A stretch of 55,863 nt of DNA. It comes from an uncultured virus (IMG/VR IMGVR_UViG_3300037507_003964) (Duplodnaviria; Heunggongvirae; Uroviricota; Caudoviricetes). The position numbers were made by a program, and so were the translations under genes. Every line of letters begins with the position of its first letter. The first letter of the stretch is position 1. Shown here piece by piece: positions 1-55,863 of the stretch. The stretch lies in the IMG/VR virus record IMGVR_UViG_3300037507_003964; one strand, written 5' to 3'. Under the pieces are notes generated by a model that was not told the origin of the DNA, searched no databases, and was given only the letters and a program-made list of their open reading frames with translations.

Positions 1-237
1 TCGCATCTGTTCAGCAAAGTCACGGTCAGCAGGTGTTAGGTTTTCTTCTGGTGTGATAATGAACTTACCTGCGTCCCAGTCAAAACCCATACCAATGTGT
101 TTGATCTTAACTGTAGGATGAGCACCTACAGTAGAATATGGAAGTTTAATTTGAATGACAACTTCTGGATCTTCACGCACCATTCGTTCTTCATTGTGAT
201 GAGCATTCACCAATCGATGTAGTTCACTGAGTTTCAT
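1..237 (-). CDS. hypothetical protein (3' partial, runs off window)
   Basis: Hand-translated from ATG at 237: MKLSELHRLVNAHHNEERMVREDPEVVIQIKLPYS...; open to the window edge. Confidence 0.6.
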   Translation of the reverse strand, partial: MKLSELHRLVNAHHNEERMVREDPEVVIQIKLPYSTVGAHPTVKIKHIGMGFDWDAGKFIITPEENLTPADRDFAEQMR

Positions 238-446
238 TACCATTGATCCTTTTCAAGCCATTCTTCAGCATCTTCAATGTTATCGAAAATTTCACCATGT
301 TGACGGTACCGATCTTCACATGGACCACACACAGCCTGATATGCAATGGCTTTATTCCCTTCGCGGTCATTTGCTTTGGTCATAACATTATGCACATGAT
401 AAAAGTCATCAACTTCATGCCCACATGATAGCACAATGTTACTCAT
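237..446 (-). CDS. hypothetical protein, possible Zn-binding (CGH...CGPC)
   Basis: ORF track; start/stop overlaps with neighbours. Confidence 0.6.
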   Translation of the reverse strand: MSNIVLSCGHEVDDFYHVHNVMTKANDREGNKAIAYQAVCGPCEDRYRQHGEIFDNIEDAEEWLEKDQW

Positions 447-676
447 TTGTCAACCTCAAACCAGTTACTAATATGTTGTTTAGCACCAACGGCTCCATAT
501 GATTGTTCCTTAAGCCCATGGGTAAGCAATCCAACTTCAGCCACTTCACACATTCGCATACATTCTCGCACAATCAACTCGGCGAACTTTACAGGATCCA
601 GTTCACCTGCAACATAGTCACCGTTGCTTTCCAGCACTAGTGCTTGATCATAAAGTTCTCGAATTCGTTCGTTCAT
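443..676 (-). CDS. small phage protein, MNERIREL...FAELIVREC family (copy 1)
   Basis: Motifs shared with three other ORFs in 1.4-3.4 kb. Confidence 0.7.
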   Translation of the reverse strand: MNERIRELYDQALVLESNGDYVAGELDPVKFAELIVRECMRMCEVAEVGLLTHGLKEQSYGAVGAKQHISNWFEVDK

Positions 677-677
677 T

Positions 678-887
678 TTATCGTCCCACTGTTTGAATAC
701 GCAGGTTCAGTGCTTGTTCAGCATCAACCAAAGCATCTACACGATTGATCAGTTCTCTATAATCAGGTCTTAGGTGACGACGATGAGTTAGTCGGCGTTC
801 CAATTCTGCACAATCGACTAAATGATCCCGCAGACCTTTGAGGGCACTGACTAGATCGTCTCGTGTGTCAAATGTTAGATCGCTCAT
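678..887 (-). CDS. hypothetical protein
   Basis: ORF track; start moved to MSDLTF at 887. Confidence 0.55.
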   Translation of the reverse strand: MSDLTFDTRDDLVSALKGLRDHLVDCAELERRLTHRRHLRPDYRELINRVDALVDAEQALNLRIQTVGR

Positions 888-1027
888 CACACAAACTCCC
901 AAAACAATTTCGGATTCATTTTACGGCGTTGGGTCCAATAGGGAATTGCCCAAGCAAGATTAGTCTCAATCACAATAGGGGTCATTTCACACATAAGATT
1001 CTGTTTACGACTTGCATACACTTTCAT
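887..1027 (-). CDS. hypothetical protein
   Basis: Start moved to MKVYASRK (1027), after AAGGAG and the promoter at 1064-1092. Confidence 0.5.
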   Translation of the reverse strand: MKVYASRKQNLMCEMTPIVIETNLAWAIPYWTQRRKMNPKLFWEFV

Positions 1028-1063
1028 CAACACAAACTGCTCCTTGTCATTCACTATACCGAT

Positions 1064-1092
1064 ATTATAGCAAAAAGCGGTATACCTGTCAA
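1064..1092 (-). promoter_or_regulatory. sigma70-type early promoter TTGACA-N17-TATAAT
   Basis: Perfect consensus on minus strand (tgtcaa 1087-1092, attata 1064-1069). Confidence 0.85.
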
Positions 1093-1104
1093 GCAAAAGT
1101 TAAG

Positions 1105-1122
1105 TGTTGTATTCGTGCAACA
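1105..1122. promoter_or_regulatory. TGTTG-N8-CAACA palindrome (putative operator)
   Basis: tgttg tattcgtg caaca, just upstream of the -35 box; motif recurs at other early promoters. Confidence 0.65.
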
Positions 1123-1386
1123 CTATTCAGAACCACTGTCGGGGCTTGTTTTCCCATCAGGTCCACTAATGTCATACCGACCACCACATTTGCCACAGTA
1201 GAACCAAGACCAACCAAAGCCATTGTCGTGGTATTTACCGCCTCGGTGTCCTTCAAGAAAACAATCACGAAGCAATTGTTTCTTAGCAGGCAAGTAGACA
1301 GTATTGTCATACTCAGCCAGGAGTTCTTCCATCTTTAGTGCCCTAGCACGATCAATCTCACCTCGACGTTTCCAAATGTCACTCAT
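1123..1386 (-). CDS. hypothetical protein with C-terminal CxxC
   Basis: ORF track. Confidence 0.6.
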   Translation of the reverse strand: MSDIWKRRGEIDRARALKMEELLAEYDNTVYLPAKKQLLRDCFLEGHRGGKYHDNGFGWSWFYCGKCGGRYDISGPDGKTSPDSGSE

Positions 1387-1546
1387 ACTTAACGCCCATA
1401 TGGTTTAGAATACGCATACAGTCATCGCTTAAACATTGATTAGCACATTCCCTAACAATCAACTCGGCGAACAATTCTAAATCAATATGCACATTGTAGA
1501 ATTCATTATGGGATTCTTCAGCAAGTTCTCGAATTCGTTCGTTCAT
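1379..1546 (-). CDS. small phage protein, MNERIREL family (copy 2; not in ORF track)
   Basis: Hand translation, 55 aa: MNERIRELAEESHNEFYNVHIDLELFAELIVRECANQCLSDDCMRILNHMGVKYE. Confidence 0.7.
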   Translation of the reverse strand: MNERIRELAEESHNEFYNVHIDLELFAELIVRECANQCLSDDCMRILNHMGVKYE

Positions 1547-1887
1547 ACATCATCCTCGCCACAAAAAACTTTTGTAAGGTCAGCAATGTTATAACCTTTC
1601 AAGCTTAGTTTGCTTCTTGCCGGAATATTACCTCGCACATATTCATACTTGACAAACTTTCCCAAGCCTTCATCAATTTCTTTCACAGTCTTTCCATGCC
1701 ATACTTTGCCAAGAATGTATTTGACTTTTACCCACTTTACGTTGTTCTCAGGAGTACCTGAATACTCGCTTTTAAAACTGTAGTAATCACTGTGACCTCC
1801 ACCCATAGAAACAATATTTAATGGACGGCACCAATCTTCTGGATCAATAACATCATTGTCTTCAAGCATTTGAATGGAGATCATCAT
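1543..1887 (-). CDS. hypothetical protein
   Basis: ORF track; start moved to MMISIQ. Confidence 0.6.
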   Translation of the reverse strand: MMISIQMLEDNDVIDPEDWCRPLNIVSMGGGHSDYYSFKSEYSGTPENNVKWVKVKYILGKVWHGKTVKEIDEGLGKFVKYEYVRGNIPARSKLSLKGYNIADLTKVFCGEDDV

Positions 1888-2084
1888 TCGACTCCGAAAT
1901 GTTTCTTTAGGTCCTCGATGCATCGACGGACTTCCATGTCCTCGCGGTTCAGGTCGCCCATGTACCGCTTCTGAACTACGCCGATAGCCTCATTTACGAT
2001 AAGGTCGGCGAATTTTTCGGCATCGAACACCGTAGGAAAATTCTTCCAACTCTCCATCATCAATTCTCGAATCCGTTCATTCAC
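1884..2084 (-). CDS. small phage protein, MNERIREL family (copy 3, GTG start)
   Basis: NERIREL...FADLIV...KKHFGVE. Confidence 0.7.
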   Translation of the reverse strand: MNERIRELMMESWKNFPTVFDAEKFADLIVNEAIGVVQKRYMGDLNREDMEVRRCIEDLKKHFGVE

Positions 2085-2257
2085 TTTACAATCTCTCTGC
2101 AATATTTAACAGCATCAGTATACAGCATGGTGCCATTCTTGTCAAGACAGTTGTTGTAAATACGCATCTTTTCCAACTTACCACCAATAACAATTAGTAA
2201 AACAATAGCCGCAAGTGTTAAACCTGTTACGGGAAAGACCCACCAATTATCATTCAT
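2081..2257 (-). CDS. small membrane protein
   Basis: N-terminal hydrophobic helix. Confidence 0.55.
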   Translation of the reverse strand: MNDNWWVFPVTGLTLAAIVLLIVIGGKLEKMRIYNNCLDKNGTMLYTDAVKYCREIVK

Positions 2258-2456
2258 CTTCACACCTCGGTCCATGTTCAAGGTAATCTTTCATAAAAAC
2301 ATCATTATGTTCTAGGTAGAACTTATGATATTCCCAGCCTTTGCGAAAAGTCTCAAATCTAATTCCCGCAAGTCTCATACCTTCTTCAGTCATAGGTACA
2401 GCATATGCTTCGGAGTCTCGCCATGCATCGTGGATCAGTTGTTCTTGTTCGTTCAT
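2250..2456 (-). CDS. hypothetical protein
   Basis: ORF track; start moved to MNEQEQ. Confidence 0.5.
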   Translation of the reverse strand: MNEQEQLIHDAWRDSEAYAVPMTEEGMRLAGIRFETFRKGWEYHKFYLEHNDVFMKDYLEHGPRCEDE

Positions 2457-2736
2457 TTTCAATCCAATTGTAAAAGTTGATAGTTTGATCGGTACTATTT
2501 GCCCAACGATCAAACTCATTTAATGGGCAACTAATGTCAACAAAGAAATCAGGAAATGCCCAGTAGCGAAAACGATACATGCGGCTGCCTTTCTTTGCAA
2601 TAGCACCCCATTTGAAAAAATCACGGCGAACCTTGTAGCCAAGCTTTTTTAGTAGAGTCTTGAATTGACTTGCACTCATGCCAAACAGTTGCTCGCGGCG
2701 AGGTTTTTGTGATCGATATTTGAACTTCACTTCCAC
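2386..2736 (-). CDS. hypothetical basic protein
   Basis: ORF track. Confidence 0.5.
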   Translation of the reverse strand: MEVKFKYRSQKPRREQLFGMSASQFKTLLKKLGYKVRRDFFKWGAIAKKGSRMYRFRYWAFPDFFVDISCPLNEFDRWANSTDQTINFYNWIENERTRTTDPRCMARLRSICCTYD

Positions 2737-2951
2737 ATATCCTTAGAAAAGATAGGTTGACAATGCTCACCAAGTTTATTCATGTCACTAACCATTTCCA
2801 TATCCGATTCAAAGGGATAGTGCCGCAGAAGCGACCGAGCGCGATCCCGAACCTCTTTGGGAACTCGCGGAGTCTTAGACGGAATGAGAAGGTCAAAGAG
2901 AAACTCACGGGTTGAATTAACTGCCCGGAGTCTTTCGAATGGTAGAGTCAT
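2727..2951 (-). CDS. BPSL0761-family small protein
   Basis: MTLPxERxRAV...PRVPKEVRxRARxLLRHYP pattern. Confidence 0.65.
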   Translation of the reverse strand: MTLPFERLRAVNSTREFLFDLLIPSKTPRVPKEVRDRARSLLRHYPFESDMEMVSDMNKLGEHCQPIFSKDMWK

Positions 2952-3052
2952 GTTGAAAAATAACCTATAATGTAAAAGGAACCTTTAGTGTATGACCATT
3001 CACAATCTCGTGCTGTGACCGTAAACAATGGTTTCTTATCACTCATTTTCAT
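2948..3052 (-). pseudogene. probable truncated release-factor-like (GGQ) peptidyl-tRNA hydrolase fragment
   Basis: MKMSDKKPLFTVTARDCEWSYTKGS resembles the segment just before GxGGQ in phage RF-1-domain proteins; then unrelated residues and a stop. Confidence 0.4.
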
Positions 3053-3112
3053 CTCTCATTTCAAAAACGTAATGCCCACAACCACCGGGTATATACCGAA
3101 CTCGGAAGTGAG

Positions 3113-3340
3113 TCATTCTTCAACTCCAAAATGTTTCTTGATTGCCCGAGAACAATCGTGGGTACCTCTTGCCCATTCTGAACTCATTTTATGATCGAGC
3201 AACAGATCACATTGGTTGGCACACTCCCCCACAATCAACTTGGCAAACCGTTCGAGTTCTTCTTCTGTAAAAACCCACTTCTCGCTAGCGATGTTCTCTA
3301 CTAGCGCATCTAAAGCTAAATCTCTAATTCGTTCGTTCAT
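3113..3340 (-). CDS. small phage protein, MNERIREL family (copy 4)
   Basis: MNERIRDLA...FAKLIVGECANQC...IKKHFGVEE. Confidence 0.7.
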   Translation of the reverse strand: MNERIRDLALDALVENIASEKWVFTEEELERFAKLIVGECANQCDLLLDHKMSSEWARGTHDCSRAIKKHFGVEE

Positions 3341-3347
3341 AATAACC

Positions 3348-4061
3348 TCACGCAAGTTTAGCACGGATCATGGTCGTCTGCTTAGTGCCCTTGTACTCAT
3401 CATGGGACTTAACCGTAGCAGCGATCTTGACGGGGGCACCAACTTCAACTCTAAGATCCTTCCAGATGTTGACGATGTTGCCGAAGCAATCACGGAACAC
3501 GGACAGGAACATGGGCCCGAAGCTACTCATACCCATGTCCCGACCACGCACCAGCACGGCGTCAATAACCAGCTTATCGCCAGGTTGGCCCAGCCAGTTG
3601 CTGACAGGCTCTGCAGCTTTCTTAGCAGCAACCTCGGCATCAGTAGGCAGAGCAAACGGAGCCACAACAGCAGGATCACGCTGCCAAAGCAACTTCGTTT
3701 TGCTGGCATCGGGGGCCCAACCATCACGCAGGTTGCCCTTGCCGCCCACTTTGTACTGAGCAACCACGCCCAGCGTGTCCACGACAAAGACATAGAGCAC
3801 AGGGATCACGCTGCGACTGCCGTAGTCTGCCCAGCGAGTATACGCCGTGGCTTCCACAGTGACTTGGTCAGCAGCCACAGGCACGGCCCAATGGTTGGCA
3901 ACCTGCTCCCGAGTGTGACAGCTATTGAAGCGGGCGCTGTACTGTCGGAACAGGAACTGGGCCTGCTTAGCTGACTTGAAGAACCCCAGGTTCTTGTTGC
4001 ACAAGCCTTTGAGGCTGATGAACAGGTTTTGCTCATCTGGGCTAGCGAAGTCGAAACTCAT
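3348..4061 (-). CDS. hypothetical early protein, possible C-terminal OB-fold
   Basis: GC-richer ORF after an early promoter; ends in ATVKSHDEYKGTKQT. Confidence 0.65.
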   Translation of the reverse strand: MSFDFASPDEQNLFISLKGLCNKNLGFFKSAKQAQFLFRQYSARFNSCHTREQVANHWAVPVAADQVTVEATAYTRWADYGSRSVIPVLYVFVVDTLGVVAQYKVGGKGNLRDGWAPDASKTKLLWQRDPAVVAPFALPTDAEVAAKKAAEPVSNWLGQPGDKLVIDAVLVRGRDMGMSSFGPMFLSVFRDCFGNIVNIWKDLRVEVGAPVKIAATVKSHDEYKGTKQTTMIRAKLA

Positions 4062-4097
4062 CTGAATCTCCAATAAATGAATCACTCAACAGAATCA

Positions 4098-4177
4098 ATT
4101 ATACAGGACTCAGCAGAAAGTGCAACCGGTTTTTGCATGTTGCGAAAATACAACAATTTTGTTGTGTAAAAACAACA
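4098..4177 (-). promoter_or_regulatory. early promoter (GGTTGCAC...CCTGTATAAT) with tandem TGTTG-N8-CAACA boxes
   Basis: -10 at 4098-4103, TTGCAC at 4120-4125, boxes at 4138-4155 and 4160-4177. Confidence 0.7.
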
Positions 4178-4182
4178 CCTAG

Positions 4183-4500
4183 TCAAGGGGTGATCCAGCG
4201 GATATTTTCTTCGAATCTGATGTTTTCATACCCATCATACTCATCTATGACAAAGCGTCTGCCCTCAGGAACCCAGCAAATTGTCAGGTCAGAAGCTCCA
4301 TCATAGCCGCTCTCGCCGTACTTTTCCCGGCAGTATTCAATGATGGTATCTACATCCTCATCATCATCGGGGTTCTCGAGCATCGCCACGATCTTGGGAT
4401 CGAAAAGCATTTCCTCGATGCCGTACCAGGAGTACCATCCCGCGCCATATCCAGGAGAAACCAGGACGGCGACTTTACCATCACGCACCACTTTATCCAT
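4183..4500 (-). CDS. hypothetical phage protein (VAVLVSPGYGAGW motif)
   Basis: ORF track; motif recalled from other phage proteins. Confidence 0.7.
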   Translation of the reverse strand: MDKVVRDGKVAVLVSPGYGAGWYSWYGIEEMLFDPKIVAMLENPDDDEDVDTIIEYCREKYGESGYDGASDLTICWVPEGRRFVIDEYDGYENIRFEENIRWITP

Positions 4501-4873
4501 TAGATAAACTCCTGCTCAGGTACCCGAAAGGAAGCCCATTGGTATACTCAAAGTGTTCATTATCTCCGGCTAGATCTTCGGCGTCCATCAACCACCCGAT
4601 GGCACGGTCCCTGCTAGCTCCAATCTCGAGGAGTTTAGAAACTCGTTCCTCGAACCGGCAAATTGCTTCCTTCTCCGCCGCACGCTCTTCTTCCATGACC
4701 TCTTTCAACTGAATGGAGAGCGCCTCAATCTGAGCAATGAAACCTTCCAGCGTCCAATTGGAAGTGTCCACACCGCGAGGGCGAACCCCGTGGACATCTT
4801 TGTACATGTCCCACCAAGTGGCTTGCGCCTGCTCGAGGGGGGTCAACTCTTCCCAACTTTTCAGATCGCTCAT
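4493..4873 (-). CDS. hypothetical phage protein (WDMYKDVHGVRPR motif)
   Basis: ORF track; start moved to MSDLKSW. Confidence 0.7.
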   Translation of the reverse strand: MSDLKSWEELTPLEQAQATWWDMYKDVHGVRPRGVDTSNWTLEGFIAQIEALSIQLKEVMEEERAAEKEAICRFEERVSKLLEIGASRDRAIGWLMDAEDLAGDNEHFEYTNGLPFGYLSRSLSNG

Positions 4874-4906
4874 CTTTCTACGCCTTGTTGTCAATCAACA
4901 CTATGC

Positions 4907-4966
4907 ATTATACAGGTCTTGCATGAAAGTGCAACCACTTTTTTACGGTGTTGTTTTGTTACAACA
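4907..4966 (-). promoter_or_regulatory. early promoter (GGTTGCAC...CCTGTATAAT) with TGTTG-N8-CAACA box
   Basis: -10 at 4907-4912, TTGCAC at 4929-4934, box at 4949-4966. Confidence 0.7.
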
Positions 4967-5513
4967 CTCGAGAATGCCTAGGGAGCCCGGTTTTCAGGTA
5001 CTCCATCTGATCGGCAAGAATGTTGCGATTTTGCAACAGAAGGTGCTCATATAGGTTTGGAATGTAAGGGGCGTAGCACAGTTCCATGCCTGCTTCTTCT
5101 GGAGTGCGACTTCCCTTAGACATGTTGCAACCCATGCAAGAAGTGACCACATTCATCCATTTGTTTTCACCTCCTCGCGCTCGAGGTACGATATGGTCTC
5201 TTGATAAGTTTCTGTAGTTGAACTGCTTAGCACAGTAAGCACAGGTGTGCTTGTCACGACCAAAGAGGGTTCGATTAGTTAAAGACACACGACCAGAACG
5301 CTCTTTCTTGTAGGCAGATGTATCTACTGCAATGATTGAATGTGTGGTTACTGAGGAACGCTCTCCAGTTTTGCGCTGTATACCTCCGTAAAGAGTTCTT
5401 ACAGGTTCACCTAGCGTCCAAGAAACTTTTCCTGTTGTGTAGTAAGAGACAGCTTCTTTGATAGTCAACCATTCACGCGGCATACCTGCAATGTCAAGTG
5501 AAAGGATTTGCAT
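4959..5513 (-). CDS. HNH endonuclease (McrA-like)
   Basis: RDKHTCAYC...SRDHIVPRARGG...WMNVVTSCMGCN. Confidence 0.9.
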   Translation of the reverse strand: MQILSLDIAGMPREWLTIKEAVSYYTTGKVSWTLGEPVRTLYGGIQRKTGERSSVTTHSIIAVDTSAYKKERSGRVSLTNRTLFGRDKHTCAYCAKQFNYRNLSRDHIVPRARGGENKWMNVVTSCMGCNMSKGSRTPEEAGMELCYAPYIPNLYEHLLLQNRNILADQMEYLKTGLPRHSRVL

Positions 5514-5545
5514 AGTTCACTCCATGAACAAATACAAGTATTTAT

Positions 5546-5620
5546 TGGCCTCGGTGTACGGACTCGAACCGCATCTTTTGATTTTGGAGATCAACGTGCT
5601 GCCATTAACACTACACCGAG
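5546..5620 (-). tRNA. tRNA-Trp(CCA)
   Basis: Acceptor CTCGGTG/CACCGAG, anticodon arm TTGAT-CTCCAAA-ATCAA, encoded CCA. Confidence 0.9.
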
Positions 5621-5622
5621 AT

Positions 5623-5698
5623 TGGCCTGCCCGGCAGGAATCGAACCTGCGACCCACAGCTTAGAAGGCTGTTGTTCTATCCGCTGAACTACGGGCAG
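5623..5698 (-). tRNA. tRNA-Arg(TCT)
   Basis: Canonical cloverleaf, ACAGC-CTTCTAA-GCTGT, CCA end. Confidence 0.93.
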
Positions 5699-5992
5699 TT
5701 ATTTGTTGTCAGTAACTAAGAAGATGTTCTTGTCAGGAAAGCGTGTCTTGGTGTTCTCTAGAGCTTCTTGCTCGCTAAAGCCCTGAGCTACAAACTCCTC
5801 TTCCTCAAAAGTGTGAACTAGAAAGTAAGTTTTTCCCGATTGTTCAACTTGTTCTATAGTTACAAATTTGGTGTTTTTTCTTGCTTCTTCAAAAAACAAT
5901 TGATCAGATTGTTCCTTCACCTCTTGACTCCTACGAAGAAAGTATAGTGTGAGAAGAAAGACGAAGACCTGCAAGACAATTTCGAAGAACAT
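5699..5992 (-). CDS. hypothetical membrane-anchored protein
   Basis: N-terminal TM helix; sigma70 promoter upstream. Confidence 0.65.
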   Translation of the reverse strand: MFFEIVLQVFVFLLTLYFLRRSQEVKEQSDQLFFEEARKNTKFVTIEQVEQSGKTYFLVHTFEEEEFVAQGFSEQEALENTKTRFPDKNIFLVTDNK

Positions 5993-6013
5993 AGGGGCTC
6001 CTTTGTTTTATGT

Positions 6014-6042
6014 ATCATAAATGGACTAGCTTCTCCTGTCAA
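6014..6042 (-). promoter_or_regulatory. sigma70 promoter TTGACA-N17-TATGAT
   Basis: tgtcaa 6037-6042, atcata 6014-6019. Confidence 0.7.
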
Positions 6043-6058
6043 GCGTAAGTAAAACTTT

Positions 6059-6092
6059 TATAAATACATGGTACTTATAAGGAGGTACCATG
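6059..6092 (+). promoter_or_regulatory. T4 late promoter TATAAATA plus start-codon-sequestering hairpin
   Basis: TATAAATA 6059-6066; CATGGTAC (6067-74) pairs with GTACCATG (6085-92). Confidence 0.75.
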
Positions 6093-6635
6093 ACAAAAAA
6101 GCTAGCGTCGCTACTTTTTGTTATGTCTACATGCGCTCTCGCTCAAACTGATGTGATTGTAACTGATTCTACTTCAAAAAGTACAGTAGATTCTAGAACA
6201 ACCAGTATCAATGAGACTACTGTAAAGTCTCCACCACCTTCTGCTATATCTCCGTCAATGACTATTCTGAACAATGATATCTGTACTACAGGTGTCAGTG
6301 GGTCAGTTCAGACACAGATTCTGGGGATATCGGGAGGATCAACTATCAGAGATCTCAACTGTGAAAGGTTAAAACTCGCAAAATCTCTCTTTGACATGGG
6401 TATGAAAGTGGCAGCAGTTTCTACACTTTGCCAAGATCACCGAGTGTTTACATCTATGATGGATGCAGGAACACCCTGTCCTATTGATGGAAAAATAGGT
6501 GATGAGGCGAAAAGAATCTGGGATGCAAGTCCAGAGCGTAAACCACAACCAATGAAAGAACAAAACAATGCAAGTTTCTGGCAAAAAGTTTCTGCTGGGC
6601 TTGGCACTCTTCTTCTCATCGCTCTCATACTCTAA
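6090..6635 (+). CDS. exported protein with signal peptide, Cys-containing core and C-terminal TM anchor
   Basis: Signal-like N-terminus (ALA/Q), Ser/Thr-rich linker, four core Cys, hydrophobic C-terminus. Confidence 0.75.
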   Translation: MTKKLASLLFVMSTCALAQTDVIVTDSTSKSTVDSRTTSINETTVKSPPPSAISPSMTILNNDICTTGVSGSVQTQILGISGGSTIRDLNCERLKLAKSLFDMGMKVAAVSTLCQDHRVFTSMMDAGTPCPIDGKIGDEAKRIWDASPERKPQPMKEQNNASFWQKVSAGLGTLLLIALIL

Positions 6636-8022
6636 CGCTCAGGATATTCAAACAACCCCCAATCTAATTCAGCCGAATGGCTGGCAGGGGTGTTTGGATC
6701 AGTTCAGCGGAATGATTTGGGGAGGAACAAGGGGAGGTCCTTGCCCTGTACAGCGCTCAGGTGACGGTGCTATACTGTTTAGTTACGGTACCACCACACT
6801 AAATCAATCAGTTGCAATCAACCAAGCACTAAGCGGGACGGGGATACAAGTGCGTGGGTATGATTACAGTTGGAATATCAAGAATGCAAACGCAGGTGCT
6901 GCTGGTCAATCCCATGAAGCAGACCCGCTTCAGATAACAGTCGCCCTTACTAATTCAAATGGAAATACTTTAGAATCAAAGACATATGACTATTCTTATA
7001 GAATATTTAATTGGACAACTTATTCGGGTTCACAAACATTTGAAAATCGTTATTCTTTATCAGAGGTAGATAGGTTAAACATTGCCATTAGGGGGTCTGA
7101 TAGGGGGTATTGGGCAGGTTACTATGGGTCTGAGATAAGAAATATTGATGTAAGATTACGCTATTCTTTAGATCCGTGTGCATTAAATCCTTTGTCATCA
7201 CCTTCTTGCTCAGGATTTGCTGAAGCATTTAAGTTACAACAATGCACCGCTAACCCATTATTTGATTCATCTTGTCCAGGATATTCACAAGCGTATTTTA
7301 CACAACAATGTACAGCTAACCCTCTTTATAATGCAGGTTGCCAGGGATATGCACAGGCGTTCTTTAATCAGCAATGTTCTATTAATGTATTTTACAACCC
7401 ACAGTGTCCCGGGTATCAACAAGCATACCAACAAAAAATACAGGAAGACGCTTGTAAAGCCAATCCACAAAGTAATCCTCAATGTGCAGGATTTACACCT
7501 GTTGTAGTTGTGACACAATCTACACAACCTGAAGTTGTTATTCAGCAAGATCCTGTTGCATTAGTAACTGAAGTTCCTGTGACACCTGATGTGATAGTCA
7601 ACCAAGTCATAGCTCCCCCAAAACCTTTACCTAAAGAAGTTAATGAAACAAAAGAACAATCGTTAGGTACTGGAATAATCATTCCAGGATTGAGAATAAC
7701 ATTACTAGATTCTAGAAGGCAAAGTAGACAAACAGAAAATTCAAATCAAGCTTTAAGACAACCTCTTCCTACAACAAGGGAGACACAAGTTAGAAGAGCA
7801 GATCCACAATCACAACAGCAGGCGCAAGTGATGGCAGAAATAGGAACTGTGCCTGGATTCGAAACGTATCTAAACGCTCCGCTACCTGATGCACAATTTT
7901 ATCCCTCTAGTGTTATTTACCGAGGTAATGTGATAAACGATAATGCAAGAGCACAAAGAGCATTGAGTCAAAGGAGCGACAGGCTACATAAGGAGATGGT
8001 AGATGAGCAATACAGAAGATAA
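6568..8022 (+). CDS. exported protein with putative lectin-like domain and Cys repeats
   Basis: Signal peptide; GSDRGYWAGYYG motif; about five 22-aa CxxNPL...CxGY repeats. Confidence 0.75.
   Translation: MQVSGKKFLLGLALFFSSLSYSNAQDIQTTPNLIQPNGWQGCLDQFSGMIWGGTRGGPCPVQRSGDGAILFSYGTTTLNQSVAINQALSGTGIQVRGYDYSWNIKNANAGAAGQSHEADPLQITVALTNSNGNTLESKTYDYSYRIFNWTTYSGSQTFENRYSLSEVDRLNIAIRGSDRGYWAGYYGSEIRNIDVRLRYSLDPCALNPLSSPSCSGFAEAFKLQQCTANPLFDSSCPGYSQAYFTQQCTANPLYNAGCQGYAQAFFNQQCSINVFYNPQCPGYQQAYQQKIQEDACKANPQSNPQCAGFTPVVVVTQSTQPEVVIQQDPVALVTEVPVTPDVIVNQVIAPPKPLPKEVNETKEQSLGTGIIIPGLRITLLDSRRQSRQTENSNQALRQPLPTTRETQVRRADPQSQQQAQVMAEIGTVPGFETYLNAPLPDAQFYPSSVIYRGNVINDNARAQRALSQRSDRLHKEMVDEQYRR
7170..7500 (+). 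repeat. ~66-bp / 22-aa Cys-pair tandem coding repeat
   Basis: CALNPLSSPSCSGF / CTANPLFDSSCPGY / CTANPLYNAGCQGY / CSINVFYNPQCPGY / CKANPQSNPQCAGF. Confidence 0.8.
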
Positions 8023-8635
8023 AAATCTAAACAAAAAAGTAGACGATCTAGAGGCTGCTGCAAAGAAGTACGCCAGCAAAGACACCGTTATCAGCATTGG
8101 GGGATATAGTTTTACTCCCGCAAAACTTATGATTGCATTTGGTATTGTATCATCATTGATTGGTGGACTCTATGGAGTCTTTGAGACATATAAAGATTAC
8201 ATGGGCATGAAGAAGAAGATTGCTGAGTATGTTGCCCCTGACTTTAGTGAGTATGAAACACGCATTATTAAGTTAGAAGAGAACAGCGAGAAAGTGGTTG
8301 GTTACACTCGAGATATCAACACCAACCTGAAAGCTGACATTCGTAGAGTAGAAACTGTTTTGGAGAGTATCGAGCGAGGATATAAAACTGCTCAGCGTGA
8401 AGTTGAGAAAGATATTAACGACATTCGCAGACAGGTCGATGGCGAGATAAAAGAAATTCGCAGAGGTGTTGATGCTCAAGTTCGAGAGATGCAGAAACAA
8501 GTGGATGGAACTGTTCAAACCGTTAATGAAAGAGTCAACAGAATAGAGCGTGATACTGCAAGCGAACTTAGAACTATTAGAAGAGATGTTGATGACAAGA
8601 TCAAGAAAGCTCTCGACAATCCTTTAGCGAACTAA
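8003..8635 (+). CDS. single-TM coiled-coil protein
   Basis: One hydrophobic helix then amphipathic ~11-residue repeats (IRRQVDGEIKEIRRGVD). Confidence 0.75.
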   Translation: MSNTEDKNLNKKVDDLEAAAKKYASKDTVISIGGYSFTPAKLMIAFGIVSSLIGGLYGVFETYKDYMGMKKKIAEYVAPDFSEYETRIIKLEENSEKVVGYTRDINTNLKADIRRVETVLESIERGYKTAQREVEKDINDIRRQVDGEIKEIRRGVDAQVREMQKQVDGTVQTVNERVNRIERDTASELRTIRRDVDDKIKKALDNPLAN

Positions 8636-8636
8636 C

Positions 8637-9140
8637 ATGGATCCCGTAAGTTTATTGGCTGCTGCAACTGCTGCTTTCAATGGTATAAAGAAAGCTGTTG
8701 AGATTGGTCGAGAAGTGCAAGATGTTTATGGCGAACTTAGCAAATGGGCAAGTGCTGCGGGAAATTTGCAGGCGTTTATTAACCAAGAAAAAGTCAAACC
8801 CCCAGGTATCTTTGAAAAGATAGGATTTAAGAACAGTGAAACCGCTGCGGCTTTTGATGTGTTCGCTGCACAAGTAAAAATTCGTGAAATGGAAGGTGAC
8901 ATTTATCACATGTTTCTTTATGGTGCATTGAATCACCTAGGCTTGGAAGGATATCGTGAGTTTATTCATATGCGAAAGAAGGTGCGTGAGGATCGTGAAA
9001 ATTTGATTAAAGAACAAATGAGAAGAAGAGAAATATTTTTCTATTATCTGGGATGGGGAAGTGCACTTGTTTTTGCCATTATGGTCGCCCTATGGTTGTT
9101 TTCAGAGATTGCAGATTTGTTTATAGGAATAAATAACTGA
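8637..9140 (+). CDS. hypothetical protein with C-terminal TM helix
   Basis: ORF track; tight packing in operon. Confidence 0.75.
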   Translation: MDPVSLLAAATAAFNGIKKAVEIGREVQDVYGELSKWASAAGNLQAFINQEKVKPPGIFEKIGFKNSETAAAFDVFAAQVKIREMEGDIYHMFLYGALNHLGLEGYREFIHMRKKVREDRENLIKEQMRRREIFFYYLGWGSALVFAIMVALWLFSEIADLFIGINN

Positions 9141-9149
9141 AAAGGAAAG

Positions 9150-9587
9150 ATGATGTGGATTCTAGAATGGCTTCCTAATTGGATTTTTTATGCAATCCTT
9201 TTAATAGGACTTTTGGGGTACGTTGCAACTTACTTACTTCGATTCATACCCCTACCGGTCCTTTACATGTATAAGACACCCATTCAAGTTGTGTCAATCT
9301 TTTTTATTGTAATTGGTGTCTATATGTCTGGGTCGATTACTAATAATGAAGCATGGGAAGCTAAGGTACGACAAGTTGAAGCTAAATTAGCTGAAGCTGA
9401 GGCAAGGGGTGCGATTGAAACTGTGAAGATAGTTGAAAAAATTGTTGTTCAAGAAAAGATTGTGCGAGAGAGAGGACAAAACACAGTGCAGTATATTGAA
9501 AAAGAAGTTGTTCGTTATGACAATACTTGTCCTATCCCAGAGGCTTTCATTGAGTCACATAATCGTTCGGTGGGAGGGGGGAAGTGA
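9150..9587 (+). CDS. putative i-spanin (Rz-like)
   Basis: TM helices, coiled coil, C-terminal Cys; overlaps a lipoprotein gene just before the endolysin. Confidence 0.6.
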   Translation: MMWILEWLPNWIFYAILLIGLLGYVATYLLRFIPLPVLYMYKTPIQVVSIFFIVIGVYMSGSITNNEAWEAKVRQVEAKLAEAEARGAIETVKIVEKIVVQEKIVRERGQNTVQYIEKEVVRYDNTCPIPEAFIESHNRSVGGGK

Positions 9588-9850
9588 AACTTATAATTCT
9601 TTTGAGTGTTCTTTTCTTAGCGGGGTGTGCATCAAAACCTGTACCCGTTAAAATGAAGTTTCCTGAAGCACCTGAAACCTTGTTAGAACCTTGTCCCGAT
9701 CTAAAGTTATTAGAGAAAGATGCTAAACTAAGTGACATTGCAAAGACGATTAACGAAAACTATACCCTGTACCATGAATGTGCTATTAAAAGTAAAGCAT
9801 GGGCAGCATGGTACAGAGCACATAAGAAAATTTTTGAGGAAGTGAAATGA
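9584..9850 (+). CDS. putative o-spanin lipoprotein (Rz1-like)
   Basis: Lipobox LAGC, Pro-rich region, two further Cys. Confidence 0.75.
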   Translation: MKLIILLSVLFLAGCASKPVPVKMKFPEAPETLLEPCPDLKLLEKDAKLSDIAKTINENYTLYHECAIKSKAWAAWYRAHKKIFEEVK

Positions 9851-10467
9851 TTACACAAGAACAACTGAAACAACTATTGCCAAAGAATCCTTACATTTCC
9901 TATTGGCATAAGGCACTTGAACAACTATTTCCCGAGTATGAAATTAACACTCCCAAGCGCATGGCTGCTTTTATAGCGCAGTGTGCCCATGAGTCGGCGG
10001 GGTTCACAGCGTTGACTGAGAACTTAAACTATCGTTGGCAGTCACTAAGAAAGGTGTTCCCGAAATACTTTCCGGATGATGCTATCGCGCAGGACTATGC
10101 ATCAAGACCCAACAAGCAAGAAGCTATAGCAAATCGTGTCTATGCAAGTCGCATGGGCAACGGAGATGAAGCTAGCGGTGATGGATGGAGATTTAGAGGG
10201 CGCGGGTTGATTCAGCTTACGGGCAGGCACAACTACACCTGGTTTGCTGCATCGCTTGAAATCTCTCCAGAAGAAGCAACTGAGTATCTCACTACCTTCG
10301 AAGGGGCAGCACAATCTGCATGTTGGTTTTGGGAGACAAATAAACTTAACCAATGGGCAGACAACGGTGACATATTGACATTGACTAAACGCATTAATGG
10401 TGGTACAATTGGATTAGATGATAGAATAAAACATTATGAGCATGCCCTCCATGTACTAGGAGTGTAA
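9847..10467 (+). CDS. glycoside hydrolase family 19 endolysin
   Basis: AAFIAQCAHES, FRGRGLIQLTG, ACWFW, TKRINGG motifs. Confidence 0.93.
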   Translation: MITQEQLKQLLPKNPYISYWHKALEQLFPEYEINTPKRMAAFIAQCAHESAGFTALTENLNYRWQSLRKVFPKYFPDDAIAQDYASRPNKQEAIANRVYASRMGNGDEASGDGWRFRGRGLIQLTGRHNYTWFAASLEISPEEATEYLTTFEGAAQSACWFWETNKLNQWADNGDILTLTKRINGGTIGLDDRIKHYEHALHVLGV

Positions 10468-10749
10468 ATGCCAGACGACAGAAAACTCTTTGCAGTGGCG
10501 ATAGCATTAATTTTGCTGCCACTTTCACTAGCACTGTTTGGCGGTGATAGGTTTAGGTACCCATGCCAAGATCCCAACAATTGGGATAAGGAAATGTGTA
10601 AACTACCTCAATGTGATGTAACCCGAACATGTCCCGATCACATATTCAAAGGACAAAGAGATCCTCGACTAGGACCCCCAAGAACTGAAAGTGCGGCACA
10701 AACATGCCAAGCCTGTGCAACCACACCAGGAGTTAACAATGCAAAATAA
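10468..10749 (+). CDS. exported Cys-rich small protein (RYPCQDP motif)
   Basis: Hydrophobic N-terminus, several Cys. Confidence 0.7.
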   Translation: MPDDRKLFAVAIALILLPLSLALFGGDRFRYPCQDPNNWDKEMCKLPQCDVTRTCPDHIFKGQRDPRLGPPRTESAAQTCQACATTPGVNNAK

Positions 10750-11185
10750 TCAACCGTTCATGTATACTGAAGAACAACTAATGGCTCGCCTAAAGTTTTT
10801 TATAGGCATTTGTCTTGCTTTGACTTTGACGGGCATTGTGTTTGTTGTTCTATACTCTATCATCTTTGTGACACAACCGCTAAATGCAATGTCACCTATT
10901 GATCAAAAGTTCTTTGAACTGATCATACCTATCGCTACATTCCTGACAGGAACTTTATCTGGTATTATGTTAGCCGGTCAGAAGAAAGAAGATCAAGAAG
11001 CGATGATGATGGCACAAAAGCAAGCCACCGAGTCATTTAAGACAACGATGGAAGAGGTACGCAAACCTGTAAAGCAAGAAAAGGTTGAACCTACACTCGC
11101 TGTTGTTAACACACAAACCGGACAGGTTGTCACAGGGTTTGGGGGTAAATTAGCACCTCCACCCGCTCAACAACCTGAACTATGA
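10739..11185 (+). CDS. two-TM membrane protein, holin candidate
   Basis: Two hydrophobic helices; position in lysis cassette. Confidence 0.6.
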   Translation: MQNNQPFMYTEEQLMARLKFFIGICLALTLTGIVFVVLYSIIFVTQPLNAMSPIDQKFFELIIPIATFLTGTLSGIMLAGQKKEDQEAMMMAQKQATESFKTTMEEVRKPVKQEKVEPTLAVVNTQTGQVVTGFGGKLAPPPAQQPEL

Positions 11186-11418
11186 TGCCACCTTTAGTTA
11201 GCATCTTTCAATCATCTACAGGTGATGATGGTATAAGCAGCAGACGATTGATTACCTTTCTAGCTTTCGTCTGCTGCGCTGTTGCTTTTTTCGCCAATCT
11301 GTTTTTAGGCTACAAGATTGAACCTAATCTCTTTGACGGCATGATGTATATCGTCATCGGGGGATTAGGTGTCACGGTGGCAGAACGCTTTGCAAGTAAA
11401 CCCAAGGAGACAAAATGA
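11182..11418 (+). CDS. small two-TM membrane protein, holin candidate
   Basis: SSRR plus two TM helices, charged C-terminus. Confidence 0.6.
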   Translation: MMPPLVSIFQSSTGDDGISSRRLITFLAFVCCAVAFFANLFLGYKIEPNLFDGMMYIVIGGLGVTVAERFASKPKETK

Positions 11419-11633
11419 AGAAAATACTATTTATCGCGCTAGTAGTAGGTTCTATTCCCCTACTCAGCTATCATGGTGTGTCATTCAGCGCAGAAGTCAA
11501 GCGTGTCTGTGTTGACAAGGTGACCAACGATGGCAAGAAAGTCATGGACAAAGATGGCAAACCTGTCCAGGACTGTAAAGAAATTAAAGTACACAAAAAA
11601 TTAGAGGGAACCGAAGTTCCCCCCAAGAAGTAA
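11415..11633 (+). CDS. small exported protein with one Cys pair
   Basis: Signal peptide-like N-terminus. Confidence 0.65.
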   Translation: MKKILFIALVVGSIPLLSYHGVSFSAEVKRVCVDKVTNDGKKVMDKDGKPVQDCKEIKVHKKLEGTEVPPKK

Positions 11634-12461
11634 TTAAGTCCAAAGATACTTTCGTACCTTGATGAGGCGAATCAACATCGCCTCATCTTCTTCATCATTT
11701 CTCGTTTCTATGTCATGCAGAATGTTTATCAGACGCTCACCTTCTGCCTTATCCTCATCGGTTCTTTTATCCCAAGACCTCCAAACAAGGTTATCGCTTT
11801 CACTGCGACTTCTAGAGCAGTATTCTGACCACCCGCTTTCATTGTGCGGGTCTTTCCGGAGCGGTCGGATTACTTTCCACCAAGTATACAAGTCAAACAC
11901 TTCTTGTGCGTTTTTTGCTTGTGCAGTCATCTCCCCATAATTTTCATCTTCAGGGGTTAGTCCCCAAGTTTCATCCTGCTTAAGATTACGTGCCCAGTCA
12001 AGATATTCTCTTCCTGCCATAGGATTCCTGTAGGTGCGAGTGCGAAACCAACCCGTTCCCCAAAAGGGAACTTTATGTTTCTTTCTTGCTTCCTCATCAA
12101 ACCTGAAGTTTGCAGCAGCCATTTCTACCTCAACAAAGTTGACTAGTTCATCAAACATGCAATGAAGAATGCGAGTATCCATCTCATGCCATTTCCACCT
12201 CGAGAGGTTAGAAGTCAAGGTATGAGTTCGAGTTACGAACCTATTGACAAAGGCATACTTTGCTGAATAGATTATATTAGGAATGAACATGACTGTCTTT
12301 TGAAGAATGTCAAGCCCTTCCTCAGCAATCCAATATCGAACAGGATGCCTCTTCTCCGCTTCAAGGCTCCACTGTGCCCATCCCTCACTTGTCTTAGGCA
12401 TACCTTTGGGCGTACCGCGGATCCAATCAGCAAATTTAGTACAGGACCAATAATCATGCAT
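11634..12461 (-). CDS. hypothetical Trp-rich phage protein
   Basis: ORF track; start moved to MHDYWSC. Confidence 0.75.
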   Translation of the reverse strand: MHDYWSCTKFADWIRGTPKGMPKTSEGWAQWSLEAEKRHPVRYWIAEEGLDILQKTVMFIPNIIYSAKYAFVNRFVTRTHTLTSNLSRWKWHEMDTRILHCMFDELVNFVEVEMAAANFRFDEEARKKHKVPFWGTGWFRTRTYRNPMAGREYLDWARNLKQDETWGLTPEDENYGEMTAQAKNAQEVFDLYTWWKVIRPLRKDPHNESGWSEYCSRSRSESDNLVWRSWDKRTDEDKAEGERLINILHDIETRNDEEDEAMLIRLIKVRKYLWT

Positions 12462-12837
12462 ATCGTTTATACCAATATTTGTTAAGTTTAGTTTGAAGTT
12501 CTTCGTTATCTTCTTGACCACAATACTGCACAGCAAACTTTTTCAGAATATCTTGCATTTCATTAGAATCAAAGATCATGTTGTGAATGTCAAGATAACC
12601 TGCAAATTGAGCAGCCATGTATGCCTCAGGTCCCCACCCAAACACATCATATAGAACACCTCGATAAGATTGCTTCTGAACTACATCTCCTTCATGGATG
12701 CGTTCTACAACTGCACAGAAATAGTCTAGTTGGTCATCAGGTGACAATGCTTTCCACTTTTCATTGTATCGAGTTTTATTTTCTTCTATTGCTTTGTTGA
12801 ATACATCGCTAATTTCTTCAAGGGTTTTGTTGGGCAT
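12454..12837 (-). CDS. hypothetical protein
   Basis: ORF track; start moved to MPNK. Confidence 0.65.
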   Translation of the reverse strand: MPNKTLEEISDVFNKAIEENKTRYNEKWKALSPDDQLDYFCAVVERIHEGDVVQKQSYRGVLYDVFGWGPEAYMAAQFAGYLDIHNMIFDSNEMQDILKKFAVQYCGQEDNEELQTKLNKYWYKRYA

Positions 12838-13003
12838 GGATAACCTCAGCATCTTCTTTTCGAACAATGTTAGCGAACCCATCAGGTTCACGACTCAAAT
12901 AGCAATCATTGTACTCACGAACTAGGGGGAGGATTTGCCCAACTAGTTTGCAATACCAAAACAAAGGATCAGAACATTTTAGAATTTTCAGTTGTTGCAT
13001 CAT
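12818..13003 (-). CDS. small hypothetical protein
   Basis: ORF with GAGGA RBS. Confidence 0.55.
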   Translation of the reverse strand: MMQQLKILKCSDPLFWYCKLVGQILPLVREYNDCYLSREPDGFANIVRKEDAEVIHAQQNP

Positions 13004-13016
13004 ATCCTCACTAACA

Positions 13017-13091
13017 TGGTGCCGGATGTCTGAATCGAACAGACGACCTATCGCTTACAAGGCGATTGCACTACCGCTGTGCTAATCCGGC
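13017..13091 (-). tRNA. tRNA-Thr(TGT)
   Basis: GCCGGAT/ATCCGGC acceptor, ATCGC-CTTGTAA-GCGAT, CCA. Confidence 0.93.
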
Positions 13092-13096
13092 AAAAC

Positions 13097-13172
<76 letters not shown>

Positions 13173-13179
13173 ACATACC

Positions 13180-13257
13180 TGGTCTCGGGTGAGGGATTCG
13201 AACTCTCGACCTCCTGCTCCCAAAGCAGGCATTCTAACCAGACTGAACTAACCCGAG
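13180..13257 (-). tRNA. tRNA-Pro(TGG)
   Basis: CTCGGGT/ACCCGAG acceptor, CCTGC-TTTGGGA-GCAGG, CCA. Confidence 0.92.
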
Positions 13258-13263
13258 GAAATT

Positions 13264-13338
13264 TGGTGGACCGCTGGAGGATCGAACTGCCAAATTCGGA
13301 TTACAAAACCGACGTTTTACCTTTAGAACTACGGGGGC
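13264..13338 (-). pseudogene. chimeric pseudo-tRNA (Thr-TGT 5' part joined to Ala-type 3' end)
   Basis: 5' GCCCCCG does not pair with 3' GCGGTCC; T-stem GGCAG/CTCCA mismatched; anticodon arm and CCA retained. Confidence 0.7.
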
Positions 13339-13346
13339 GAAAACTA

Positions 13347-13952
13347 TTAAGACTCTAAAAAATACTTTGGTGGAGCATCAGGGATTCGAACCCTGCTGAT
13401 ATCTTCCTTGCAAAGGAAGTGACCACTCCAAGCAGTCCCATGCCCCTCTATAAACTTCTTTACAGTTTCATCATTGTTCCTATGCAACCTAAAATGGTCG
13501 TTCGGACATAGAAAAATTAAATTACTAGGGTGTATGTTTTCTCTATTTTCATCGATATGGTGTACATCTAAGATGTCAGTAACACCACACACAACACAAA
13601 CAGGTTTGTAAAACTTTTCTGCAATTGTCCTATATTGTGTATATCCATACTTTTCTGCCTTTGCTTTTCCCCCAATGCTATTAGCACACACACGGGAGCA
13701 AAAGTATTGATATTTTTCAGGGAATTTCTTTTCTCTTTCTGTCACCTCAAACACAGACTCACAAGTAAAACATTTAACTGAAAATTTTTTGTAACACCCC
13801 ATGTCTCTATCTAATCTTTTATGTAGAGCTTTTATTCCGTTTTGATATGATTCCTCTTTCTTAGGGTTTTTATCACAGTGTCTAGAATGATTAGCTTTTT
13901 CTGAAGATTTTGTAAAATCAAAATATTCTTTACAGTGTTTACAATTCCACAT
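13347..13952 (-). CDS. HNH homing endonuclease with N-terminal Zn-finger-like motifs
   Basis: CKHC...HSRHC, CFTC...FCSRVC, CVVCG...LDVHHIDENRENIHPSNLIFLCPNDH; start MWNCK after AAGGAG. Confidence 0.88.
   Translation of the reverse strand: MWNCKHCKEYFDFTKSSEKANHSRHCDKNPKKEESYQNGIKALHKRLDRDMGCYKKFSVKCFTCESVFEVTEREKKFPEKYQYFCSRVCANSIGGKAKAEKYGYTQYRTIAEKFYKPVCVVCGVTDILDVHHIDENRENIHPSNLIFLCPNDHFRLHRNNDETVKKFIEGHGTAWSGHFLCKEDISRVRIPDAPPKYFLES
13368..13446 (-). tRNA. tRNA-Ala(TGC), inside the 3' end of the HNH ORF
   Basis: GGGGCAT/ATGCTCC acceptor with G3-U70, CTTCC-TTTGCAA-GGAAG, CCA. Confidence 0.85.
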
Positions 13953-13980
13953 ATAAATCTCCTTGTGTAGAGTATTTATA
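13952..13980 (-). promoter_or_regulatory. late promoter TATAAATA within an RBS-sequestering hairpin
   Basis: Minus strand TATAAAT-A-CTC-TACACAAG-GAG-ATTTATA-TG. Confidence 0.75.
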
Positions 13981-13994
13981 CATCGCAATTTTTC

Positions 13995-14031
13995 TACAAA
14001 GGCGGCGTGCTCCCATTATCATTAGCAGCCC
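13995..14031 (-). pseudogene. orphan tRNA 5' half ending in the anticodon loop
   Basis: GGGCTGC-TA-ATGATAATGGGAGCAC-G-CCGCC-TTTGTA, then unrelated AT-rich sequence. Confidence 0.6.
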
Positions 14032-15032
14032 TAAAACTTATAATTTGTCAAACTTGTAAGTTTTATCAATTGTTTATCATACTTGCCGCCAACATTTTGA
14101 TCTCTTAAATTTGCACCCTCAATGGTGAGAAGATCACGAACCATCTCATCACTGTAACCTTTTAAGTTTGAAACAAGCGCCTCAAATCTGTTAGGAAGTG
14201 TGCAAAATTCATAAACTAAACTTTCTGCATATTCGCCAATCAATTCCTTTACCCTCTCTCTAGGAACATGCAAATTATGTTTGAAATACTCTGTACTATA
14301 CATTGAATGAAACATACCTGCATTTCGAACATCATCAGAAACTTCTAAGTTTTCAAGAATCATGCTTGTATTAAATAAATGCTCAAAAAAGGTTCGGTTA
14401 CTATGTGGAATACCCTTAGTGAGAGTCAGTAAGTAATCAACTTTTTCACTTCTAACTCGAACATCTCCTGTCTTAAAAACAAGCACTGTTCTTAAGGCGG
14501 GACAAGCCCGTGATACGGGTCTCGCTGCATGTGTTTTTCTAGAATCAAAAACCAATACCCTTCCAAATTTAGGAAGCACAGCACGCTCTATATCATATCC
14601 GTTAAAGATAACTGTTTCACCCGCCCAATCAATGTGCCATTTCTCGTTTAAGTAAACAACAATAGTTTCTGAATCTTTATCCTCACCATATTTTTGTGTA
14701 TACCAGGGGTCATCAACATGGGCGTACCCGTCTGTTCCAAAAGTGTAGCCGTTGATATAGCAACGCATTAAACTTTTCTGACCGATCAAATCTTTCAATG
14801 TATTCCAAACAAATTGAATATCTTTGTGCCTTTCAATGAAAGGTGTGTCTGACATATCAAAAATTTCATGTTTGGAACAGCGTAGAATCATATTGTTCCA
14901 ATGACCTAGGTCGTATGACTTTTCATTATTAGATTTCCAGCCAAAGCGAAGGCCTGTCGTAGCATACCGACTAACAATTTTTCTAAGTGTGGCGTTGTTT
15001 TCTAATTGAAAGATTTCAGTTTGTCTCATCAT
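14031..15032 (-). CDS. 2OG-Fe(II) oxygenase fused to a DUF6817/HD-like domain
   Basis: GYAHVD (HxD), WAGET, FDSRKTHAARPV...R; C-terminal HSNRTFFEHL...AGMFHSMYST. Confidence 0.8.
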   Translation of the reverse strand: MMRQTEIFQLENNATLRKIVSRYATTGLRFGWKSNNEKSYDLGHWNNMILRCSKHEIFDMSDTPFIERHKDIQFVWNTLKDLIGQKSLMRCYINGYTFGTDGYAHVDDPWYTQKYGEDKDSETIVVYLNEKWHIDWAGETVIFNGYDIERAVLPKFGRVLVFDSRKTHAARPVSRACPALRTVLVFKTGDVRVRSEKVDYLLTLTKGIPHSNRTFFEHLFNTSMILENLEVSDDVRNAGMFHSMYSTEYFKHNLHVPRERVKELIGEYAESLVYEFCTLPNRFEALVSNLKGYSDEMVRDLLTIEGANLRDQNVGGKYDKQLIKLTSLTNYKF

Positions 15033-15039
15033 AATCCTT

Positions 15040-15270
15040 GTGCTCTGACGAACCCCGGTGGTAGTTGTAGCGTATCCGCTGTTGGCTTGCGCCTCACTTC
15101 AATTACACCTTCCACCCACTTCACGACGGGTTCCGTTATCGCATTGCCAGCGCCGGTTAGGTTGGACCGCAGTATTCCTACTGGAGGACTATTAATCCTC
15201 GAACCACCCGTGGGTATCACACCACTTCTCATCGTGCGGGTCGCACTAGCTGCTGATTAGGCAGCACGTT
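15040..15270 (-). ncRNA. unassigned ~230-nt highly structured RNA (or long leader of the oxygenase gene)
   Basis: GC-rich gap with at least nine stems, GGAA and GCAA GNRA loops on the minus strand, own sigma70 promoter. Confidence 0.7.
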
Positions 15271-15283
15271 GTTAACAACTTCA

Positions 15284-15312
15284 ATTCTATGATATGTAAG
15301 TTACTTCGTCAA
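15284..15312 (-). promoter_or_regulatory. sigma70 promoter TTGACG-N17-TAGAAT
   Basis: cgtcaa 15307-15312, attcta 15284-15289. Confidence 0.7.
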
Positions 15313-15326
15313 CCACGAATAAAACT

Positions 15327-15890
15327 TTATTCAGATTCCTTTGGGTGACCTACACCAATCTTAACATGCGGTTGCCCGCCAATAGTTCTCTCATAGTGAC
15401 CTGTATCACCTACAGGTTTTAGCGTCTTTCCTGTCAACTTTTTCATCTTCTCTACAGATATCACAGGCAATCCCATCTTCATTGAGATGGCTTCTGGTGC
15501 ACCTGACACTTCTCCCCAGGCTCTTTTCATTTCGTGATCTTCAAGTTTATTCTTCATGAAGTCAGCTTTTCCTTGAGGAGTCCCATCTGTTGCAGCGGCG
15601 ATTGACTTTCTACCGAATTGTTTTTTGTATAAGTTCACAGAAGTAATCTTCTCACCTCTTCGAGTCATCTTAATCAATGACGATGAAATATCTGAATGAA
15701 TCGCTTTCGACTCTTCTTCAGACCCAGACTTCAATCCACCATATCCTCCAATCGAAGGATGTGAATATGACTTCTTTATCATATCATGGATTTGACCCCT
15801 GTATTGCTCACGAAACTTCTCATGCTCAGGTTTGATGCCGGGAGAAAGAATTGCTTCATCAAGTTGTAAAAAGTTTTTGAAGTCTAACAT
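15327..15890 (-). CDS. late basic protein with capsid-targeting-like N-terminus
   Basis: MLDFKNFLQLDE leader; TATAAATA at 15912-15919. Confidence 0.75.
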   Translation of the reverse strand: MLDFKNFLQLDEAILSPGIKPEHEKFREQYRGQIHDMIKKSYSHPSIGGYGGLKSGSEEESKAIHSDISSSLIKMTRRGEKITSVNLYKKQFGRKSIAAATDGTPQGKADFMKNKLEDHEMKRAWGEVSGAPEAISMKMGLPVISVEKMKKLTGKTLKPVGDTGHYERTIGGQPHVKIGVGHPKESE

Positions 15891-15919
15891 AGAAACCCCC
15901 TTGTTTCTATGTATTTATA
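15888..15919 (-). promoter_or_regulatory. late promoter plus 9-bp hairpin over RBS and start codon
   Basis: CATAGAAAC/GTTTCTATG stem at 15888-15911 directly after TATAAATA. Confidence 0.75.
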
Positions 15920-15922
15920 TTT

Positions 15923-16000
15923 TGGAGAAGGATATCGGAATCTAACCGACGGGGTTAGAGTTTTGCAGACTCTTGCATTGGGCCTCTCTGCCATCTGTGC
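15923..16000 (-). pseudogene. pseudo/chimeric tRNA-Cys(GCA)
   Basis: Perfect anticodon arm AGAGT-CTGCAAA-ACTCT, but acceptor strands GCACAGA and ATCCTTC do not pair; T-loop reads TTAGATT. Confidence 0.7.
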
Positions 16001-16002
16001 TT

Positions 16003-16094
16003 TGGCGGTGATGACAGGATTCGAACCTGTGGGCCTGATTTCTCAAGCCGACGGTTTAGCAAACCGCTGATTTAAGCCACTCATCCACATCACC
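16003..16094 (-). tRNA. tRNA-Ser(GCT)
   Basis: GGTGATG/CATCACC acceptor, long variable arm, CCA. Confidence 0.92.
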
Positions 16095-16099
16095 ATCTA

Positions 16100-16280
16100 A
16101 TGTATCGTCATGTTATTGATGCCTTCACCGTACACCGTTTGGTTTTAACGTTCAGGTTTATCCTTCAAGCGTCCATGAAGTATTCACCTTTCAACCAACT
16201 CCTGATTGCAAGTATCCGGTCATGCAACCACTCAGAGATCCACTAACCTGCGATCACAGGTATATTCCATAACGATACAT
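16100..16280 (-). ncRNA. unassigned ~180-nt multibranch RNA between two tRNAs
   Basis: 13-bp closing stem 16100-16112/16268-16280 and several internal stems; G-U wobbles work only on the minus strand. Confidence 0.65.
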
Positions 16281-16284
16281 CACA

Positions 16285-16361
16285 TGGTGCCCCAGGCGAG
16301 ACTCGAACTCGCAAAATTTGGCTTCTAAGACCAACACGTATACCTATTCCGTCACCGGGGC
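16285..16361 (-). tRNA. tRNA-Leu(TAG), short variable arm
   Basis: GCCCCGG/CTGGGGC acceptor, TTGGT-CTTAGAA-GCCAA, CCA. Confidence 0.85.
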
Positions 16362-16366
16362 GATAA

Positions 16367-16380
16367 TTTTTTAAAGAACG
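16367..16380 (-). promoter_or_regulatory. boxA-like antitermination element
   Basis: CGTTCTTTAAAAA just before tRNA-Leu; resembles rrn/lambda boxA (TGCTCTTTAACA). Confidence 0.45.
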
Positions 16381-16470
16381 TGCTATGGGCCCCACCTCGC
16401 CTCATAGCATGGCGTCCATCTGACCAACGCCTTTCCCTTGCCTCATGCGTCAGAGTTGACTAACGACTTA
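16381..16470 (-). ncRNA. small structured element with potential pseudoknot
   Basis: Stems TGCTATG/CATAGCA and GGCGT/ACGCC; loop GTCAGA complementary to upstream TCTGAC. Confidence 0.4.
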
Positions 16471-16487
16471 TAGAGGACTTTAGATAT

Positions 16488-16582
16488 TGGTAGTAGGTAA
16501 AGGATTCGAACCCTTCCGTTCCAGCCCATCTAGCCAGTCTCCAGCGCTTATAAGGCGCCGCCGCACACCAGTGCTACCTACC
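16488..16582 (-). tRNA. atypical tRNA(-like) with TAT anticodon (Ile AUA)
   Basis: GGTAGGT/ACCTACT acceptor, GGCGC-CTTATAA-GCGCT arm, AAGGG-TTCGAAT-CCTTT T-arm, reduced D-arm, long variable region, CCA. Confidence 0.65.
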
Positions 16583-16602
16583 AATCAATCATTCATGTGA
16601 AC

Positions 16603-16653
16603 ATTATATATACGACTTTAGTAGTTGTCAACTGGTGTTGCAAAAATACAACA
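16603..16653 (-). promoter_or_regulatory. sigma70 promoter TTGACA-N17-TATAAT with TGTTG-N8-CAACA box
   Basis: attata 16603-08, tgtcaa 16626-31, box 16636-16653. Confidence 0.85.
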
Positions 16654-16655
16654 TC

Positions 16656-16746
16656 TGGCGGAAGCGGGGAGAGTCGAACTCCCAAGGCGCTATTAACACT
16701 CAACTGTTTTCAAGACAGGTACCGTCGCCAATCGGTTTGCGCTTCC
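16656..16746 (-). tRNA. tRNA-Ser(TGA)
   Basis: GGAAGCG/CGCTTCC acceptor, CTGT-CTTGAAA-ACAG, long variable arm, CCA. Confidence 0.9.
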
Positions 16747-16754
16747 AAGAAACA

Positions 16755-16790
16755 ATCATACAAAAAAAAATTGGGGGCTGTCAAGCCCCC
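16755..16790 (-). terminator. intrinsic terminator whose loop carries a TTGACA -35 box
   Basis: GGGGGCTTGACAGCCCCC-AA-T9; TATGAT 18 nt after TTGACA. Confidence 0.75.
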
Positions 16791-16810
16791 TGGTATACTT
16801 TTTGGCTTGA

Positions 16811-17368
16811 TTAAAATAAACTTTCTTTGCGATTAAAATACGTAATGGGCCTTACATAACTAAAATGTTCTACTGCTTCGCTGAATTCAAAGGATCGATG
16901 ACCTCGCATTGCTGTATGAAATTCACCTGCTCGATTGGCATGAAACTTTCCTACATCATGCACCTCTCCCATTCCGGGCCAACCACCCTCCCGTGTCCCA
17001 TGCAACTTAGCGTTCTCTTCAGTTGCAGATTTATGAAGAACAGAATCTTGTCCATACTTCTGCCCATGCTGTTTTAGAAAAGATAGCAATTGTCCTTTGT
17101 CATCACCTTTCTTACCTACAACCAAATCCTCATCTACTGCTCTAGCTTTATCTGTACCATGATTTTCAATGTATCGACCTTTAACTTTTACAAACCCATA
17201 CCCCGCACCTCGAATACTTTTCTCTAGCTCCTTATTGCGAGATGAGTTCTCTTTTGCAGTATTCTCACCTCGATGAGCAGTAATCATTCCAATGTTTCTG
17301 TTCTGAACGTGTGAATGTACTCTGCTGAGACTAGCTTCTTGCAAGAAATCTTTAAAGGTGGTAGACAT
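16811..17368 (-). CDS. late protein with capsid-targeting-like N-terminus
   Basis: MSTTFKDFLQE leader; GATAAATA at 17390-17397; ATAGAAA/TTTCTAT hairpin over RBS. Confidence 0.8.
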   Translation of the reverse strand: MSTTFKDFLQEASLSRVHSHVQNRNIGMITAHRGENTAKENSSRNKELEKSIRGAGYGFVKVKGRYIENHGTDKARAVDEDLVVGKKGDDKGQLLSFLKQHGQKYGQDSVLHKSATEENAKLHGTREGGWPGMGEVHDVGKFHANRAGEFHTAMRGHRSFEFSEAVEHFSYVRPITYFNRKESLF

Positions 17369-17420
17369 AGAAATCCTTTTGTTTTTCTATATTTATCAAA
17401 ATCACAAATACATTGTGCAA

Positions 17421-17450
17421 ATAAAAACGGGAGCTGTCAAGCCCCCGTTT
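17421..17450 (-). terminator. intrinsic terminator after hsp20, TTGACA in loop
   Basis: AAACGGGGGC-TTGACA-GCTCCCGTTTTTAT. Confidence 0.75.
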
Positions 17451-17465
17451 GAACTTTTTTGACTT

Positions 17466-17963
17466 TTATTCTGTCAAAAGCTGCTTGGGGGCAGCGGGTT
17501 CTTTTTTACTTGTACCTGACTCTTTGACTTCTATCTTCTTGGGCTTCTTGTGCTCAGGAATGATCATATCAAGCCAGATTCGTAGCATGCCGTTGAACAT
17601 CTCTGCATCCTTGACTTCTAGATTGTCATTAAGAAGGAAGGTGCGAGTGAAGTTACGATTGGCGATGCCTTTATAGATCCAGTTGTCAATCTCAGCATCT
17701 TCCTTTGATATTCCCTTGACAATTAACTTACCTTCAGCAAGTTCAATATCAATTTCGGATTTTCCGAAACCTGCTACAGCCATCTCGATGATGTAGCGAT
17801 CCTCAGAAACTTTCTTGATATTGTAGGGAGGATAGTTGGGGATGCCTTTGGTGAGGTCATCATGCATCTTTGCCATACGGTTGTATTGGTCATCGAACCC
17901 AACGAAATACTTGTCGAAATCTTTGAACATATCGCGTCCAAACACATCTTTTAGAAATGTCAT
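17466..17963 (-). CDS. hsp20: small heat shock protein (Hsp20/IbpA-like)
   Basis: NYPPYNI, EMAVAGF, YKGIANRNFTRTF, NGMLRI, IPEHKKPKKIEV; start at MTFLKD. Confidence 0.95.
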   Translation of the reverse strand: MTFLKDVFGRDMFKDFDKYFVGFDDQYNRMAKMHDDLTKGIPNYPPYNIKKVSEDRYIIEMAVAGFGKSEIDIELAEGKLIVKGISKEDAEIDNWIYKGIANRNFTRTFLLNDNLEVKDAEMFNGMLRIWLDMIIPEHKKPKKIEVKESGTSKKEPAAPKQLLTE

Positions 17964-17969
17964 GTTAGT

Positions 17970-17985
17970 CTCCTTTTTAAGCAAG
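17970..17985 (-). promoter_or_regulatory. ROSE-like RBS hairpin upstream of hsp20
   Basis: CUUGCU-UAAAA-AGGAG: U(U/C)GCU anti-SD with bulged G. Confidence 0.6.
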
Positions 17986-17986
17986 A

Positions 17987-18136
17987 TTAAACTCGGAAAT
18001 ACTCATCTTTGTGGCAACCACATTCAGGACAAAGCCAGAATTGTGGAAGGTCTTCCCACTTAACTGCTTCTTTAGCTTCATCATACTCATGCCCACAAAC
18101 TTCGCATACATATGCGTTATATTTTGTTTCGCTCAT
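17987..18136 (-). CDS. rubredoxin (49 aa, not in ORF track)
   Basis: [49 protein letters not shown]: CxxCG...WxCPxCG; AAGGAG RBS. Confidence 0.9.
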
Positions 18137-18142
18137 TGGTTT

Positions 18143-18232
18143 CTCCTTTTCAGCGAGTTGAATTGTCTTACCCTTTAGGCGTAAGAGGCAGATTTGACTA
18201 GGATGCCAGCCTAGATCCCATCCCGAGGATAT
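18143..18232 (-). promoter_or_regulatory. multi-hairpin ROSE-like leader
   Basis: Three hairpins (ATCC/GGAT, CTAGG/CCTAG, TCTTAC/GTAAGA) then CUCGCU-GAAA-AGGAG. Confidence 0.55.
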
Positions 18233-18237
18233 TTTAT

Positions 18238-18669
18238 TTATGCAGTTTTGTTAGATTTTTTGCCTAGATTGTACTTAGTTTGAATGTTCCATTCACCTTT
18301 TTCTTTGAAGGATAGCACTTTGACTTGTGATAGAGGTGCCATATCACTATGACGATCTTGGTTCAGAATGCTTACTAAGCCCCAGTCCTGCAGCAGCTTA
18401 GCAATCACATTTCTGCGTTGAAGATCGTTGTCAGTGATATCAGCAAACTTTCCATCAAGGGCAAACAGTTCTTTGAAGTGAACAATAAAGTACCTGCCCT
18501 GCTTGTGCAGGATATGGCAAGATTGGTAGAGCGTTTTGTCTCTCTTGGAAGCAACTCCGATTCGTGACAGAGTTTCTTTGACTTTCAGAAAGTCGTCTGC
18601 TTCCTTTAGTGTGATCTCAAGCGGGGAGTACCCCACCAGATCAATATTGAATGAAATGTCATCAGCCAT
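18238..18669 (-). CDS. regA: RegA translational repressor
   Basis: [17 protein letters not shown]...[27 protein letters not shown]. Confidence 0.97.
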
Positions 18670-19075
18670 CTTTCAATCCACCTTTTTTTAATTTTTGTTT
18701 TAATGTATTGATCTGCTCCTGCGAAAGGATGGTGACACATTCTTGGGCTTTAGATGTGCTGTACCCATAGTATTGTTTCACAACATCAATCGCTTCTAGC
18801 TTTTCAGCTTTAAGCCACTTATTATAACGCTTCTTGCGCTTGATAAGAAGGCGAAGAAAATCAAACTGTAATTTCTTGTCAAGATGGGTGCGTGAGTTCA
18901 TTTCATTGGCCTGAATCACAGTATCAGCCCCGTAACTTAACGCTTTATTTATAATAAACGGGTTGTACTGCTTTTCTGACCACTCATCTACAATCAGATC
19001 CTCCTTAGTGTCGTTGATTGCATTTACAAAGTCAAAGGGGGAAATCGAGGGAAGGCCTTCTTTCTCCTTGCTCAT
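18662..19075 (-). CDS. gp62: clamp loader small subunit gp62
   Basis: YNPFIINKALS...ANEMN...LQFDF...VKQYYGYS; synteny. Confidence 0.92.
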   Translation of the reverse strand: MSKEKEGLPSISPFDFVNAINDTKEDLIVDEWSEKQYNPFIINKALSYGADTVIQANEMNSRTHLDKKLQFDFLRLLIKRKKRYNKWLKAEKLEAIDVVKQYYGYSTSKAQECVTILSQEQINTLKQKLKKGGLKDG

Positions 19076-20013
19076 TTGAAGGAAACCGACGCCATGATTT
19101 CTGTGAGACATGCAACTAGATTGATCTCTTGATCTGCACAGAAAGCTGACTTGTAGCCATAGTCAGCCAGAATCAACACCAGTTGTGGAACTTCAACTAC
19201 CTTGTTGGAGAAGTCATCATAGACCTTGCGAAAGATCACCTGTGGATCGTTGTCGATGTTGTTCACAACCCACTTACGCATCTTCTGCCAGTCCTTCGCC
19301 TTCATTGCATCTGAAAGTTCAGCTGTGCTAACATCTCCAACTTTTGCGAGGATACCTTCATCAATCTTACCGCTTGAAGAATATCTTTGCAGTTCGTTGA
19401 TGATCCTGCGATAGTCAGGAAAGAACTTTAGAAGAAGTGAAGCGATGACTTTCTCGTCAAACTCAATCCCCTCTCTTTCAAGAATGAACTGAATTCGCTT
19501 CATAAACTTACCAGCAATCTTTGGTTTTTCTTCCTTGCTATACTTGAACTCAATGACTGCACACCGAGAATGCAATGCAGGGATGATTCGATTCTTGTAG
19601 TTGCAAGTCAGAATGAATCGACAGTTGGTAGAGAACTCTTCCATGAACCTACGCAAGGCAGGTTGAGTAGAGTTAGGATTCAGATAATCCGCCTCATCAA
19701 GAATGACAACTTTCGTCTTTCCTGAGAAGGAAACCGTCGAGGCGAACTGCTTGATAGTGGTCCTAAGAACATCGATACCCGATTCTTCCGAACCATTGAT
19801 GATGATGTAGTCAGTTCCCAACTCCTCACAGATTGCTCGAGCAACAGTTGTCTTTCCCATGCCTGCGCCACCGCACAGAAGCATGTTCTGAATCTCCCCC
19901 TTATCAACCGACTCTTGAAACACCGCTCGCTGCTCTGCAGGAAGAATGCAATCATCCAGTTTGCGAGGACGATAGCGTTCAACCCACAGAAACTCATTGT
20001 CACGAACTTGCAT
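19072..20013 (-). CDS. gp44: clamp loader AAA+ subunit gp44
   Basis: LWVERYRP, GGAGMGKTT, ILDEAD, HSRC. Confidence 0.96.
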   Translation of the reverse strand: MQVRDNEFLWVERYRPRKLDDCILPAEQRAVFQESVDKGEIQNMLLCGGAGMGKTTVARAICEELGTDYIIINGSEESGIDVLRTTIKQFASTVSFSGKTKVVILDEADYLNPNSTQPALRRFMEEFSTNCRFILTCNYKNRIIPALHSRCAVIEFKYSKEEKPKIAGKFMKRIQFILEREGIEFDEKVIASLLLKFFPDYRRIINELQRYSSSGKIDEGILAKVGDVSTAELSDAMKAKDWQKMRKWVVNNIDNDPQVIFRKVYDDFSNKVVEVPQLVLILADYGYKSAFCADQEINLVACLTEIMASVSFK

Positions 20014-20028
20014 AATATAAGACTCCAA

Positions 20029-20685
20029 TTAGATTGTCGAACCAGGTTCCATCGCAATCAGATAAGTCATCGTTCCTGCAGCATTCTTGAACTGACAGAA
20101 CATCTTCTTAGAAATGATGCACTCATAAGCGTCGGGAACCAACTTGAAGTTTTCAGAGGAAAGGTTGCATTCAAACTCGAGTTCAGTTTCGCCAATCGTC
20201 TTGTTGAAACTATTTGCCGACTCATTCTTCCGATCACCAATCTTCATTGTAACCCAACCCTTCTTGGCAATCAATGAGATTGTAGGAGCAGAAAGTAGAC
20301 CTGCCGTCTTGATGATAGTTTGAACATCCTTGGCAGTTAGATTGAACTTGAAGTGTTCTTCTACTTCAATGTTCTTGGTGGGAGCAGCAACAATAAGTGA
20401 TGGTTCGCAGTAGAAGTATTCGAACTTGCCTACATCGTTAGTGATGCTAAGGCTCTTCTCGCCAAACTCAACCTCTTGATTGTCGCCAAAGGTCAGAAGT
20501 TGTAGCAGAGAGTTCAGGTCATAGATAGCAACTTCACGCGGAAAGGTCTCCGCGACTGATGCCCGAGCGAATACTGATTTGGGGGTCGAGATCGTTGAAA
20601 TACTCTGGCCCTCCCGAAAGAGAAGATTCGAGTTGATCGTAGCGAAATTCTTGAGGATGTTGATTGTTTCTTGCGAGATTTTCAT
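20029..20685 (-). CDS. gp45: sliding clamp gp45
   Basis: MKISQETINILKNFATINS...AIYDL; synteny. Confidence 0.95.
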   Translation of the reverse strand: MKISQETINILKNFATINSNLLFREGQSISTISTPKSVFARASVAETFPREVAIYDLNSLLQLLTFGDNQEVEFGEKSLSITNDVGKFEYFYCEPSLIVAAPTKNIEVEEHFKFNLTAKDVQTIIKTAGLLSAPTISLIAKKGWVTMKIGDRKNESANSFNKTIGETELEFECNLSSENFKLVPDAYECIISKKMFCQFKNAAGTMTYLIAMEPGSTI

Positions 20686-20992
20686 AATCTAGTTTCTCCT
20701 GTTGGGTTTCAAGGTCATGGGTGTAAAGCATAATCATCGCATAATGAAGAATCTTCATAATGTCCTTACGACTACGACCATCCTTCTTCCCATAACGCTG
20801 TGCGTATTTTATAACATTGCCACGGGTAAACGCAATACCATCACCGTTACTAATGATGAACTCAGTTGTCTGAATATCACCTTGGGCATAGTGTTGACTG
20901 TAGGTTGAATTTATATACTGAAGAAGTTGTTTGATTAGTTCTTCTTCATTGTACTTGTATTGCAGGGGCTTGCCAGGGTAGCTTTCCATCAT
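20534..20992 (-). CDS. DUF3310-like protein (putative nucleotide kinase family)
   Basis: TYSQHY...GNVIKYAQRYGKKDG...DIMKILHYA; tail overlaps gp45. Confidence 0.7.
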   Translation of the reverse strand: MMESYPGKPLQYKYNEEELIKQLLQYINSTYSQHYAQGDIQTTEFIISNGDGIAFTRGNVIKYAQRYGKKDGRSRKDIMKILHYAMIMLYTHDLETQQEKLDYENLARNNQHPQEFRYDQLESSLSGGPEYFNDLDPQISIRSGISRGDLSA

Positions 20993-21683
20993 ATACTTTC
21001 CTCATTTGTTCATTGCCTCTTAAAAAGAATTCAGGTTTGACTGAATCCACTCGATTGCCTGCTCGATAGTTGACCGTGTACTGCCCGGTAACACAGCACT
21101 CAATGTTATTATGTTTTAGGACTGTTGTCAATGCCCTATCAACTTCTGGTTGATCTTCTGGATGCCTTGCCCTACGATACCATAAAGGTGTTAGTTGTAG
21201 TGCAAGTTTCTTAGGAAGAAAGAAACAGTTCACATCTACAAAGTAGTCATTGATAATCGACTTCCAGTTGCCAAGACTCTCACAATCATCATTGCAGATA
21301 AAGTTTCCTTCCATGTCTGTGATCTTGCGAAGGGAACACCCAAAAGCATTGGGTTTGTCTTTCAAACGATTGATTAAACTTTGCACATGGTTGGGTTCAA
21401 TCCAGTTGTCCTCATCCAGGTAGATGATGTAGTCGCCTTTTGCAATATAGGTCATAGCCCCATATATCCTGTGACCATTGTACTGCTCGGTGCCAGTCGC
21501 ATATGGAAGTGTGACTACATCTGCAGCGATATCATAATCTAACTTATCATGATGATGTTTTCCATCTATGACTACTAGATGCTGGACATTGGGATAGGTT
21601 TGTGCTAAAACTGAGTTAATGTTTTGGCGTAGATAAGGGGTGCAAGTGGTTGCTGTGATGATAGTTACGAGAGGGGTTGTCAT
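20946..21683 (-). CDS. GT2-like glycosyltransferase
   Basis: LVTIIT...SVLAQTY...GDYIIYLDEDN. Confidence 0.85.
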   Translation of the reverse strand: MTTPLVTIITATTCTPYLRQNINSVLAQTYPNVQHLVVIDGKHHHDKLDYDIAADVVTLPYATGTEQYNGHRIYGAMTYIAKGDYIIYLDEDNWIEPNHVQSLINRLKDKPNAFGCSLRKITDMEGNFICNDDCESLGNWKSIINDYFVDVNCFFLPKKLALQLTPLWYRRARHPEDQPEVDRALTTVLKHNNIECCVTGQYTVNYRAGNRVDSVKPEFFLRGNEQMRKVYDGKLPWQAPAIQVQ

Positions 21684-22369
21684 ATCACACCTTTATCAAA
21701 TCTGAAACAGTTATCTAAATTTGTTTGATCAAATCCTTTCAAGGCAGCAATAGATGGTGGATAGAGAGGCATGTCGAACTCATCAAATCCGTTTCCGCAA
21801 AATGAGTAAGGATTTTTAAGTTGGTTCCTTGTTTCTGCAAACCAACCCTCATGCATTGAATGAACCATACAGTTGTCCTTTACTGTAGGCCAAACAAAGT
21901 CACGCAGATAAACTTGATCATTTGTGTAATAATTTGTTTTTGATGCGAACTGATGCATTATGTTATGAAGAAAGGCAGATAACTTTCCCTTGTACCCAAA
22001 AGCACAAGCGATCACGGGAAACTCAAAGTGTGCCTCATGATCTCTATATACATGAAAGGTGTTAGAAGAGGTAACCCATTCGTTAACTGCCATCATTTCT
22101 CTAAAGGTAATCCTTCCATCAGAATCTCTAACTATAACCAAGTTATCGTCATTTTCAAATAATGGTTCAAACCTCCAAAAGACACCATGTGACCCATCTT
22201 TGACTTCGATGATATTTGCATCGGGCATATGATAGTTAGATTTGTTATCTACATAAGCTCTAAATTCCCAATCTTTGTAGAACTGTTTTGAAAGTTCGTA
22301 CTGCCTATGCATTCCTGTAATATACCTAGGATTCGCTCCATACGCACTCACTGAAACAATCTTGTTCAT
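21680..22369 (-). CDS. glycan-cluster hypothetical protein (possible transferase, RDSD motif)
   Basis: FWRF...IVRDSDGR...DQVYL; operon context. Confidence 0.6.
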   Translation of the reverse strand: MNKIVSVSAYGANPRYITGMHRQYELSKQFYKDWEFRAYVDNKSNYHMPDANIIEVKDGSHGVFWRFEPLFENDDNLVIVRDSDGRITFREMMAVNEWVTSSNTFHVYRDHEAHFEFPVIACAFGYKGKLSAFLHNIMHQFASKTNYYTNDQVYLRDFVWPTVKDNCMVHSMHEGWFAETRNQLKNPYSFCGNGFDEFDMPLYPPSIAALKGFDQTNLDNCFRFDKGVI

Positions 22370-23067
22370 TTTTCCCACTCGACCATATAGTCGCTTTGTT
22401 GAATATTTTTGTGATTGAAAAATTCAGTTGCTCGAACTGTTCTTACCATAACATAAAGTGGATTAGGATGTTGTATATCATGTCGCCCCCCTTTCTCGGG
22501 AGGAGAAATTTTGTATGTCCAGTTAGGGTTGGTTGTATCACCTAAGAACACCTCAGTATCTTTGTACCCATTTTTTTCAGAGTAAAGAGAAAAGAATAGT
22601 TCAGGTGACATTTGCCAAAACCCATGACCACATTGATTGTTTGCAGGTAACAGGTGTAAAATTTGACCCCCCACTTTACACATCTTTGATAGATTTTTAA
22701 AAGCCTGAGGAATGTTGTATATGTGTTCTAATGAACCCCCATCAAAGATAGTATCGTATGATTCGAAATAATTTTCGATAGGTATGTTTAGATCATGTAA
22801 AACAGTCGCACCTTCATACGAAGATACATCCATAGAGTCAACATAATCAGCTCCCAAATGTTCTATGAGAATATTTTCTGCGAATTCAGATGTATTCATA
22901 TAGTTAGGATCTTCATTTGGTTTGTAAGAATGAGCGTTCAGAATAGCTTGGATTGCCCATTTTGGGGAATGGTTACCCTGTCTACCTATTGTCAAAGTTT
23001 TCTTAAAGGGGCCAAACTTATCATATGAAATGCGAAGAAGTTTCAGAGCCTGTATATCAATTCCCAT
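22366..23067 (-). CDS. SAM-dependent methyltransferase-like protein
   Basis: HDLN...YDTIFDGGSLEHIYN...CKVGG. Confidence 0.75.
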   Translation of the reverse strand: MGIDIQALKLLRISYDKFGPFKKTLTIGRQGNHSPKWAIQAILNAHSYKPNEDPNYMNTSEFAENILIEHLGADYVDSMDVSSYEGATVLHDLNIPIENYFESYDTIFDGGSLEHIYNIPQAFKNLSKMCKVGGQILHLLPANNQCGHGFWQMSPELFFSLYSEKNGYKDTEVFLGDTTNPNWTYKISPPEKGGRHDIQHPNPLYVMVRTVRATEFFNHKNIQQSDYMVEWEK

Positions 23068-23070
23068 GTT

Positions 23071-24015
23071 TCACCATATAAAGTTGTTTTTATACCAATT
23101 GCAAATAGCCACTAACTCATTGTCAAAATTAGCTTGAGGCACCCATCCTATTGATCTCAATGCAGTATCATCAATTGCATACCTAACATCCTGCCCAGGT
23201 CTTGTTTCAGTTAGATCAACATGTAAAAGAGAATCAACATCTCCTAAAATAAGTTTAATTATCTTTTGAGCAACCACTAAGTTTTTATTCTCGTAGTTTC
23301 CTGATACGTTAAAGATTCTATTCTTCTCTGAACTTTCAACAATAGTTATAACTGCGTTTGCAGTATCACTAACATGAAGCCAAGTTCTTTTGGGCATCCC
23401 TCTATCATGTAAAGTTATAGGCCTACCCAAATACAAGTTTTTACATGCCCTCGGAATGAACTTTTCAACATACTGCCCAATACCATAGTTGTTGGTGGGC
23501 CTAACAATTATATAGGGTATATTATAAGTCCTTGCCCATGCTAAAATCAACATGTCTGCCGCAGCTTTAGTTGCACTGTAAGGATTGCTAGGTTTAAGTA
23601 GGTCTGATTCTGTATGAAATCCCACTTCAATATCACCGTAAACCTCATCTGTGCTAAAGTGTAAAAGGGTGGGTCTACGTGAGATGGGTTTCTGTTTTAT
23701 AAGTTCAAGAAGGTTATGAACTCCATTGATATTGCTATCAAGGAAAACATCAGAGCTAACAATACTGTTGTCTACATGGGTTTCTGCTGCTGTATTGATA
23801 ATATAGTCACAGTCATATAGATGAGTAATGGTGTTAATGTCAACCTTTTCGAAAATAAATTTCTCGGACTGTTGTAGCTCAGAGAGAAATGATAAATTGG
23901 CGGCGTATGTCTGGCAATCAATTCCACGCACATGCCAACCTTGTCTAAGGCATGCTAAAGTTACATGGTATCCAATGAACCCAAGGCATCCTGTAACATA
24001 AACTATTTTAGACAT
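23071..24015 (-). CDS. rmlB: dTDP-glucose 4,6-dehydratase-like SDR
   Basis: TGCLGFIG, AAETHVDNSI, STDEVYG, PSNPYSATK, NNYG, RPGQDVRY. Confidence 0.85.
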   Translation of the reverse strand: MSKIVYVTGCLGFIGYHVTLACLRQGWHVRGIDCQTYAANLSFLSELQQSEKFIFEKVDINTITHLYDCDYIINTAAETHVDNSIVSSDVFLDSNINGVHNLLELIKQKPISRRPTLLHFSTDEVYGDIEVGFHTESDLLKPSNPYSATKAAADMLILAWARTYNIPYIIVRPTNNYGIGQYVEKFIPRACKNLYLGRPITLHDRGMPKRTWLHVSDTANAVITIVESSEKNRIFNVSGNYENKNLVVAQKIIKLILGDVDSLLHVDLTETRPGQDVRYAIDDTALRSIGWVPQANFDNELVAICNWYKNNFIW

Positions 24016-24800
24016 TTGTATTGTTCCAATTCAATGTGCAAAGGATTTAGAGGTAACCCAATAGATGAGAGTCTTTCTGATGACCCAATATAATCTTTGC
24101 CTCGAGAAAACGAAAGTGGTCTAGTATGTCCAGTGACTCCACTCAAAAGTTTGAGCTGTTCTGATATAAGCATTTTTTTTGTGGGAACACAATTTATATC
24201 TTTATGTGTAGGATAGTTGATCACGTACTCTCTCATAATAATAATGAAGTCTTTTACAGAGATGTTGTCGAAGTATTTATCCTCGATAACAAACTCATGT
24301 GTGCCTGACATAAACTTAGAGAACAATCTAAAGTCAGGTTCACCTTCTCCAAAGCAACCGAAAAGTCTAAGAGTATAAAAGTTAGGTTCATGTAGACACA
24401 GTCTTGATATGAGATTTTTTGACAACCCGTAAGATGTTTTAGGTACACTATCTAGTATGTCATACTCGTGACAAATTCCCTCTTTTTCAAACTCTGCGCC
24501 AGAACCAATGTTAATGTAGCGATCAAAGAGGTGTTTGCATCGTCTAAAGTTATCAAACACGATTAAGTTTTCAGATACGATATCAATCGTATTATCATTT
24601 ACCCTTGACTTTCCTCCCGCTGAATAGGCATTGATGATAACATCAGGATTCACACCCAAAAGGAAGGCGCGCACCTCTTGATGATTTAGTAGGTTTACAT
24701 CCCCTCGATATACTGGAAAGACCCTGTGTCCGATTTCAAAAAACGTCTTTAGCGCAGATCCTATGAATCCTCCAGCACCTATGATAACTATCTTCTTCAT
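24003..24800 (-). CDS. NAD-dependent sugar epimerase/reductase (extended SDR)
   Basis: GAGGFIG, GSGAE, YGLSK, LRLFG. Confidence 0.85.
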   Translation of the reverse strand: MKKIVIIGAGGFIGSALKTFFEIGHRVFPVYRGDVNLLNHQEVRAFLLGVNPDVIINAYSAGGKSRVNDNTIDIVSENLIVFDNFRRCKHLFDRYINIGSGAEFEKEGICHEYDILDSVPKTSYGLSKNLISRLCLHEPNFYTLRLFGCFGEGEPDFRLFSKFMSGTHEFVIEDKYFDNISVKDFIIIMREYVINYPTHKDINCVPTKKMLISEQLKLLSGVTGHTRPLSFSRGKDYIGSSERLSSIGLPLNPLHIELEQYKCLK

Positions 24801-26533
24801 ACTTCATCTTCAATAAAAGGAAACATTGTTTCTAGTGATCCACTAACAATTTTGCCTGAAGGATCGCGCTTACTTTGAACTCGAGGAATGAGGAGTTGGT
24901 TTCTTACCATATTAACTTCAATCAAAACAGGTCCGTCGATATCCAGCAAGTGGTGTAGTTTTTCTTTAACCTGGGTCATATCACTTAAATGATATGCGGG
25001 AATACCATAAGCATTTGCCAGAGCAATAAAGTTAGGGTTGCTAACACCCGAATCAGAATCAGCTCCAAATCGATTCTTATTAAAAAGATTGTCTTGCATT
25101 AGTGATATAGCCAACATACCATCATTATTCAACAGAATAATTTTGATAGGAAGGTTATGGTGTGCTATAGTTTGAAGTTCCTGGATATTCATCTGTATAC
25201 CACCATCACCTACGATGCAAATGGTACGATGCGATCTTTTACCTATCTGAGCTCCTATGGATCCTGGCAACCCGAATCCCATTGAACATAATGCACTGCT
25301 TGTAAAAAGTCTATTAGATCCGTTACTTCGAAGAGACTGCATGGTACATGTAAAACTTGTTCCCATATCAGTAACCAGTATATCATTTTGATGTAAACAT
25401 TGTCCTAGTTCTTGCATAAGGTCAAAGCTATTTACATGATCCTTGTCCCGGGTGTGAGGTTCATTATAAACACTATACTTCATCTTCCAGCTGTATAGCT
25501 TATCACACCAATCATTACAATCGACTTTGCCAAACTCAAGTTGGGGGATGACTTCTTTCAAATCTCCGCTTATCTTATGGTCGATTGATACGGTTGATTT
25601 TTCCATCTCGCTATCATCTATATCAACCATTATCTTAACTGAGTTGGGAGAAAAGTTTTTAGTGTTGTAACCAATACAAGGAATACTCAATCTAGTCCCT
25701 AGAATGATAAGAAGATCAGATTGCTGTACAGCAAAGTTTGCTGCTCGTTCACCCAAAAGCCCAAAGTTACCTATGTAAAGGCTATCGTAGTAATTGAATA
25801 GGTCGGTTGCATTCCATGTACAAATTACAGGAATGGAGAGATTGATTACTAAATTGTGAAATTCTCTTTCTGCATTTGCCAGATGAATTCCATTTCCCGC
25901 AACAATCAAAGGTCGCTTTGCGTTCTTGATTATGTCTCGCAAACTTGAATCAATATTCGTCTTGGTGGGGTTGGTAGGCTCTTTGAACACGAAACTATCA
26001 AGATTAACCATCTCTGCTTGCAGATCAATAGGAACATCTAACCAAACAGGACCCATTCTTTTTTCAGTTGCTCTTTTCCAAGCGTAGTCTAAAGTATCGC
26101 GTAAGGCGAAAGGATCTGACAATTGTTCAGCGTAGTTAGTGCAATGTGACACCATTGAGATTATATCACATTCTTGAACACCAACTTGTCGTAAAAGCAC
26201 GGGTTGAAATCCAAGGGTTTGATTTCTTGGAACTTGTCCGCTTATGACAATCATAGGTATACTGTCTTGCCAAGCACCCAAAACACCCGTTAGTGTGTTT
26301 GTTGAACCGGGACCATTTGTAACCATGACCAAAGCAGGTTTTTTGGCAACCCTTGCATATCCTTCAGCTGCCATAGCACATGCTTGTTCATTATAGTTAT
26401 GGTATACCTTAATATTACTTGTCCTCAAACTCTCCATAAGGTGTGCTGCAGCGCCACCTGCAATACAAAAACAAGTATCTATGCCCCTTGCTTCTAGATA
26501 CTTGATGATATAGTCACTTACCTTTATCTGCAT
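24797..26533 (-). CDS. ThDP-dependent enzyme (acetolactate-synthase fold, YerE-like)
   Basis: EQACAMAAEGY, GPGSTN, MGFGLP, GDGG...NN ThDP motif; sugar-cluster context. Confidence 0.88.
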   Translation of the reverse strand: MQIKVSDYIIKYLEARGIDTCFCIAGGAAAHLMESLRTSNIKVYHNYNEQACAMAAEGYARVAKKPALVMVTNGPGSTNTLTGVLGAWQDSIPMIVISGQVPRNQTLGFQPVLLRQVGVQECDIISMVSHCTNYAEQLSDPFALRDTLDYAWKRATEKRMGPVWLDVPIDLQAEMVNLDSFVFKEPTNPTKTNIDSSLRDIIKNAKRPLIVAGNGIHLANAEREFHNLVINLSIPVICTWNATDLFNYYDSLYIGNFGLLGERAANFAVQQSDLLIILGTRLSIPCIGYNTKNFSPNSVKIMVDIDDSEMEKSTVSIDHKISGDLKEVIPQLEFGKVDCNDWCDKLYSWKMKYSVYNEPHTRDKDHVNSFDLMQELGQCLHQNDILVTDMGTSFTCTMQSLRSNGSNRLFTSSALCSMGFGLPGSIGAQIGKRSHRTICIVGDGGIQMNIQELQTIAHHNLPIKIILLNNDGMLAISLMQDNLFNKNRFGADSDSGVSNPNFIALANAYGIPAYHLSDMTQVKEKLHHLLDIDGPVLIEVNMVRNQLLIPRVQSKRDPSGKIVSGSLETMFPFIEDEV

Positions 26534-26918
26534 AGTTGTCTTTTAGATATTGTAAAGTTTGATTCCAAGTTTCGAATCGGTATCCGTTATCATCAATATA
26601 AAGAAAACTTCTAGGTTTCTCGCTAGTAACTTCAATAACACAATCTGCTATACCATACTTTTTCAACCATTCCCATACAAGTTCTTTACCTGTCTTTCCA
26701 TTCACTAAAGGCCTATCAGGTTTTGCTTTTGCCGTGAAGATTACGATACTATACTTTTTGCTTAACTCTCTTACCGCCGAGAGACTACCTTCAATGGGAA
26801 GCCCATAACAAGTCCCATCGTTAAACCCTAAGTTGTCGTTATGTATGACACCATCAAAATCAATACTTAGATTGTTAAGCTGTGCTTCAAACCCAGGAGG
26901 AAAACTGTTACTTTTCAT
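26514..26918 (-). CDS. HAD-superfamily phosphatase-like protein
   Basis: IDFDGVI, IFTA, KP...YIDD. Confidence 0.75.
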   Translation of the reverse strand: MKSNSFPPGFEAQLNNLSIDFDGVIHNDNLGFNDGTCYGLPIEGSLSAVRELSKKYSIVIFTAKAKPDRPLVNGKTGKELVWEWLKKYGIADCVIEVTSEKPRSFLYIDDNGYRFETWNQTLQYLKDNYADKGK

Positions 26919-27565
26919 TTAATCACCAGTATAGTTGTGAAAGGAGAAACGCCGTCCATTTGTTGCATAACCTTCTTCACTACATGCATGTATCCCACAT
27001 CCCCTGCTTGAATAGCTTCATGTATCCTGCCGTTGATAGACTTTATAACTCCCCCATTTAGAAACATAATAATATCATTGTCATGATGCTTTGAAAGATC
27101 GAAATCTTCAATAAACCCAGACAACAATGAGCAAGTACCTAATTGGTATTCATTAATAACACCTTTAACTGTTTCTATCTGCAAAGTTGTATAATCTTCC
27201 TGAGCAGAATGATTTTCATATCCCCTGTTTGTTCTTCCGTAGTTATCAGACAATCTGACAAGATCATCTTGATCTATCGGAGTTTCAACCTCCAACATGA
27301 TAACACCCTCTTCGCCAACTGCAATGGTTTGGTGAAAAAGACCACGCCTAATCATTTTCTTCGAAGGTGCAGTCAACACACTTTGGTCAGCAATGAAGTT
27401 TATAATTGCTTGACCTTGTACAAGAACAAGGCCTGTGGTTTTATTAGGATGACAATGCAAACTGGTTCTTTCATTTGCATCAATATGTAAAACCTTTACG
27501 GCTACCTTTTGAGTTTGAAACGCAATATACTCATACCCCCAAGGTTTGTTTACAATCTTAGGCAT
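26915..27565 (-). CDS. cupin (mannose-6-phosphate-isomerase-like)
   Basis: KPWGYE, TSLHCHPNK, LEVETP...DLVRLSDNYGR. Confidence 0.75.
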   Translation of the reverse strand: MPKIVNKPWGYEYIAFQTQKVAVKVLHIDANERTSLHCHPNKTTGLVLVQGQAIINFIADQSVLTAPSKKMIRRGLFHQTIAVGEEGVIMLEVETPIDQDDLVRLSDNYGRTNRGYENHSAQEDYTTLQIETVKGVINEYQLGTCSLLSGFIEDFDLSKHHDNDIIMFLNGGVIKSINGRIHEAIQAGDVGYMHVVKKVMQQMDGVSPFTTILVIK

Positions 27566-28112
27566 ATTTTTTGTAATACTCTTGCAATGTGGTTTCCATC
27601 CAAACTCCCATATGATCGTAGTGGGGGCTAGAGATAACATTCGCGTCTACAACTACCGGGCCTCTCGTGTAAGTAGCCCCTGCATTTGTGATATCATCTT
27701 CAATGCTGTAGTAACCAGAAATTTTCTTCCCTTTAACTACACGGGCACTAATTAGCAACTGAGCCCCGTGACAAGTGCTTGAAATGATTTTATTTTGTGC
27801 ATTCCAACTTGAAATGAAAGCAATAACCTTTGGAATAAGTCTTAACTTTTCAAGTGACTTGACGCCCCCCGGAATAACCAATAGATCATAAGCATCAAGG
27901 TGGTGATCAAAATTTTTGCAGAAATCATCAATCAACATAGTACAAGGCATATTGACGCCAAGGATACCGTATATGCGACCATTGCTATCTCTTTTATCAG
28001 CAACTACATCAACACTAAACTCATCTCCTAACAGTCGATAGTAGGGGTAAACTAGTTCGTGATCTTGGAACCCGCTATGGGTAATTATAAGGGCTTTCTT
28101 TTTCATAATCAT
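27558..28112 (-). CDS. DJ-1/PfpI-family protein
   Basis: FQDHE, YDLLVIPGG, CHGAQLL. Confidence 0.88.
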   Translation of the reverse strand: MIMKKKALIITHSGFQDHELVYPYYRLLGDEFSVDVVADKRDSNGRIYGILGVNMPCTMLIDDFCKNFDHHLDAYDLLVIPGGVKSLEKLRLIPKVIAFISSWNAQNKIISSTCHGAQLLISARVVKGKKISGYYSIEDDITNAGATYTRGPVVVDANVISSPHYDHMGVWMETTLQEYYKKYA

Positions 28113-28114
28113 CC

Positions 28115-29431
28115 TTAAAAAATGCTTAGAAATGTGTCAACCTTTTCTCCGATGTATGCAATCTGTTGCTCGGAGATGACAGGACTAGTTCCATGAAAGA
28201 AGGTATCTTTCATAACCTTTGTTGCAACAGGAAAGTTGTTTCTTGCATCTTCAGGCCTCATTAGATGGGTATATGCAGGTTGCAGCATTAGATTGCCTGC
28301 AAAGTAAGGCCTTGTTTGAATCAAATTATCCTCGAGGTGTGATACAATGTCAATACGCTTAAAGGGTGCATTATCCTTTATGGTCAGCGGGAAAGCAAAC
28401 CAAGACGGGTCAGATTTGTCTCGAGGCCTCGGCAGGTGGAAGAATTCTTCATACTTCGAGTAGATATCAAACAGAAGTTTGTAATTCCTTCGTCTAAGAG
28501 CATGAATAGTGTCTAGCTTTTCAAGTTGAACGAGTCCCATCGCTCCCTGCATTTCAATCGGTTTGAGGTTATACCCGATTTCATCATAAACATACTTATG
28601 ATCAAAAATTTCTCCTGGCATACAAGGCACCCATTCAGAAAACCTTTTGCCGCAGGTACCACATTGCAGTTTGTTTGCTTCTGGGCCCACACAATAGCAC
28701 CCACGACCCCATTCTCGAAAGGATCGAAGAATAACTTCCTGGTCATATGTTCGAGATGCAACAAATCCCCCTTCTCCCATTGTCATATGATGAGCAGGAT
28801 AGAAGCTACAAGACGCCATTTCGCCAAAACTACCTAGTGGTTTGCTATCGTATGTAGACCCCAAAGCATCACAGCAATCTTCTAGTAGAACAAGATTATA
28901 CTTCCTTACCAAAGACATGATATCGTCCATGTTGGGGGGATTGCCTAACACATGAGCGAATGTTAATACTTTGATATCGTGCTTCTTGATTAGATCCTCT
29001 GCCTTGGTGATATCAATGTTTAGGGTTTCAATCTCGATATCTACAAAGATAGGATTAAATCCCACTTGTAGAATAGGATTTAATGTAGTTGGGAATCCTG
29101 CAATAGGGACTAGGACATTTGTTCCTTTCGGAAAATTATAACCTCGTTTTGACGCAAGTGATGCCATCATCAAAAGATTAGAACTAGAGCCCGAGTTCGT
29201 AAGAATGCCATGTTCCTTTCCAAACTGTTTTGGAAATAGCTTTTCAAATTTGAGGCATTTATCCCCCATCACTAACCATCCGCTAAGCAGAGTGTCCATG
29301 ACGGACATGTATTCATTCTCATCTACGAAAGGGCCTGCGTAGTTTACAAAGTCCTTTCCTGCGACCCATGTCTTATTAGATTGTTTTTCTTTAAAGTACT
29401 GCCCAACCAGATCAATAATCTGTTGTTTCAT
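28115..29431 (-). CDS. rfbH: NDP-4-keto-6-deoxyglucose 3-dehydratase (RfbH/DdhC, E1-like)
   Basis: NSGSSSN, EDCCDA, SFYPAHHMTMGEGG (His at the aminotransferase Lys position), WGRGCYC...CGTC, DHKY. Confidence 0.9.
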   Translation of the reverse strand: MKQQIIDLVGQYFKEKQSNKTWVAGKDFVNYAGPFVDENEYMSVMDTLLSGWLVMGDKCLKFEKLFPKQFGKEHGILTNSGSSSNLLMMASLASKRGYNFPKGTNVLVPIAGFPTTLNPILQVGFNPIFVDIEIETLNIDITKAEDLIKKHDIKVLTFAHVLGNPPNMDDIMSLVRKYNLVLLEDCCDALGSTYDSKPLGSFGEMASCSFYPAHHMTMGEGGFVASRTYDQEVILRSFREWGRGCYCVGPEANKLQCGTCGKRFSEWVPCMPGEIFDHKYVYDEIGYNLKPIEMQGAMGLVQLEKLDTIHALRRRNYKLLFDIYSKYEEFFHLPRPRDKSDPSWFAFPLTIKDNAPFKRIDIVSHLEDNLIQTRPYFAGNLMLQPAYTHLMRPEDARNNFPVATKVMKDTFFHGTSPVISEQQIAYIGEKVDTFLSIF

Positions 29432-29432
29432 T

Positions 29433-30359
29433 TCATCCCCAATATGCAAAATTGCTTTCAATTCCCTGTAATTTATTTTGGGGTTCATCTATTTTGAGGG
29501 GGTATATCCAATGTTCATTGAACATCTTGTGCCAGTCAGAATATGCAGGCACCTTTGCCCATCGACCACCCTTCAACCCAAAGTATAATTGTATCACACC
29601 TCCAGTTTGAATGCCAATCTTACCCATTGACTTTGCCTTTTGAACGAAAATGGGAGAAGAGGTTGTACTTCCCGAAAGCAATACGTCAAAGTCATATGAT
29701 TCGATGAGTTTGCAAATATAGTTAACAGAATCTTCCCAAGTTTCACAATTAGGATACTGGCGACTATCAACCTCAGGATGGTAGGGGGCGCGTATCACAT
29801 CCACTAAATCAAATGGTACAATCAATTCTAATCTATCTCCCCAAACTTTATGTCTATGTTCCCATTGATGTTTAATGCTTTCTGCATGAGTTGAGATTAC
29901 CAAAACTCTTTTGTTTTTTAGATGCCTTGTCCAGGGATCAATGTACTCGCTATGCTCTAAATTTTCTAAATAAAGTTTTGAATATCCTAAAATTGCTCCT
30001 GGATCAAAAACCATAAACCCATCTTTGAAAAAGGTTACTTTATCCTTGAGGTATTGTAGAAGAGGTGAGTCTTTTTTAATGTCTCCTGAGATATCTACAA
30101 ACCCAACACAATCTGAGTTTATCATAGATTCAAAGGTTTTTTTGTATGCAACATTGATAGCATACTCAGGTGTGTTTGGAAATATGCCTCCCTCCAAGAT
30201 AGTTCTCGGATTAAAAAATTCACCAACTATTGACCTTTTCCTGAGAACACTATCAATGATATATCCTGCAGTGTTATCTATTCTTAAGATAGATGTAGGT
30301 TGACCTTTCTGTAAAACCTGTGAAAGGTAGTCATTCAGCTCATAAAAGTTTTTATGCAT
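29433..30359 (-). CDS. glycan-cluster hypothetical protein (possible glycosyltransferase)
   Basis: PWTRHLKNKRVLVIS...GKIGIQTGG..QLYFG; operon context. Confidence 0.6.
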   Translation of the reverse strand: MHKNFYELNDYLSQVLQKGQPTSILRIDNTAGYIIDSVLRKRSIVGEFFNPRTILEGGIFPNTPEYAINVAYKKTFESMINSDCVGFVDISGDIKKDSPLLQYLKDKVTFFKDGFMVFDPGAILGYSKLYLENLEHSEYIDPWTRHLKNKRVLVISTHAESIKHQWEHRHKVWGDRLELIVPFDLVDVIRAPYHPEVDSRQYPNCETWEDSVNYICKLIESYDFDVLLSGSTTSSPIFVQKAKSMGKIGIQTGGVIQLYFGLKGGRWAKVPAYSDWHKMFNEHWIYPLKIDEPQNKLQGIESNFAYWG

Positions 30360-31062
30360 TTTGTAATAGTTGTAAAATTTGTTGACGATCACCTTTGATC
30401 CAATTGAACAACACCTTTAGTTCATTGGGAAGAACACTGAAAAGCTGATGCATCTCAACTTCAGCTTGGTTCTTATTATAGTTGGTTCCTGGAGGATGAT
30501 CAATGGTGTGGTGGTAATCTCTGATAACTAATCTTCGCATCAGAAAACTTATTCCTGGAAGGATGATATCCCACCCCCATCCCATCTTATAAGGAGACAT
30601 GTCAATCTTTAGTTGCTTAAAAACATCAATGATATCTTTATGTATAAACCAGCAAGTGCAATCAGGACACGCTACAACCTTCATTGTCTTGTCTCTGAGC
30701 TGAACCCCTTCAATGTCTGTTCGTTCTCTTGTGTACCAAGTGTAGTCAACATTGGGAGCATAGATTCCCCACTTATAGGTCTCAAAGGAGTCCTTTGCAT
30801 CTTTGATCAGGTGATTCCAATCATTGTATGATGCATCTCCTTGAATGTGAAACATTACATCACCATCGAACAACTCGAGTGCTTTCATAAACTGATCGGT
30901 GAAGTAAGCTGACTCACCTATGTTAACCCAATGAACTTGATTGTGTTCTTCATCCGAGTTGATGACTATAACACGATAACCAAGCGATGAAAGAGCCTTC
31001 TCTTTCTCAATTGTCTTATCGAACTGATTACGCCAGTTAAATATGAATACTTGAATGTCCAT
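30352..31062 (-). CDS. glycan-cluster hypothetical protein (GT-A-like)
   Basis: FHIQGD, GWGWD; operon context. Confidence 0.55.
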   Translation of the reverse strand: MDIQVFIFNWRNQFDKTIEKEKALSSLGYRVIVINSDEEHNQVHWVNIGESAYFTDQFMKALELFDGDVMFHIQGDASYNDWNHLIKDAKDSFETYKWGIYAPNVDYTWYTRERTDIEGVQLRDKTMKVVACPDCTCWFIHKDIIDVFKQLKIDMSPYKMGWGWDIILPGISFLMRRLVIRDYHHTIDHPPGTNYNKNQAEVEMHQLFSVLPNELKVLFNWIKGDRQQILQLLQNA

Positions 31063-31933
31063 CACGCTTCCCAATTCTACGGTTAATGACAGCATCAAAC
31101 CAGTTCATCATATTGTCAATAGCAAGGTATGATGGTGGAATATTAAACTTGAACTTAGATTGCTTCACCACAAAGTTGTAGAGGTCATCATTTACGTCTA
31201 CTGTTTTAATTACCTCAATTGCTTCATCGAATGACTTGAACCGATTCACATCTATCATTGCTTGCTCATTGAAGTCAATGCTAACAGTAGGACTACCCCA
31301 GTAGATGGGAATAGTTCCTGCATAGAACGCATGAAGAATCTTCTCTGTTACATATCCTGGATGAGACATGCTCTCGAAGCAGATGTTGAACTTTCTAGAG
31401 GACAGGAACTCAATCTTTGCTGCTTCCCCCTGCAAAAGACCTCCTATGTTGTTCAGATGCCTGCCGCCACTATCAACTCTTTTGTATTGTGATAGGAGTT
31501 CATAGAATTTGTTTCGCGGGGCACTGTTGGGGTTGCTAACAACAAATGAACAGAACTCTGCCTTGGGTTTAATCACAGGATCAAAGATGTAGTTAAAATG
31601 GTATGAAGTCTTGTGAATGTGCTCTAGTGCCCACATATAGATCACAAACAGCGGCAAGCGATAGTGCCAGGAGTTGAAGTTGTGGTCAAATGAGATTGCA
31701 TAGTCACAATCGTAATCTTCAGGGCGCTGATTCTCTCCTGTATAGAAAATCTTGGTCACATCTTTTCGTGAATAGTTTAGATTGTTCTGCCCAAAGTTCC
31801 TATCTGCGAAGATTAGGAAGTTGGGATTCTTGTTGTCGACCTCTAACTCATATCGCTGTGCTAGATGTGAAGCAAAGAAGCTAGCAACATGGTTGTCGAT
31901 ATCCGTAAAGGCAATTTTAAGTTTTGATTTCAT
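31037..31933 (-). CDS. GT10 alpha-1,3/4-fucosyltransferase-like
   Basis: FYTGEN, FCSFVVSN, KFNICFE...GYVTEKI..AF.AGTIPIYWG. Confidence 0.9.
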   Translation of the reverse strand: MKSKLKIAFTDIDNHVASFFASHLAQRYELEVDNKNPNFLIFADRNFGQNNLNYSRKDVTKIFYTGENQRPEDYDCDYAISFDHNFNSWHYRLPLFVIYMWALEHIHKTSYHFNYIFDPVIKPKAEFCSFVVSNPNSAPRNKFYELLSQYKRVDSGGRHLNNIGGLLQGEAAKIEFLSSRKFNICFESMSHPGYVTEKILHAFYAGTIPIYWGSPTVSIDFNEQAMIDVNRFKSFDEAIEVIKTVDVNDDLYNFVVKQSKFKFNIPPSYLAIDNMMNWFDAVINRRIGKRDGHSSIHI

Positions 31934-32822
31934 TAATAACCCAATCAATTGTTTCGACAATGCTAGAATGGCTATGATGAATAACATGGCGATATCTCGC
32001 CTTCACATCTACACCATTGCTCATCGTTTCTTTGGGACCTTTACAGAAAGATACGATTACCTTCGATTCATCCTTGAGATTATCGTAAGTTTCACAAAAC
32101 ACAAAAGGACCTGAGTTCTTTCCTATAATTGCGTCACATTTTGTGCTCAAGTAAGAAATCTCATTGAGGTCACAGATGTTCAAAGGTTTGTCAAACCAAT
32201 AAGGTTTATTCCCTGTGAAAAACTCTTGTCTATCATCTATGATATCATCAGTGAACAAAACATTCAATAGCTGAGTGGGAAACTTTTGCGTACAGATAAA
32301 GTCAATATCAGGGTGCTTCCCGGCAAAGGTATTAATGATATCACCCATGTCTGAGTCGAATGATTGATTCGACATTGGTTTCCCATTACAAAAAAGTATA
32401 CGTTTTCTACTAGTGATAAGATACTTGTCAATGTTTGATGTATTGAAGAATGAATAGTCAATTCGTGGGAGATATGACTCAGGATCATCTCGCAACTTCA
32501 ATCCAAACTTATCAAATATCCTTCCCCAACTTTCATACAAGGAGTGCATGTTGACCCCTTGATATTTTTCAAATATATCTCCCCATACACCTATCCAAGT
32601 GTTTACACCCACGTTCTCACCCTCTCCAATAAAAGGCACATTCCTATCTAGGTTGTGGGGGGTATTGACTAATGGAATTTGAAGGTCAAGGTTCACTTTA
32701 GGATGATTAAAATGCCAATACTCAAAATTATCATTGGGCATCAACTGTTTCATGTGCCGAGCAAATTCCTTATGTGTGAATAAATCGCCACGATGAAAAT
32801 GATTGAACAGAACGATTCTCAT
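31917..32822 (-). CDS. GT-B (GT9-like) putative glycosyltransferase
   Basis: HRGD at N-terminus, CDAIIGKNSGP near C-terminus. Confidence 0.55.
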   Translation of the reverse strand: MRIVLFNHFHRGDLFTHKEFARHMKQLMPNDNFEYWHFNHPKVNLDLQIPLVNTPHNLDRNVPFIGEGENVGVNTWIGVWGDIFEKYQGVNMHSLYESWGRIFDKFGLKLRDDPESYLPRIDYSFFNTSNIDKYLITSRKRILFCNGKPMSNQSFDSDMGDIINTFAGKHPDIDFICTQKFPTQLLNVLFTDDIIDDRQEFFTGNKPYWFDKPLNICDLNEISYLSTKCDAIIGKNSGPFVFCETYDNLKDESKVIVSFCKGPKETMSNGVDVKARYRHVIHHSHSSIVETIDWVINEIKT

Positions 32823-33166
32823 TCTACGCCTTTGTACAACTTTACAGAATCTTCTGCTAGCGACTTACTATGAATAATTGCGTCATCAACCATGCGGTTT
32901 ATTGCTTGGACAAACTTCGGTCTTTTCTGCTTGAAGCAGATATCAACCTTTCGCTTAATCTCTGCGAGTTCATCTGCCGTAGCAGCCATCTGTGCTGCAT
33001 CTTCAAGCATCCATGTACGAATGTGAAGAATTACTAGCTTCTCTATCACCTCACCTAGATTATCAGTAGGAATGTACTCTTCGATATCGGGCATCGCACC
33101 TTGTGAGAGAACTTCGTCTACCTTCACCTTTATAATTTGTTCAATCGTTAGCGCTAAATTGTTCAT
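32819..33166 (-). CDS. DUF4254-like helical protein
   Basis: LGEVIEKLVILHIRTWMLED. Confidence 0.55.
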   Translation of the reverse strand: MNNLALTIEQIIKVKVDEVLSQGAMPDIEEYIPTDNLGEVIEKLVILHIRTWMLEDAAQMAATADELAEIKRKVDICFKQKRPKFVQAINRMVDDAIIHSKSLAEDSVKLYKGVE

Positions 33167-34331
33167 TAACTTCCTCCACAATTTCAAAAAGAAAATTCAT
33201 ATCATCGTCAGTTACAAAGTGATTGTTGCCAATATAGACGCCATTTTGATGCACAATTTCAGCGTTCGATTGTCCTTTCTTCGTCTCAAGATTATACTTA
33301 TCTTTTAGGAAAGGTTGTCGCATCAAGTTACCGCTAACCACAGGCCTATACTCTATACCGTTCATTGAGAATAATCGCTTAAGCTCAAGCATGGCAAACA
33401 TGTTTTTACAAATAAAGGGAAAGCAAAAACTACTATTGCCCTCTTCATAATTATGAGGATAGAACAGGTTTGGATAGGGTGAGATTAGATCACAATAACG
33501 CACATAGTTATTACGCCTTTGGTCGATCATATCATCAAGGCGTTTTAGCTGTGAAGAACCCAACACTGCACATATCTCATGGTTACGAAAGTTGTATCCG
33601 TCAGTCACAAACAAAAATGACTTCTCAATGTCTTTGTATTGTTCTGCATATTTATCGAACTGTATTGACTCCCTAGCCATTCCGTGACTTCGCTTCATAC
33701 GCATCAGGTCATAAAGGGCAAGGTTACTTGTGTTGACCATGCCACCTTCAATCGTTGACATATGGTGCCCAAAGTAAAAGCTAAAGGTTGCACCTAATGT
33801 ATCTGTACCTCGCTTAACACCATCAGGGCCAGTGCAACCATGTGACTCACAGATATCTTCTATGATATGGGCGCCAGGGAAGATTTCTTTTAGCTTTTCA
33901 TTCTCACCTGAGAACCCTAGAAGGTGTGTAATAAAGATGAGCTTAATATCTTTATGCTTCCTTGCGATTGCTTTAGCATCCTCAAGATCGAAGCTGAAGT
34001 TTTGTAAGTTAATATCACAGAAGATAGGTCGAAGGCCTAACTGAATGATAGGAGCGACATTAGTCACCCAAGTACATGCAGGCAGCAACACTTTGTCGCC
34101 ATCCTTCAATCCCATCAACTCCTTTACAGCAGCGACAAGGAGAAAGTTGGCAGTACTGCCACTCGATACATAGATGGAGTTAGGACTACCCAACCAGGTT
34201 CCCCACTCACGCTCGAACTGTTTAACCCGTTCACCATTCGTGAACTTAGGTGCAGTCAAAGCAAAGTAAGCCATCTTGAGACGATCACCCATCGTAATCG
34301 TCTCACCCATTAAAGGCCAGCGCATTTTCAT
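33141..34331 (-). CDS. GDP-4-keto-6-deoxymannose 3-dehydratase (ColD-like, DegT fold)
   Basis: SSGSTAN, EDICESHG, FSFYFGHHMSTIEGG with His instead of the catalytic Lys; next to gmd and fcl. Confidence 0.78.
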   Translation of the reverse strand: MKMRWPLMGETITMGDRLKMAYFALTAPKFTNGERVKQFEREWGTWLGSPNSIYVSSGSTANFLLVAAVKELMGLKDGDKVLLPACTWVTNVAPIIQLGLRPIFCDINLQNFSFDLEDAKAIARKHKDIKLIFITHLLGFSGENEKLKEIFPGAHIIEDICESHGCTGPDGVKRGTDTLGATFSFYFGHHMSTIEGGMVNTSNLALYDLMRMKRSHGMARESIQFDKYAEQYKDIEKSFLFVTDGYNFRNHEICAVLGSSQLKRLDDMIDQRRNNYVRYCDLISPYPNLFYPHNYEEGNSSFCFPFICKNMFAMLELKRLFSMNGIEYRPVVSGNLMRQPFLKDKYNLETKKGQSNAEIVHQNGVYIGNNHFVTDDDMNFLFEIVEEVNEQFSAND

Positions 34332-35266
34332 AGGAACCTCTCTTTGTTCTCTTTGAACCATCTTATCGTCCTTGTCAAACCTTCATCAAAAGATACCTTA
34401 GGTTTCCATCCCATATCAAATAGTTTGGTGTTGTCAAGTTTCCTGCGAGGTGTGCCGTTTGGTTTCTCTGTATTCCAGAAAATTTCTCCTAGGTATCCCA
34501 CCTCCTTCCTTATGATCTCTGACAGATCTTTGATAGTGATCTCTACATCACTTCCCACATTGATATGATCAGGACTATCATAGTTTTGCATCAGGAAGAT
34601 ACATGCATCAGCAAGATCATCAACATAAAGAAACTCTCTTGTTGGAGTGCCATCACCCCATGCCTCAACAACCTTAAGATTTTTTTCTGTTGCATTCCAA
34701 AACTTGTTGATAAGTCCTGGAATGACATGACACTTATCAGGATGAAAGTTATCGTTGGGGCCATAAAGGTTAGCGGGCATCAAACTAATAGTGGGCATAC
34801 CATATTGCTTAGTATAGTATTTTGCCATAGTCATACCTGCGATCTTTGCGATTGCATAGGCATCGTTGGTAGGTTCAAGGGGTGCAGTCATCAAGTATTC
34901 TTCCTTGATAGGTTGCGGAGTCACCTTAGGATAGATACAGGCAGATCCCAGGAACAGCAATTTCTTGACACCGTTCTCACAAGCAGCTTTGATAATATTA
35001 CTTTGAATCATCAGGTTGTCATATATAAAGTCTGCAGGAACTGTTGCATTATAATTGATTCCACCTACCTTTGCAGCAGCGAGAAAGACATACTCAGGCC
35101 TATAGGTCCTGAAAAAATAATTGACAGACTCTTGGTCCCGAAGGTCAAGGTGATCATGGGGCTTAGCAACAATATCCTTGTAGCCATCTGCAACTAGTTT
35201 GCGAACTAAAGCTGATCCAACAAGACCCGTATGACCTGCAACATATATCCTATCGTTCTTATTCAT
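34328..35266 (-). CDS. fcl: GDP-L-fucose/colitose synthase (Fcl/WcaG/ColC family)
   Basis: [50 protein letters not shown]. Confidence 0.92.
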
Positions 35267-36263
35267 TGGTGCACATCTCCTCTACCAAATCGTCAAAGGT
35301 GTATTCGGGACTCCATCCCAATACAGTCCTTGCTTTTGTTGAATCACCTAACAGAGTCTCAACCTCTGCAGGCCTAAAGTATTTTGGATCAACTCTTACT
35401 ACTGTCCTTCCTGTATGTGTATCAATGCCCACCTCCTCCAACCCTTCTTCATACCATTCAATATTCATATCAAAGTAAGGGGCGCAGCGTTCTACGAACT
35501 CTCGGACAGAATACTGTTCTCCTGTGGCAATGACAAAATCCTCAGGAGTATGATGCTGCAAGATCATCCACATAGCCCTAGAATAATCTTTTGCATGACC
35601 CCAATCACGCAGAGCATTGAGGTTACCCAGAGTCAACATATCTTGCTTTCCGTTTTTGATATTGCGGAGAGCATCAACAATCTTCTTGGTCACAAAATTA
35701 TGCCCTCGGCGCTCACTCTCATGGTTGAACAGGATTCCTGAACAAGCGAACATGTTGTAGGACTCTCGGTAATTCTTAACAATCCAGAACCCGTACAACT
35801 TTGCTACGCCATAAGGTGATCGCGGATAGAATGGTGTGGTTTCTTTTTGAGGAACTTCTTGCACTAATCCATAAAGTTCAGAAGTAGACGCTTGATAGAT
35901 TCTTACATCTTGATCCATACCAAGAAGTCGCACCGCCTCGAGGATCTTAAGTGTGCCCAACCCATCAACCATAGCGGTGTATTCAGGTGTCTCAAAAGAT
36001 ACCTTCACATGACTTTGAGCAGCAAGATTGTAAATTTCGTCAGGTCGCACACCCTTGATGACCCCCATGATTGACAAGGAGTCGGTGACATCACCGTAGT
36101 GTAACTTTAGATTGGAATTGTTGTAAAGGTGGTCAATTCTTTGAGTATTGATTGAGGAACTTCTTCGAATGATGCCATGAACTTTGTAGCCTTTTTCTAG
36201 CAGAATCTCAGTCAAGTAAGAACCATCTTGTCCGGTGATGCCGGTGATGAGAGCAGTTTTCAT
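35259..36263 (-). CDS. gmd: GDP-mannose 4,6-dehydratase
   Basis: [52 protein letters not shown]; true start 36263. Confidence 0.96.
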
Positions 36264-36291
36264 AATGTACCCACAAGGAATAACGATACTG

Positions 36292-36299
36292 TATTTATA
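36292..36299 (-). promoter_or_regulatory. T4 late promoter TATAAATA heading the sugar operon
   Basis: Exact consensus 28 nt upstream of the gmd start, just after a terminator. Confidence 0.75.
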
Positions 36300-36303
36300 C
36301 AAT

Positions 36304-36332
36304 AAAAAAAGGCGCCATTGATTGGCGCCTTT
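36304..36332 (-). terminator. intrinsic terminator after the cobS-like gene
   Basis: AAAGGCGCCA-ATCAA-TGGCGCC-TTTTTTT. Confidence 0.85.
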
Positions 36333-36348
36333 AACTAAGTGAAAAGGA

Positions 36349-37542
36349 TTAGGCAGCAGCGGGGACTGCTTCAGCAGGTGCTTCGGTCGTAGCAGCCTCG
36401 CCAGACACCGTGCTGTCAACTTTGGTGTAGAGGTCAAGGAAAGCGGTTTTGGTTTCAGCGTCAAACCGGTTGGTGCAGAGCTGGATTGCTTTCAGGCGAT
36501 CCTTGAACATAGAGAAGGCCCGGACGATATGCACCAGACGGCGAGTCGAAACGATCTCATCGATACCCCCCTCGAGATAAGTTTTGCGGATAATGTCTGC
36601 CCAAGTGATCAGCTTGCTAGCAAAGTCATCATCCATGCAGTTAAGCTGGGTCATGTTATTGACCACAATCTTCTTCTCGACCGCGGCGGAAGGATATTCC
36701 TGCTCATGGGTGATCGGGAAGCGCTCGAGGAAGGCCTCATCAAGAATCTGCGCGGCAATGAACTTGCCATCTTCGGTACCACGGCCTTTGGTGTTAGCGG
36801 TGGCGATGATATTGAACCCATCAGCAGGATAGATAAGTTCGCCTGTTTTCTTGTTGAAGTAGGGCTTACCCTCGAGGATTGCCTGCAGGCACATAAGTTT
36901 ATTCGAACCGCGGTCGATCTCATCCAGGATAACGATAGCACCCCGCTTCATAGCGAGGAGGACAGGACCCTCACGGTAAACCACATTACCGTCCACCAGA
37001 GTATTGGAGCCGATAAGGTCATCCTCATCCGTCTCAATGCTGATATTGACTCGGATGCACTCACGCTTGAGTTTAGCGCAGACCTGCTCGACCATTGTCG
37101 TCTTACCATTACCGGACAGGCCCGTGATAAAGACGGGATAGAACTGCTTGCTGGTGACAATCATCTCGAGGTCACGGTGAAACCCGAAAGCAACATAAGT
37201 AGAGTCCCGATTGGGAATCAGCGAGTCAGTGATATCAGTCACCAGCTTGCGCTGCTTGAGCGGGACTACCTGAGCGAGCATAGCGGGTTGCTCAGCGGGT
37301 GCAGGTGCAGGAGAAGTGACGGGAGGCAGGGTCACCTCAGTCGAAGTAACCGCGGCGACTCGATACAGGCCCCGACCCGCCTTGTAGGCGGCGCCGTCAA
37401 GAAGAAACCAAGGGGTCGCAAGTCCGTTGCTCTGGACATACTCCATGACCTGAGCGCGAGTCACGGTGGGACCGTAGGCCTCGCCAAGGTTGCGAAGAAG
37501 TTCGAATTTCTGATCAGTGGTAAAAGCAGCGTTCTTAGCCAT
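36349..37542 (-). CDS. CobS-like/MoxR AAA+ ATPase
   Basis: [38 protein letters not shown]. Confidence 0.92.
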
Positions 37543-37569
37543 GTCTTGCTCCGTTCAATTGACACTTAC

Positions 37570-37653
37570 ATTATGATGGAATCTGGGGGTCTTGTCAAGA
37601 ACTATTTTGACTGTTGTTTCCACACAACAGAACTTTGTTGCACAGAAACAACA
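37570..37653 (-). promoter_or_regulatory. sigma70 promoter TTGACA-N17-CATAAT with tandem TGTTG-N8-CAACA boxes
   Basis: Boxes at 37612-37629 and 37636-37653. Confidence 0.75.
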
Positions 37654-37660
37654 CTTAGTT

Positions 37661-39817
37661 TTAGTGGTTTTTGCTGACAATCTCGGCAAAGCGACTCAGA
37701 AAGATGCGGTTCATACCCGCCGAGCGCACGCTCTCAAGGAAGGCCTTCTTGATATCATACTTAGAAGCCTTCGAGTCAACATTGATACCATGGTCAGTAA
37801 TGCGAAGATTTTTGCTGGAAACAATGAAGTAGATATCGTACCCAGCACCTGTCAGCGGGAAGAACTTTTGCTTACGGGCAGCAGCAATTTCTTTATCTGA
37901 AGGAAGAACTTTTTTGATAGAATACTCACGAGCCATGCTCTTGACTGCAGAGGGTAAACTATCGTCTGTGATAAAGAACCCGATCATATTTGCTTTGGTG
38001 ATTTTCTTTGACAGATCAATCAGAACCCGAGTGACACACTCCCCATGAGTGTAAGTAACTGACTCACGGGTCTTCGGATCAGTCAAGCAAATTTTGTAGT
38101 TGCCGTAGGTGCCATTGCCTGCCAAAGACCACAGATAACCACACTTCGAAGAATTAACGAACATGTTATCTGTGCCAGTAGCAGAGCCATCGGTGAGGAA
38201 CATCGTAGTCAGAACTTCGAGTTTATAAGCTGCACGGAATTCTTGTGCAATCGAATTAGAAGCGATGATTGCCTCATTGAGCGGAGTACCCGAAAGCGCC
38301 TCACTATCAGGAACATGTCCACGGATGTACAGGTTCCGAAGAACCTCGAGGTCTTGCAAAGCGTTGGTAAACTCAAGTCGGGACATTGAAGAGGACAAGT
38401 ATTCCTTCAAGTGAAACAAGTGATGCTCAACGGAGAGAACGTCTGTTTCAGTACGATTGATCAAGTTATTAGATTTTACTCCGCGGATGCTCCAAAGCTT
38501 GGGGCTATCGCTAAACCCATAGACGCGGAAAGGAATGTTAACTTTGCGGCAGAAAACACTCAGGACCATAACCTGCTCAAGGGTGCCTTCCATGTTGCTC
38601 CGCATAGAGCCCGACAGGTCAAGGAACATAAGCATGCCGTGGTTCTTACCCTGCGGTACTTGGGTAACTCGCTTGAACATATCATCGGTGAAGCGATACT
38701 TGCTGATCTTGGTCATATCAAGTTCGCCTGTCTTAGAAATAGACGCCCGGGCAAACTGCTTAGCGTTCTTGCGAAGTTCGAACTCTTGCACCAGACCATT
38801 GATATAGCGCAGGTTCTTAGAATAGAACTCCTTGAGGGGGAAGTTCGCTTTCTCGCCCTCGAAGAAAGCATTGAGGTGCATGTTGGCGTAAACTTCCTTA
38901 TGCCCGACGATACGGTCAGTCAGATCATAAGTAGGAAGATCGATATATACCGTGGGAATGCACTTCTCATCCACCAGCGACTGCTCACGCTCCCGGAACG
39001 ACTGGTCGGTATGAGAAACGGGATCAGTCAGTTCCTCATCATAAGCGCCTGTGTCTGCTGATCCGCCATAGTCAAACTCTTGGTCATCATCTGAGTCAGA
39101 GTCTAGATCTGAGGCCTCGAGTTCGCCATCTTCGGAATTATCATCCTCTTCTGAATAGTCGGAATTTTCATAGTCGGTATCCTCATAGTCATTTGTCTGA
39201 GGTTGTTCGGCACCCTCAGAGCTGCCAGAACGGTCATTGCCGCGCTCTTCAGAATTTTCTTGTTTTTTGGCGCGATCATAGAGGATAGTGGCAACATCCA
39301 CCACATCTTCCCAGGTCTCGCACTCGCCAACCATATCGACAAAAGGCCGCTCTTCAGATGAGAAGGTCACCCCCGCCATGACACCGAGTTTATAATGCAG
39401 GTTGATCCGGTCGATCAAAGCAAGCAAGTTGATATCAGGAACTTTATTGAGACCGAAGAAGTCACGCGCATCCAGTTCCTTGTAGCCACGATAGAAGGAA
39501 GGGCGAATGCCGGGAAACTTGTCCTTGATCATCCGCTCGATCCGGGCATCCTCGACCACATTAAGGAAGCTCTTGAACCCGGGACGGTTACCCGCAAGGG
39601 CATTGTGCCAACCTTCGGGGGGAGTATAAAGAGCATGACCAACCTCATGGCCCATGAGCAAGTCATAGAGGTCAGCAGACATATCTTTGAACACCGGGCA
39701 AGCAAGAATACGCTGCTTGGTGTCAAAATAAGCGGTGGGGATGTTCTTGTGCTGAACAGTAATGTTCTCTTCGGCAAGCAGCCGAGCGAGGATTGACTTG
39801 GTTTCTACTACAGACAT
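37661..39817 (-). CDS. CobT-like protein: HExxH metallopeptidase-like domain, acidic linker, VWA domain
   Basis: GHEVGHALYT, NVVEDARIE, DLSGSM (MIDAS), GTPL, LTDG. Confidence 0.88.
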   Translation of the reverse strand: MSVVETKSILARLLAEENITVQHKNIPTAYFDTKQRILACPVFKDMSADLYDLLMGHEVGHALYTPPEGWHNALAGNRPGFKSFLNVVEDARIERMIKDKFPGIRPSFYRGYKELDARDFFGLNKVPDINLLALIDRINLHYKLGVMAGVTFSSEERPFVDMVGECETWEDVVDVATILYDRAKKQENSEERGNDRSGSSEGAEQPQTNDYEDTDYENSDYSEEDDNSEDGELEASDLDSDSDDDQEFDYGGSADTGAYDEELTDPVSHTDQSFREREQSLVDEKCIPTVYIDLPTYDLTDRIVGHKEVYANMHLNAFFEGEKANFPLKEFYSKNLRYINGLVQEFELRKNAKQFARASISKTGELDMTKISKYRFTDDMFKRVTQVPQGKNHGMLMFLDLSGSMRSNMEGTLEQVMVLSVFCRKVNIPFRVYGFSDSPKLWSIRGVKSNNLINRTETDVLSVEHHLFHLKEYLSSSMSRLEFTNALQDLEVLRNLYIRGHVPDSEALSGTPLNEAIIASNSIAQEFRAAYKLEVLTTMFLTDGSATGTDNMFVNSSKCGYLWSLAGNGTYGNYKICLTDPKTRESVTYTHGECVTRVLIDLSKKITKANMIGFFITDDSLPSAVKSMAREYSIKKVLPSDKEIAAARKQKFFPLTGAGYDIYFIVSSKNLRITDHGINVDSKASKYDIKKAFLESVRSAGMNRIFLSRFAEIVSKNH

Positions 39818-39841
39818 GTGATCTCCTACTGAACATCTACG

Positions 39842-39915
39842 ATTATACAGGAACCACAGCCCTTTGCAACCGGCGTGTCAAAAATACAACATTTCGGTGT
39901 TGCGTAAAAACAACA
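39842..39915 (-). promoter_or_regulatory. early promoter (GGTTGCAA...CCTGTATAAT) with TGTTG-N8-CAACA box(es)
   Basis: -10 at 39842-47; full box 39898-39915; degenerate box ending at 39891. Confidence 0.7.
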
Positions 39916-39916
39916 C

Positions 39917-40411
39917 CTATTTTCGCGCCTTTCGAACCGCCAGATCCCACTTCAACTTTGACACTCGATCTTTCATGGTAAGGCCTTCCATGTGATCATA
40001 TTCATGCAGAAAGACCCTAGCTGTCAACCCCCGAAAAGTATTTCTTACAACTTCTCCTGTCTCGATCTGATATTCGGCAACTATCTCAGAAGGTCTTTTT
40101 AGTTTAAGTTTGACTCCAGGATAGGATAGACAACCTTCCTCATAAAGTTCCTCACCATGAGCTTCTAGGATGTTGGGATTGAACACAAAAATCTTCAAGT
40201 CATCTATACCAATGACAAAGACTCTTCGATTAATTCCCAGCTGGTTTGCAGACAACCCCACGCCCTTCTCCTTGATCATCTGTTCAAAGAGTGCTAAAGC
40301 AAAAATTTTAGCAGTTGAACCTTCCTTTTCAAAGTCATATTCTTCAGGTTTGCTATGTAAGGTAGGATCTGATGAAGACACTAGTTTTAATTTATCTTTG
40401 CGAACTATCAT
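39917..40411 (-). CDS. def: peptide deformylase
   Basis: GVGLSANQ, EGCLS, HEYDH motifs. Confidence 0.95.
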   Translation of the reverse strand: MIVRKDKLKLVSSSDPTLHSKPEEYDFEKEGSTAKIFALALFEQMIKEKGVGLSANQLGINRRVFVIGIDDLKIFVFNPNILEAHGEELYEEGCLSYPGVKLKLKRPSEIVAEYQIETGEVVRNTFRGLTARVFLHEYDHMEGLTMKDRVSKLKWDLAVRKARK

Positions 40412-42123
40412 TACGCTACCCTGCTAAAGTTTTGATGTTTCTCAACTCGAATAACATTCTTGAACTTGTCTTGTAACTGATCTCCTTTATGACTTATGAC
40501 AAAGACATGAGTTGTCTCATCAAGAGTGTCTAAGAGATTCATCACATAGTCAGTCCCGTTTGCATCTAAACTGCTATCGAACACCTCATCAAGCAAGAGC
40601 AAGTTTGTGCTGACGCTGTTCTTGATCTTTGCAATAGTTCTCCAAGTGAACAGCAACGCTAAATCGATACGCTGCTTCTCACCTTCCGAGAATGATGCAT
40701 AGCTAAAGTCATCACGGTGTCTTGACTTGATCGACTCATTGAATGCTTCGTCTAACTCAAACGACACAAAGAAATCCATTGCAGTTAGGTATTTATTGAC
40801 TAGCTTATTGATCACCGGAATGTATTGCTTGATGATCTTCGTCTTGATGCCCGTGTCTTTTAGGAGTGAGGATGCTGCATTCAGGTAGTACATATCTTCA
40901 GTCAGCGCAGCTTTGTCCTTTGCACCCTCGAGGAATTTCTTGGCAAGTTCCTTAAGCTGGCCCTTTGCCTCGTCAATATCCTTTGTATCAGAGGCAACCT
41001 TGGTGCCCTCTTCCTGAAGGCGCTTCACATAGTTCTGCTTGCTGATGATATCAGTGTTTAGTTCAAGAATGTCCGTCTGCAAGAGTGAAATGCGTTCTTT
41101 AGTGGCGACGATGGTGTCAATTTTCTTCTCAATCGCTTCAATTCTTCCTGTCAAACTGGCGATTGCTTCGTTAACTTCTTCTACCTTGTGTGAGTGTTTC
41201 TGAATTGCCGCTTCCTTAAGATCACCTGAGATCGCCTGTGAACAAGTAGGACAACTATCGTGGTTCTCATAGAACACAATCTCGTTGTGTGCTTTCTTGA
41301 TACGCTCACTCAGATTCTTCAGCAAGGTATTGAGTTCAGATCGCTTTTCAATCAACGACCTCTCTTGGCTAATCGTTGTTTTGTATTCGTTACACACATT
41401 CTGGAATGTCTCGACCGATACCTGTAGGTTAGCAATACCTACCGTTGCTTGTTCGATCTCGTTCTTAACATCTATCTCTCTACGCTTCTGATCCTGCTCT
41501 AACTTGTCAATGTAGTCCTTCTGCAGTTTGACTGCCTGTTTGTCAACAGTTAACTGTGCCTCGAGCGTATCGATCTCTCCTTTCAATGTGGCGATGCGAT
41601 TCTTCAGAACGCTGTTCATCGTAGTGAAGATTTGAATGTCAAGGATATCTTCAATGACTTCACGACGATGACCCTGAGGCAACTGCATGAAAGGTGTAAA
41701 GGATGCTGAACCTAGAATGACGATCTGAGTAAAAGACTTATAGTTCAACTTGAGAATCTTGTCCTCAAGATAGTTTTGATAGTCCTTCGAGGCAGAGTCT
41801 TGATTAAGAAGTTCACCATCCTGATGAATCTCAAAGACAGTTGGCTTGATACCACGAACGATCTTGTACTGGCGTTTGCCTATATCAAAGAAAACCTCAA
41901 CCAGACAATTTTTCTGATTGATACTATTGACTAGTTGAGGTTTGTTGATATTTCGAAACGCCTTCCCGAAGAGCCCGAAGCACAGTGCGTCCAGAATGGT
42001 GCTCTTACCTGCCCCGTTCTCACCTATGATGAGAGTAGAACGATGTGCGGTAAAGTCAATCTCAGTAAACTGGTTTCCTGTCGATAAGAAGTTGCGCCAT
42101 TGTATTCTGCGGAATGTTATCAT
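40411..42123 (-). CDS. gp46: gp46 recombination endonuclease ATPase subunit (SbcC/Rad50-like)
   Basis: GENGAGKST, CPTC hook, FSEGE, LLDEVFDSSLD. Confidence 0.96.
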   Translation of the reverse strand: MITFRRIQWRNFLSTGNQFTEIDFTAHRSTLIIGENGAGKSTILDALCFGLFGKAFRNINKPQLVNSINQKNCLVEVFFDIGKRQYKIVRGIKPTVFEIHQDGELLNQDSASKDYQNYLEDKILKLNYKSFTQIVILGSASFTPFMQLPQGHRREVIEDILDIQIFTTMNSVLKNRIATLKGEIDTLEAQLTVDKQAVKLQKDYIDKLEQDQKRREIDVKNEIEQATVGIANLQVSVETFQNVCNEYKTTISQERSLIEKRSELNTLLKNLSERIKKAHNEIVFYENHDSCPTCSQAISGDLKEAAIQKHSHKVEEVNEAIASLTGRIEAIEKKIDTIVATKERISLLQTDILELNTDIISKQNYVKRLQEEGTKVASDTKDIDEAKGQLKELAKKFLEGAKDKAALTEDMYYLNAASSLLKDTGIKTKIIKQYIPVINKLVNKYLTAMDFFVSFELDEAFNESIKSRHRDDFSYASFSEGEKQRIDLALLFTWRTIAKIKNSVSTNLLLLDEVFDSSLDANGTDYVMNLLDTLDETTHVFVISHKGDQLQDKFKNVIRVEKHQNFSRVA

Positions 42124-43157
42124 GTTTCTTCGTAGTCGTGTGCTTCAACAAATAGTTCCCTAAGGACTCTCTTCAGTCGTTCTTTGTCTGCATTTGTCTC
42201 AATTACATCTATATAGTCAGATAGGAGAGTCATTGTATCATCCACATTGATACTTTCATCATCAACTGGAGTCTCAAATTCACTCATATCCTCAATGATC
42301 TTGAGTTCAGCAGGATTATGATTATATAACAGTTCAACTGTCTTGTCGAACAACTTGAAATCTTTTTTGTTGTTCACCACTAACTTAACATACTTGTCTC
42401 GAATTTTGGTTGCATCGATTTTGACCTCTTCAGTATCATCATAGAAAAACTTGATGAACATCGGATCATTGTTCTGAATAAACTGCATAGAATGATCAAC
42501 TAAGTCAAAGACGAAGAATCCTTTTGGATCTTTATAGTCATTCCAAAACAACTCATATGGTGTTCCTAAGTACATGATGTTGTCTTTGTTTGACTTAGTG
42601 TGAAAGTGCCCACTGATGACTTGCTTATACTTTGAGAGAAGGTTGGGATCCATACCATCATGGTTCTCCATTCCTCTCATCATCTCGAACCCTTTCAATT
42701 CAAAGTGCCCAAAACAATACCCAGCTATGCTGCCCTTAATGAACTGCATCACTTCCTTCTCATTCTCCTTACAAATCCAAGGAACCATATCGATCCCAAG
42801 AACATTAGAAGGTGTAGTGATGATCTGAATGTTATTGTATTCCTTCAAAAGAAGTTCAGGTGAGTTAATCACAAGGCTCTCACGCCAAAAGATATCGTGG
42901 TTTCCTAAGAATGTGATTAAACTCACCCCTCGCTCTTGCAAAGGATCAAAGAAGTATTTGCGTGATTCGGTTAGTGATAGAAAGTTGATATACTTGCGAC
43001 GATCAAACAAGTCACCGAACTGCACTACTGTCTTGATCCCATGCTCATCAATGTACGGAAAGAACTGTTCCTTGTAGAACTTTTCCATATAGGCGTGAAA
43101 AATTTTGCTGTCATTTCTCACGCCGAAGTGAGTGTCACCTAGTAAGACAATTTTCAT
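42120..43157 (-). CDS. gp47: gp47 recombination nuclease (SbcD/Mre11-like)
   Basis: GDTHFG, GDLFD, GNHD, GHFE, SGHFH. Confidence 0.96.
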   Translation of the reverse strand: MKIVLLGDTHFGVRNDSKIFHAYMEKFYKEQFFPYIDEHGIKTVVQFGDLFDRRKYINFLSLTESRKYFFDPLQERGVSLITFLGNHDIFWRESLVINSPELLLKEYNNIQIITTPSNVLGIDMVPWICKENEKEVMQFIKGSIAGYCFGHFELKGFEMMRGMENHDGMDPNLLSKYKQVISGHFHTKSNKDNIMYLGTPYELFWNDYKDPKGFFVFDLVDHSMQFIQNNDPMFIKFFYDDTEEVKIDATKIRDKYVKLVVNNKKDFKLFDKTVELLYNHNPAELKIIEDMSEFETPVDDESINVDDTMTLLSDYIDVIETNADKERLKRVLRELFVEAHDYEET

Positions 43158-43819
43158 TTTGCATACTTAGCGTCATCATTAGACGGCGCAAAAGAGACAA
43201 GAGGTGTCAGTGCAAGAATGAATAGTAGTTTGAACAAAGTGGAGCCTGATACGATCCTGGCGATAGCAGCATTGATATCAAGTGCATTCCCCCCAAGAAT
43301 CATAGGCATAGCAACGAAGGCAAGCATCACAAAGAAGAAAGCATCAACAGGCAAGCTGACTAAATTAGAGAACCAGGTCCGTGCCCACGATCCCCAATCA
43401 CGCTCCCACAAAAACTGATAGACATAGGTGTTAACCCATTGAGAGATAATAGTTGCGATTTCTGATCCAATGACGATACCTAGTGACATTTTGAATACCG
43501 CATCAAAATTTACGCTAGGCCTAAAAGAAGGTGACGGAAGAAAGGTCATTAGGTACATGAAACCTGCAACTAGCAAGTTAAGAATCACACCTATAAGAAT
43601 GACTCGAGTCACAAAAGCTGCACCTGCCAGTTTGTGCAGCATGTCTCGAAGCACAAACACTACACCGAACAACATAGCCCCTGCAGGAGTGACTACCCAA
43701 CCAAAGTCAAGAAATTTTACTGCAGCAAAATCTGCCACAGTCATGCAAAGAATAAGTGCAGCAGATAGTGATGCAATCCACATCGTGGTATTATCTTTTT
43801 TACTAGAAATGTATAGCAT
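43154..43819 (-). CDS. yhhQ: YhhQ/VUT-family 7-deazaguanine precursor transporter
   Basis: Multi-TM; AAVK...PAG...FVLRD, SQWVN, RTWFSNLVSLPVD. Confidence 0.8.
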   Translation of the reverse strand: MLYISSKKDNTTMWIASLSAALILCMTVADFAAVKFLDFGWVVTPAGAMLFGVVFVLRDMLHKLAGAAFVTRVILIGVILNLLVAGFMYLMTFLPSPSFRPSVNFDAVFKMSLGIVIGSEIATIISQWVNTYVYQFLWERDWGSWARTWFSNLVSLPVDAFFFVMLAFVAMPMILGGNALDINAAIARIVSGSTLFKLLFILALTPLVSFAPSNDDAKYAK

Positions 43820-43829
43820 TTAGGTCCCC

Positions 43830-44300
43830 TTAATTGTTTATCCACATGGCGGAGTTTGAAGGTGTCTCCATCACCTTTACCATACGCAATCGCACACGAC
43901 CATCAGCGTACCCATTTTCAGGCATCCAAATCTCTTGAATGTAATCAGCAAGCCATTTAGACAAACCTTCACATCCTGTGCGCTCAACTACAATCATCTT
44001 ACAAAGTTTCTTCTCATGCAACATCTTGAAAGTTTCAAACTCAGGATCATCCTCTGCTACAAGCAATGTATGATCAAACCAGTCATCGAGTTTCTCTTTC
44101 AATGATTTATACCCACCAAAATCAACACACCAGTTGCGTCGATCTAGCTTGTCCTCATCGCACTCAAACTCAAAATGGAATGCAAGTGCATACCCGTGGA
44201 TTAGATTGCAATGAGTGTCTGCACGCCATTGACGATATGCTACAGCATATCCTCGCTCATGTCCATATGTTTTTGTAGAAATAAATTTGCCCATAGTCAC
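43830..44300 (-). CDS. queD: 6-carboxy-tetrahydropterin synthase QueD-like
   Basis: HCNLIHGY, VDFG, FDHTLL, ETPSNSA. Confidence 0.88.
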   Translation of the reverse strand: MTMGKFISTKTYGHERGYAVAYRQWRADTHCNLIHGYALAFHFEFECDEDKLDRRNWCVDFGGYKSLKEKLDDWFDHTLLVAEDDPEFETFKMLHEKKLCKMIVVERTGCEGLSKWLADYIQEIWMPENGYADGRVRLRMVKVMETPSNSAMWINN

Positions 44301-44929
44301 TCCGCAAAGAAGTAGGGGTTCATAACTGTATTGTATTCATAGATAGAAAACAGTTCATCAAAGTTGAAGTCGATATGTAACATCCTATTAGGGGGAACTT
44401 CTGTTGACCCTTCAAACTTCGTAGAAGAGAAGTTCAACTTTGAGTCAAAGAATAGTGGCGAGATTTCGTTTCTGAATGCAAACAACTTTTCATGGGCATA
44501 CATCAGACAAGCAAAGGATCCATCAAACAGTTTTACTGCGTGAATATCATCATAGAGTGCCTTTAGCATCAGAAAGGTATCCCAAGAGCAAACTTCATCA
44601 AGGTCCTTCTTCAGCTTTGCAACATATTCTTGCTTTAGAATACCATTGTGCCAAAGATAGCGATCTTGATACTTTGCAGGATGAACAGTCGTTACTTTGA
44701 ACTCATCTGAAGTCGGGGCTTGCATATGCACAATCACATAAGTCAGGTGATCCTTTTGTAATCCCAGGATCTCATCATAATCAACAGGTCCTACACGCCT
44801 CTGCACTTTAATCTCACCTGAAGTAATATCATACAAGCTAAGCGAGTGACTGACTTGACCTCGATACTCATTTAGTTTGCAAAGATCAACAACTTTCTGA
44901 ACATCAAAAGATCCTATGATTGAGCACAT
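44297..44929 (-). CDS. stand-alone class II glutamine amidotransferase
   Basis: N-terminal MC nucleophile, YRG, HP, WHNGIL, DT, GSFA, PL. Confidence 0.8.
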   Translation of the reverse strand: MCSIIGSFDVQKVVDLCKLNEYRGQVSHSLSLYDITSGEIKVQRRVGPVDYDEILGLQKDHLTYVIVHMQAPTSDEFKVTTVHPAKYQDRYLWHNGILKQEYVAKLKKDLDEVCSWDTFLMLKALYDDIHAVKLFDGSFACLMYAHEKLFAFRNEISPLFFDSKLNFSSTKFEGSTEVPPNRMLHIDFNFDELFSIYEYNTVMNPYFFAE

Positions 44930-45672
44930 AGTTTACTCCAAGGAATGTCGATTGAGTACGGTATAGGATCAATGTGTCCCGCCTTTGCAAAGTTTGCAAT
45001 ACGCTCTGAGCATGAAGGACACTTGCCGCATGATCTACCCATCTGATCGGGATTATAACATGTAAGCGTACTCATCAACAATCCTACACCCCCATCAAGT
45101 TCCTCGAGAAGTTTAATCTCTTCAAACTTGTTAAGTGTCACAAAAGGTGCGACTAGTTTGATCTTGATCTTTCTGTTCTCTGAAAAAACAGAATTCATCT
45201 TCTCTACGAACCGTGCCGTTGTGTCCCAGTAACCGTACTCGTCATGCACCTGCAAACCACATACCACATATTCCATACCTTGTGTCTCGGCGTAAGCTGC
45301 TGCCAGAGACATTAGAATCATGTTACGATTAGGCACATAGGTCTTAGGTGTGGGGTCACCTAGCACATCCTTGATAGTTGGCATGTCGATTGACTTATCA
45401 ACATTTGCAGAGAATCCTTGACTAATGTCACCCAGAACACTCAAGTCGAGGATCTTGTGTTCTACCATCAAATGTTTAGTCGTTTCCCTTGCCTTCTCAA
45501 TCTCAATAGCTTGCTTTTGCCCGTAGTTAAAAGTCAAAGCACGAACATTCTTATACCCATACTTCTCAACGCATAGACGCATTGCAATCGTGCTGTCCAT
45601 ACCTCCCGAGAGAACCACCACTACACCCTTTGTTTCGGGAAGTAAGTTCATAGTATCATTTAACTTCATCAT
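44914..45672 (-). CDS. queC: 7-cyano-7-deazaguanine synthase
   Basis: LSGGMDS, FNYGQ, TYVPNRN, TCY...CGKCPSC. Confidence 0.95.
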   Translation of the reverse strand: MMKLNDTMNLLPETKGVVVVLSGGMDSTIAMRLCVEKYGYKNVRALTFNYGQKQAIEIEKARETTKHLMVEHKILDLSVLGDISQGFSANVDKSIDMPTIKDVLGDPTPKTYVPNRNMILMSLAAAYAETQGMEYVVCGLQVHDEYGYWDTTARFVEKMNSVFSENRKIKIKLVAPFVTLNKFEEIKLLEELDGGVGLLMSTLTCYNPDQMGRSCGKCPSCSERIANFAKAGHIDPIPYSIDIPWSKLCAQS

Positions 45673-46607
45673 TGCCTCAAAGTTTTTTCACAAACAAAAT
45701 CAGGATTAGCAAGGGCAAAGGCATGTAGGTCAATTACATTTTTTGAGGAAGCACGGATAGGATTGATATCAATGCCACCCCTGCGAGTATATAGGCAAGT
45801 AACAAGAAGGTCATCGGGTTCCAAAAGATCCCAAAGGCGTTTATAAATGCATTCAGTAATTTCTTCATGGAAGTGATTTTCCTTTCTCATGGAAACGATG
45901 TACTTGAGGAATGACTCTGATGTGACACCTCTGTTTCCTCTATAGAAAACATATACATCTCCCCAGTCGGGTTGATTAGTTACACGACAGTTGGAACGCA
46001 ATGAGTTAGTGTGAAGATATGTATCTTCACCAGGTGAAGTTTCTATAACTTGCAGTAAAGAAGGATCTTCCGCATATGCATCAAATTTTAGAGATGTTAC
46101 ATCTATTACACTATCGATATGCCAATAATTATTTGAAAGTGGAGCAAAACCTTTCAAACTGCCGTTCTGGACATGTAAACGAACTCGCACATTAACCTTT
46201 AGCGCAGCACACAGATCCTTTGCAATAGCTGCTTGAATATGTTCCACTGCATACCTTACTGACATACCTGCAGGAACGATCCTAGCCATGTTGTATGAGT
46301 TCAAGTACAACTTTAATGACTTTGACTCAACAATGCTCTCCGACTCTGCGGGATAAACAATCTTCAAGAGACCAGAGATTGGATACCCGTTATGTAACAG
46401 AGTTGAAAACTCATAGCAATTCCAACTGTCATAACCAACAAAAGGCAAACGACTTTCATCAATGTTATATTGAATCCTGTTGTAGATTCTAGGAACTGGG
46501 ACAAGCAATGATGGGTCAACAGCATCAGGTGTGACATAGGGTTTTACAATTGATCCATCACCTGCCTTACCTAAATGGACAGATGCTAGTTGTTCAATGG
46601 TATTCAT
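45669..46607 (-). CDS. queF: NADPH-dependent preQ0 reductase, bimodular type
   Basis: ESKSLKLYLNS, LRSNCRVTNQPDWG, FHE, YTRRGGIDINP. Confidence 0.92.
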   Translation of the reverse strand: MNTIEQLASVHLGKAGDGSIVKPYVTPDAVDPSLLVPVPRIYNRIQYNIDESRLPFVGYDSWNCYEFSTLLHNGYPISGLLKIVYPAESESIVESKSLKLYLNSYNMARIVPAGMSVRYAVEHIQAAIAKDLCAALKVNVRVRLHVQNGSLKGFAPLSNNYWHIDSVIDVTSLKFDAYAEDPSLLQVIETSPGEDTYLHTNSLRSNCRVTNQPDWGDVYVFYRGNRGVTSESFLKYIVSMRKENHFHEEITECIYKRLWDLLEPDDLLVTCLYTRRGGIDINPIRASSKNVIDLHAFALANPDFVCEKTLRQ

Positions 46608-47926
46608 GTGAAGAGTCCTTCAAGTGAACTGTGGTTTTCTTTGCGCTTGATTCTTTTGCTTGGGACATGCTTACTAATGTGTGTGAACCATGCATCCATG
46701 TCCTCATCAGAACGAACACTTAAGAGACTGTCTATCTCTTTGTTGCCTGAAGAAGGTTCACGCATCACCGCATCAATACAAGTCACAAAGTTGTCGATCT
46801 GGAAATAAGTATGCAACACCTTCGACAAAAATGCAATGATCATCTCATCATCAGATAAGTTTATTGCACCTTCTTTGACCGTAGAATACTTCCAGTCACG
46901 CTTGCCGTCTCCCAGGATGATCTCGAGGAATCTTTCTAATGAAACTTTAGGACGGAGAAAGTCATTAAACAAAGTATATACATTAGAGAAGTGTGCTTCT
47001 GCTTTAGGAGTCCTCACAGATCCCAGGGCCCGGCAAGTCCCATTGACCTTCAAGAGCCCGTAGTCAAATGTAGAGGTGTGTGAGGAACTGTCATAGGAAA
47101 CTTTCTCGAAGGTATCAAGATATCCCGAACGATTCAGATACAAAATAGGCCTCATCCTGGAAATACTTCCTACTCCCAGAATATGCAAATGCTTCTTGAT
47201 GTTAGGGTGGCAAATCTTTGTAATCTCTTTTGCCCCCTTAAGCATCTCAATCGACTCAAGAACACCATTGCCGATGCAAGTATCTGCAATAGCCATGCCA
47301 CTAATGTTTTCATAATCTTCTTCTTTCAGTTGTGCTGCAATCTGCAAAAAGAAGTTCATCATGTCTCCGGCATTATTCCCTTGAACGATAGGAATCACCT
47401 TTGTCTTTGCTTTGTTCTCTTGAAAGACTTTGATCTGTTCTTTAATGTTCCTGCCCGTAGCGGCTCCCGACTCAGTGTGCTTTGACTCATTGAATAGTTT
47501 GTTTCCCACATTTGATCTTTCATTACGTGTGCGCGAGACGCTGAAAGATTCGAGGGGGATAACATCAAAGCACATTGCATAGTCGGCAAAGGTTTGTGTC
47601 TTGTAGATATCACGCTTGATCTGTTCGGTAATTGTTTTCCCTGCAGTGACAATCTGCAATCCGCCTGAATCCGCGTAGACAGACCTTGCACCTAGCTTAT
47701 TTAAGGAATCAAACTTCTCTACAAAGTTACCTTCAGTATAAGCGTTGAAGAGAACTGCGATACATGGATGACTGCTTTGTGCCTTTGCAGCGATACTTGC
47801 ATTCAGACTTTGCATTAGGTCAAGAAGGCCTTGCCGCAAAATCGCATGCTTGTTATCGTAAACATAGTTAGTAAACACACCCATCATCCCGCAAGCTGAG
47901 ATGACATATTCGAGATTGGGTTTCAT
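46604..47926 (-). CDS. TGT-fold transglycosylase, probable DpdA-type DNA deazaguanine inserting enzyme
   Basis: ADSGG, FDVIP, PIVQG, HILGVG, YDSSS; inside the Que cluster; no CxCxxC Zn motif visible. Confidence 0.75.
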   Translation of the reverse strand: MKPNLEYVISACGMMGVFTNYVYDNKHAILRQGLLDLMQSLNASIAAKAQSSHPCIAVLFNAYTEGNFVEKFDSLNKLGARSVYADSGGLQIVTAGKTITEQIKRDIYKTQTFADYAMCFDVIPLESFSVSRTRNERSNVGNKLFNESKHTESGAATGRNIKEQIKVFQENKAKTKVIPIVQGNNAGDMMNFFLQIAAQLKEEDYENISGMAIADTCIGNGVLESIEMLKGAKEITKICHPNIKKHLHILGVGSISRMRPILYLNRSGYLDTFEKVSYDSSSHTSTFDYGLLKVNGTCRALGSVRTPKAEAHFSNVYTLFNDFLRPKVSLERFLEIILGDGKRDWKYSTVKEGAINLSDDEMIIAFLSKVLHTYFQIDNFVTCIDAVMREPSSGNKEIDSLLSVRSDEDMDAWFTHISKHVPSKRIKRKENHSSLEGLFT

Positions 47927-48597
47927 CGTTTGTTTACCAAGTTCATAAACTCTGCACGAACCGCAGGATCAGTTTTGAACTCTCCGCCTAGCTTGCTAGT
48001 GATGGTTGAAGAACCCACATCTTCAATACCTCTTGACTTGACACAGTAATGCTGTGCATCAATGACTACAGCAATATCATCTGTATCAAGAATAAATTGT
48101 AGTGCATGATAAATTTGTTCTGTGAGTCGTTCTTGGATTTGAGGGCGCTTAGAGAAGTATTCAACTACTCGATTGATTTTACTGAGACCCAGAACTTTCT
48201 TCTTAGGAATATAAGCAACGGTTGCCTTACCATCAATCACAACGAAGTGATGCTCACAGTTCGATTGGACATTGATATTGCGCTCAATGACCATCTCATC
48301 ATACTTCATTTTATTTTCGACAGTCGTGCATTTGGGGAATGCATCGTGATCTAATCCATAAAAGATTTCGTTCACATACATTTTTGCAACACGATTGGGA
48401 GTTTCATTGAGCGAGTCATCATCTGTATCAAGACCCAGAACAAGCATGATATGCCTAAAGCTACTCTCAATTTCTTTGATCTTATCTTTACGCTCTACAG
48501 CGTGCTTGAAGGTGGGTGTCTCTACACCACATTTCAGAAGATGCTGATGGACCTTTTGTCCAAGAATAGGATCAGTTTTAGTTTTATTGTATGACAT
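47923..48597 (-). CDS. folE: GTP cyclohydrolase I
   Basis: ETPNRVAKM, SNCEHHF, GLSKINR, PQIQERL, HYCVKSRG. Confidence 0.96.
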   Translation of the reverse strand: MSYNKTKTDPILGQKVHQHLLKCGVETPTFKHAVERKDKIKEIESSFRHIMLVLGLDTDDDSLNETPNRVAKMYVNEIFYGLDHDAFPKCTTVENKMKYDEMVIERNINVQSNCEHHFVVIDGKATVAYIPKKKVLGLSKINRVVEYFSKRPQIQERLTEQIYHALQFILDTDDIAVVIDAQHYCVKSRGIEDVGSSTITSKLGGEFKTDPAVRAEFMNLVNKR

Positions 48598-48622
48598 ATT
48601 ATCCTTCCTTACGCGGATATGA

Positions 48623-49489
48623 TTAGGTTCCCCATGCATTTTTGAACAAGGGGACTTGTAGTCGATCTGAGTATCGCCATCCTTTCTTCATAGCCAACTC
48701 TGCGACCTTTCTATTATTCATAGTATAGACAAATTCAACACCACCCACAGGCATGAGATAAACAGGACCTCTAAATCCACATTCCTCATACTCGTAAACT
48801 GCTTCTTCAGCTTCTGCAACATCATCTTCTGTTGCAACAACGAACTTTAAGTATGTATATCCCACCGATTGATACTGTGCAACCACTTCGGGTTTGATTG
48901 CCTCTTTCCAATCCTCGCCACTTACACTAAGTTTAGGACTAACCGAAAAGGTCAGTTGGTTGGGATTACGAATATCGCCAATCCATTCGCCCCGCAAATA
49001 ATCTTCAAAATCATCTGTGAGACTTTGCGTGCCATTTGTCTCAAAAGTCAATTCAAGCAAAGGTTGCATATTGATATGTTCAAGAAGTTCGGGATATGCC
49101 TTTTGCCACCCCAACAAAGGTTCTCCGCCTGTAATAACTAAATGCTCATCTCGCCAATCTTTGTGTGGAAGTGAGTTGACGATTGCTTCTGCAATTGCCT
49201 CAGTTGTCAACAAAGGGGACAGATGTTTGAAGTTAGGATCCCAACTCGCATATGAGTCACACCCTGTAGATACAAGAGGCAGTTGTTCGTACTTTGTATA
49301 TTTACTTGCCTCACCTGCAATCATAAATCGTTCTTTTGAGAATTCACCTTTAGGCATACCAAACCCGCCGCAGGTAAAGTTACAACCGAAGGTTCGAAGA
49401 AAGACACTTGGTACACCCATGTACCTGCCTTCACCCTGAATGCTATAAAAAAGTTCACTTACCTTGATCTTTTGCATTTTCATCTCCAA
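48623..49489 (-). CDS. queE: 7-carboxy-7-deazaguanine synthase (radical SAM)
   Basis: ELFYSIQGEG, RTFGCNFTC...GCD, ITGGEP, ETNGT, SVSPK. Confidence 0.92.
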   Translation of the reverse strand: MEMKMQKIKVSELFYSIQGEGRYMGVPSVFLRTFGCNFTCGGFGMPKGEFSKERFMIAGEASKYTKYEQLPLVSTGCDSYASWDPNFKHLSPLLTTEAIAEAIVNSLPHKDWRDEHLVITGGEPLLGWQKAYPELLEHINMQPLLELTFETNGTQSLTDDFEDYLRGEWIGDIRNPNQLTFSVSPKLSVSGEDWKEAIKPEVVAQYQSVGYTYLKFVVATEDDVAEAEEAVYEYEECGFRGPVYLMPVGGVEFVYTMNNRKVAELAMKKGWRYSDRLQVPLFKNAWGT

Positions 49490-49495
49490 AGGTGC

Positions 49496-49524
49496 ATTGT
49501 ATAGTAGTATTTAGCAAAAATCAA
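49496..49524 (-). promoter_or_regulatory. overlapping sigma70-like (TTGATT-N17-TACAAT) and late-like (CTAAATA) signals before queE
   Basis: attgta 49496-501, aatcaa 49519-24, tatttag 49508-14. Confidence 0.4.
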
Positions 49525-50060
49525 TCGTCAAAGTTCAGTCGCGGACCTGGTTGTTCAGAAAGTTTTACACTTTTAGCTGCAAGAGACCTTCTATCAGGAT
49601 CTATCTGATCAAGTTGTTTGCGTATGTAATCAAGAAGTTGTGTGCCCACCTCATCGTTATCACCCTCTTGAGTAATGATCTCATCTATGTTAATATTCTC
49701 AAGCATCTTATACTTTGTTGCTTGCTGCTTCTTCTCCTTTTGAATTCTGCGAATGAAAGCGAAGTAAACGATCTGAGTATAGTATGCGAATGGGTTGGAT
49801 GACTTGGTATGATCAAACTTCTCTGCTGCAATCAGGCAGTTTTCGATAGCATCAGATACCATATCATCTCTAAACGAATAGTTGATAAAGTTTCCCTTAT
49901 ATGCAAGGTGTGTTGCAATTTTGATGAAACACTCACCTATGTAGTTAGGAAGGATGGGTTTATCTCTTCCCTCGGCGACTGCCTCATTGCATGATGCCTT
50001 ATAGGCAATCAAGGCATGAAGAAACTTCTCATTGTCTACATAATGCGCTGTCTTTTTCAT
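49521..50060 (-). CDS. gp55: late transcription sigma factor gp55
   Basis: HYVDN, YIGECFIKIA, NFINY...DMVSDAIENC, NPFAYYTQI.Y.AF.RRI.KEKKQ. Confidence 0.96.
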   Translation of the reverse strand: MKKTAHYVDNEKFLHALIAYKASCNEAVAEGRDKPILPNYIGECFIKIATHLAYKGNFINYSFRDDMVSDAIENCLIAAEKFDHTKSSNPFAYYTQIVYFAFIRRIQKEKKQQATKYKMLENINIDEIITQEGDNDEVGTQLLDYIRKQLDQIDPDRRSLAAKSVKLSEQPGPRLNFDD

Positions 50061-50503
50061 TAGTGTAACCACCTTTTCGGTTCATCATCTTGTGAAAGTT
50101 CATCAATAATTTCTTCTAAAACCCCGTCTTTTTCTGAATCTTCGTCACCCTCCATTCCTTCCTCAAGTAGCTGGTGTGAGTCAGGATCGGTGATGTACTC
50201 AATATACTTCTCAACGAATGCTTCCTTCAAGTCACCAACAAAGATCACATTATTGATTGGTATCACTACCTCGTTTGTTGATGAGAATGGCGCCCAGGCC
50301 TGCATAATATACTTTTCGATGATTGATCCATTGAAGGGCATTTTGAATGAGTAGATTTGTATGGGATCTGTAACAAGGAGGTGTTTTAGTTTTCTAATGT
50401 CTGTTACATCTTCATAGGAAGTACACATGAGGTTATCACCATTAGTTAGCTTTACGAAGATGAATTTAGCTTCAACCTGTTCGCGCTCTTTTGGTTTACT
50501 CAT
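50060..50503 (-). CDS. hypothetical protein between uvsW and gp55
   Basis: VKLTNGD N-terminus, acidic tail; position typical of T4-like genomes. Confidence 0.7.
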   Translation of the reverse strand: MSKPKEREQVEAKFIFVKLTNGDNLMCTSYEDVTDIRKLKHLLVTDPIQIYSFKMPFNGSIIEKYIMQAWAPFSSTNEVVIPINNVIFVGDLKEAFVEKYIEYITDPDSHQLLEEGMEGDEDSEKDGVLEEIIDELSQDDEPKRWLH

Positions 50504-51995
50504 TTAAGTCTACCTTTATCAACTTATAGTTGAATTGTTCTTCGTTATAAATCTTTATTCGTTCAACCATATGCTCAAGGGTGAAGTTTTTTCTTGACTT
50601 CCATGACAAGTCATCACCAATATCGTACAAGTTACAGGAGTCTTTAGTTGCTGAGATGCGTAGGCCTCTACCTATTGACTGTAAGTTCCTGATGCGTGAC
50701 TTCGAGGGAGATGCAAAGATTACATTGTGAAGGTTTTTGATACTTATACCTGTCGAAAAAGTCCCATACGATGCAACGATTATAGCACCATATTCTTTTT
50801 CTGTCAATGCTCTAACATTCTCACGCTGCTGAGCATCAGTGCCTCCGTACACAAAGAAAACTTTTCTGTCACCCGCTTTCTCTTGTATCATCCCAAGCAA
50901 CTTCTTGCCATGCTTTTCTACATACTGAAACAAGACAAGGGTGTTTCCCTCACACTTCAAAGTTAGATTGCGTATGAATCTATTTCTTGCATCATTATTT
51001 ACCAAGAAATCCATCTCCTGCTGGTAGTCAAACTTCGCAGAACGCTTGGTTTCATCCTTGTAGTTGAGGACAATGCAGTAGATTTTCAGGTCAGCCACAC
51101 GCTTGCTGTCCATCAACTTCTTAGTTGTAGTAACTTTATAGACAGGTCCAAAGAGACCTTCAAGAACTAACTTATGTGTTTGTGTGCCGTCAAGTGAACC
51201 TGTAGCACCCACACGATAGGGGGCATTCACGCACTTCGACATGATACCCGTAAGAGACTTCGCTTTGAAAAGGTGTGCCTCATCACCGTAGATACATGAA
51301 AATGATTCAAAAAACTTCTTTGGGAGCTTTTGTAGAGATTGCCAAGTTGATATGACCACAGGATAATCACCACTCTTGGTTGCATGTCCTGCATCAGAAT
51401 GAATACGAAAACAATGCAACCCAGGATCCCAGCGATTCAAACTCGAATAGTCGGCGAAGTCAGAATACATTTGTTCCACAAGTGAGGTGGTAGGAACAAT
51501 GATTAGTTGCCTACGATTTCTTTCGAAATGCCATCGAACCAATGAGTAAATGATGAATGACTTTCCTGAACTTGTGGGGGAAAGTAACATCTTGCGACCT
51601 GTGGTGATCACACGATGAATAGCATCGACCTGATAATCATACACCTCGAAAGGTTTGCCTTGACTGGTTGGCTTTAGATCATCACAAAATGCCTTAACCT
51701 GTTCAGATGTTACTTCTTCACCCTTTCTATCAAACTTAGTAAGGTCAATGCTATAGTCATTGCTTGTAGCGTAGGCCTCAAGATAATCAACAAGGCCTAC
51801 ATATAACTCACCCGACATATAGTTTAGCAAACGAATTTTGCCATCCCACATTCGATTACGATACAAAGGAGTGAACTTCGCACCAGGAACATCAAAGGTA
51901 AAGTGTTCTGATAGCTCCTGCCGCAAGCTAGGGTCACAATCTACGATTGCATAAACCTCATCCCTCTTTCGTACTCGAATATCAGATTGATCCAT
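50496..51995 (-). CDS. uvsW: UvsW RNA-DNA/DNA helicase
   Basis: WDGKIRL, SPTSSGKS, DEAH, STGIS, QSIGRGLR. Confidence 0.96.
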   Translation of the reverse strand: MDQSDIRVRKRDEVYAIVDCDPSLRQELSEHFTFDVPGAKFTPLYRNRMWDGKIRLLNYMSGELYVGLVDYLEAYATSNDYSIDLTKFDRKGEEVTSEQVKAFCDDLKPTSQGKPFEVYDYQVDAIHRVITTGRKMLLSPTSSGKSFIIYSLVRWHFERNRRQLIIVPTTSLVEQMYSDFADYSSLNRWDPGLHCFRIHSDAGHATKSGDYPVVISTWQSLQKLPKKFFESFSCIYGDEAHLFKAKSLTGIMSKCVNAPYRVGATGSLDGTQTHKLVLEGLFGPVYKVTTTKKLMDSKRVADLKIYCIVLNYKDETKRSAKFDYQQEMDFLVNNDARNRFIRNLTLKCEGNTLVLFQYVEKHGKKLLGMIQEKAGDRKVFFVYGGTDAQQRENVRALTEKEYGAIIVASYGTFSTGISIKNLHNVIFASPSKSRIRNLQSIGRGLRISATKDSCNLYDIGDDLSWKSRKNFTLEHMVERIKIYNEEQFNYKLIKVDLNE

Positions 51996-52422
51996 TTGTC
52001 CATTTCAACCATTCAATATGGTTCTTTATGTCCCAAGTGCGTGAGTTAAGTGATTTGAGAATATTCTCAAGTTGGTAAACAACTGTCTTGAAGTATTCAA
52101 TTTTGTCTTGTAACGATATAAGTTGTTCGTCATGAGCAAGGAACTCATCCATTTCATTCTTTAACGGTTTTGTTCCTTGCCATTGTGACCAACCTTCATC
52201 TTCTAGTTCACTTCGTGTCATTTCTCCACGATAATAACGAAATTTCTTTCTACGCATGTTTTCATATGTGGATTCTGTCTTGCGTAGGTTCAATTTTGCT
52301 GAAGTGAGAAGGTTAAGATATTTGGCGTGAAGTTGTGGTGTTCGTGTTGCCTCTATACCCAAATTCATTTCATCTATCTTACAATCCTTCTCCCAGCTTT
52401 CTTGCAGATCACTTAGTTTCAT
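51982..52422 (-). CDS. uvsY: UvsY recombination mediator
   Basis: WEKDCKID...PQLHAKYL...YYRG...RTWDIKNHIEW. Confidence 0.92.
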   Translation of the reverse strand: MKLSDLQESWEKDCKIDEMNLGIEATRTPQLHAKYLNLLTSAKLNLRKTESTYENMRRKKFRYYRGEMTRSELEDEGWSQWQGTKPLKNEMDEFLAHDEQLISLQDKIEYFKTVVYQLENILKSLNSRTWDIKNHIEWLKWTNGSI

Positions 52423-53243
52423 TGTACCTTTTCAAAAATGATTGTAGGGTTGCCTTGGAAGGGAATCGTGCCATAATGATTCAAGCTGATGTTTGGATCA
52501 AGCCAAACTTGACCCCCCAGGTTCTGCCACCTGCGACAGAAAGTATAATCCTCTGATAAGTAACGCTTTGAACTTTCTTCAATGATAGTATCGAAGAAGG
52601 CGTAGGTGTGTTTATCTAGATCCTTATCAACATTGATATCATTGTTGTATTGAAGTTCAGGGTAAGCCTTAGCCATACTTTCAAGAACACTACGCTTGAT
52701 AAGCATGAATCCTGTGCCGGCATCTTTCAATGCAACCAATCCATCTTGAACTTCGATTGATCGTTTTTCTATTTCTTTGAACTGAAAGTTGATAGCATAC
52801 TCACTTCCTGCTGCCGCAAGATCACTTGAAGGGGAGTCAGGATTTTGCTGAATAAATTTTTTGATAATTTCCCAGTTGATACCCTTTTTTGGATATGCGC
52901 CAACAACTATATCTTTATCAGCTGCAATCAAGCGAATAACATCATCAACCTTAAATTCAATATCTGCATCAATGAAAAGAAGATGGGTGCAATCAGAACG
53001 CAGGAAAAACGCAGTCAATGTGTTTCGTGCTCGAGGAACAAGAGACTCATTAGCAATAGTTCCAAACTGCAAAGGGATGCTGTGCTTATCACAAAAGAAA
53101 ACTAGTCGAAGAATACTTTTGAAATAGGGTTCAGTTAGTGCTCCACCATAACAAGGTGTAGCAATAAAAAGTTTTGACTTCTGTAGATCAGCGATAGGAA
53201 TACTTTTTTGCACCGCACCAGGGGGTAGTGTTTGTTCAGCCAT
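52419..53243 (-). CDS. GT-A-fold glycosyltransferase-like protein
   Basis: IATPCYGG, ESLVPRARN, LFIDAD, GTGFMLIKR, LSEDYTFC. Confidence 0.7.
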   Translation of the reverse strand: MAEQTLPPGAVQKSIPIADLQKSKLFIATPCYGGALTEPYFKSILRLVFFCDKHSIPLQFGTIANESLVPRARNTLTAFFLRSDCTHLLFIDADIEFKVDDVIRLIAADKDIVVGAYPKKGINWEIIKKFIQQNPDSPSSDLAAAGSEYAINFQFKEIEKRSIEVQDGLVALKDAGTGFMLIKRSVLESMAKAYPELQYNNDINVDKDLDKHTYAFFDTIIEESSKRYLSEDYTFCRRWQNLGGQVWLDPNISLNHYGTIPFQGNPTIIFEKVQ

Positions 53244-53259
53244 AATTTACTCCAAAAAG

Positions 53260-53841
53260 TTATTGTGTAACCACTTCAAACGACAAATATTTGAAAGTTG
53301 CTCCGCAGACAAGATACTGAATGTTATCAACCGTTGTGTTAAATGACAATGGCGATAATGTGATGGGAAAAAGTTGTTTGAACTTTACTTCAATCTTAGG
53401 TAAGTTAGAAGAGTTAAGAATGAACAAGGATGCATCTGAATACTTAACTAACTCAGAATATTTATTCTCTTTCGTTGCACCCGGAAATCTATTAAGCCTC
53501 TTATTGATAAAAATATCATAAGTTTCAGAATCATATTGTGTCAGTCCCAATAGCCAGTTAAATAGTTCCTTATAATTTTGCATGTTTTCTGAAACAATGA
53601 AACTTAAACTAAAATCACCAAACTCTGGTTTATGATCAGGTATTTTTATGTCAATACTAGGATATCCAACCTGTACGAAACCAATACCCAGAGTAGGAAG
53701 TGTAACCTCTTGGCAAGTATACGCAACATTAGGCAAATCTTTAATAACAAACCTAAACCCGTTGGGCTTCAAATAATCATAAGTCGCAGGAAGATTTGCG
53801 TTATAAGAATTCGCTAAATCGGATGACCCTTGAATATACAA
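53260..53841 (-). CDS. gp3: gp3 tail tube terminator / tail completion protein
   Basis: YLKPNGFRF...FIVSENMQNYKELFNW...SDASLFIL...FPITLS; follows gp23. Confidence 0.85.
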   Translation of the reverse strand: MYIQGSSDLANSYNANLPATYDYLKPNGFRFVIKDLPNVAYTCQEVTLPTLGIGFVQVGYPSIDIKIPDHKPEFGDFSLSFIVSENMQNYKELFNWLLGLTQYDSETYDIFINKRLNRFPGATKENKYSELVKYSDASLFILNSSNLPKIEVKFKQLFPITLSPLSFNTTVDNIQYLVCGATFKYLSFEVVTQ

Positions 53842-53861
53842 TGTTTTTCTCCATTATGCAA

Positions 53862-53869
53862 TATTTATA
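53862..53869 (-). promoter_or_regulatory. T4 late promoter TATAAATA
   Basis: Exact consensus upstream of gp3. Confidence 0.8.
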
Positions 53870-53873
53870 TGAT

Positions 53874-53898
53874 AAAAAAAGGGGGACCGAAGTCCCCC
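53874..53898 (-). terminator. intrinsic terminator with C(UUCG)G tetraloop after gp23
   Basis: GGGGGAC-TTCG-GTCCCCC-TTTTTTT. Confidence 0.92.
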
Positions 53899-53920
53899 AA
53901 GACCGATCTACGCCGGTTTC

Positions 53921-55216
53921 TTACATGAGATTCAGAACACCAGTCTTACGATAATACTGGTTACGTCCCGAAGTAAAGTTGTCACCGTCAGCAGCAGATG
54001 AAGCTGAGTTGATTGTGACATAGGGGTTAGCAATCATACCATAACGTGTCTTGAAGCCAATCTTTGGCTGGAAGGTGTTAGGATCGACTGCACGAACCAT
54101 CTGAAGAGGAACATATGGGCAGTAGAAAAGACCTGCATCATATGGGCTTGCACCTTTGTATCCAACAACATAGAACTGATACTGAGCGCCAAGGTTTGCT
54201 GAATATGGATCAACATAGACACGGAAGCGTCCATTGAGGATACCAGCAAATGTGTTGCCTGTGTCATCAACATTTAGACCTGTTGAAAGAGCAGGAGCGT
54301 AATCAAGAACACCAGCCATTGCAAGTGCAGATGCAACATCTGCTGAGCAGATTACGAAGTTGCCTTTGCCTCTACGAGTATCTTGTGCAATATGGTTAGC
54401 ATCACGCTCCATATTGTATAGAAGACCCTTGAAGCGCTCAACAGACCAACGACCGTTTGAGTCAATGTCAAGGTCAAAGGTACCCGGAGTTGCTGTTGCA
54501 GGTGAACCTGTCTTTGCAACTTTATAAATGGTACGAATAACTTCACGGTTGATTTCAAACATGATTTCTTGTGAAAGGATGTTTGAAAGCTCTGACTCAG
54601 CGTCAAGACCGTGAACTGCCTTAAGGTCTTGCGCCAATTCAACAGTGTATTCTGCTTTTAGCGCACGGCTCTTTGCAGTAACTGTTGTCTTGTCGATGCT
54701 GAAAGACATCTGACCAAAGTCAAATCCGGTTGTGCCTAGCTGTTCTGCCCATGCAGTAACGTTACCGGTACCTGTTGTGTAAGATCCACTAACAGGGTTT
54801 GAACCTGTATGAGACCCTGTACCAGAGAAGTCTGTATCAGCTTCGTTGTAAAGAGCCTCAACACGACCACCTGCATTAGTACGCTCTGTGCCATAAAGTG
54901 AACGCATTGCGAAAATAAGACCTGTTGGACCAGTCATTGGCTGAACGCCAGCAACATCATACGCCATTAGGTTAGGCATAGCACGACGAACTAGACCAAT
55001 AAGAATTGGATCATACTTATCGATACCGTTGGTTGCTGCAATGTTGTTTGCAGGTGCATCTTCGAAAAGTGCGCTACGCTCTTCACGCAGTGCTTTCTCT
55101 TGGTTTTCAAGAAGAACAGCGGTAACTGCTCTCTTGTGTAAATCTTTGATTTCTGGAAGATCTGAGTGCTCAAGAATGGCGCCCCATTTCTTCTGAAGTT
55201 GTTCGGTCATATACAT
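53921..55216 (-). CDS. gp23: major capsid protein gp23
   Basis: LLENQE, GVQPMTGPTGLIFAMR, KSRALKAEYTVELAQDLKAVHGLDAE, FQPKIGFKTRYG. Confidence 0.98.
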   Translation of the reverse strand: MYMTEQLQKKWGAILEHSDLPEIKDLHKRAVTAVLLENQEKALREERSALFEDAPANNIAATNGIDKYDPILIGLVRRAMPNLMAYDVAGVQPMTGPTGLIFAMRSLYGTERTNAGGRVEALYNEADTDFSGTGSHTGSNPVSGSYTTGTGNVTAWAEQLGTTGFDFGQMSFSIDKTTVTAKSRALKAEYTVELAQDLKAVHGLDAESELSNILSQEIMFEINREVIRTIYKVAKTGSPATATPGTFDLDIDSNGRWSVERFKGLLYNMERDANHIAQDTRRGKGNFVICSADVASALAMAGVLDYAPALSTGLNVDDTGNTFAGILNGRFRVYVDPYSANLGAQYQFYVVGYKGASPYDAGLFYCPYVPLQMVRAVDPNTFQPKIGFKTRYGMIANPYVTINSASSAADGDNFTSGRNQYYRKTGVLNLM

Positions 55217-55243
55217 TAGTTATCTCCTTATGGATTATTTTTT

Positions 55244-55251
55244 TATTTATA
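55244..55251 (-). promoter_or_regulatory. T4 late promoter TATAAATA
   Basis: Exact consensus upstream of gp23. Confidence 0.8.
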
Positions 55252-55253
55252 AC

Positions 55254-55863
55254 TTATCGTACCTTGACAGCCCTTGACAAAGCCGCTGCGTACTTTGCAA
55301 TGGTGTCACCTGAGTCTTGTGTTACTGGAGCTTCTTCATTGAGAATCTGCTCCTCAGGGGATGATTTAGCGGCTCTGGGGAAGTAGTTTTCCTTAACAAC
55401 CTTCACTTTTTCGCGGAATAACTGCTCAGAATCATAAGACACACCCTCAAGTAGCTTTGTGAGCTTCTCTGCTTCTGTGTCCGCAAGATCTTCAGTCATT
55501 TCGCTTAAAACTAGTGCCTTCTTAAGGTCTGAAAGCTCTTTAGTTAGCTCAACATTTTCAGTGATAGCTGAATTGAGTTTCTCTTCAAGCTCTTCTGCCT
55601 TACCATTTAGTTCCTCAAGTACATCAACTTTATCTTCAGGAACTTCGATGTAGTGCTCTTGGAACAATGTCTTAAGACCAGTGATGAAATCTTCAGCGAT
55701 CTCAGTGCGTAGGCCTGATTCAACTTGAAGTTTGTTATCTTCCATCCACTGCTCAACCACATAGTTCATAAAGGAATCGATCTTGTCAACAAGACCTTCT
55801 GTGATATCAGCAAGCTCTTGTGTCTTTTGTTCTTCGATTTGAGAAGCAATCTTTTCCATTTCC
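55254..55863 (-). CDS. gp22: prohead core scaffold gp22 (5' partial)
   Basis: YVVEQWMEDN...GLRTEIAEDF..GLK.LF.EHYI.VP, KENYF; upstream of gp23. Confidence 0.92.
   Translation of the reverse strand, partial: EMEKIASQIEEQKTQELADITEGLVDKIDSFMNYVVEQWMEDNKLQVESGLRTEIAEDFITGLKTLFQEHYIEVPEDKVDVLEELNGKAEELEEKLNSAITENVELTKELSDLKKALVLSEMTEDLADTEAEKLTKLLEGVSYDSEQLFREKVKVVKENYFPRAAKSSPEEQILNEEAPVTQDSGDTIAKYAAALSRAVKVR

What the first reader, a model, noticed from the sequence alone, without database searches (positions are those of the whole stretch)
15040..15270. Large unassigned structured RNA with its own promoter
Seen (plus coordinates): terminal stem 15040-44/15263-67; long stem 15057-69/15104-16 (11 of 13) enclosing AGCG-GATA-CGCT and GGC-GCAA-GCC hairpins; stem 15048-55/15128-36; hairpins CAGTA-GGAA-TACTG, GAGGAT/GTCCTC, CGGT/ACCG, GTGG/CCAC, GTGCG/CGCAC and GCTGC/GCAGC. 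It has two GNRA loops on the minus strand, a TTGACG-N17-TAGAAT promoter just upstream and high GC in AT-rich surroundings. The 5' hairpin competes with the terminal stem that ends next to the oxygenase SD. It lacks the hallmarks I know for tmRNA, RNase P, SRP, 6S or small ribozymes. Inference: best candidate here for an undescribed phage ncRNA, ribozyme or riboswitch.
Basis: partly seen in the sequence, partly recalled or inferred. Interest (0 to 1): 0.8.

Follow-up and report, generated by a model that had tools for sequence, protein, structure and literature searches.

The report
Triple-knotted RNA in phage tRNA operons
This stretch is a real gene for an intricately folded RNA of about 230 bases, from a family that many uncultured large phages carry among their tRNA genes; no RNA catalogue searched lists it, it is probably not a switch for the next gene, and its job is still unproven.

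Summary
The RNA is real (minus strand, 15270-15041). On its own it folds no better than shuffles (z -1.07), but collection scans gave 235 distinct full-length relatives of 176-290 nt. A 54-pair model holds in 93.5% of cells against 77.8% shuffled. The 5' core has two pseudoknots and a loop-loop kiss, each with compensatory variants. The 3' arm has a conserved 7-nt bulge and usually a K-turn-like motif. There is no Rfam match.

It behaves as a stand-alone RNA of phage tRNA operons: 62 of 120 members start 0-4 nt after a tRNA, and only 25 of 120 precede an ORF.

Closest analogue is manA: same setting and similar loop modules, reported to form RNA cages. Membership failed in both directions. Best guess is a self-assembling structural RNA (0.4). 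Rivals are a protein-binding or decoy RNA (0.27) and a tRNA-trailer ribozyme (0.17). This scan found what appears to be this family before, on two other genomes.

The parts
15041..15270 (-). RNA gene, whole conserved unit (230 nt here; 176-290 nt in the family), from the conserved AACG to the conserved 3' AGCA
   Evidence: nhmmer profile hit 15270-15041, E 5.5e-48, single copy in the window; covariance model R1 90.4 bits; alignment A2
15249..15265 (-). P1 hairpin; its loop (AUCA, 15257-15254) is complementary to the P3 loop
   Evidence: 5 of 5 pairs change on both sides, 96.6% of cells paired; kiss test
15234..15246 (-). P2 hairpin with loop GACCC; ACCC (15241-15238) is the 5' strand of pseudoknot 1
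   Evidence: helix 3, 99.5% paired; helix 4, 100% paired; compensated variants
15226..15233 (-). Conserved purine-rich linker J2/3 (GA...GAAG)
   Evidence: invariant and near-invariant columns
15210..15225 (-). P3 hairpin; loop UGAU (15219-15216) is the kissing partner of the P1 loop
   Evidence: helix 5; own-pair complementarity 8.93 against 7.23 +/- 0.25 permuted, 0 of 10000
15202..15209 (-). G-rich strand: GGGU pairs with the P2 loop (pseudoknot 1) and the adjoining GGU pairs with the P6 loop (pseudoknot 2)
   Evidence: helices 4 and 6; a variant lineage changes both strand and both loops
15170..15200 (-). Variable insertion, two hairpins here (one with a GGAA tetraloop); absent in many members
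   Evidence: gapped block of alignment A2
15154..15169 (-). P6 hairpin with 8-nt loop carrying ACC (3' strand of pseudoknot 2)
   Evidence: helix 7; top mutual-information pairs
15140..15152 (-). P7: 3-bp stem with a conserved 7-nt loop (URGCAAU in most members)
   Evidence: helix 8, 100% paired; loop counts
15048..15136 (-). 3' arm: long irregular helix with a conserved 7-nt bulge (15126-15120), a conserved asymmetric internal loop, a K-turn-like motif (15103-15097 with 15078-15074) and a variable tip hairpin (GCAA loop, 15093-15084)
   Evidence: helices 9-14; MFE of the arm; C/D-like boxes in 133 of 235 distinct members and bulge counts. The K-turn reading rests on recalled consensus rules.
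15284..15312 (-). Sigma70-like promoter match, 10 of 12, 13 nt before the RNA; may be real here, not a family trait
   Evidence: 2 of 49 members
14031..15032 (-). Downstream 2OG-Fe(II) oxygenase + DUF6817 gene, start codon 8 nt after the RNA; neighbour in this phage only
15327..15890 (-). Upstream 187-aa ORF without Pfam match; neighbour in this phage only

Best explanation
A stand-alone, non-coding structural RNA of phage tRNA operons. SHOWN by comparison: (1) it is a conserved gene-like unit with fixed ends that turns up beside many different tRNA genes; (2) its 5' half folds into hairpins P1, P2, P3, P6 and P7, locked by three long-range pairings (P2 loop with GGGU, GGU with the P6 loop, P1 loop with P3 loop); (3) its 3' half is one long irregular helix with a conserved bulge, a conserved internal loop and usually a K-turn-like bend. 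INFERRED: (4) it is co-transcribed with the tRNAs and released by the host's tRNA-maturation nucleases, as is known for T4's stable RNAs (recalled); (5) at least one of the three short loop pairings is made between molecules, so that the RNA builds a closed RNA-only oligomer, as reported for manA, GOLLD and ROOL, the other orphan RNAs of phage tRNA regions, and serves as a scaffold or store during infection, plausibly for tRNA or translation components. I put steps 1-3 at about 0.95, step 4 at about 0.8 and step 5 at about 0.4.
For: Covariation: 43 of 54 pairs change on both sides; covariation score 0.440 against 0.167 shuffled and 0.07-0.09 slid. Pseudoknot 1 occurs as ACCC/GGGU, GUCC/GGAC, G(U)CCC/GGGC, ACAC/GUGU and ACUC/GAGU. 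Kiss: 33 of 43 loop combinations give 4 or more pairs with their own partner against 47% with a foreign one. Context: 71 of 82 long loci have same-strand tRNAs and none has opposite-strand tRNAs; 62 of 120 follow one of 11 tRNA types directly; 45 of 120 are followed by a tRNA within 30 nt. No shared protein neighbour. All 78 hits anchored on the 5' core belong to the family and 70 reach the 3' end of the profile. Contigs of family members are present in 4 of 4 RNA libraries laid, from 3 studies (presence only). Analogy: manA lies between two tRNAs in S-CREM1 and directly before a tRNA in ACG-2014f (read from the sequence); the Rfam manA consensus has a GUGGUG loop, a variable GNRA hairpin and an ACCA loop in the same order as here; manA oligomers are held by intermolecular kissing loops (bioRxiv 10.64898/2026.07.01.735769); in GOLLD and ROOL some pairings first found by covariation proved intermolecular (PMC12286853).
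Against: No experiment shows oligomers, a mature RNA or a function. By ordinary H-type pseudoknot geometry (my reasoning, no model built) all three pairings fit inside one molecule, so covariation does not require assembly. Homology to manA failed in both directions, and the shared motifs are 3-5 nt and could be convergent. My mapping of the preprint's loop numbers onto the Rfam consensus is inferred; its figures and supplements were not seen. Pseudoknot 2 variation comes essentially from one lineage, and its register is uncertain. Two uncompensated cases exist (L101 in pseudoknot 1, L391 in pseudoknot 2). The kiss columns pair in only 77.9% of aligned cells. The shuffle and permutation tests ignore relatedness. 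The spacer after the upstream tRNA is much sharper than ordinary tRNA spacers, which this explanation does not account for.
Confidence: 0.4

Rival explanations
1. Monomeric, compactly folded RNA that works through a protein or the ribosome: the knotted core and the conserved bulges form a binding surface and the K-turn-like bend recruits an L7Ae-family host protein, making it a decoy or modulator (for example of tRNA-cutting defence nucleases or of translation factors).
For: All three pairings can be intramolecular (reasoning). Many invariant unpaired bases. C/D-like boxes in 133 of 235 members. Co-location with tRNAs. Patchy presence among related phages, 3 of 11 hsp20 loci with 3 or more tRNAs, two of them copies of this phage, as expected for accessory counter-defence cargo.
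Against: No phage protein travels with it. The K-turn-like tip is missing in some members such as L197 and L192. No acceptor-stem/T-arm mimic or 3' CCA is visible. No host partner was tested.
Confidence: 0.27
2. A new class of ribozyme tied to tRNA 3' ends: the knotted core cleaves at or just after the upstream CCA, or acts on tRNA precursors, as theta ribozymes do but with an unrelated, larger fold.
For: 48 of 62 tRNA-adjacent members start exactly 1 nt after the called tRNA end, across 11 tRNA types, whereas only 7 of 305 tRNA-tRNA spacers in the same loci are 1 nt. Theta ribozymes show similar figures: 58% tRNA-associated, 77% of those within 1 nt (PMC10879173). A double pseudoknot with many invariant bases is what catalytic RNAs look like.
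Against: 58 of 120 members, including this one, have no called tRNA directly upstream. The adjacent tRNA genes mostly encode CCA, unlike theta-associated tRNAs (4.5%). T4 rnaD also starts 1 nt after a tRNA. The 5' leader does not pair detectably with the core (1846 of 10000). RNA-library contigs run from a tRNA end into the RNA uncut (DNA cannot be excluded). No HDV topology and no Rfam ribozyme hit.
Confidence: 0.17
3. Riboswitch or other cis-regulator of the downstream gene.
For: Here the RNA ends 8 nt before the oxygenase start codon and has a promoter-like site upstream. 25 of 120 members precede an ORF. manA was first proposed as a riboswitch candidate (PMC2864571).
Against: 45 of 120 are followed by a tRNA and 50 by other non-coding DNA. 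Downstream genes are unrelated. The proposed terminal stem is complete in 5 of 105. No terminator-like site overlaps the RNA.
Confidence: 0.06
4. T-box-like RNA that grips the tRNA 3' NCCA end through its GGUGG strand.
For: The strand resembles the T-box antiterminator sequence (recalled) and the RNA lives among tRNAs.
Against: The strand changes to GGACCUU together with its own two partner loops in 10 distinct sequences, which an invariant CCA could not follow. No T-box hit in Rfam.
Confidence: 0.02

Closest known systems
manA RNA (Rfam RF01745; PMC2864571; cryo-EM preprint 10.64898/2026.07.01.735769)
   Same: About 200 nt; in T4-like phages, packed against tRNA genes; a GUGGU-type segment, a variable GNRA hairpin and an ACC-bearing loop in the same order; a second loop pair of the UGUCA/UGACA kind in S-CREM1 (read); function unknown.
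   Different: No score in either direction. manA has a closing terminal helix and holds GUGGUG in a hairpin loop; here there is no conserved terminal helix, the G-rich strand forms two adjoining pseudoknots, and the long 3' arm with its 7-nt bulge has no counterpart in the manA consensus.
GOLLD (RF02032) and ROOL (RF03087) RNAs
   Same: Orphan, pseudoknot-rich phage RNAs often near tRNA islands, with no protein partner identified for ROOL; loop pairings found by covariation.
   Different: Three to four times longer (659 and 833 nt in the solved examples); no Rfam hit here; cage formation untested here.
Theta ribozymes (minimal HDV-like; PMC10879173)
   Same: Doubly pseudoknotted RNA starting within a base or two of a phage tRNA 3' end in about half of the cases.
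   Different: Much larger, with a different helix order from the nested HDV fold (recalled); upstream tRNA genes here mostly encode CCA; no cleavage shown; no Rfam hit.
Phage T4 rnaC and rnaD (species 1 and 2 stable RNAs)
   Same: Stable non-tRNA products of a T4-type tRNA operon; rnaD starts 1 nt after tRNA-Arg.
   Different: 139 and 119 nt; no profile hit and best model score 5.7 bits, E 3.7.

Membership tests
manA (RF01745) | Score at or above the Rfam gathering threshold (55.2 bits) | tested here: not met
   No manA hit at E <= 10 on window 14900-15450, nor at E <= 1 on 9 loci carrying diverse members, while the S-CREM1 control scored 96.6 bits in the same call
manA (RF01745) | Reciprocal similarity: a model of this family finds manA | tested here: not met
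   nhmmer: no hit on L327 or L489 at E <= 20. Model R1 with filters off: none on L327, 7 bits on the opposite strand of L489, against 67-85 bits for 5 members not in the model
manA (RF01745) | Terminal closing helix and multiloop holding the GUGGUG and ACCA hairpins | tested here: not met
   A 5'/3' terminal stem is complete in 5 of 105; the G-rich strand is pseudoknotted, not a hairpin loop
manA (RF01745) | Complementary loop pairs that covary | tested here: met
   Three such pairings; whether they correspond to manA's is not shown
manA / GOLLD / ROOL | RNA-only homo-oligomer through intermolecular kissing loops | not testable with these tools
   Needs mass photometry or cryo-EM
GOLLD / ROOL | Length above 500 nt and a match to the family model | tested here: not met
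   176-290 nt; no hit
Theta / HDV-like ribozymes | 5' end adjacent to a phage tRNA 3' end | tested here: met
   62 of 120 within 4 nt; not in this window's copy
Theta / HDV-like ribozymes | Nested double pseudoknot of the HDV order with a catalytic C | tested here: not met
   Covarying helices follow a different order (HDV order recalled); no Rfam ribozyme hit
Theta / HDV-like ribozymes | Site-specific self-cleavage | not testable with these tools
   Needs an in vitro cleavage assay
Riboswitch / cis-regulatory leader | Consistent position upstream of functionally related genes | tested here: not met
   25 of 120 precede an ORF; largest neighbour protein cluster 11 of 89 loci
Riboswitch / cis-regulatory leader | Conserved expression platform (terminator or ribosome-site switch) | tested here: not met
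   Terminal stem complete in 5 of 105; no terminator-like site over the RNA
T-box RNA | Invariant UGGN bulge free to pair with tRNA NCCA | tested here: not met
   The strand covaries with the RNA's own loops and loses UGG in 10 distinct sequences
T4 rnaC / rnaD | Sequence or structure similarity | tested here: not met
tmRNA, RNase P, SRP, 6S | Match to the Rfam or ARAGORN model | tested here: not met
   the only trace is permuted tmRNA at 22.7 bits against a 47-bit threshold (E 0.59) on L256

The most novel reading that the evidence does not exclude
A new class of large ribozyme of about 200 nt, unrelated to HDV/theta, that phages place a fixed distance behind tRNA genes to cut or otherwise process tRNA precursors, with the triple-knotted core as active site and the 3' arm as substrate-binding arm.
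Probability: 0.15. Interest if true: 0.93.

Novelty: new variant of a known kind. Interest (0 to 1): 0.72.

Why it matters
Large, highly conserved, pseudoknotted RNAs of unknown function are rare, and the known ones from phage tRNA regions (GOLLD, ROOL, manA) have recently been reported to build protein-free cages. This family is short enough to transcribe in one piece. It has at least 185 sequence clusters with natural compensatory swaps in all three long-range pairings, so whether those pairings form within or between molecules can be tested directly by mixing two natural variants. A cage would show that RNA self-assembly is a recurring strategy in phage tRNA operons. Cleavage activity would mean a new ribozyme class. 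Either result bears on the open question of why large phages carry stable RNAs among their tRNAs.

Tried and rejected
Single-sequence folding: no signal (z -1.07; -1.6 to +2.2 for 20 members), so MFE tests miss this family.

Rfam: nothing above threshold or at permissive E-values; a 16-nt c4-a1b1 match at E 9.1 is chance.

Cultured and deposited phages: blastn with this RNA and two other members found only short chance matches or none among 50,697 records, so no host could be named. The nearest held virus record G001 gave no match; it is a fragment, so this shows nothing.

Neighbour proteins as bait: the oxygenase and the 187-aa ORF returned only identical copies; Hsp20 gave one true relative, L027.

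Bacterial and archaeal genomes: 1 of 41 pattern matches was real, on a 5.9-kb contig of a Bacteroidota MAG next to tRNA genes; it may be a binned phage fragment and is not taken as a host assignment. One pattern does not prove absence.

Coding: the two ORFs overlapping the RNA (83 and 67 aa) have no Pfam match, and the family has indels of arbitrary length.

A fourth pairing between the 5' leader and J2/3: rejected (1846 of 10000). T-box-like CCA binding: rejected. Conserved own promoter: rejected. Protein partner: none.

Literature: nine answered searches (of which 76 was for theta ribozymes only) showed no description. The IMG/VR candidate set of PMC10690425 could hold fragments of this family: its motif search found nothing, but files 1, 2 and 4 were not searched and three further files could not be read.

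Full report
Setting. The window is part of a T4-like phage: Hsp20, RegA and clamp-loader genes lie at 17.4-20.0 kb, and the clamp loader's best deposited relatives are 58% identical, in Methylophilales phages. Eight of the window's ten called tRNA genes lie on the minus strand between 13.0 and 16.8 kb, behind promoter matches of 12/12 and 11/12 at 16631 and 16784. The finding sits inside this tRNA region, on the same strand, between a 187-aa ORF without a Pfam match and a 2OG-Fe(II) oxygenase gene.

Observation. The stems, hairpins, promoter match and raised G+C are present at the stated coordinates. Taken alone they are not above chance: folding z is -1.07 and promoter-like sites are about as frequent as in shuffles. 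Rfam gives nothing at the gathering threshold or at E <= 10 apart from a 16-nt chance match.

Finding relatives. Loci fetched around Hsp20 relatives held one diverged copy, L027 (E 4.7e-27), with different neighbours on both sides and a tRNA-Ala gene directly behind it. Patterns from its conserved blocks were scanned in IMG/VR, metagenomes and GTDB genomes. An iterated profile hit 207 of 326 loci at the first stage, 94 of 119 metagenome loci, 78 of 78 loci from a pattern using only the 5' core and 1 of 41 GTDB loci. In all, 379 of 567 loci carry it (with repeats of the same contig); 355 are full length, 235 distinct, in 185 clusters, 176-290 nt, median 205. Carrier contigs reach 524 kb. Presence is patchy among related phages (3 of 11 tRNA-bearing hsp20 loci), and it occurs once in this window.

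Alignment used. Of 125 non-redundant sequences, 5 partial ones were dropped. I left out 15 more by eye, 14 close to others already included and L145 with a misaligned 3' end, and replaced L076 by the identical window copy, giving 105 rows (A2; mean core identity 68%).

Structure. RNAalifold predicted 29 pairs, 25 with changes on both sides. A hand-completed model of 54 pairs is paired in 93.5% of 5594 cells, against 77.8 +/- 0.3% shuffled and 38-48% when slid; 43 pairs change on both sides. The model was derived from this alignment and the controls ignore relatedness, but many helices swap between G-C, C-G and A-U in dozens of sequences. The 5' core consists of hairpins P1, P2, P3, P6 and P7. 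Pseudoknot 1 joins the P2 loop to GGGU. Among 282 parsed loci (of 301 with a hit at that stage) it appears as ACCC/GGGU in 255, GUCC/GGAC in 12, G(U)CCC/GGGC in 6, ACAC/GUGU in 4 and ACUC/GAGU in 1, with one G-U variant and 3 loci of one uncompensated sequence. Pseudoknot 2 joins the next three bases, GGU, to ACC in the P6 loop; in the GGAC lineage the strand becomes pyrimidine-rich and the loop gains GG, a single evolutionary event with uncertain register, and L391 breaks one pair uncompensated. The P1 and P3 loops are complementary: own partner 8.93 against 7.23 +/- 0.25 for permuted partners, 0 of 10000, over 43 distinct loop combinations. A variable insertion of none, one or more hairpins sits between the G-rich strand and P6. 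The 3' arm is a long helix with a conserved 7-nt bulge, an invariant bulged G, an asymmetric internal loop, and in 133 of 235 members C/D-like boxes that by recalled rules form a K-turn; the window's copy has a K-turn-like arrangement with variant letters. The RNA ends in a conserved AGCA.

The terminal stem is complete in 5 of 105 members. The AGCG-GAUA-CGCU hairpin competes with the conserved arm helix and is not conserved. A good promoter within 70 nt was seen in 2 of 49 members lacking an adjacent CCA.

Context. Of 120 full-length members, 62 begin 0-4 nt after a tRNA (48 at exactly 1 nt from my start mark; 11 tRNA types, Tyr 22 of 62), 45 are followed by a tRNA within 30 nt, 25 by an ORF of 50 or more codons within 80 nt, and 50 by other DNA; 71 of 82 long loci have same-strand tRNAs and none has opposite-strand ones. 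Ordinary tRNA-tRNA spacers in these loci peak at 5-6 nt, with 7 of 305 at 1 nt; measured to the first paired base of P1 the distance is about 6 nt, so the mean is ordinary but the sharpness is not. No protein family is a regular neighbour. This is the pattern of a stand-alone gene of a tRNA operon, not of a leader.

Expression. Four RNA libraries from three studies hold contigs of family members over 15041-15270 at summed depths up to about 320, some running from a tRNA end into the RNA. These are contigs from relatives; they show presence, not level, strand or ends, and DNA cannot be excluded.

Mechanism. The comparative data fix the fold but not the job. I favour a structural RNA that self-assembles through its loop pairings (0.4), because the other orphan RNAs of phage tRNA regions do so: manA forms 8-, 10- and 60-mers through kissing loops, and GOLLD and ROOL form cages in which some covarying contacts are intermolecular. 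manA sits between tRNA-Leu and tRNA-Asn in S-CREM1, and its consensus shows a GUGGUG loop, a variable GNRA hairpin and an ACCA loop in the order seen here. Against this, all three pairings can be made within one chain by standard pseudoknot geometry (reasoning only), which fits a monomeric protein-binding or decoy RNA (0.27). The fixed spacing behind tRNA ends resembles theta ribozymes and keeps a ribozyme in play (0.17), although half the members lack an adjacent tRNA, T4 rnaD also follows a tRNA at 1 nt, and no pairing of the leader was found. A riboswitch (0.06) and a T-box-like RNA (0.02) are contradicted by context and covariation.

Membership and novelty. It is not manA, GOLLD, ROOL, a theta ribozyme, T4 rnaC or rnaD, tmRNA, RNase P, SRP or 6S. 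It works like, at best, the manA/GOLLD/ROOL kind: a new fold within a known loose class. Searches of the paper library showed no description, but subscription papers are mostly missing and the candidate models of PMC10690425 could not be checked. Four earlier notes of this scan, on two other genomes, describe what appears to be the same family (matched by 3 shared words each and by their descriptions). I read them after reaching this reading, and took from them the T4 comparison, which I then ran. A fifth note describes an enlarged manA-like RNA in another phage; I did not test whether it is related.

Papers seen: PMC2864571 passages; PMC9964418 passages with Table 4; bioRxiv 10.64898/2026.07.01.735769 parts 1-2 of 5 and passages, figures and supplements not seen, and its secondary-structure supplements bear on the manA comparison; PMC12286853 passages; PMC10879173 passages; PMC10690425 passages, file list and a partial supplement search; PMC10085705 and bioRxiv 10.64898/2026.09.22.753630 passages, nothing relevant. 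K-turn, T-box, HDV and pseudoknot-geometry rules are recalled.

Verdict: a real and so far uncatalogued RNA family with a well-supported triple-knotted fold; function unproven but directly testable. Interest 0.72.

Noticed in passing
window 16362-16487 (-): A second conserved non-coding element in the gap between tRNA-Ile and tRNA-Leu. Diverged copies with apparently compensatory changes lie in L043, L020, L021, L027, L016, L001 and L008; no Rfam match. Likely another uncatalogued phage RNA family.
   Followed up: partly
window 16096-16284 (-): 189-nt gap between tRNA-Leu and tRNA-Ser closed by a terminal stem of about 15 bp; found again only in the identical copy L005; no Rfam match.
   Followed up: partly
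window 15913-15993 and 13263-13340 (-): A tRNA-Cys and a tRNA-Thr(UGU)-like gene whose 3' halves do not pair with their 5' halves and differ from the intact versions in L001, whose neighbouring genes are identical to the window's; ARAGORN misses both. Recombination at the T-loop or an assembly chimera.
   Followed up: partly
window 13347-13988 (-): 213-aa ORF with zinc-finger-like and HNH-like motifs (read by eye; no Pfam hit) whose 3' end overlaps the called tRNA-Ala at 13368-13446; probably a homing endonuclease.
   Followed up: no
window 16811-17368 (-): 185-aa protein with a match to the S-adenosylmethionine lyase family (E 6.6e-11) directly upstream of the tRNA cluster; its N-terminus and that of the 187-aa ORF resemble the capsid-targeting sequence of T4 internal proteins (recalled).
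   Followed up: no
L213, L227, L247, L264 and L256, L265, L218, L212, directly 3' of the family RNA: Two further recurrent non-coding modules follow the RNA in many large-phage loci: a hairpin-closed element of about 75 nt and a longer element of about 160 nt before the next tRNA; Rfam lists nothing for the one in L256.
   Followed up: no
L280:762-868 (+): A partial second copy of the 5' part of the RNA about 600 nt upstream of a full copy, the only second copy seen among the loci of that call.
   Followed up: no
L027, L318, L303, L206 (5' end of the RNA): In several members without an upstream tRNA, a short upstream ORF appears to run into the RNA and stop inside P1 (read by eye); stop codons occur there in more than one frame, so this may mean nothing.
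   Followed up: no
L489:580-770 (NC_026927.1): The manA-like RNA of cyanophage ACG-2014f is unannotated in the record, lies directly before an unannotated tRNA, and that pair is followed by a 2OG-Fe(II) oxygenase gene, as the RNA of this window is.
   Followed up: partly
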